In this document: positions 1 to 14,811 of the stretch, piece after piece
Position numbering within the stretch: position 1 is the first letter of the stretch
Layout: each line of letters starts with the position of its first letter
Assembly (NCBI GenBank): GCA_012730105.1
Contig: JAAYBJ010000299.1
Location: 1-14,811 of the forward strand
Reading direction: 5' to 3'
Length of the DNA: 14,811 nucleotides
Source: Candidatus Hydrogenedentota bacterium
Lineage (GTDB): Bacteria > Hydrogenedentota > Hydrogenedentia > Hydrogenedentales > CAITNO01
Program-made: the position numbers and the translations under genes
Notes under the pieces: generated by a model
Databases searched by the model: none
Seen by the model: the letters and a program-made list of their open reading frames with translations, nothing else
What the model was told of the DNA's origin: nothing

Positions 1-197
1 AAACCGGAATGACGCTGCTTAAGGTTGTTTATAATGAAACGAAAAATACGTTGATACGGGTGTGTTTCATGTGTTTCTTTCTGACTGAGATACTGCGTTT
101 CAGTTGCGTCGAAGACGCCCCTTCTTCCGGGCGAAGTCCCGGACGAAGCGTAGTACCTTATGGAAAATTTTTTATCAACAAAAACAAGAAGTTTGGT

Positions 198-272
198 ATG
201 TTGTTCACGCTTCAGCGTGCTAAGTTGTTCACGGCTTTTGTGTTAACACGCACACTAAAGTGTGAACAACAT
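198..272. promoter_or_regulatory. Cluster of TGTTCAC-type dyad sites: ATGTTGTTCACGC (198-210), direct copy GTTGTTCACGG (224-234), inverted copy GTGTGAACAACAT (260-272), plus small palindromes CACGCttcaGCGTG and GTGTTAACAC
   Basis: Read directly: three copies of a TTGTTCAC core in direct and inverted orientation within 75 bp, in a region with no credible CDS. Confidence 0.4.
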
Positions 273-358
273 ACTCCAAATATTTTCTTTTTGGGTTGTG
301 GGCAAGGCCCACGTTAGTATAAAACAACTTAACCGGATTGGGTTTTTCACAAAACATC

Positions 359-437
359 TCGATTACGAGATACGATCACGAGCACGAGCATGAATCGCAC
401 AATCGTAGTCATGCTCGTACTCGTAATTGTAATCGAA
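359..437. repeat. Large imperfect palindrome (~78 nt) with arms TCGATTACGAG..TCACGAGCACGAGCATGA / TCATGCTCGTACTCGTAATTGTAATCGA; a related copy of the arm motif recurs at 13376-13399
   Basis: Seen in sequence: left arm and the reverse complement of the right arm align at both ends (CGATTAC.. and ..ACGAGCATGA). The motif TCGATTACGAG + TCACGAGCACGAG is found again about 13 kb away. Confidence 0.6.
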
Positions 438-516
438 AAATTTCTTTTCGCAACTAACCCCGGTTTGTCGGGGTGTGCTGCTCTGGAGCGAACCGGAAAT
501 TCGCCGCCTCGCCCGC

Positions 517-546
517 TTGAAACATTTCCGGCCGGGGGGGTACTAT
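517..546 (+). promoter_or_regulatory. Putative sigma70-type promoter of glyA (TTGAAA-18-TACTAT); the -35 is overlapped by inverted repeat CCGGAAAT(493-500)/ATTTCCGG(524-531)
   Basis: Hexamers read directly about 55 nt upstream of the glyA ATG. An AAAGGAGG RBS sits 5 nt before ATG 603. Confidence 0.4.
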
Positions 547-602
547 ACCATTACGGTTTCACTGGGTATCCACTATTTTTTGTCTGAAAGAAAAGGAGGC
601 AT

Positions 603-2129
603 ATGTTGCCCGATACACCCATTCACGCCTATTTGCGCAATCATAGCGCGGACACGATTGATCCCGCCTTCCTGGCCTACCTGGCGAATTTGTCGGTCGT
701 TGCGCAGGACAACCCCGAAGCGGCCGGCGCCATCGTGCAGGAACTCGAAGACCAGCGCCGCTATCTGAAACTTATCGCAAGCGAGAATTACTGTTCACCC
801 GCCACCCAGCTGGCTATGGGCAACCTGCTCACGGACAAGTATGCCGAAGGCGTGCCTTATCAGCGTTTTTATGAAGGCTGCGATAATGTGGACGCAGTGG
901 AGGCCATCGCGCGCGACGAAGCCTGCAAACTTTTCGGTGCGGAACACGCCTATGTGCAGCCCCACAGCGGCGCCGACGCCAACATGATCGCCTTCTGGGC
1001 GGTGCTGACGGCGCGGATTGAAGTGCCCAATCTCGAAAAGTTCGGCACCACCAACCCCATGCAATTGTCGCCTGAAGACTGGAACAGCATCCGGGAGGCC
1101 TTGAACAACCAGCGGTTGCTGGGCATGGACTATTATTCTGGCGGCCATCTCACCCATGGCTACCGGCGCAACCTCTCGGGCAAGATGTTCGAATCTTACA
1201 ACTATACTGTGAACCGGGAGACAGGCCTGCTGGATTATGATGAAATCGAGGCCATGGCACTGCGTCTTCGCCCGTTGATCCTGCTGGCCGGGTACAGCGC
1301 CTATCCGCGCCTTATCAATTTCCGGCGCATGCGGGAAATTGCCGACAAGGCCGGTGCCGTGCTGATGGTGGACATGGCCCATTTCGCGGGCCTGGTCGCG
1401 GGCGGCGTCTTTGAAGGCGATGAGAACCCCGTCGCCCACGCCCACATCGTCACTTCCACCACGCACAAGACCCTGCGCGGTCCCCGCAGCGGGTTTATTC
1501 TCTGCAAAAAAGAATTCGCCGAGTATGTGGACAAGGGCTGCCCTCTGGTCATCGGCGGGCCGCTGCCGCACGTGCTGGCGGCCAAGGCCGTGGCTTTCCG
1601 GGAAGCCAATGCTCCGGGATTTAAGGACTACGCGCGCCGGATTGTCGCCAACAGCCGGGCCTTGGCGGCGGCCCTTTCCGGCCTCGGCTTTACCCTGGCC
1701 ACGGGCGGCACGGACAATCACCTGATGCTCATAAACGTGGCGGAAAGTTGCGGCCTCACGGGGGCACAGGCCGCGTCCGCCGTGCGCGCATGCGGGATTA
1801 CCCTGAATTTCAATTCCCTGCCCTTCGACCCGAACGGCCCTCTGATCACCAGCGGGCTGCGACTGGGTACGGCGGCGGTTACCACGCTGGGCATGGGCGA
1901 GGGTGAAATGGCCGAAATCGCCGCCATTATTCGGCTGGTCTTGAGCAATACCAAAGCGGCCCTGCTGACCTCCGGCGCCAACGCAGGCAAGCCCAGCAAA
2001 CGCCAGTTTGAACTCGATGAAAAAGCGCGCGACGAGGCGCGGGAACGGGTTCAGGCCCTGCTCGGACGTTTTCCCGTGTATCCCATGTTGGATTTGGACG
2101 TATTAAAATCGTTTTTCCCCTCCCTTTGA
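603..2129 (+). CDS. glyA: Serine hydroxymethyltransferase (PLP-dependent), unusually long at 508 aa with N-terminal and C-terminal extensions and a ~28-aa internal insertion
   Basis: SHMT hallmarks: LIASENY, GGHLTHG, and VTSTTHKTLRGPRSG, the PLP-lysine motif of TTHKTLRGPRGG type. A strong RBS AAAGGAGG precedes the start. Confidence 0.95.
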   Translation: MLPDTPIHAYLRNHSADTIDPAFLAYLANLSVVAQDNPEAAGAIVQELEDQRRYLKLIASENYCSPATQLAMGNLLTDKYAEGVPYQRFYEGCDNVDAVEAIARDEACKLFGAEHAYVQPHSGADANMIAFWAVLTARIEVPNLEKFGTTNPMQLSPEDWNSIREALNNQRLLGMDYYSGGHLTHGYRRNLSGKMFESYNYTVNRETGLLDYDEIEAMALRLRPLILLAGYSAYPRLINFRRMREIADKAGAVLMVDMAHFAGLVAGGVFEGDENPVAHAHIVTSTTHKTLRGPRSGFILCKKEFAEYVDKGCPLVIGGPLPHVLAAKAVAFREANAPGFKDYARRIVANSRALAAALSGLGFTLATGGTDNHLMLINVAESCGLTGAQAASAVRACGITLNFNSLPFDPNGPLITSGLRLGTAAVTTLGMGEGEMAEIAAIIRLVLSNTKAALLTSGANAGKPSKRQFELDEKARDEARERVQALLGRFPVYPMLDLDVLKSFFPSL

Positions 2130-2254
2130 AACGGGCAGGTGTTATAATGGGTGGTATCCGGTCACGGGAAAGGTGACCCCTGTGGTCGGGCGATCAGATC
2201 GGCCTCTTGGTTTTGTTTCGCCGCCTAAGGGTGGGTGTGCAAAGGAGTTGACGA

Positions 2255-2631
2255 TGCCAAGTATTGCGATTGTCGGGGCTTCGAAAAACAGAAAAAAGTA
2301 CGGTAACAAGGCGGTGCGCGCCTTTGTACAGGGAGGGTGGACCGTTTACCCCGTGAATCCGACCGAGGACGAAATCGAAGGGCTGACGGTATACCGGGGT
2401 ATTGCCGACCTGCCGGATCCGGTGGACCGTATCTCCCTGTATGTATCCCCGGACATAGGGATCGGTCTGCTTGATGAAATTGCAGCGAAGAAACCGGCGG
2501 AGTTTTTCCTTAATCCCGGTTCGGAAAGCCCCGCCCTGATGGAAGCCGCCCGGGAACGGGGCCTGGAGCCCATCCAAGCCTGCAGCATCGTCAATATCGG
2601 GTTGCGCCCGGATATGTTTTCTGACGTGTGA
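2255..2631 (+). CDS. CoA-binding domain protein (YccU/CoA_binding_2-like small protein)
   Basis: N-terminal IAIVGASKNRKKYGNKAVRAFVQGGWTVYPVNP matches the IAVVGAS...G.xV.PVNP signature of the family. RBS AAGGAG precedes ATG 2255. The longer ORF from 2173 carries extra N-terminal residues outside the domain. Confidence 0.8.
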
Positions 2632-2727
2632 GTTCCGGTTCAGGCATTTTCGCCTGGGTCGTATTAATAAAACAGTGCCGCCTGCCATTGATGGAGCGAC
2701 GGGACCGGTGCCCCGGGAGATGTTCTC

Positions 2728-3654
2728 ATGCTGATAGACGTAGCTGGTTTGTCCCATATCGGCCGCAAAAAAGCAAAGAACGAAGACAGTTTCGGCATTT
2801 TCGACACTACCCATCCAGGGCTGCAATTGTTTCAACAGGGCATGCTTATCGCTGTTGCGGACGGGTTGGGAGGGCACGTGGGGGGGGACATCGCCTCCAA
2901 ACTGGCGATTTCCATGATGAAGGATGTTCTGAAGGAGGGGCCCGTACCTGAAGAAGACCGCGCTTCGGAACGGGAGGACGCCTTTTATCTCTCCGCGATT
3001 GAAGGGGCCATGTTACGGGCGAACGACAGCATTTTTCAAACGAACAAGGACTTGGTTAAGGGGAATCTGCCCATGGGCACCACCCTGTGCACCGCCTTGC
3101 TCCGCCCCCGCCTGGCGTATTTGGGAAATGTGGGCGATTCCCGCGGATATCTGTTCCGAAACGGCGCTTTCGCGGCCAAGACCGAGGATCACAGCTGGGT
3201 GGACGAGCAGGTCAAACAGGGCTTGATGACCCAGGCAGCTGCCGAAAAGGACAACAGGAGAAACCTTGTTACCCGCTGTATCGGCACCCACGAAACGCTC
3301 GAAATCGACACGTATCAGTGGCCATTGAGACCCGATGACCAGGTGCTTATCTGCACCGATGGTCTCACCAACATGCTTTCGGACCCTGACATCGCCGAAA
3401 TTTTGCAGCGGCCGTTGACGGCGAAGGAAAAGGTCGATATCTTGGTCGATGCCGCGAACAAAAAAGGCGGTAAGGATAATATCACGGCGATATTGGCCTG
3501 GATAGACCCTGATCCCAAGGCACTGCGTGCCCTGCGCACCAAGTCCTGGCTGCGCAAAAGGGAAAGTAAAATCAAGACTACGGTACTGCTGACAGTCTTT
3601 GGGCTGTTTTGTTTTCTTGCCGGTTATTTTGCCTGCTTTTTCGGGACGCGTTAA
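2728..3654 (+). CDS. PP2C-family Ser/Thr protein phosphatase with C-terminal transmembrane anchor
   Basis: VAGLSHIGRKKAKNEDSF..IAVADGLGGHVGGDIAS..ICTDGLTNMLSD matches PP2C metal-binding motifs. The hydrophobic C-terminus TTVLLTVFGLFCFLAGYFACFF suggests a TM helix. RBS GGGAGA is 7 nt before the ATG. Confidence 0.85.
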   Translation: MLIDVAGLSHIGRKKAKNEDSFGIFDTTHPGLQLFQQGMLIAVADGLGGHVGGDIASKLAISMMKDVLKEGPVPEEDRASEREDAFYLSAIEGAMLRANDSIFQTNKDLVKGNLPMGTTLCTALLRPRLAYLGNVGDSRGYLFRNGAFAAKTEDHSWVDEQVKQGLMTQAAAEKDNRRNLVTRCIGTHETLEIDTYQWPLRPDDQVLICTDGLTNMLSDPDIAEILQRPLTAKEKVDILVDAANKKGGKDNITAILAWIDPDPKALRALRTKSWLRKRESKIKTTVLLTVFGLFCFLAGYFACFFGTR

Positions 3655-3780
3655 TTATTTTATGGCCGTCCATGATTCCTGGAATAGCCTGTCCAGCTAT
3701 CGGCCACGTTCGTTTTCTACCTAACATTAAGTAGTTACGCTTTAATGAAAAAACACGCCCCTGCTATCGCTATAGAAAAG

Positions 3781-3809
3781 TTGCTATTAATGCTAATCCA
3801 TGTTATAAT
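3781..3809 (+). promoter_or_regulatory. Near-consensus sigma70 promoter TTGCTA-17 nt-TATAAT driving the OMP gene (5' UTR ~140 nt)
   Basis: -35 TTGCTA at 3781-3786, 17-nt spacer, -10 TATAAT at 3804-3809, in an AT-rich 300-bp intergenic region. Confidence 0.6.
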
Positions 3810-3953
3810 CGCTACAATTTATCAGGAAATGTTGGAGGGTGCACTAGTTCGTTGCAGGTTTCGGGCAATCTTGTCTCGGTGCTATACTCTGGAAGCGAAA
3901 GGCATTTTTTTAAGTTATTAGAACTGTATTAACCAGGATGGAGGAAGTTTTTC

Positions 3954-5564
3954 ATGACATTCATACAGACAGTAGCAGGCGTGATGTTGAATTCAAAACG
4001 ACAGCCGTGGAACCGCGCCTGCAGCCTTGTTCTGCTTTGCGGTCTGCTTGTCATTTTCACGCTGGAGGCCGCCGCAGAGCTGACCCAGGTGTCTGTTGGT
4101 GGCGAGCTCCGTATACGCGGCCGCTGGTATATAAACGCATGGGAAGATGAGAAGCCCCTTGTGAACCGGATCAACAGCAGTTATCTCCCCTGGCGTCCCA
4201 TCGGATCTACGGGCACCAAGTCTTTGTTTAAATGGGACAGCGATGGAAAAGATTGGACCCGCTATGAATCCTCCGTCAAACTTAATTTCAAAGCGGATTT
4301 TACAAACAATGTGACAGCCTTCGTTGAACTTTATGACTGGTATGTTTTCGGCGAAAGTTTTCGGTCGAACTATCTCACGGGCGCGGATAATCGTGGTGAA
4401 GGTTTAGACACCGTGCAGTTGAACCAGGCATATATCGAAATGCGCCAGGTTTTTGACACACCGTTGACGCTGCGCGTAGGCCGCCAGGAACTTCTTTTCG
4501 GCAACGGCTGGCTGCTGTCAAACATGCTGACCCCTTCCCAGTATATAACCCATGACGCCATACGGCTCACCTATGCCGGAACGGACTTCACCGTGGACGC
4601 TTTTGCGGCGAAACACAACGCCAGTATGCAGCTGCTTGATGAACAGATCAACCTGTACGGCATTTACGGGACCTATAAGGGATTCCAGCCCTTGACCATG
4701 TCGGCGTATTGGATGTATGTGCATGATAACACGGACATTGAAACAGGCGAAGCCACATCTCTCGGCAGTTGGGTGAATTCGCTGCTCGGGAGGCATTTCG
4801 GTTCCACCAACCTGCATACGCTGGGCATACATTTCTTCGGCAAGCACGCCGGTTTTGACTACAGTCTGCAAACGGCCTACCAGTTTGGCGATGCGGAACA
4901 TATTGGCGCGATGTTTGGCAATGGCGGCATCTTCAACGGCGATACGGATGCCAAGTATGACAACTGGGGCATGGAAGCCATACTGGGCTACACGTTTGAA
5001 GATGTGAAATGGAAGCCGCGGCCTTACATCATGGGCGTTTATTTCCAAGGACAGGATAACCGCGACATCAGTTTCTGGGAATGGATGAATCCCTTCTACG
5101 AACCTGAAGCGAGCGTGTCTTTTAACCGTTTGTTCAGCGATAAGAATTATTCGTGGACCATCAATGACAACAGTTGGCTGTCTAATTTCATTCAGCTCAG
5201 CGCTGGTTTGGAACTCCAGCTGACCGAAAAAATACGCCTTTGTATGCGTGTGTCTAAAAACTGGGTGGATGAGCCCTTCAACCCGCCCAAGTCCATCAAA
5301 TTGGGCGGACGCCGCATTTATATCGCGCCGAACCTGAGTTTCTGGACCGATGAAGGCAGTGATGACCTGGGATGGGAAATCGCCAGTTATATTCTTTACA
5401 ACTATTCTGCAGACTTGTCCTTCGGGTTGTTCGGCAATGTGCTCTTCCCTGACGATGGTCTTACGGATGGCAGTTTTATGCATTTCTACGGCACTCAGTT
5501 CAGCGGCGGCACGGGTGACGACACTTCCGGGTATTTGTTCTGGATGGCTACCCTTAAGTTCTAA
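3954..5564 (+). CDS. Outer-membrane beta-barrel protein (porin/alginate-export-like), signal peptide, C-terminal Phe
   Basis: N-terminal signal peptide (KRQPWNRACSLVLLCGLLVIFTLEAAAE) and aromatic/Gly-rich alternating pattern. Terminal ...WMATLKF with C-terminal F is typical of BAM-dependent barrels. GGAGG RBS is 8 nt upstream. A strong terminator follows. Confidence 0.7.
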   Translation: MTFIQTVAGVMLNSKRQPWNRACSLVLLCGLLVIFTLEAAAELTQVSVGGELRIRGRWYINAWEDEKPLVNRINSSYLPWRPIGSTGTKSLFKWDSDGKDWTRYESSVKLNFKADFTNNVTAFVELYDWYVFGESFRSNYLTGADNRGEGLDTVQLNQAYIEMRQVFDTPLTLRVGRQELLFGNGWLLSNMLTPSQYITHDAIRLTYAGTDFTVDAFAAKHNASMQLLDEQINLYGIYGTYKGFQPLTMSAYWMYVHDNTDIETGEATSLGSWVNSLLGRHFGSTNLHTLGIHFFGKHAGFDYSLQTAYQFGDAEHIGAMFGNGGIFNGDTDAKYDNWGMEAILGYTFEDVKWKPRPYIMGVYFQGQDNRDISFWEWMNPFYEPEASVSFNRLFSDKNYSWTINDNSWLSNFIQLSAGLELQLTEKIRLCMRVSKNWVDEPFNPPKSIKLGGRRIYIAPNLSFWTDEGSDDLGWEIASYILYNYSADLSFGLFGNVLFPDDGLTDGSFMHFYGTQFSGGTGDDTSGYLFWMATLKF

Positions 5565-5625
5565 ATATAGGATTCCGCCCCCCGTTTCCGAGTTTTGCTG
5601 AGGGAACGGGCGGGAAATGAGTACG

Positions 5626-5664
5626 GGCCGCCGCCATTCCCCAAGGGGAGGGCGGCGGCCTTTT
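5626..5664 (+). terminator. Rho-independent terminator: GGCCGCCGCC-loop-GGCGGCGGCC followed by TTTT
   Basis: Perfect 10-bp GC stem with a loop that itself contains CCCCaaGGGG, then a T-run at 5661-5664, just downstream of the OMP stop. Confidence 0.8.
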
Positions 5665-5874
5665 CACACGGACTTGCACAACGACTGGATAGTATCGCGC
5701 AAAAGGATGGTTGTGCCCTTCGCGTCCTGAGCCCGTTTGGCCAAATTTTGCGGATTAGAAATAGGCCGGGAAAAACGGGCATAATATAGTAAGGAATTGG
5801 AGTTTTGGTGGTTCCGCTGAAACAAGCAGGCGGAATCGCTGTACTCTCAGAACCATCTTAGGAGGAATAGAAGT

Positions 5875-6243
5875 ATGGCAACCGTGTATCATGAGCCTGT
5901 TGAGGAACTTTCGCCGCAGGCAAGAAACATGCATCGGGCGTTAACAAGCCTGATTGAAGAATTGGAAGCGGTGGACTGGTATAACCAGCGGGCTGACGTT
6001 ACTGATGATGCTGCATTGAAGGCAATTCTTGAACACAATCGTGATGAAGAGATTGAGCATGCGGCTATGACCTTGGAATGGATCCGCCGCCAGATGCCCA
6101 AATTTGACCAGGAACTGAAGACGTACCTGTTTACCGCGGGTGACATAACCACGATAGAAGATGCCGGTGATGAGGTCGGGGGTGGAACTGCCCCCGCGAG
6201 ATCGGCCGGGCTCGGTATCGGTTCACTTAAGAAAGGACGTTAA
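5875..6243 (+). CDS. Encapsulated ferritin-like protein (EncFtn/Flp) cargo with C-terminal encapsulin targeting peptide
   Basis: Core LEHNRDEEIEHAAMTLEW matches the conserved EncFtn di-iron motif (EHNRDEE.EHAAM). The C-terminal tail ...GGGTAPARSAGLGIGSLKKGR fits the cargo-loading peptide consensus (GSLxIGSLK) after a Gly-rich linker. AGGAGG RBS precedes the start. The shell gene begins 2 nt after the stop. Confidence 0.85.
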   Translation: MATVYHEPVEELSPQARNMHRALTSLIEELEAVDWYNQRADVTDDAALKAILEHNRDEEIEHAAMTLEWIRRQMPKFDQELKTYLFTAGDITTIEDAGDEVGGGTAPARSAGLGIGSLKKGR

Positions 6244-6245
6244 CC

Positions 6246-7052
6246 ATGACAGACGCATTAAAACGTTTTTCCGCCCCTATTTCTTCGGCTGCTTGGAATG
6301 CTATTGACGATGCCGCTGCGGCGGTATTACGCGCCCGGTTGTCTGCAAGATCCGTGGTGGATTTTGTAGGTCCGCTTGGTTGGGAAACGGACGCCATAGG
6401 GTTGGGGCGTGCCAAACTGGTGGATAAGGGTGCTGTCGGCACGCCTGCATGGGGTGCCCGTCAATCTTTGCCGCTCATAGAGGTCCGTATCCCCTTTATT
6501 CTTAAATTAAGTGAACTGGAAAATATCGAGCGCGGCGCCAAAGACGTGGATCTGGCGCCACTGGAAGATGCGGCTAAGGCCATGGCGGCTTTTGAAGAAA
6601 AATCTCTGTATTCCGGGCTGTCTAAAGCCGGTATTACGGGCATTCTCGAGGCTGCCGATGCCAAGCCGATTACCGTTGCGGCCCAGCCGGAAGCGGTGGT
6701 GGATGCCGTGGCCGGGGCGATTGCCCAGTTGCGCGAAAATGATATTGACGGCCCTTATGCGTTTGTCGGTGGCACCAAGGCCTTTGGGGTCTTGAGCCGT
6801 ATTGTGCCGGGCGGTGGCACGGTGAATCGCGTGGTTGAGCAAATGACCGGTATGGCGCCCGCGTGGACTCCTGCCGTGGCGGGCGCGGCGATTGTTTCGG
6901 CGCGCGGTGGCGATTATGAGTTGTCCGTTGGCCAGGATATGGCGGTCGGATACGCGAAGCATGATGCCGAGAAAATCGAACTGTACCTTGTAGAAACTTT
7001 CACCTTCCGGGTCATTGAACCGCGGGCGGCGGTGGAAATAAAATTCAAGTAG
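6246..7052 (+). CDS. Family 1 encapsulin shell protein (linocin M18-like, HK97 fold)
   Basis: 268 aa. [103 protein letters not shown] is collinear with T. maritima encapsulin ([81 protein letters not shown]...LLKF). Confidence 0.9.
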
Positions 7053-7120
7053 TTCTGGCGGTCGCCGGAGGGTCTTCCGGGCGGCACTGGATAATTTATA
7101 AACGGAAAGGATTTCCTTCT

Positions 7121-8491
7121 ATGCGCGAGTATGCCATTTTGCTGGATGCCAAAAAAATGCCGGATGCCTGGTATAACATATTGCCTGACATGCCCTCCCC
7201 GTCCGCACCGGTGTTGCATCCGGCAACGCAACAGCCGGTGTCTCCCGAAGACCTGGCGGCCATTTTCCCCATGGGTCTGATTGAACAGGAGATGAGCCCC
7301 AACCCGGAAATTTCCATACCGGGTGAGGTGATGGACCGTTACCTGATGTACCGGCCCACCCCGTTGCGCCGCGCGTACCGCCTGGAAGAAGAACTGAAGA
7401 CACCGGCCAAGATTTACTACAAGAACGAGAGCGTCACGCCTTCGGGCAGCCATAAGATCAATACCTCGATTGCGCAGGCCTATTACAACATGGTTGAAGG
7501 TGTGCATTCGCTCAGTACGGAAACCGGCGCCGGACAGTGGGGTACCGCCTTGTCCATTGCCTGTTCCATGTACAACATGCAGTGCAAGGTTTACATGGTC
7601 CGCGTCAGTTTCGAGCAGAAGCCTTACCGCAAGGGCTTCATGGAAGCCTTCGGCGCCACCGTAATAGCCAGTCCCAGTGATACCACGGAAGTCGGGCGTA
7701 AAATCCGCGAGGACAATCCGGGAACCACCGGCAGCCTTGGCATGGCCATTTCCGAGGCCGTTGAGGTCGCGGTGACCAGCGGCGGCAAGATCAAGTACAG
7801 CCTGGGCAGCGTGTTGAACCACGTCTGCATGCACCAGACCATCATTGGTGAGGAAGCCAAACTTCAGATGGACAGTGTGGGCGACTACCCGGACATCGTG
7901 ATCGGCTGCTGCGGCGGCGGGTCCAATTTCGCCGGTATTTCGTTCCCCTTCGTGAAGGACAAACTGAAGAAAGGGCTTAAGACCGAATTCATCGCCGTGG
8001 AACCGGCCGCGTGCCCGACCCTGACACGTGGACCCTATGCGTATGATTTCGGTGACACCGGGAAGCTGACGCCTTTGATGAAGCAGTATACCTTGGGCCA
8101 CAATTTCGTGCCGCCGGGCATTCACGCGGGTGGGCTGCGGTATCACGGCGTCGCACAGACGGTTGCCCACCTGAAGAAGGACGGGGTTATTGACGCGCGT
8201 GCCTTGTATCAGAATCCCTGCTTCAAAGCAAGCCTGTTGTTCGCCAAGTGTGAAGGCATTCTTCCCGCGCCGGAATCGGGACACGCGATATGCGCCGCAG
8301 TAGATGAGGCGGTTCGCTGCCGGGAAGCGGGAGAAAGCAAGACGATTCTCTTCAATCTGAGTGGTCACGGCCACTTCGACGTCGCGGCGTATGACGCTTA
8401 TCTGCGTGGTGACCTGCAGGACTACGATCTGGATGAGGAAATCCTTGAAAAAGGAAGACAAAGCATCCCGGACGTCAAAGAACCGGCATAA
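7121..8491 (+). CDS. trpB2: TrpB2-type tryptophan synthase beta-subunit paralog (PLP-dependent)
   Basis: 456 aa. N-terminal [12 protein letters not shown] and PLP-lysine motif [14 protein letters not shown], plus Gly-rich [10 protein letters not shown], are characteristic of the long TrpB2 clade. AAAGGA RBS is about 10 nt upstream. Confidence 0.88.
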
Positions 8492-8511
8492 GACCGACAC
8501 CCTGTTTTAAA

Positions 8512-9408
8512 CTATACGGTCGCGTTGGCCGCGTTGCGGCGCGCGGCCGTATAACTTTTCAAGGCCTCGCGCCAATCGGGCATGATGTCCAGCCCCGCTT
8601 CGCGGGCGTGCCGGTTGTCCAGCACGGTATAGGTTGGGCGTTTTACGCTCGACTGGAAATCGAGGCTTTTCGCCGGCACCAGGTGTACCCGCACCCCCAG
8701 TTCCTCAAAAATGGCCTCCGCGAATTCGTACCAGGAACAGGCGCCGCCGCAGGTGGCATGGTACAGGCCCGGTTCGGCGCGCTCCGCCAGCAGCCGGATT
8801 TGCGCGGCCAAAGATGCCGCGTAGGTGGGTGTGGTGAATTCGTCGTTGACCACTTTCACCTCCTGGCCGGTCGCCGCGAGGCCGAGCATGGTTTCGACAA
8901 AGTTGCGCCCGCCTTTCCCCCGGCACCGGGCGAGTCCGTACAGCGCCGCCGTCCGCACGATCAGGTGGTTGGCGCAGTGCGCCGCGACCAGGTATTCTCC
9001 CGCTAGTTTGCTGGCCGCGTACACATTCAGGGGCTTGGGCGGGTCTGATTCACAATAAGGAATGTTTCTCTCCCGTGAATCGCCGCCGAACACGTAATCG
9101 GTGCTGATATGGACCAGGCGCGCGCCCGTTTCCCGGCATGCCTGGGCCGCCCACATTGCCCCGGAGGCGTTCACGGCAAAGGACTGGTCGGGATGGGCCT
9201 CGCAGGAACGCAGTTCATGTTCCGCGGCCGTGTTGATGACGATCTCCGGTCGGAACTCGGATATGCATTTGAAGAGCGCTTTCCGGTCGCAGATGTCAAC
9301 CGTGCAGTGTCCGCCGCCGCGGTCGGCCTTTATCACCTCCGTGTCCTGAAATGCGGCGCACAGGGCGGTGCCGAGTTGGCCTTTGGCGCCGATGATCATT
9401 ACAACCAT
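8512..9408 (-). CDS. rmlD: dTDP-4-dehydrorhamnose reductase (RmlD)
   Basis: Rossmann N-terminus MVVMIIGAKGQLG and YAASK catalytic YxxxK. The ORF extends to 9465, but the upstream residues (MHAACPCAWPW...) look non-native, so the start is placed at ATG 9408. Confidence 0.85.
   Translation of the reverse strand: MVVMIIGAKGQLGTALCAAFQDTEVIKADRGGGHCTVDICDRKALFKCISEFRPEIVINTAAEHELRSCEAHPDQSFAVNASGAMWAAQACRETGARLVHISTDYVFGGDSRERNIPYCESDPPKPLNVYAASKLAGEYLVAAHCANHLIVRTAALYGLARCRGKGGRNFVETMLGLAATGQEVKVVNDEFTTPTYAASLAAQIRLLAERAEPGLYHATCGGACSWYEFAEAIFEELGVRVHLVPAKSLDFQSSVKRPTYTVLDNRHAREAGLDIMPDWREALKSYTAARRNAANATV
8513..8553. terminator. Near-perfect 12-bp inverted repeat TATACGGTCGCG...CGCGGCCGTATA between convergent trpB2 and rmlD, overlapping the rmlD 3' end; candidate bidirectional terminator
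   Basis: Seen in sequence. Only 20 nt separate the two stop codons, so any terminator must overlap coding sequence. Confidence 0.35.
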
Positions 9409-9572
9409 GATTTCGCATACCTTCCATAGGTTCCACGGCCAAGCGCACGGACAGGCCGCGTGCAACGATTTATTGTAGCATATTCATCACGCGGGGATTT
9501 CTAGACGGGCTGGAAGATCGCGGAGAGCTGGAAATATTACTTAGACGGAGCGCGCGAAGTTGATGAGCCCGC

Positions 9573-10577
9573 TTATTTCCCGCTGCTGATGAGCACGGGC
9601 ATCGGTTTCTGAAGACCGTTTGCGGGGCTGTTGCGGTATTCTGCGCCGTCGGGGAGTGCGACGCAATACCCTGTGCCCGCGTGCGCTTTGCCGCGCGGGA
9701 AATCCGTGCTGATGATGTGCGCTCCGCTGGCGAAAGCGGTATCGCGGTTTCTGGTATTGCCCGTTTGGCCTTCGTCCAGACCGGCATCCGCACGAACGCG
9801 AATGATCATGCCTTTGGCGATATATTCCGGTATTTTGTCCGAGTGGGGATTGTCCACCACGGAGAAGGCGCCGTCAGGCCGGTCCGGCGAAGAATTGACA
9901 AACATGATCCTGCCTTCCAGGGAAGGGCGTCCTTGCGTGTAGGCCTGGCGCAATTCGTTGCGATTGTGCACAATGAAATACAGTTTGCCCCGACTTTCCT
10001 CCAGGGACGGCCAGCCTTGTTTTTGTACCGCCGCCGAAAGGGTCGGAAAATCGCCGCGCACGTCATCCGGGGTCAGTATCTGTTCCCGGGGCACTACGGA
10101 CAGGATCTCCTCTTCCAGCATTTCCAGCATGGCCGCATCGGCGTCGAGCAGGGGCTTTCCGGCCAGCAGCGATTCCACCAGTTTGAATTCCAGCAGGAAA
10201 CTGATCGGCACGTGGTTCGGGTGCTGTTGAGACCAGGCCAATACCGTTGCCACACAGTCACGGAAGATGGGGCAGGTGCTCCCGTCGTCCAGAATAGGTA
10301 CATGATAGACGTGAAACCCGTCCGCGAAAGGCTGAATATCCAATTCAAAACTGCGCACCCCGTTATCCAGCTGCACGTCCAGCGGGTCATGGCTGTATTT
10401 CATGGTGTCCGCCTCGCGGGTCACCGAAGCCGCCGTTTCCAGCATGATCGCGTCCGGGTGCAGATGGTAACTGTTATGGGTGCCGATGACCTGAATCTGA
10501 TTTAAACGAAGAGCGGGCGTGCCGGCAAAAACGGATAATCCAGAGGTTAACAAAAGAAACACTAAAATATTTCGCAT
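9573..10577 (-). CDS. Secreted PLC-like phosphodiesterase (Ca-dependent PI-PLC X-domain-like)
   Basis: Signal peptide MRNILVFLLLTSGLSVFAG followed by IQVIGTHNSYH, the catalytic His motif of PI-PLC-like phosphodiesterases. Start trimmed from 10670 to the Met preceding the signal peptide. Confidence 0.6.
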   Translation of the reverse strand: MRNILVFLLLTSGLSVFAGTPALRLNQIQVIGTHNSYHLHPDAIMLETAASVTREADTMKYSHDPLDVQLDNGVRSFELDIQPFADGFHVYHVPILDDGSTCPIFRDCVATVLAWSQQHPNHVPISFLLEFKLVESLLAGKPLLDADAAMLEMLEEEILSVVPREQILTPDDVRGDFPTLSAAVQKQGWPSLEESRGKLYFIVHNRNELRQAYTQGRPSLEGRIMFVNSSPDRPDGAFSVVDNPHSDKIPEYIAKGMIIRVRADAGLDEGQTGNTRNRDTAFASGAHIISTDFPRGKAHAGTGYCVALPDGAEYRNSPANGLQKPMPVLISSGK

Positions 10578-10811
10578 AACGGCGCAGTTTCCCTTAAACG
10601 AGTTAATAACACAGTGCGGCCGAGCCATAACTAAAGGGCCTTTTTGTGACTTCTGCGCATTTTGTGGCAAGCAGTGTTTTCAAAAAAATCGCCACAAAGT
10701 CGCATAAAACACAAAAGATTCTGTTGGGCTAAGTTCTTTCGAATACTATTAAGAATTGACAGGACCGCAAAGTATTTCGTTCTTTAGACTCGCATTTTCT
10801 TCATCCGGTTT

Positions 10812-12665
10812 TTACTTCGCCAGTTTTTCGATGACCCTTGCGATACGGGTGCGCTGTTTTTCGATGGGCGCGGGATCCTTGGTATAGGTGCGTGCGTCGC
10901 GGGCAATGGCTTCGGGCACTTCCAGCAAGTTGCGGTAGCGGGCCTTTTCCTGTTCAGACAGGCCGTTAGCAGGATTGTCGAGTGCCTGTTTCAGCAGGAC
11001 GAGGTACTCGTAGTCCTCGACACCGTCGCGCAGCATTTCCCAGCGGATACTGTCCACCGGTCCGTCCAGCACGGGCCGGGCGGGCTGGGCGTCAGCCGCG
11101 GCCTCCGGCGGATACATGAAGCGACCGTCCCCGTTGCCCCAGGGCCGCTTTTCACCGGGCTTGGTGCCGTATCCGGTCATCCAGGACATGGTGTCCTCAT
11201 AGGGGTTCTGGGGCTGGTCCGGGTAGGCCATGCCCGTGGTCCAGAGGTTTGAGTGCCAGATCAGGATGCCTTCGATGCCGTACATCCACGTTTGCCAGAG
11301 CCAGGCGCGCAGGTCCGTGGCGGGGTGGTCGATGAACAGGCCAGGGTAGGGTTTCTTGGGGACCGTGCACACATACCACCAGAAATGTTCGCCGGCGTTC
11401 CGGCGCGCTTCCGCCTTTTCGTGGTTATAGGCGGAAATCAGGGGACACCACAGGTTCGGCCCGCCGATGAGGCCGGGCTCTATCTGTTCGGTGAGCATGA
11501 GCGCGATGTCGGGTACGGCCGCCTGGAGTTGCCGGAAGCCCTGCATGACCGCAGGGTAGTCCGACTCCGCCGGTTCGTCATACCAGTAGATATACGCTTC
11601 GTCCAGCAAGCCCTTTTCACGCAGATGCTCCTGCACGGTGTTGCCGTAGGTGTTGAAGGCCAGTTCATATTCGCGGGAGCCCGCCGGAAACCCTTGGTAT
11701 TCGCCCGCATTAATGCCGGGAATGCCGAGGCGGAAGGAATTGAAATGGAAGGTGTCAAAGGTGCGCTGCATTTCCCGGTCCCAGTCCGCCCAGTCGATTG
11801 CGGGGGTCAGGGCGTTTTCCTGGAACAGCCTGGCGTCTTCCGGGGATAGCCCGGCGCAGGCTTCCGGCGCGCGTTTGGTCCAGGACACGGCCGGGGAGAT
11901 GCCCGGGGTGGAACAATAGGGGGTGATGCGATGGTCGCGGAAACTTGCCCAGTACTTGTCCAGCACGAGGCGCCGCGCTTCGGGGTCGATGAGTCCCTGG
12001 TACTGGTACACGGTGTTCGCATTAAAGCCGAAGGCCGTGGTGCAGGAGGCGCGATCCGGCAGTTCAAAGCCGTACACCCGCACGCGCAGGGGGATATCGG
12101 CGGCAAAGCCGTTGGCCCGCAGGGCGATCGTTCCCTCATAAACGCCGGATGGAACCTCCTTGGGGGCATAGACCCGAATCCAAAGGGGCTGGTTCTTGTT
12201 CGCGCTGAGGGCGAGCGGCCCCTGGAACGGGGGCAGCGGATCCGGCCACGGCGCGGATGCGCCCCAGCCGTCCGAAGGACGCTCCACGGTCACATACCGC
12301 ACCCGCAGCACTTCCACGCACTCCGCCGGAATCTGGCTGCCGCCGGGGCCGGTCAACGGTCCCGCCGTTGCCGTAAACCCCGTGAGATCGCTGCAGGGTT
12401 GAACGACCAACTGCGCGGCTTCCCGTTCATTCCGTGCCAGTTCAATCCACACGGCTTTGCCCGTCCGGGTCGGCACGGCGCGGTCCCGGGCCACCTTCCA
12501 GCCTGAAGAGGCCCACCATAGCGCCACGGTGTCGGAACCGCTTTCCAGCCGTTCCCCATAGTCTTCTGAAAAAAGGATGCACGGTTCCGTGTGCCGAGCG
12601 CCGAAAGCCGCGCCGCCGAGCACTGCCAGAAAAACACATCCCCATAAGCAAGGTTTAGACAACAT
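10812..12665 (-). CDS. Secreted DUF4091/GH123-like putative glycoside hydrolase
   Basis: Signal peptide MLSKPCLWGCVFLAVLGGAAFGA. AGGAGA RBS is 7 nt upstream of ATG 12665. Trp-rich catalytic-domain-like region (YWYDEP, WWYVCTVP) resembles the DUF4091/GH123 family. The family assignment is from memory and moderate. Confidence 0.6.
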   Translation of the reverse strand: MLSKPCLWGCVFLAVLGGAAFGARHTEPCILFSEDYGERLESGSDTVALWWASSGWKVARDRAVPTRTGKAVWIELARNEREAAQLVVQPCSDLTGFTATAGPLTGPGGSQIPAECVEVLRVRYVTVERPSDGWGASAPWPDPLPPFQGPLALSANKNQPLWIRVYAPKEVPSGVYEGTIALRANGFAADIPLRVRVYGFELPDRASCTTAFGFNANTVYQYQGLIDPEARRLVLDKYWASFRDHRITPYCSTPGISPAVSWTKRAPEACAGLSPEDARLFQENALTPAIDWADWDREMQRTFDTFHFNSFRLGIPGINAGEYQGFPAGSREYELAFNTYGNTVQEHLREKGLLDEAYIYWYDEPAESDYPAVMQGFRQLQAAVPDIALMLTEQIEPGLIGGPNLWCPLISAYNHEKAEARRNAGEHFWWYVCTVPKKPYPGLFIDHPATDLRAWLWQTWMYGIEGILIWHSNLWTTGMAYPDQPQNPYEDTMSWMTGYGTKPGEKRPWGNGDGRFMYPPEAAADAQPARPVLDGPVDSIRWEMLRDGVEDYEYLVLLKQALDNPANGLSEQEKARYRNLLEVPEAIARDARTYTKDPAPIEKQRTRIARVIEKLAK

Positions 12666-12944
12666 AATCTTTCTCCTGGTTGAAAACAAGCCTTTATATA
12701 CTTGACCGGATTTCGGGAAGGAAAGATTCAAGAAATGAGCCATAAAGGTATTCAGGGATAGTCCTTCATGAGGCCCCGCAGTTTTCCCGTAAAGGAAGAA
12801 AATGTAGACGCGGCATTCTTGGCGCGTTGGAAGTGGCTGGAAGCCGTTTCTACATTCATTGAGTACAACATTTTTATTTACGGTGAGTTAGATAAATTAT
12901 CGAGGATGCCGCGGACAGGCACCAGCGCGTTATGGCGGGTCGTC

Positions 12945-12970
12945 TGGTTCCCAAATTCCTATTTGGGAAC
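12945..12970. repeat. Perfect hairpin GGTTCCCAAAT-tcct-ATTTGGGAACC (copy 1 of a GTTCCCAA palindrome family)
   Basis: Seen in sequence: 11-bp stem, 4-nt loop. Confidence 0.7.
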
Positions 12971-13032
12971 CGCCTTTGCACACGGTCAATACACATAGCA
13001 TTCCGGGAACCGTGGAGAAGGGACGAAAGAGA

Positions 13033-13082
13033 GAAATGGAATTTCAAGAGAGAGTGGGTTCCCAAATAGGAATTTGGGAACC
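13033..13082. repeat. 21-nt direct repeat GAAATGGAATTTCAAGAGAGA (second copy 13313-13333) immediately followed by hairpin GGTTCCCAAAT-agga-ATTTGGGAACC (inverted orientation of copy 1)
   Basis: Seen in sequence. The loop agga is the reverse complement of tcct in copy 1. The direct repeat recurs 280 bp downstream as GAAATAGAATTTCAAGAGAGA. Confidence 0.7.
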
Positions 13083-13210
13083 AGGGAAAACGAAAAACGT
13101 CGCGAAAGAAGTTTCGTGCAAAATTGCAGATGCTGGCGCAGTGGCTGCGGTACAATTGCATATTCCGCGCGCGAGCGCCTGATTTGGTCTATGCGAGCGG
13201 GTTGCTTTAC

Positions 13211-13241
13211 GCTCGTTCCCAAGTTGCACTTGGGAACGAGC
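13211..13241. repeat. Related perfect palindrome GCTCGTTCCCAAGT-tgca-ACTTGGGAACGAGC
   Basis: Seen in sequence: 14-bp stem sharing the GTTCCCAA/TTGGGAAC core with the other two hairpins. Confidence 0.65.
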
Positions 13242-13312
13242 TTGCCCGCGAAGTTTTACTTCGCAACCCTGGTAAAGCGCCGGAATACACCGGTCGGACC
13301 GTTGCGAAAAGG

Positions 13313-13399
13313 GAAATAGAATTTCAAGAGAGAAAAAACTCATAATTCGTAATCGAGTTTCTATTGCGTTTTTTGTCGATTACGAGTCACGAGCACGAG
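13313..13399. repeat. Second copy of 21-nt direct repeat (13313-13333) followed by dyad ATTCGTAATCGAG/TCGATTACGAG and the TCGATTACGAG-TCACGAGCACGAG motif shared with the glyA-upstream palindrome
   Basis: Seen in sequence: 11+13 nt identical to positions 359-369 and 376-388, with a 6-nt indel between the two blocks. Confidence 0.6.
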
Positions 13400-13491
13400 T
13401 CGCGAAGGCGAAATACTAGGGGCGTCGGGTTGCGGGCAACCATGCGTTGCTTATGTAACGCCTCCTCGGAATCCCAAGGTGGGCAACCCCG

Positions 13492-13830
13492 CTATTCCTC
13501 CGTCGGGGGCATGCGGAGTTGTTTTATTCTGCTGCGCAACTGCTTGCTGCGCAGGCGCTTGGCCTTTGCCGAACGGCTCGGCCGCGTGGGGACGCGTGGT
13601 TCCGGGACCTGCCGCAAAGCTTCCAACCGCCGCAACAGTTCTTCGTAGGCCGCTTCTTTATTCTTTAACTGTGACCGTGAACCGGTCCGCACCACCACAA
13701 TGCCGGTAGGCAAATGCCGCAGACGCACGGCCGAATCGGTCGTATTCTTCTTCTGTCCCCCGGGCCCATGGCTGCGGAAGAAGGTGTATTCCAAGTCTTG
13801 TTCTTGAGGTATGTTTGTGTCGGCACCCAT
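13492..13830 (-). CDS. arfB: Alternative ribosome-rescue factor ArfB (YaeJ-like peptidyl-tRNA hydrolase, GGQ motif)
   Basis: FFRSHGPGGQKKNTTDSAVRLRH GGQ domain, followed by a basic C-terminal tail RVPTRPSRSAKAKRLRSKQLRSRIKQLR matching the ArfB consensus tail (...RPTRPTRASKERRL..K..). Confidence 0.8.
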   Translation of the reverse strand: MGADTNIPQEQDLEYTFFRSHGPGGQKKNTTDSAVRLRHLPTGIVVVRTGSRSQLKNKEAAYEELLRRLEALRQVPEPRVPTRPSRSAKAKRLRSKQLRSRIKQLRMPPTEE

Positions 13831-13944
13831 TAAAGCGTCCCGTTTCCTGGCGGTGGCTGGCTGAAATCGACAGAGATCAATGAATCAAATAAAAAGGCTC
13901 CGGAACTCACCCAATCATGTCCACGGGATGGTAGGTTGCTGCAA

Positions 13945-14154
13945 TTACACCGCACGCAAGACAGCCTCCAGCGGCTTTTCCTTGTTGAATTGGCTTACAC
14001 CCAGAATGCTGAATCCCAGGATGTGGCCATCCTTGTCCACACGTTCCATAACGGCATCGTGCTCGGTTTCGGTCATATATCCGGCGCCATCACGAAAGAT
14101 CACCTCAAGATAATCCGCCTCGGCATCATACCAGACTTTTACGGTATCGGCCAT
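13945..14154 (-). CDS. DUF2283 family small protein (putative antitoxin partner)
   Basis: 69 aa with VWYDAEADYLEVIF start typical of DUF2283/YuzE-like proteins. Overlaps the upstream gene by 16 nt. Confidence 0.6.
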   Translation of the reverse strand: MADTVKVWYDAEADYLEVIFRDGAGYMTETEHDAVMERVDKDGHILGFSILGVSQFNKEKPLEAVLRAV

Positions 14155-14450
14155 AACGTTTCTCCCTGTTTTATTTTGTCCGTCAAATACGCCGTAACGA
14201 CAAATGTGTCGGTTCCCTCAAATTTGGTCACCACACATAACCATTTGTCGCCCACCCTTGTGGCACGGTAATAGCGGTAAAAGAGAGCCACCCGACTGTC
14301 CGTTCGGGACCGTTGCACAACTTCCGGTGCCTCAAGTACGACACCTATCTCCGCTTCCAGATCAACCATTTCCGGATGCAGGCGTATATGCTCCAGCCTT
14401 TCGGCTGTAAAACGAACATTATTTCCGAAACAATCCCTGAAGAAATTCAT
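14139..14450 (-). CDS. DUF4258 family protein (putative toxin partner)
   Basis: About 103 aa from ATG 14450 (MNFFRDCFGNNVRFT...). The ORF track starts at 14480 with TTG; the start is uncertain. The conserved RL.HI motif region (AERLEHIRLHPEM) resembles DUF4258. 16-nt overlap with the downstream DUF2283 gene. Confidence 0.55.
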   Translation of the reverse strand: MNFFRDCFGNNVRFTAERLEHIRLHPEMVDLEAEIGVVLEAPEVVQRSRTDSRVALFYRYYRATRVGDKWLCVVTKFEGTDTFVVTAYLTDKIKQGETLWPIP

Positions 14451-14811
14451 CGTGTTCTGAGCCAATAATGCCTGTAACAATGCTTACCGTCATTGTATCA
14501 CGTTGTAAATCATGGTCGCCAATGAAGGCGCGAAAAAATAAATTGGGAACCAAGGGCAAGTACCTTGATTTTCACGGATCAAGCGGGAGTAGAAAGATAA
14601 GGGTGCCTGCCGCCATTACCCATTTCGCCACCTAAATTGAGAGCACGAAACCGGTTGCTGTACCATAAAGACTCGGGTGTCGGTAACTAACGTGGGCGTT
14701 GCCCACAACCCAGAAGATCCTCCGTTGAGATGAATTGATGCGCCGCCATGTCCCAGAATATGGTTTTTCCACAAAAACCCGACAAAAAGGACAGACGGCG
14801 CATGAATATGA

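Follow-up and report, generated by a model that had tools for sequence, protein, structure and literature searches.

A palindrome upstream of glyA in a Hydrogenedentota bacterium is probably a copy of a dispersed tandem-hexanucleotide hairpin repeat found in more than ten bacterial phyla

Introduction

An imperfect palindrome of about 78 nt (positions 359-437) lies upstream of glyA in a Candidatus Hydrogenedentota genome, and part of it recurs 13 kb away. We asked what these two sites are and whether they control the genes between them. The window, by which we mean the whole 14,811-nt stretch of contig JAAYBJ010000299.1 (assembly GCA_012730105.1) that was analysed, had been annotated initially from its letters alone, and the recurrence had been attributed either to a dispersed palindromic repeat family or to sites bound by one common regulator on either side of this gene block. 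We refer to the palindrome as site 1 and to the recurrence at 13376-13399, together with its inverted partner, as site 2.

Site 1 precedes glyA (603-2129, + strand), which encodes an SHMT of 508 aa, and site 2 lies between a GH123 gene (10812-12743, − strand) and a gene for an arfB-like RF-1-domain protein (13492-13830, − strand). The window also carries genes for a CoA-binding protein, a PP2C phosphatase, an alginate-export porin, EncFtn with encapsulin and a PLP enzyme, with RmlD, PI-PLC and two small toxin-antitoxin-like genes on the − strand. The window gave no match to a tRNA or to an Rfam family. The SHMT extends past the Pfam SHMT domain at both its N and C termini, and its 508-aa length is common to Hydrogenedentota homologues. 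Its nearest named homologues are labelled as Candidatus Hydrogenedentota. The gene order glyA-CoA_binding-PP2C-alginate_export is kept across the clade.

Results

Both sites are built from one hexamer-repeat module

The 11-mer TCGATTACGAG was found exactly at 359-369 and 13376-13386 on the + strand, with an inverted one-mismatch copy at 13346-13356. The 13-mer TCACGAGCACGAG was found exactly at 376-388 and 13387-13399, with an inverted two-mismatch copy at 414-426. Allowing up to one mismatch, TCGATTACGAG matched the window four times against 0.22 expected, and none of 200 shuffles reached four. Written in register, site 1 reads TCGAT-TACGAG-a-TACGAT-CACGAG-CACGAG ... CTCGTA-CTCGTA-ATTGTA-ATCGA and site 2 reads ...ATTCGTA-ATCGA, a spacer, and TCGAT-TACGAG-t-CACGAG-CACGAG. 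The exact matches confirmed the initial observation that the motif pair recurs with a 6-nt indel, and the 6 nt proved to be ATACGA, which is one hexamer repeat unit. The two motif blocks are one tract of hexamer units and not independent motifs.

At site 1 the left arm (358-390, + strand) contains the exact motifs and matched the family profile HMM described below with an E-value of 2.5e-9. The right arm (412-438, − strand), the two-mismatch inverted copy, reads TCGAT-TACAAT-TACGAG-TACGAG on its own strand and matched at 1.8e-6. Between the arms is the hairpin centre (391-411), where the inverted repeat and the folds extend the stem by CATGA/TCATG and leave a loop at about 394-408. A scan for repeat units alone placed the tracts of site 1 at 371-388 (+) and 402-425 (−). 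At site 2 the right arm (13375-13399, + strand), again with exact motifs, matched at 1.6e-6. Its partner, the left arm (13338-13357, − strand; CTCATAATTCGTAATCGA on the + strand), is a decayed module that holds the one-mismatch inverted 11-mer and gave a weak HMM match with an E-value of 0.076 (13347-13356, −). The site 2 arms are separated by a spacer of about 17 nt (13358-13374), and the fold leaves 19 nt unpaired in the loop. The two main tracts of the window each carry a 1-nt phase slip and are thus slightly decayed family members.

Both sites are intergenic and non-coding, and both have an inverted partner within about 150 nt (13346-13356 on the − strand and 13376-13399 on the + strand for site 2). 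The region 359-437 is an inverted repeat that folded as DNA with −21.3 kcal/mol (z −4.8) and as RNA with −33.3 kcal/mol (z −5.5) on the + strand and −42.6 kcal/mol (z −6.9) on the − strand, so the imperfect palindrome reported initially is real. The dyad that had been noted around the second site (TTCGTAATCGA, 19 nt, TCGATTACGAG) was likewise present in both sequence and fold.

The module is a family found in more than ten phyla

We scanned one genome per species for 185,579 species with the pattern TCGATTACGAG-N0-12-YACGAGYACGAG. At least 120 genomic stretches matched, against about 0.9 expected by chance according to our own arithmetic (2 x 5.96e11 x 13 x 4^-21 x 2^-2). Among the matches listed, the gap between the two blocks was 0 nt in 91, 6 nt in 22, 12 nt in 11 and of another length in 4. 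As 124 of these 128 gaps were 0, 6 or 12 nt, the underlying object is a hexamer tract. The matches came from more than ten phyla, and those listed included 40 from Planctomycetota, 25 from Verrucomicrobiota, 10 from Acidobacteriota, 9 from one FCB-group MAG and 8 from Hydrogenedentota, with fewer from Desulfobacterota, Nitrospiraceae, Riflebacteria, Gemmatimonadota, Sumerlaeia, Kiritimatiellae, Fibrobacterota and Anaerolineae. Cultured isolates and contigs of 0.1-1.4 Mb were among the matches listed.

The module consists of TCGAT, a first unit TACGAG and 2-4 further units, giving 3-5 units in total of the form YACGAK or NACGAK. Later units are mostly CACGAG, then TACGAG, TACGAT or CACGAT, and a frequent ending is CACGAA or CACGAT. 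The ACGA core is strongly constant and variation is confined to unit positions 1 and 6. The flanks of the family loci that we compared showed no conservation outside the module. Of the tracts not chosen via the search pattern, 47% were still capped by CGAT. The 11+13-nt identity of the window sites is the family consensus.

A profile HMM was built from 74 modules of other genomes and then run on the window. It matched exactly the four arms of the two sites and nowhere else, and family membership was therefore tested and not assumed. Inverted pairs of modules among the matches listed were arranged with TCGAT inward in 65 cases and outward in 11, and the arms of site 1 have the rarer outward arrangement (11 of 76 pairs). 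The spacers of inverted pairs were 15-150 nt long and the predicted hairpins had a mean MFE of −47 kcal/mol. The modules were mostly intergenic and lay between convergent genes in 22 cases versus divergent genes in 11 (matches listed, with crude ORF calls). A dispersed palindromic repeat family, the first of the two initial proposals, was thus found, with at least 120 stretches in more than ten phyla and usually as inverted pairs.

These counts also bear on whether chance or low sequence complexity could explain the recurrence. The units are simple, so part of the 13-mer identity comes from unit structure and not from a copied 24-mer. Against this stand the shuffle tests, the E-values of the family HMM and the excess of genomic matches over expectation. 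The chance reading is already refuted, and the initial judgement that the recurrence is far beyond chance stands.

We tried a coding explanation and rejected it. Peptides of the types HEHE..., (LV)n and RARA... could be read from the tracts, but no frame was consistently open, spacer lengths were spread 30/18/17 over the three classes modulo 3, and some inserts shifted the frame. Rfam searches of the window and 16 family loci at gathering and relaxed thresholds found nothing relevant, with sub-threshold miRNA-precursor noise at 369-431. The searchable literature, queried by sequence strings and by topic, held nothing on the hexamer module. Acido-Lenti-1 RNA (RF01687) matched one locus (L051) of a tract-rich MAG, where it is a different repeat at a distance of 1 kb. 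That match covers 7635-7695 and 7806-7845 of the locus with 37.4 and 25.8 bits. The Akkermansia muciniphila label of this MAG looks doubtful because of its repeat content.

Both copies in the window are specific to one lineage

Site 1 was identical in four contigs from other samples that encode an identical SHMT, and site 2 was identical in four strain-level contigs from other samples in which nearby bases vary. Four lineages whose SHMT is 80-85% identical lack the tract and have a Macro-domain gene about 100 nt before glyA. In a fifth lineage, with an SHMT 87% identical, the spacer upstream of glyA is 535 nt long and full of other repeats, and the tract is again absent. Upstream of glyA in all five relatives only a promoter, TTGAA(A/C)-N17-18-GTAcTATA, could be aligned. 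In the window this promoter is TTGAAA-18-TACTAT (517-546, + strand), identified by promoter scan and by alignment of six lineages. Site 1 lies 80-158 nt upstream of its conserved −35 box (517-522), within repeat-rich DNA, 1 kb or more in length, that this lineage has gained.

Relatives at 84-88% identity have no site 2 after the arfB-like gene, and one of them (L266) does keep the adjacent GGTTCCCAAAT... palindrome and the GAAATTCTATTTCCC motif. No clear tract copy was found in about 140 kb of the relatives' loci. The two copies are thus specific to this Hydrogenedentota species, where they appear from these alignments to be insertions or expansions and not conserved regulatory sites.

The proposal of binding sites for a common regulator was not supported by this comparison. 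Site 1 is absent in all relatives examined, site 2 is absent at 84-88% identity, and the neighbouring genes elsewhere are unrelated. A local regulator is also unlikely because the same repeat is intergenic across many bacterial phyla. The idea that copies might lie at conserved intergenic positions failed in the same way, as the relatives' regions upstream of glyA and downstream of the arfB-like gene have no tract. The initial annotation had counted against itself the outcome that the two copies are the only ones in the genome and are not conserved in orthologous intergenic regions of relatives; such conservation was indeed absent, and the copies were far from unique.

We also considered site 1 as a cis-regulatory RNA or leader of glyA, such as a riboswitch, an attenuator or a small peptide (...SITRYDHEHEHES... 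or MNRTIVVMLVLVIVIE...). Its place upstream of glyA, its very stable fold and the short ORFs that cross it would suit such a role. However, site 1 is upstream of the conserved promoter at 517-546 and not within a leader, it is missing from every relative examined, and it matched no Rfam family, including the ZTP and THF riboswitches. The family as a whole is free of frame constraint, and in some copies a mini-hairpin insert longer by 4 nt interrupts any frame. This reading is very improbable and already close to refuted.

Site 2 may form a terminator-like hairpin

As RNA of the − strand, the sense strand for the arfB-like gene, site 2 folded with −23.1 kcal/mol (z −3.0), and the + strand gave a z of only −0.5. 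In the − strand RNA 13338-13357 pairs with 13376-13394 in an 18-bp stem that begins about 95 nt past the stop codon, and a U6 run (13333-13338) follows immediately, about 155 nt after the stop codon, in a terminator-like geometry. Three of the stem pairs are G.U pairs that exist only in the − strand RNA and would be A.C mismatches on the other strand. A simple terminator scan missed site 2 because its 19-nt loop exceeds 8 nt. The long stem and the U6 run on the sense strand therefore probably mark a transcript 3' end, and site 2, from its predicted structure, may double as a terminator-like 3' hairpin of the arfB-like transcript.

The stem of site 1 is followed, after 5 nt, by no more than a split U-rich stretch. 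At most site 1 would insulate the glyA promoter from upstream read-through, and we infer no further role for it.

A terminator function is not general in the family, because most members among the matches listed have no U run after the hairpin. A co-opted 3'-end hairpin at site 2 is thus a plausible exception within the family, judged by modelled folds. Hairpin stability showed no sense-strand bias relative to the neighbouring genes (n=16, p=0.32) and thus gave no sign of selection for RNA pairing. Covariation between arms revealed nothing beyond the consensus, and the arms of one pair were no more alike than arms across loci.

Tracts are dispersed and vary in unit number

In about 810 kb flanking the matches listed we found about 20 further independent tract clusters, or about one per 40 kb. 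In 579 kb of metagenomic loci fetched via an unrelated motif, tracts were found again at about one locus per 85 kb. The window itself has two copies in 14.8 kb. The number of units varied between otherwise identical contexts (L144 versus L252), and several of the matches listed were at contig ends. Genes adjoining the modules elsewhere are unrelated housekeeping genes. Association with tRNA genes was weak (3 of 60 loci).

Spread as a non-autonomous mobile element of the MITE or REPIN type was weighed against these data. Here the hairpin arms would be recognised in trans by a transposase, for example of the HUH/Y1 IS200/IS605-RAYT kind, and horizontal transfer of such a transposase would explain the spread across phyla. 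Whole elements including their spacers recur within one genome (CAMCXS01 loci L014/L051 and L032/L054/L064/L084, and the samp_4449 copies), presence and absence vary among close relatives, contigs break at copies, and a related Hydrogenedentota contig (L008) has a gene with a weak Y1_Tnp match that is itself not flanked by tracts. However, consecutive tracts 0.3-3.5 kb apart enclosed HAD hydrolase, LexA, PhzF-like, oxidoreductase and similar genes, with no transposase between or beside the pairs. Site 1 shows no target-site duplication (flanks CAAAACATC / AAAAATTTC), and the GTAG/CGTC tag of REPs is missing. Viral contigs gave only 4 matches in 2.9 million (IMG/VR), which makes a phage origin unlikely, and BLAST against plasmids gave none, where the low-complexity filter may mask the query. 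We consider a transposase-driven element of this type quite unlikely.

Other small repeats share the same intergenic regions

The window and the family loci contain further repeats, which we describe here as observations of their own. A second hairpin motif, GGGTTGTGGGC-NNN-GCCCACGTTAG, is present at 289-318 (+) and 14686-14715 (−), with a 6-bp stem, a 3-nt loop that varies freely and unpaired flanks that are constant. The two copies are in inverted orientation and enclose nearly all of the window. This hairpin was found in at least 120 metagenome stretches (termite-gut, sludge and sediment), often 5-25 nt before an SD and ATG, with no orientation bias. Viral contigs lack it, as do all 120 listed genome loci of the hexamer tract, so it is lineage-restricted. 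It is present in the Hydrogenedentota-like assembly JAEAMG01, and four contigs (L003, L004, L149 and L180) break in it. It matched no Rfam family and nothing in the literature searched. In six loci (L144, L178, L223, L230, L252 and L253) a hexamer tract ends 8-20 nt upstream of this hairpin on the same strand, in a fixed modular order. The order in the window is reversed, the hairpin at 289-318 being followed by the tract 40 nt downstream.

The last 122 nt at the far end of the window (14687-14808) are 100% identical to 11439-11560 of a metagenome locus (L201), at the end of contig Ga0123335_1003365, the rest of which is unrelated. That both contigs stop at the same point of a shared 122-nt end suggests a multi-copy element with the GGGTTGTGGGC hairpin as its inner boundary. 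A related upstream segment occurs in another locus (L149).

At the near end, the 289-318 motif is immediately preceded by a long hairpin (196-274, GTATGTTGTTCACGC...GTGTGAACAACATAC). The composite 153-319 is 93-95% identical in metagenome contigs L182 and L213 (also L158), where a different sequence follows. Inverted ends CGTCATTCCGGTTTTTCGCG ... CGCGAAAAAACCGGAATGACG delimit a MITE-like unit of about 220 nt in this species and its 87% relative, at 1-14 in the window, at about 246-266 and 466-490 in L002, and at about 5790-5812 and 5990-6012 in L005. L002 also has a tandem duplication of about 480 bp upstream of the window start.

The arfB-like gene and GH123 are separated by a 748-nt non-coding island packed with repeats (12744-13491). 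It includes two perfect inverted copies of GGTTCCCAAAT(TCCTA/AGGAA)TTTGGGAACC at 12944-12971 and 13057-13084, a direct repeat AAGAGAGAAATGGAATTTCAAGAGAGA at 13027 and 13307, and a hairpin CGCTCGTTCCCAAGTTGCACTTGGGAACGAGCT at 13211-13241. The GGTTCCCAAAT palindrome and the AAGAGAGAAATGGAATTTCAAGAGAGA direct-repeat motif types are kept in the relative L266.

In many tracts of other genomes (L014, L017, L032, L034, L045, L054, L071, L083, L085 and L093) we observed an insert of the form CACC-[mini stem-loop]-TGAGCAC, with a stem of 2-5 bp, whose length differs by steps not divisible by 3, and compensatory changes (GC..GC, GT..AC, AT..AT, GTCC..GGAC). A large hairpin with this insert in both arms would form a four-way junction. 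Heptamer arrays often flank the hexamer tract or the GGGTTGTGGGC hairpin, with such units as (CGGTCAC)n, (AACCAAG)n, (CAGCTAA)n, (ACCTCAA)n, (CCAAGNC)n, (ACTGAAC)n and (TAGCCAC)n, in eight genome loci (L011, L020, L023, L048, L087, L102, L123 and L129) and three metagenome loci (L175, L185 and L194). The intergenic DNA of these phyla looks assembled from short-unit arrays.

Discussion

Both sites are probably copies of a dispersed, non-coding tandem-hexanucleotide module, a hairpin repeat of the STRR/REP-like kind. Two such modules in inverted orientation would give a long hairpin with several possible pairing registers, and the 6-nt indel between the sites would be one unit gained or lost, as replication slippage predicts. 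The copies lie in intergenic DNA that has grown in this lineage and is full of other small repeats. Like STRR and REP sequences, the module would form hairpins or cruciforms, spread and turn over in genomes, and be mostly neutral or selfish. Where transcribed, it would give a very stable stem-loop, which may block 3' exonucleases or stop RNA polymerase.

STRR sequences of heterocyst-forming cyanobacteria are short tandem units in intergenic DNA that form hairpins and have no known function, and roles in transcript stability have been proposed for them (PMC2670836). The hexamer module is similarly a tandem array of short units, intergenic, and able to form a hairpin when arrays face each other, and in other genomes its tracts are often flanked by heptamer arrays of the STRR type, such as (CGGTCAC)n and (AACCAAG)n. 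However, the STRR unit is 7 nt and that of the module 6 nt, the module has a fixed start (TCGAT-TACGAG) and 3-5 units, and the STRR families were described for one cyanobacterial group, whereas the module is common to more than ten non-cyanobacterial phyla.

REP and REPIN sequences are stem-loop units of 20-40 nt with an unpaired GTAG or CGTC tag at the foot, for which termination and mRNA stabilisation have been proposed (PMC3733652). Like the REP/BIME/REPIN group, the module gives dispersed extragenic imperfect palindromes, often as inverted dimers that form larger hairpins, and its presence varies between relatives. Its excess of convergent over divergent positions also matches the REP bias. 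In contrast to REPs, single arms of the module are not palindromic or stem-loops but tandem hexamers that can pair in shifted registers, with no evident link to RAYT, and neither GTAG nor CGTC was found at either foot of 359-437 or 13338-13394. REP families are also mostly specific to a species or genus, whereas the sequence of the module is conserved across phyla. MITEs have terminal inverted repeats and a target-site duplication; at site 1 inverted arms are present and no direct repeat flanks them. Site 2 resembles an intrinsic (Rho-independent) terminator in its − strand 18-bp stem and U6 about 95 nt past the arfB-like stop codon, and differs in its 19-nt loop; the U run is absent at site 1 and in most family members among the matches listed.

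Operator arrays of short repeated units are known for Fur (GATAAT hexamers) and MetJ (tandem met-boxes). The hexamer arrays resemble these in having short units placed head-to-tail 3-5 times, sometimes in both orientations, and might be sites of a DNA-binding protein that reads NACGAK units cooperatively, either a shared regulator or a nucleoid-associated or genome-structuring protein. The constant ACGA core with variation at unit positions 1 and 6 and the narrow range of 3-5 units fit this, and one sequence in more than ten phyla suggests recognition by something conserved. The arms of a pair need not match each other, which fits reading by a protein better than strict base pairing. However, operator arrays hold conserved positions at the promoters of a regulon, whereas the hexamer tracts show no positional conservation beside orthologous genes and neighbour unrelated housekeeping genes. 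At an estimated density of about one per 40-85 kb, the tracts are too frequent in positive genomes to mark a specific regulon, a period of 6 bp puts successive units on different faces of the helix, and we identified no candidate protein. Cooperative reading by a protein is accordingly an unlikely explanation of the arrays.

The module as a dispersed hairpin repeat leaves one property that stands apart. The same 23-35-nt sequence across anciently diverged phyla is unlike the usual output of slippage or of species-specific REP and MITE families, and a conserved protein, a mobilising enzyme or a mutational bias may lie behind this constancy. The neighbouring genes and the flanks of site 1 yielded no transposase, target-site duplication or empty-versus-filled site. 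Tentatively, and at less than even chances, the module may represent an undescribed cross-phylum class of modular intergenic elements whose constancy is kept by a conserved trans-acting factor or by interaction with RNA polymerase. Possible factors are a nuclease or transposase that reads the tract hairpin and mobilises it, or a DNA- or RNA-binding protein that reads NACGAK units. Such a factor would account for the occurrence in distant phyla of identical 23-35-nt sequences that begin in a defined way and have 3-5 units, and also for the fixed 8-20-nt spacing of the tract to the second hairpin in some lineages. In a possible variant the arrays would be pause or termination devices for RNA polymerase, an enzyme that is universally conserved. 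The elemental pause consensus of RNA polymerase is G-10, Y-1, G+1, and (CACGAG)n and (CTCGTG)n would repeat it every 6 nt.

For this genome, annotation of the palindrome as an operator or riboswitch of glyA should be avoided, and the two sites do not mark out a set of co-regulated genes. The element that is truly conserved in the control of glyA is the promoter at 517-546. More widely, the module defined here is intergenic in many poorly studied phyla, has no Rfam entry and is absent as a sequence from the searchable literature. It breaks metagenome assemblies and could trick motif-discovery pipelines into false regulons. Its category is ordinary, and the constancy of its sequence across phyla appears to be both undescribed and unexplained. 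If a conserved factor reads or moves the module, that factor would open a new way to study how genomes are organised or transcript ends are formed in Planctomycetota, Verrucomicrobiota, Acidobacteriota and related groups.

Follow-up and report, generated by a model that had tools for sequence, protein, structure and literature searches.

The closest described relatives of the locus reported here are Family 1 encapsulins that enclose a ferritin-like protein, EncFtn or Flp, which is the second most common cargo of that family (PMC8346489). The Enc:EncFtn system of Haliangium ochraceum (PDB 7odw, 7oe2 and 5n5f; Ross et al. 2022, PMC8791618) has the same two-gene architecture as our locus, and its T=1 shell, in which the five-fold pore is dynamic, encloses four decamers of EncFtn (PMC8791618). 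The Thermotoga maritima encapsulin ('maritimacin', 3dkt and 7kq5) is likewise a Family 1, T=1 shell with an Flp/EncFtn cargo from an anaerobe, although T. maritima is a thermophile and its encapsulin binds flavin. More remote are M. xanthus EncA with EncB, C and D and the Quasibacillus thermotolerans IMEF system, which are also iron-mineralising members of Family 1 whose cargo carries a C-terminal targeting peptide, but which build larger T=3 or T=4 shells.

The DNA that we analysed, referred to throughout as the window, is a stretch of 14,811 nucleotides from an uncultured member of Candidatus Hydrogenedentes. Comparison of its genes with characterised families, together with a structural model, indicates that it almost certainly carries an encapsulin operon of two genes, which belongs to Family 1 ('classical') and is of the EncFtn (Flp) type. 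The two genes are:

5875–6243, + strand: encFtn, cargo gene, 122 aa, ATG start
6246–7052, + strand: enc, shell gene, 268 aa, ATG at 6246

The cargo gene ends with the stop codon TAA at 6241–6243, leaving an intergenic gap of 2 nt (CC) before the shell ATG. The open reading frames, protein lengths and gap of the original prediction were recovered exactly, and the two peptides that it had quoted were found at residues 53–65 (EHNRDEEIEHAAM) and 112–122 (GLGIGSLKKGR) of the cargo. While H. ochraceum belongs to the Myxococcota, the system in the window comes from Hydrogenedentes. The source organism, to judge from the GenBank locus tag, presumably derives from samples of the anaerobic digester type.

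Identity of the shell protein

The 268-aa protein matched Pfam PF04454 (Linocin_M18) with an E-value of 1.5e-75 and 254.1 bits (cut-off 24.3) over positions 3–253 of the 253 in the model, and the NCBIfam equivalog NF041155 (encap_f1, family 1 encapsulin nanocompartment shell protein) with 258.4 bits (cut-off 100) over positions 1–260 of 261. No Pfam domain besides PF04454 was found in the shell, and it had no extra fused domain. These HMM searches bear out the earlier proposal that the protein is a linocin-type encapsulin, and the scores for shell and cargo alike lie far outside what chance would produce. The gene arrangement usual in Family 1 was also present, as a dedicated cargo gene lies directly upstream and encodes a C-terminal targeting peptide.

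GenBank nevertheless lists the protein as 'bacteriocin family protein' (NLV46618.1) and its neighbour as 'hypothetical protein' (NLV46617.1, GXY07_19210), so that the remark in the original prediction that operons of this kind are often left under such names is literally true of this one. The GenBank name would fit a reading in which the 268-aa protein is an HK97-type phage capsid, either remnant or active, or a secreted bacteriocin, and has no relation to the ferritin-like gene beside it; a weak PHROGs match to the major head protein family phrog_264 (E 1.2e-4, 22 bits) also points that way. We give this reading practically no chance. The Family 1 equivalog scored 258 bits against the 22 bits of the phage head family, and the latter score is what the expected distant HK97 relationship would give rather than the mark of a capsid gene, so we rejected a phage capsid. 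No portal, protease or terminase family was matched among the scanned open reading frames of the window, and the Pfam lists of syntenic contigs named no phage family. In 78 of the 80 distant genomes listed below the shell is linked to such a neighbour, whose product has a targeting peptide here, and the solved encapsulin shells include the original 'linocin M18' of Brevibacterium linens (7bcv). Other resources already point to the encapsulin identity: JGI names the shell 'linocin/CFP29 family' and the cargo 'ferritin-like', and the NCBI pipeline labels the shell of a Hydrogenedentales relative (P0009) 'family 1 encapsulin nanocompartment shell protein'. The correct names are encapsulated ferritin cargo for NLV46617.1 and Family 1 encapsulin shell for NLV46618.1.

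The size class of the shell can be approached through its relatives of solved structure. T=1 shells gave E-values from 1e-57 to 1e-44, with 9ry4 (4.3e-57) and H. ochraceum 7odw (1.2e-56; 40% identity, TM 0.93, rmsd 1.9 A) followed by K. pneumoniae, T. maritima, M. tuberculosis and B. linens (1e-51 to 1e-44), whereas T=3 and T=4 shells matched more weakly, at 1e-12 to 1e-5, with M. xanthus EncA and Q. thermotolerans at 1e-8 to 1e-5. The T. maritima shell is more distant than that of H. ochraceum (E 3e-51, TM 0.88, about 35% identity). An AlphaFold2 model of the shell, built from an alignment of 49 sequences, had a mean pLDDT of 95 and a pTM of 0.89, and its sole dip in pLDDT (86) covered residues 181–190, a block that falls, by alignment position, at about residues 180–196 of the H. 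ochraceum shell, where its five-fold pore loop lies (PMC8791618). Foldseek searches of the PDB with this model returned T=1 encapsulins first (TM 0.91–0.94, rmsd 1.8–2.3 A over 262–267 columns), in contrast to T=3 and T=4 protomers at TM 0.71–0.78 and rmsd 4–8 A; the conformation of the AlphaFold2 monomer depends on the solved T=1 structures on which the network was trained, so that this fit is not independent support for T=1.

We weighed against T=1 the possibility that the shell builds a larger compartment of 32–42 nm, T=3 or T=4, with a much larger iron capacity. The T number depends on how the E-loop is arranged (PMC11202242) and is not readable with certainty from sequence, and, according to PDB titles, M. 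xanthus EncA forms both T=1 and T=3 shells. Even so, the gap in E-values, the poorer superposition of the predicted monomer on T=3 and T=4 protomers and the length of 268 aa, which is typical of T=1 shells, make such a compartment extremely unlikely. Judged by sequence comparison and by the model, the downstream gene is a Family 1 shell of the T=1 class with the HK97 fold (A-domain, P-domain and E-loop), and its product is predicted to form a T=1 60-mer of about 24 nm, in line with the T=1 particle originally proposed.

The encapsulated ferritin and its expected function

The 122-aa protein matched Pfam PF22277 (EncFtn-like; E 1.1e-42, 144.2 bits, cut-off 27) and NCBIfam TIGR04535 (ferrit_encaps, encapsulin-associated ferritin-like protein; 158.9 bits, cut-off 125), both above their cut-offs, whereas the NCBIfam EncB_fam model scored below its own (74.8 against 90 bits). 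The earlier identification of this protein as an EncFtn was upheld by these HMM results. The solved structures that it matched best were encapsulated ferritins: 33bf and 9rzu (E 9.4e-36), H. ochraceum 7oe2 (3e-35 over residues 5–120) and 5n5f (3e-32), and R. rubrum 5da5 (2e-31). About half of the aligned residues are identical to those of crystallised decameric EncFtns, an estimate made by eye rather than a computed percentage.

In the R. rubrum EncFtn, Glu32, Glu62 and His65 make up the ferroxidase centre, with Tyr39 nearby and an HxxxE pair in addition (PMC11202242). The chain numbering in the alignment with the best-matching structure reproduced these published residues and is shifted by +3 against that of the window cargo, so that Glu32, Glu62, His65 and Tyr39 correspond to E29, E59, H62 and Y36. 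On the same grounds, the entries 33bf, 9rzu and 9ry4, which are the best solved matches to cargo and shell alike, are most likely the Rhodospirillum rubrum proteins Rru_A0973 and Rru_A0974. After the offset, the ferroxidase residues of the 33bf/9rzu cargo are identical to those of the window. The R. rubrum-type proteins differ mainly in length, the shell having 280 aa with small insertions against 268 in the window, and the cargo 140 aa with a longer linker against 122.

The cargo can be divided into three parts:

Residues 5–95: ferritin-like core
Residues 96–112: variable Gly/Ala/Pro-rich linker
Residues 113–122: targeting peptide LGIGSLKKGR

An alignment of eight orthologous cargos followed this division closely: the core was near-invariant, the linker was variable, and LGIGSL(K/R)KG at the C-terminus (residues 113–121) was invariant. 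E29, E59, H62 and Y36 were the same in all eight orthologues, and the HxxxE pair (H54 and E58 of the cargo) lies within the near-invariant core. Glu31, Glu34 and Trp38 of the R. rubrum protein, which we take to have functional roles, have their equivalents in E28, E31 and W35, and these three residues were likewise invariant across the eight.

The C-terminus aligned with those of encapsulated EncFtns of known structure, in which the targeting peptides read SLGIGSLK (33bf/9rzu) and SLGIGSLRQ (H. ochraceum). Relative to the H. ochraceum peptide, the window sequence (GLGIGSLKK) has Gly in place of the first Ser and finishes with KKGR, and its Lys-Gly codons double as the ribosome-binding site of the shell gene. 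The cargo-loading peptide claimed earlier was supported by this alignment, and also by the C-termini of 74 of the 78 related cargo reading frames listed below. From its sequence, the upstream gene codes for an encapsulated ferritin in which the di-iron ferroxidase centre is intact and which ends in a targeting peptide. A six-frame search of the window for motifs resembling such peptides returned the EncFtn C-terminus and a single antisense LGIGSL inside the shell gene, and thus no second cargo. We rejected the antisense motif as an extra cargo and attribute it to chance, since it is absent in relatives and is not C-terminal.

How the compartment would work can be proposed from characterised homologues (PMC8791618, PMC11202242, PMC8346489), on whose likeness the assembly, T number, loading and ferroxidase activity assigned here all depend. 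As in R. rubrum, H. ochraceum and T. maritima, we infer that the cargo would form annular D5 decamers that oxidise Fe(II) and would need the shell for iron storage, as such decamers cannot store iron alone. The flexible linker and the LGIGSLK motif would tether the decamers to the hydrophobic luminal cleft of the shell P-domain during assembly, and 60 shell subunits would close into a particle of about 24 nm that holds about four to five decamers. Fe(II) would then enter via the shell pores, be oxidised, with O2 or H2O2 as the candidate oxidant, and be deposited in the lumen as ferric mineral, with iron storage and protection from Fenton chemistry as the expected outcome.

Conservation of the gene pair and its neighbourhood

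Exact-protein look-ups recovered the clade to which the window belongs. More than 20 metagenomic contigs hold shell and cargo sequences identical to those of the window, in the same gene order, and seven more divergent Hydrogenedentes contigs keep the pair at a shell identity of 66–89%; beyond this clade, shell identity is 50% or less. In the window, the pair lies among genes for SHMT, CoA-binding, PP2C, Alginate_exp, TrpB-like, RmlD-like, PI-PLC and GH123 proteins. The seven relatives share the order PP2C, Alginate_exp, EncFtn, shell, TrpB-like PLP enzyme and RmlD-like reductase, the last on the opposite strand.

A search of genome contigs with the single shell sequence gave no confirmed relative. 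The same kind of search with a shell alignment found at least 80 matches; the 80 listed, at 38–47% shell identity, span Planctomycetota, Acidobacteriota, Myxococcota, Proteobacteria and other phyla, and the window's own clade does not figure among them. With an HMM derived from the aligned Hydrogenedentes EncFtns, we detected an EncFtn-like reading frame adjoining the shell in 78 of these 80 listed relatives, upstream and on the same strand in 77. Among the 80 matches listed, the spacing between cargo and shell was mostly −7 to +40 nt. The pattern [LM]x[IVL]Gx[LFMI] stood within a few residues of the C-terminus in 74 of the 78 listed cargos, and exact LGIGSL was present in 34.

The other neighbours did not travel with the pair over this distance, as the 80 listed distant relatives have neither a TrpB-like nor an Alginate_exp gene within 1.5 kb of their shell genes. 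We therefore rejected both as components of the system and regard their linkage as lineage-specific synteny.

The combination of encapsulins and Hydrogenedentes returned no paper in a literature search, and the name Hydrogenedentes was not found in the text or in the supplements, possibly incomplete, of the 2021 encapsulin census (PMC8346489). The Candidatus Hydrogenedentes clade, which is represented by metagenomes only, carries a conserved, predicted iron-sequestering nanocompartment that bears on how these bacteria handle iron and oxidative stress. The pair is a well-known bacterial iron-storage type in a little-studied phylum and is unsurprising to a specialist; it raises no new question about encapsulins themselves, and its value lies in the correction of the annotation.

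Transcription and translation of the pair

The boundaries and the promoter of the unit were placed by consensus and conservation. The elements considered here, in order along the window, are:

5626–5664, + strand: intrinsic-terminator-like hairpin, GGCCGCCGCC...GGCGGCGGCC followed by TTTT, at the end of the Alginate_exp gene
5731–5738 and 5773–5780, + strand: 8-bp inverted repeat, GCCCGTTT and AAACGGGC, exact complement, arms 34 nt apart
5755–5785, + strand: promoter-like element TTAGAA-N19-CATAAT, from conservation and consensus, about 89 nt before the EncFtn ATG
5861–5866, + strand: putative encFtn Shine-Dalgarno sequence AGGAGG, 8 nt 5' of the ATG, by direct reading of the sequence
6231–6236, + strand: putative Shine-Dalgarno sequence of the shell gene, AAAGGA, within the cargo gene (codons Lys120-Gly121)
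About 7060–7085, + strand: GC-rich hairpin just 3' of the shell stop codon, MFE −21.4 kcal/mol, no clear U-tract

Two hairpins directly follow the stop codon of the Alginate_exp gene. The second (5626–5660) has 16-nt arms that are 88% complementary and a 3-nt loop, and it is kept in six related loci with compensatory changes, such as GCCGTTGC/GCAACGGC in L012 and GCCGCATCTG/CAGGTGCGGC in L010, and a T-rich run comes after it. This hairpin is best read as the intrinsic terminator of the porin-like Alginate_exp gene, from which it would insulate the pair, and, as such, as the putative 5' boundary of the encapsulin unit.

At the other end, a hairpin equivalent to that at about 7060–7085 but of different sequence follows the shell gene in L014, L012, L016, L017 and L010 (six of eight loci, counting the window) and is absent from L007 and L013; a terminator scan listed just a 5-bp version at 7076–7091. 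The hairpin may act as a weak terminator or as a stabiliser of the mRNA 3' end. It likely marks the 3' boundary of the unit, and, given that it has no U-tract, transcription likely, though not certainly, ends ahead of the TrpB-like gene 68 nt downstream. Read-through would be allowed for the same reason, and the Hydrogenedentes pair might then share a transcript with the gene of the TrpB-like PLP enzyme that invariably adjoins it, linking the compartment to the reaction of that enzyme. We think this very improbable; if true, it would tie the nanocompartment to an amino-acid/sulfur-type PLP reaction and not to iron storage alone.

Between these hairpins, encFtn and enc are probably transcribed from a promoter of their own at about 5755–5785. 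The element, together with its distance to the ATG, is kept in the window, L014, L012, L016 and L017. The sequence TTAGA(A/C)-N19-CATAAT stands 88–90 nt before the ATG in the window, L016 and L017, and the CATAAT hexamer of L014, L012 and L007 lies, by position, almost equally far from it. L007 keeps the AAACGGGCATAAT part of the element, and L010 has TTAGAA with AAATAT. A scan for promoter consensus listed the site as TAGAAA-18-CATAAT, and the pattern had a single match in the window against 0.02 expected.

The inverted repeat overlaps this region, and the original prediction had suggested that it may be regulatory. The repeat does exist, as an exact 8-bp match at 5731–5738/5773–5780, but the regulatory role did not hold up. 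A role as an operator, bound by a repressor that senses iron or peroxide, or as a hairpin in the RNA that controls the operon, would be consistent with the exactness of the repeat, with a right arm that abuts the putative −10 hexamer, with the recurrence of the heptamers CCCGTTT and AACGGGC at 5581–5587 and 5605–5611, and with a whole leader that folds better than its shuffles (z = −3.75). Much of this appeal is lost on closer comparison. The z-score comes mostly from the two terminator-region hairpins upstream, and 9% of shuffles of the 210-nt leader (5665–5874) yielded one or more exact 8-bp inverted repeats whose arms lie no more than 60 nt apart, so that the repeat is not statistically remarkable. 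In L014, whose shell is 89% identical, the left arm reads GCTCGTGT, with two changes that are uncompensated in an unchanged right arm, and L012, L016, L017 and L010 lack the left arm. That the right arm is conserved is explained by its place in the spacer of the promoter, beside the −10 hexamer. The left arm sits upstream of the putative −35 and would be untranscribed if the conserved promoter is correct, and a spacing of 34 nt between the arms is atypical of a dimeric operator. RNAalifold run on seven orthologous leaders predicted no pairs and hence no conserved 5'-UTR structure, and we dropped the idea of a riboswitch or thermometer in the leader on this result; Rfam gave nothing at the gathering threshold across the whole window. 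Taken together, the repeat is probably fortuitous, and we hold an operator or a regulatory hairpin to be highly unlikely.

Ribosome-binding sites could be assigned to both genes by inspection. Relatives carry strings resembling GGAGG or AGGAG at the equivalent place 5' of encFtn. AAAGGA, before the shell gene, was invariant at its position in all eight loci (the window and seven related contigs), and in L013 the cargo and shell genes overlap as ATGA. With a gap of 2 nt and a Shine-Dalgarno sequence within the last codons of the cargo gene, translation of the shell is probably coupled to that of the cargo. Because this invariant site is also read as Lys-Gly, the final two to three cargo residues may owe their invariance to the ribosome-binding site as much as to binding of the shell, and the Lys-Gly of the targeting peptide may be constrained by the former role rather than the latter.

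Coding overlap between the cargo C-terminus and the shell ribosome-binding site

The final Lys-Gly codons of the targeting peptide that ends the cargo protein (LGIGSLKKGR) also form the ribosome-binding site of the shell gene. An antisense frame of the shell gene repeats the core of that peptide.

6231-6236, (+): AAAGGA, shell gene ribosome-binding site
6648-6665, (-): LGIGSL, read in an antisense frame of the shell gene inside a spurious ORF (6507-6962)

AAAGGA was unchanged at the same position in all eight loci compared (the window and the related Hydrogenedentes loci L007, L010, L012, L013, L014, L016 and L017). Because these codons encode an invariant ribosome-binding site, conservation of the extreme C-terminus of the cargo (KKG/RKG) may reflect a dual-coding constraint rather than a requirement for shell binding. 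The antisense LGIGSL is identical to the core of the cargo peptide, and we considered it as a second targeting peptide. We rejected this reading as coincidence, since the motif is internal, lies in an unsupported ORF, and was conserved in none of the relatives compared.

Genes and hairpins flanking the encapsulin pair

3954-5564, (+): Alginate_exp protein (AlgE-like outer-membrane beta-barrel), 536 aa, directly upstream of the pair
5578-5613: first hairpin after the Alginate_exp gene, CCCCCCGTTTCC...GGGAACGGGCGG
5626-5664: second hairpin, a conserved terminator with a covarying stem
7121-8491, (+): TrpB-like PLP enzyme, TrpB2 class (NF009057, 702 bits)

The Alginate_exp gene, whose product gave no match in NCBIfam, adjoins the encapsulin pair across the whole Hydrogenedentes clade and is probably insulated from it by the terminator. 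The first hairpin was found in L014 and had diverged in L012; it has the heptamers CCCGTTT/AACGGGC in common with the inverted repeat of the original prediction, 150 nt downstream in the cargo gene's leader (arms at 5731-5738 and 5773-5780). On the other side of the pair, the shell gene is followed by the TrpB-like gene after 68 nt in every Hydrogenedentes relative, with a hairpin lacking a U-tract as the sole separator. Nothing resembling a targeting peptide was seen at the C-terminus of the TrpB-like protein, and among the matches listed for 80 more distant genomes (38-47% shell identity), its gene lay beside the shell, within 1.5 kb, in none.

Outer parts of the window

603-2129, (+): serine hydroxymethyltransferase, 508 aa
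13492-14480, (-): RF-1-domain protein, 112 aa, then two short ORFs

Toward the 3' end, the sole gene called in 12744-13491 encodes 76 aa with no family match. The RF-1-domain protein beyond it is similar to peptidyl-tRNA hydrolases of the ArfB class, and one of the two short ORFs that follow is annotated as DUF2283 in the matching contig (L002). The serine hydroxymethyltransferase, which exceeds the usual length of SHMTs by about 90 aa, matched its Pfam family in two separate stretches, a split that suggests an insertion or N-terminal extension; its size is kept in relatives (507-511 aa).

Follow-up and report, generated by a model that had tools for sequence, protein, structure and literature searches.

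The question raised by this locus is what fills the 825 bp between two genes of a Candidatus Hydrogenedentota genome, a gap in which an initial annotation, made by reading the DNA itself, had recognized a cluster of palindromes and direct repeats. The flanking genes are those named there: downstream lies a GH123/DUF4091 glycoside hydrolase gene (10812-12665, minus strand; Pfam PF13320 and PF22680; a 617-aa gene call in L001) and upstream an RF-1-domain gene of the ArfB type (13492-13830, minus strand; Pfam PF00472). The GH123 gene likely starts at ATG 12665, with an AGGAGA ribosome-binding site and a signal peptide, rather than at ATG 12743. As also claimed, the gap is AT-richer than its surroundings (GC 0.47-0.50 vs. 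0.60-0.68 in the flanks) and holds no credible open reading frame (ORF), the longest reaching at most 99 aa; the eight ORFs of 68-99 aa gave no Pfam match at E <= 0.01. A degraded protein-coding gene, a possibility raised in the same annotation, was dropped because none of the ORFs of the region had a Pfam match. In the window, by which we mean the whole 14,811-nt stretch analysed, Rfam gave no match at the gathering threshold, in line with the earlier impression that no known non-coding RNA is present (the sole sub-threshold match was a spurious plant miRNA precursor, E = 0.064), and a tRNA/tmRNA search found none. Consensus scans of 12500-13700 for sigma-70 promoters and intrinsic terminators returned 0 sites; the right arms, read by eye as ECF-type (GGAAC-N16-CGTC) or as sigma-54, fitted one copy only in each case, and both readings were dropped. 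An additional dyad announced near 12797-12857 is real (AATGTAGACGCGGC...GCCGTTTCTACATT, 12801-12856, no strand assigned; arms 12801-12814 and 12843-12856, 86% complementary; fold z = -3.8); it lies in the GH123 upstream region, matches at no other locus and stands outside the repeat family described below. What fills the gap is repeat DNA that has built up there rather than an overlooked gene or RNA.

The palindromes and the 21-nt direct repeats, previously listed as separate features, are components of a single composite element, of which two tandem copies, E1 and E2, lie here. All three GTTCCCAA/TTGGGAAC palindromes exist within 1 nt of the positions first given (13057-13082 and 13211-13241 exactly; the one placed at 12945-12970 lies at 12946-12971), and they occur far beyond chance. 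The full palindrome pattern has two matches vs. 0.00 expected, GTTCCCAA has seven vs. 0.71 (six of them inside the gap), and the 21-nt direct repeat, located correctly at 13033-13053 and 13313-13333, has two vs. 0 expected. E1 is an intact 141-bp copy (12944-13084, plus strand, the strand being named after the motif) made up of left hairpin, inner segment, motif and right hairpin. Its ends are two 28-nt hairpins in inverted orientation, and a conserved motif of 21-27 nt is fixed 4 nt from one of them. Positions 12944-12971 and 13057-13084 form a perfect 28-nt inverted repeat, 100% complementary with loop and CT/AG flanks included, which bears out and lengthens the previously reported pair of opposite palindromes distinguished by the loops TCCT and AGGA. 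The left terminal hairpin, CTGGTTCCCAAATTCCTATTTGGGAACC (12944-12971, plus strand), with the palindrome GGTTCCCAAATTCCTATTTGGGAACC at 12946-12971, has an 11-bp stem, the loop TCCT, a DNA fold of -11.4 kcal/mol (z = -7.4) and an nhmmer match on the minus strand (12974-12941, E = 3e-10). By alignment, the inner segment (12972-13026, plus strand) is kept only within a subfamily (L103, L084, L112/L049), and short copies (L071, L094) have 41 nt less of it. The conserved subterminal motif AAGAGAGAAATGGAATTTCAAGAGAGA (13027-13053, plus strand) contains the 21-mer at 13033-13053 and, inside it, a mini-hairpin, GAAAT-GGA-ATTTC (13033-13045). It is followed by the right terminal hairpin GGTTCCCAAATAGGAATTTGGGAACCAG (13057-13084, plus strand; loop AGGA) with the palindrome GGTTCCCAAATAGGAATTTGGGAACC at 13057-13082, and nhmmer matched motif and right hairpin together (13031-13084, E = 5.5e-20). 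In the minimum free energy fold of the doublet both ends pair with each other (-69 kcal/mol, z = -6.6).

E2 (13209-13334, plus strand) has the orientation of E1, belongs by alignment to another subfamily (L107, L123, L124 type) and is without a right hairpin, the sequence past 13333 being unrelated to all other copies. Its variant left hairpin, hp3 (GCTCGTTCCCAAGTTGCACTTGGGAACGAGC, 13211-13241, plus strand), has a 14-bp stem and a DNA fold of -16.7 kcal/mol; the same variant type adjoins the motif in copies of the SKQZ01 MAG too. The mini-hairpin GCGAAGT-TTT-ACTTCGC (13248-13264, minus strand) is the minus-strand partner of hp3 and the left-end counterpart of the motif-plus-hairpin module, as reflected in an nhmmer match on the minus strand (13263-13211, model positions 6-59, E = 1.2e-7); an equivalent mini-hairpin, GCAAAGT-TGA-ACTTTGC, adjoins hairpins in L006, L041, L048 and L060. 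The motif copy of E2, AAAAGGGAAATAGAATTTCAAGAGAGA (13307-13333, plus strand), has no hairpin after it, and with it the direct repeat grows to 27 nt at 89% identity (13027-13053 and 13307-13333). The copies show that each element end is a module comprising an 11-bp perfect hairpin (GGTTCCCAAAT-N4-ATTTGGGAACC) and a small second hairpin about 10 nt off, the two end modules being mutually inverted and 70-111 nt apart start to start. Inverted hairpins at spacings of 111 and 157 nt are not the regular direct repeats of a CRISPR array, which the initial annotation had likewise set aside. Integron attC and dif consensus sequences were also rejected, as the palindrome does not fit them.

The dispersed REP/MITE-like family that had been put forward as the leading option was borne out by k-mer searches: the exact 26-nt palindrome was found at 23 contig loci in four Candidatus Hydrogenedentota MAGs (7-10 copies in each of three and one in the fourth, counting exact matches in fragmentary draft MAGs only) and on about 46 further metagenome contigs, and near-copies occur in contigs from Thiotrichaceae and Zixibacteria. 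No match came from phage, plasmid or viral collections. In 147 kb of loci there are 94 exact half-sites vs. 4.5 expected. The palindrome is usually accompanied by the 21-nt motif in a fixed arrangement, an intact GTTCCCAA hairpin standing exactly 4 nt on from 40 of the 48 motif instances, with its purine-rich loop on the motif strand. Among unrelated loci (L103, L084, L112, L034, L081, L132, L096 and others) the shared sequence extends from CTGG to CCAG, and the flanks outside these borders are unrelated; copies inside one MAG share 86-91% identity. Doublets in inverted arrangement, whose spacer is less conserved, are common, and solo hairpins or modules (singlets) are many. Every copy is intergenic, and all gene arrangements are represented. 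The distribution shows that copying has carried the element to many intergenic sites within a single clade of uncultured Hydrogenedentota. No direct repeat stands beside CTGG...CCAG in about 12 aligned full copies; both transposition and the lack of a target-site duplication are read from comparison of copy with copy, not from before-and-after pairs. GH123 relatives at 75-77% identity have other upstream neighbours and no hairpins, and provide no clean empty-site comparison because these neighbours differ.

The family is a new, previously undescribed REPIN/BIME/MITE-like member of an already known kind of selfish DNA, and no paper found in the literature describes a repeat family in Hydrogenedentes or refers to the palindrome in connection with bacteria. 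A candidate phylum for which no reported repeat family was found now has a well-defined REPIN/MITE-like one. The two tandem copies, one intact and one truncated, are probably a non-coding, non-autonomous repeat of the REP/REPIN/BIME kind, spreading as single-stranded DNA by means of an HUH/Y1 enzyme supplied in trans. We infer that the element most likely moves in single-stranded form, that a RAYT- or IS200/IS605-type HUH/Y1 transposase would bind the hairpins and cut beside them, and that such cutting would leave no target-site duplication. Effects on neighbouring genes, such as stabilization or termination of the arfB transcript or insulation of the GH123 promoter, would be a by-product.

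REP, REPIN and BIME sequences with their RAYT in Pseudomonas, E. coli and Stenotrophomonas (PMC3116915, PMC2817692, PMC3333891) are likewise short extragenic palindromes in many copies. As in REPINs (PMC3116915), the replicative unit is an inverted doublet around a less conserved spacer, foldable into one long hairpin, and the start-to-start spacing, here 70-75 and 109-111 nt, resembles that of P. fluorescens doublets, modelled as 71- and 110-bp segments (PMC3116915). Also shared are singlets, tandem clusters and mosaics with other motifs, compensatory changes that keep the palindrome, the absence of an apparent target-site duplication, and the targeting of the units by other mobile elements (PMC1525189). 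The present family differs in its host phylum, Hydrogenedentota, in its AT-containing, perfect stem with a 4-nt loop, and in the second small hairpin at a fixed distance on each end; moreover, about 0.5 Mb around known copies revealed no cognate RAYT with these hairpins on its sides, and the RAYT-like genes seen have another hairpin. Classical REPs carry a conserved 5' GT(A/G)G head beside the palindrome (PMC2817692); here such a head is not clearly recognizable: on the motif side GTTCCCAA is preceded most often by GTGG (the plurality) or GTGC, and also by GCCG, GGGG, GCAG, GAGG or AGGG, and the outer side of the hairpin reads CTGG.

The sharp terminal inverted repeats (ends CTGGTTCCCAAAT...), the size of 100-141 bp, the many copies and the several subfamilies would also suit a classical MITE, in which termini of 28-30 nt are bound as double-stranded DNA by the DDE transposase of a related full-length IS and the element moves by cut-and-paste or copy-and-paste; furthermore, elements bounded by terminal inverted repeats and making 8-9-bp duplications exist in these genomes. 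However, the full copies, about 12 in number, are all without a flanking direct repeat, and neither an IS with these termini nor a DDE transposase was seen in about 0.5 Mb of flanking DNA. In addition, each terminus forms a perfect hairpin next to which a second one stands; because the termini are hairpins and solo modules are common, structure-specific recognition fits better than duplex-end recognition. We therefore consider a classical MITE unlikely. Correia elements of Neisseria (CREE/NEMIS), ERIC and RUP (reviewed in PMC3184786) are comparable as non-coding intergenic sequences that measure about 100-150 bp and carry inverted repeats of about 26-30 nt at their ends. Correia elements further resemble the present family in that a transcript of the entire element can form one long hairpin and in having long and short forms by internal deletion. 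They duplicate a TA target, whereas no duplication is seen here, the terminal sequences are unrelated, and each terminus here is a hairpin.

IS200/IS605 elements and their miniature derivatives, PATEs (PMC3333891), are also comparable, in that subterminal hairpins, not duplex ends, are the features recognized. In both, a conserved sequence stands at a constant distance from the foot of the hairpin, and a target-site duplication is lacking. In IS200/IS605 elements the hairpins of the left and right ends point the same way on the active strand, and the two ends do not form inverted repeats; the ends of the present element, in contrast, are perfect inverted repeats. A survey of about 0.5 Mb of DNA surrounding known copies found no transposase gene between GTTCCCAA hairpins. 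When 430 flanking ORFs were clustered all against all, orthologous sets alone emerged, with no recurrent neighbouring transposase or recombinase; inspection of 65 ORFs at most 350 nt from hairpins revealed neither enzyme, and tblastn with an IS200 TnpA query gave no match in Hydrogenedentota-type loci. Y1 genes were recovered (L081, L139-L148), bordered by a different hairpin, CCCAGGGT(T/A)GCGG-N4-CCGC(T/A)ACCCTGGG. The one in L081 (433-1035) matches PF01797 (Y1_Tnp, E = 1.6e-21) and has a homologue on contig L148 of RA.bin58, a MAG with the repeat family.

Once settled, the extruded hairpins are hot spots, as shown by an element with the termini CTTGTCATTACCCACA/TGTGGGTAATGACAAG (16-nt terminal inverted repeats) that inserts in the loop, and by half-sites that duplicate or nest. 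Strain breakpoints fall in the loop of hp3, and exactly there, in strains L003 and L133, sits this element. It is also present in other GTTCCCAA hairpins (L115, L119), with single termini at L063 and L081. Where both junctions are present (L115, L119, and hp3 from L003 plus L133), the central 8-9 nt are duplicated, and the duplicated centres, ATGGGAAT and AGTGCAACT, differ between targets. REPs are documented IS insertion targets (PMC1525189), and IS1397, ISKpn1 and ISPpu9/10, which insert in REP loops (PMC1525189, PMC12288879), are the counterpart of an element found in GTTCCCAA palindrome centres at several independent loci; the likeness concerns what lands in the palindromes, not the nature of the palindromes. 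A further copy of the CTTGTCATTACCCACA/TGTGGGTAATGACAAG element carries a Y1 (RAYT-like) transposase gene. Unlike the REP-loop IS, this element combines a Y1 gene in one copy and its own hairpins with terminal inverted repeats and an 8-9-bp duplication, and its precise landing in a hairpin could outweigh the repeat family itself in worth.

Two identical arms of 10-11 nt around a short asymmetric centre, arranged in inverted pairs, also recall Xer/dif core sites, pdif modules and invertible promoters, and the junctions with foreign DNA fall exactly on the edges of the 8-nt centre. The palindrome could accordingly be read as the core site of a tyrosine recombinase, with the inverted pair forming an invertible switch or a dif-module-like cassette and the gene for the Xer-like recombinase lying elsewhere. 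Identical 11-nt arms are conserved about 35-45 nt in front of a Xer-like recombinase gene in 39 of 41 Bacillales genome loci, mostly Planococcaceae; there the recombinase protein drifts to 58% identity and the palindrome varies in its central 4 nt only. However, the flanks of the Hydrogenedentota-type copies, which extend a few kb at most, contain no tyrosine recombinase, tblastn with the Xer-like recombinase gave no match in these loci either, and no inversion was seen in the consensus assemblies, where 13 of 13 comparisons in seven orthologous sets are collinear through the element. The target-specific central duplications are unlike overlap-region exchange, the 21-nt motif and second hairpin have no counterpart in Planococcaceae, and dozens of active sites dispersed over one chromosome would be hazardous. 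A role as recombinase sites is, in our judgement, improbable. The conservation of the palindrome beside the Planococcaceae gene points to a different class of enzyme. In a broader form, the 26-nt palindrome, alone or with the mini-hairpin, would be the recognition site of a cross-phylum protein, likeliest the XerA/XerD-like tyrosine recombinase whose gene follows it in each of the Planococcaceae genomes examined, and the Hydrogenedentota, Thiotrichaceae and Zixibacteria copies would be miniature mobile or rearranging elements driven by a recombinase, not a transposase; to this we give little credence. In a variant of it, the hairpin may be a dedicated docking site at which a Y1-transposase unit nicks both extruded loops, which would account for the duplication of the centre. 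The palindrome before the Planococcaceae Xer-like gene, where it is strictly conserved, is possibly worth more than the repeat family itself. If this observation and that of the landing site above are connected, the family would offer a tractable example of a protein-DNA recognition module common to distant phyla.

Conservation is far stronger in the hairpins and motif than in the inner segment, a difference that could reflect a host function: the modules would then be RNA signals (terminators, stabilizers of mRNA 3' ends, small RNAs) or operators of a global regulator, retained for that role. The closing stem pair is Watson-Crick in all 85 hairpins and of two types (GC 66, CG 19), stem changes comprise three pairs altered on both sides and none on one side alone, and the motif mini-hairpin covaries, AU to GC, in five sequences. 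At this locus arfB is followed, on its own strand, by E1 and E2, with a C/U-rich tract after the hairpin, and RNA folds have z = -6.6 to -8.9. DNA hairpins, however, are equally expected to show compensatory changes, and the 100-140 nt shared with sharp ends go far beyond what an operator or terminator needs. An orientation-dependent function was dropped, as the copies have no orientation bias relative to genes (20/16 and 23/13), and so was a regulon or operator, the neighbours (NPCBM, FGE-sulfatase, esterase, AbiEii, DUF2851, sigma-70/CarboxypepD_reg, TPR, beta-helix) having no function in common. With the promoter, terminator and Rfam results given above, the earlier suggestion of clustered small RNAs or protein-binding sites, which may be secondary roles, gained no support, and retention for a host function seems to us improbable.

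The probable REPIN-like repeat has a practical consequence, as it breaks short-read assemblies of the Hydrogenedentota genomes that carry it. Many family copies lie at contig ends, and four independent assemblies break inside the elements, two of them within E1 (the end of L002 at 13038 and the start of L091 at 13027) and two at hp3, where L003 and L005 stop. Possible uses of the family are as a lineage marker and in guiding long-read finishing.

Two minus-strand genes, one for a GH123/DUF4091 hydrolase and one for an RF-1-domain (ArfB-type) protein, are separated by a region containing two copies of a dispersed repeat. The longest ORF of the hydrolase begins at 12743; however, the ATG at 12665, the start used in the public 617-aa gene call, is served by an AGGAGA ribosome-binding site, opens a signal peptide, and is most likely the true start. 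With the start placed there, the non-coding gap comprises 826 bp (12666-13491), as in the initial annotation. The window corresponds to a contig of a metagenome (ENA ERZ27268617), and relatives of the GH123 protein carry the label Candidatus Hydrogenedentes. The gap has a GC content of 0.47-0.50 versus 0.60-0.68 on either side, and its longest ORF encodes 99 aa, with no Pfam match for any ORF. We found no tRNA and no Rfam family at the gathering threshold in the region, a single weak match below it being spurious. The palindromes, direct repeats, flanking genes, AT-richness and lack of a credible ORF previously described were all confirmed in the sequence, including the 26-nt palindrome at 13057-13082 and the 31-nt palindrome at 13211-13241; only the first 26-nt palindrome, at 12946-12971, had been started 1 nt too early. 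Together with their non-palindromic loops (TCCT versus AGGA) and CT/AG flanks, the two 26-nt palindromes form a perfect 28-nt inverted repeat. The full palindrome pattern matches twice in the window (0.00 expected) and GTTCCCAA seven times (0.71 expected).

Full copies at unrelated loci align from a CTGG start to a CCAG end, followed in some by RGAAAA, and are embedded in unrelated DNA with no flanking direct repeat. The segment 12944-13084 (E1) was therefore recognized as an intact copy; its closest relatives are at L103, L084, and L112 (86-87% identity). In the window orientation, the unit consists of CTG-GTTCCCAA-AT-TCCT-AT-TTGGGAAC-C, an inner segment of 44-85 nt (41 nt of which are absent from short forms), (A)GAGAAATRGAATTTCAAGAGAGAG, NN, and G-GTTCCCAA-AT-AGGA-AT-TTGGGAAC-CAG. 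An intact hairpin lies exactly 4 nt after the conserved subterminal motif in 40 of 48 motif instances, with a purine-rich loop on the motif strand in these 40 (AGGA, GGGA, GAGA, CGGA, ATGA, or AGCA). The second copy (E2, 13209-13334) belongs to a subfamily shared with L107, L123, and L124, whose left end comprises the hairpin variant CTCGTTCCCAA(A/G)T..TTGGGAACG and the mini-hairpin GCGAAGT-N3-ACTTCGC; E2 has kept the variant left hairpin, the mini-hairpin, and the 21-nt motif, and has lost the right hairpin. The 21-nt direct repeat noted earlier does occur twice (0 expected), not as a separate feature but as the inner portion of each copy's right end. A profile of the module (motif plus hairpin) matched four places in the window, 13031-13084 (plus strand, E = 5.5e-20), 12974-12941 (minus), 13263-13211 (minus), and 13310-13333 (plus), so that the ancestral element has a long inverted end on each side, built of the main hairpin, ~10 nt, and the mini-hairpin.

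Scanning one genome per species with GGTTCCCAAATNNNNATTTGGGAACC yielded 72 loci compared with ~0.07 expected by chance (estimated from the 596-Gb size of the collection), in line with the dispersed family first proposed. Twenty-three of these loci are on contigs of four Hydrogenedentota MAGs (UR.bin34, RA.bin58, CSSed162cmA_463, and P2IB.85), where the hairpin belongs to a composite unit that recurs from locus to locus; exact half-sites number 94 in 147 kb of these loci, versus 4.5 expected. A metagenome scan added 55 loci, ~46 of the same type. Nothing similar was found in phage, plasmid, and viral collections or in the searched literature. The exact hairpin is also present in bins assigned to Thiotrichaceae (two on one 252-kb contig), Thiothrix, Methylobacter, Nitrospirales, Zixibacteria, and Bacteroidetes (L007 3640-3790; L021 1494; L066 6338; L026 1942; L073 561-760; L019 5318; L009 1418). 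In the Thiotrichaceae locus L007 (42% GC), a GAAATGGAATTTC mini-hairpin precedes the GTTCCCAA hairpin by 9 nt, with a second hairpin in the opposite orientation 100 nt away, and the Zixibacteria locus L073 also holds an inverted doublet; the family, or at least its end module, therefore occurs in more than one phylum, or else these bins contain errors. The 'Bacteroidales' contig L070 may be mis-binned, since its element is of the SKQZ01 type and its sample belongs to the same sediment series.

All copies are intergenic and lie between convergent, divergent, and tandem genes alike. Operator, terminator, or sRNA roles, the latter among the alternatives in the initial annotation together with protein binding, lack support and are conceivable only as secondary effects: no promoter or terminator consensus sites were detected in the region, the genes adjoining copies share no function, and the motif strand has no preferred orientation relative to neighbouring genes (20 toward versus 16 away for one flank and 23 versus 13 for the opposite flank, counts that are based on rough gene calls and include some orthologous copies). 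An imperfect 18-nt inverted repeat at 13339-13393 (CTCATAATTCGTAATCGA / TCGATTACGAGTCACGAG), followed by a T-run on the minus strand, is located ~100 nt downstream of the arfB stop codon and just before E2 on that strand; it has no matches elsewhere and could be the arfB terminator.

The hairpins and the motif are nearly invariant, whereas the inner segment diverges strongly between subfamilies. All 85 distinct instances of the hairpin have a Watson-Crick closing pair, of either of two types (G-C 66, C-G 19), and an inner stem pair switches from A-T to G-C. Across the 31-sequence module alignment, three pairs changed in both partners and no pair in just one, the covariation score was 0.102 versus 0.038 in shuffles, and pairing collapsed when the partners were slid. 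The compensatory changes probably represent few independent events; they show that dyad symmetry matters, be it at the level of DNA or of RNA, or to a protein that acts as a dimer. Single-stranded DNA folding of the hairpins gave -11.4 to -16.7 kcal/mol, and E1 as a whole is predicted to be able to fold end to end.

The best fit for the element is a REPIN/BIME-like non-autonomous repeat, because it occurs as singlets, as mosaics, and as inverted doublets of an extragenic palindrome around a more variable spacer, lacks target-site duplication, maintains its stems by compensatory changes, and attracts other mobile DNA, all of which are features of REPINs and BIMEs (PMC3116915, PMC2817692, PMC3333891). 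The initial REP/MITE-like interpretation was thus right in the main, the copies being dispersed and of fixed architecture, and what is new is the family, not the kind of element. A MITE of the DDE type is less probable, given that no duplication is present and no parent IS was found in ~0.5 Mb of flanking DNA. Mobilization by a HUH/Y1 enzyme, which would act on single-stranded hairpins, is inferred from three observations: hairpin ends that carry a subterminal motif at a fixed distance, the missing duplications, and the Y1 transposases of these organisms; no cognate transposase gene was found in ~0.5 Mb around known copies.

The GTTCCCAA palindromes themselves receive insertions. A strain 97% identical to the window (L133) matches it over the GH123 gene and E1 as far as the midpoint of hp3, the variant left hairpin of E2 (13211-13241), and is unrelated beyond, while on the arfB side the match of L003 ends just past the same point from the opposite direction. 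The junctions (GTTCCCAAGTGCAACT|CTTGTCA... and ...TGTGGGTAATGACAAG|AGTGCAACTTGGGAAC; L133 1-52 and the end of L003; window 13226-13230) show an element inserted into the hp3 loop, with 16-nt terminal inverted repeats and duplication of the central 9 nt. Its termini, CTTGTCATTACCCACA / TGTGGGTAATGACAAG, are placed exactly mid-palindrome, where 8-9 central nt are duplicated. These termini also bound insertions of 362 bp (L119 1484-1845) and 432 bp (L115 514-945) in the centre of another GTTCCCAA hairpin, with duplication of ATGGGAAT, and single termini of this type abut hairpin halves in L063 and L081. In L081 (270-1070), the terminus is followed by a gene for a 151-aa Y1 (RAYT-like) transposase (PF01797, E = 1.6e-21; HVH and GY motifs) between inverted CCCAGGGT(T/A)GCGG-N4-CCGC(T/A)ACCCTGGG hairpins. 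All its homologues, some labelled RayT by JGI and one on a contig of RA.bin58, have the same CCCAGGGT..ACCCTGGG hairpins, so this transposase is not directly flanked by GTTCCCAA palindromes. In L139, a Y1 unit again begins right after a GTTCACAA-plus-loop half-site. Mobile DNA therefore lands preferentially in the GTTCCCAA palindromes, much as several IS target REPs (PMC1525189). Terminal inverted repeats with a duplication are unexpected for a Y1-transposase element. The L139 unit (2501-3420) is located within a CRISPR-Cas locus, with a Cas_GSU0053-type gene cluster on one side and cas4-cas1/cas2 on the other; about four tandem copies of a ~75-80-nt sequence come after it.

An identical palindrome, GGTTCCCAAAT-N4-ATTTGGGAACC, occurs once per genome in ~41 loci of Bacillales, mostly Planococcaceae (Psychrobacillus, Kurthia, Rummeliibacillus, Viridibacillus, Solibacillus, and others), and in nine metagenome contigs (Bacillales loci among L008-L077; further L085, L088, L100, L105, L106, L111, L117, and L126). 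In 39 of 41 Bacillales loci and in the metagenome contigs, it lies ~35-45 nt upstream of a gene for a Xer-like tyrosine recombinase of 315-330 aa (L008 4176-4201, gene 4238-5185; L015 3577-3602, gene 3641-4594), whose matches to the XerD, XerC, and XerA models stay under the respective cut-offs. All 22 bases of the arms are exact while the recombinase diverges to 58% identity, only the central 4 nt vary, and the palindrome overlaps an apparent extended -10 promoter of the gene and has the appearance of a site or operator for the recombinase itself. A tyrosine-recombinase reading of the Hydrogenedentota palindromes thus deserves mention; however, no recombinase is encoded near any Hydrogenedentota copy in the available flanks (a few kb at most), the DNA is collinear through the element in 13 of 13 comparisons (seven orthologous sets, most from near-identical strains), and the companion motif is absent in Planococcaceae. 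Overall, two leads could lift the REPIN/BIME-like family above routine: the precise loop targeting by the CTTGTCATTACCCACA/TGTGGGTAATGACAAG element and the palindrome common to the Xer-like locus of Planococcaceae.

The repeats are also unstable. Half-site tandem duplications occur in L018/L095, L025, L089, L108, L116, and L129, and several assemblies break within elements. One orthologous locus has a simple hairpin in L093 (4605-4645) and L104 (262-303), a duplicated left half in L042 (2612-2665), and a hairpin nested in a larger perfect palindrome with a 29-nt stem in L037 (3577-3645), L086 (1059-1133), and L087 (3870-3944), which indicates rapid symmetric expansion at this hairpin. Relative to L042 (~3859), L037 also carries a 1.5-kb insertion (4773-6305) with a RES toxin/Xre-MbcA-ParS antitoxin pair, a GTTCC-AAATTCCTATTTGGGAAC hairpin at its start, and flanking AGCGT direct repeats. 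Another repeated module, ..CATGAGCCYRTGGCTCACCCTGAAACCACGAAAATG-N8-ATTTTCGAAGCAG, often abuts hairpin elements (L049 4140-4205; L071 2016-2085; L112 4459-4530; L139 ~3390-3440; also L094, L101, and L024); like BIMEs, the repeats here are mosaics of several motif families. Elsewhere in the window, an encapsulin operon (5875-7052; EncFtn-like cargo gene and Linocin_M18 shell gene), 6 kb upstream of the repeat region, bears no relation to the repeats. Intergenic DNA at 103-163 matches that at L056 5211-5261 (92%), L096, and L093, and intergenic 10661-10720 matches L107 7940-7999 (80%); these matches at unrelated loci show that the window has further small dispersed repeats.
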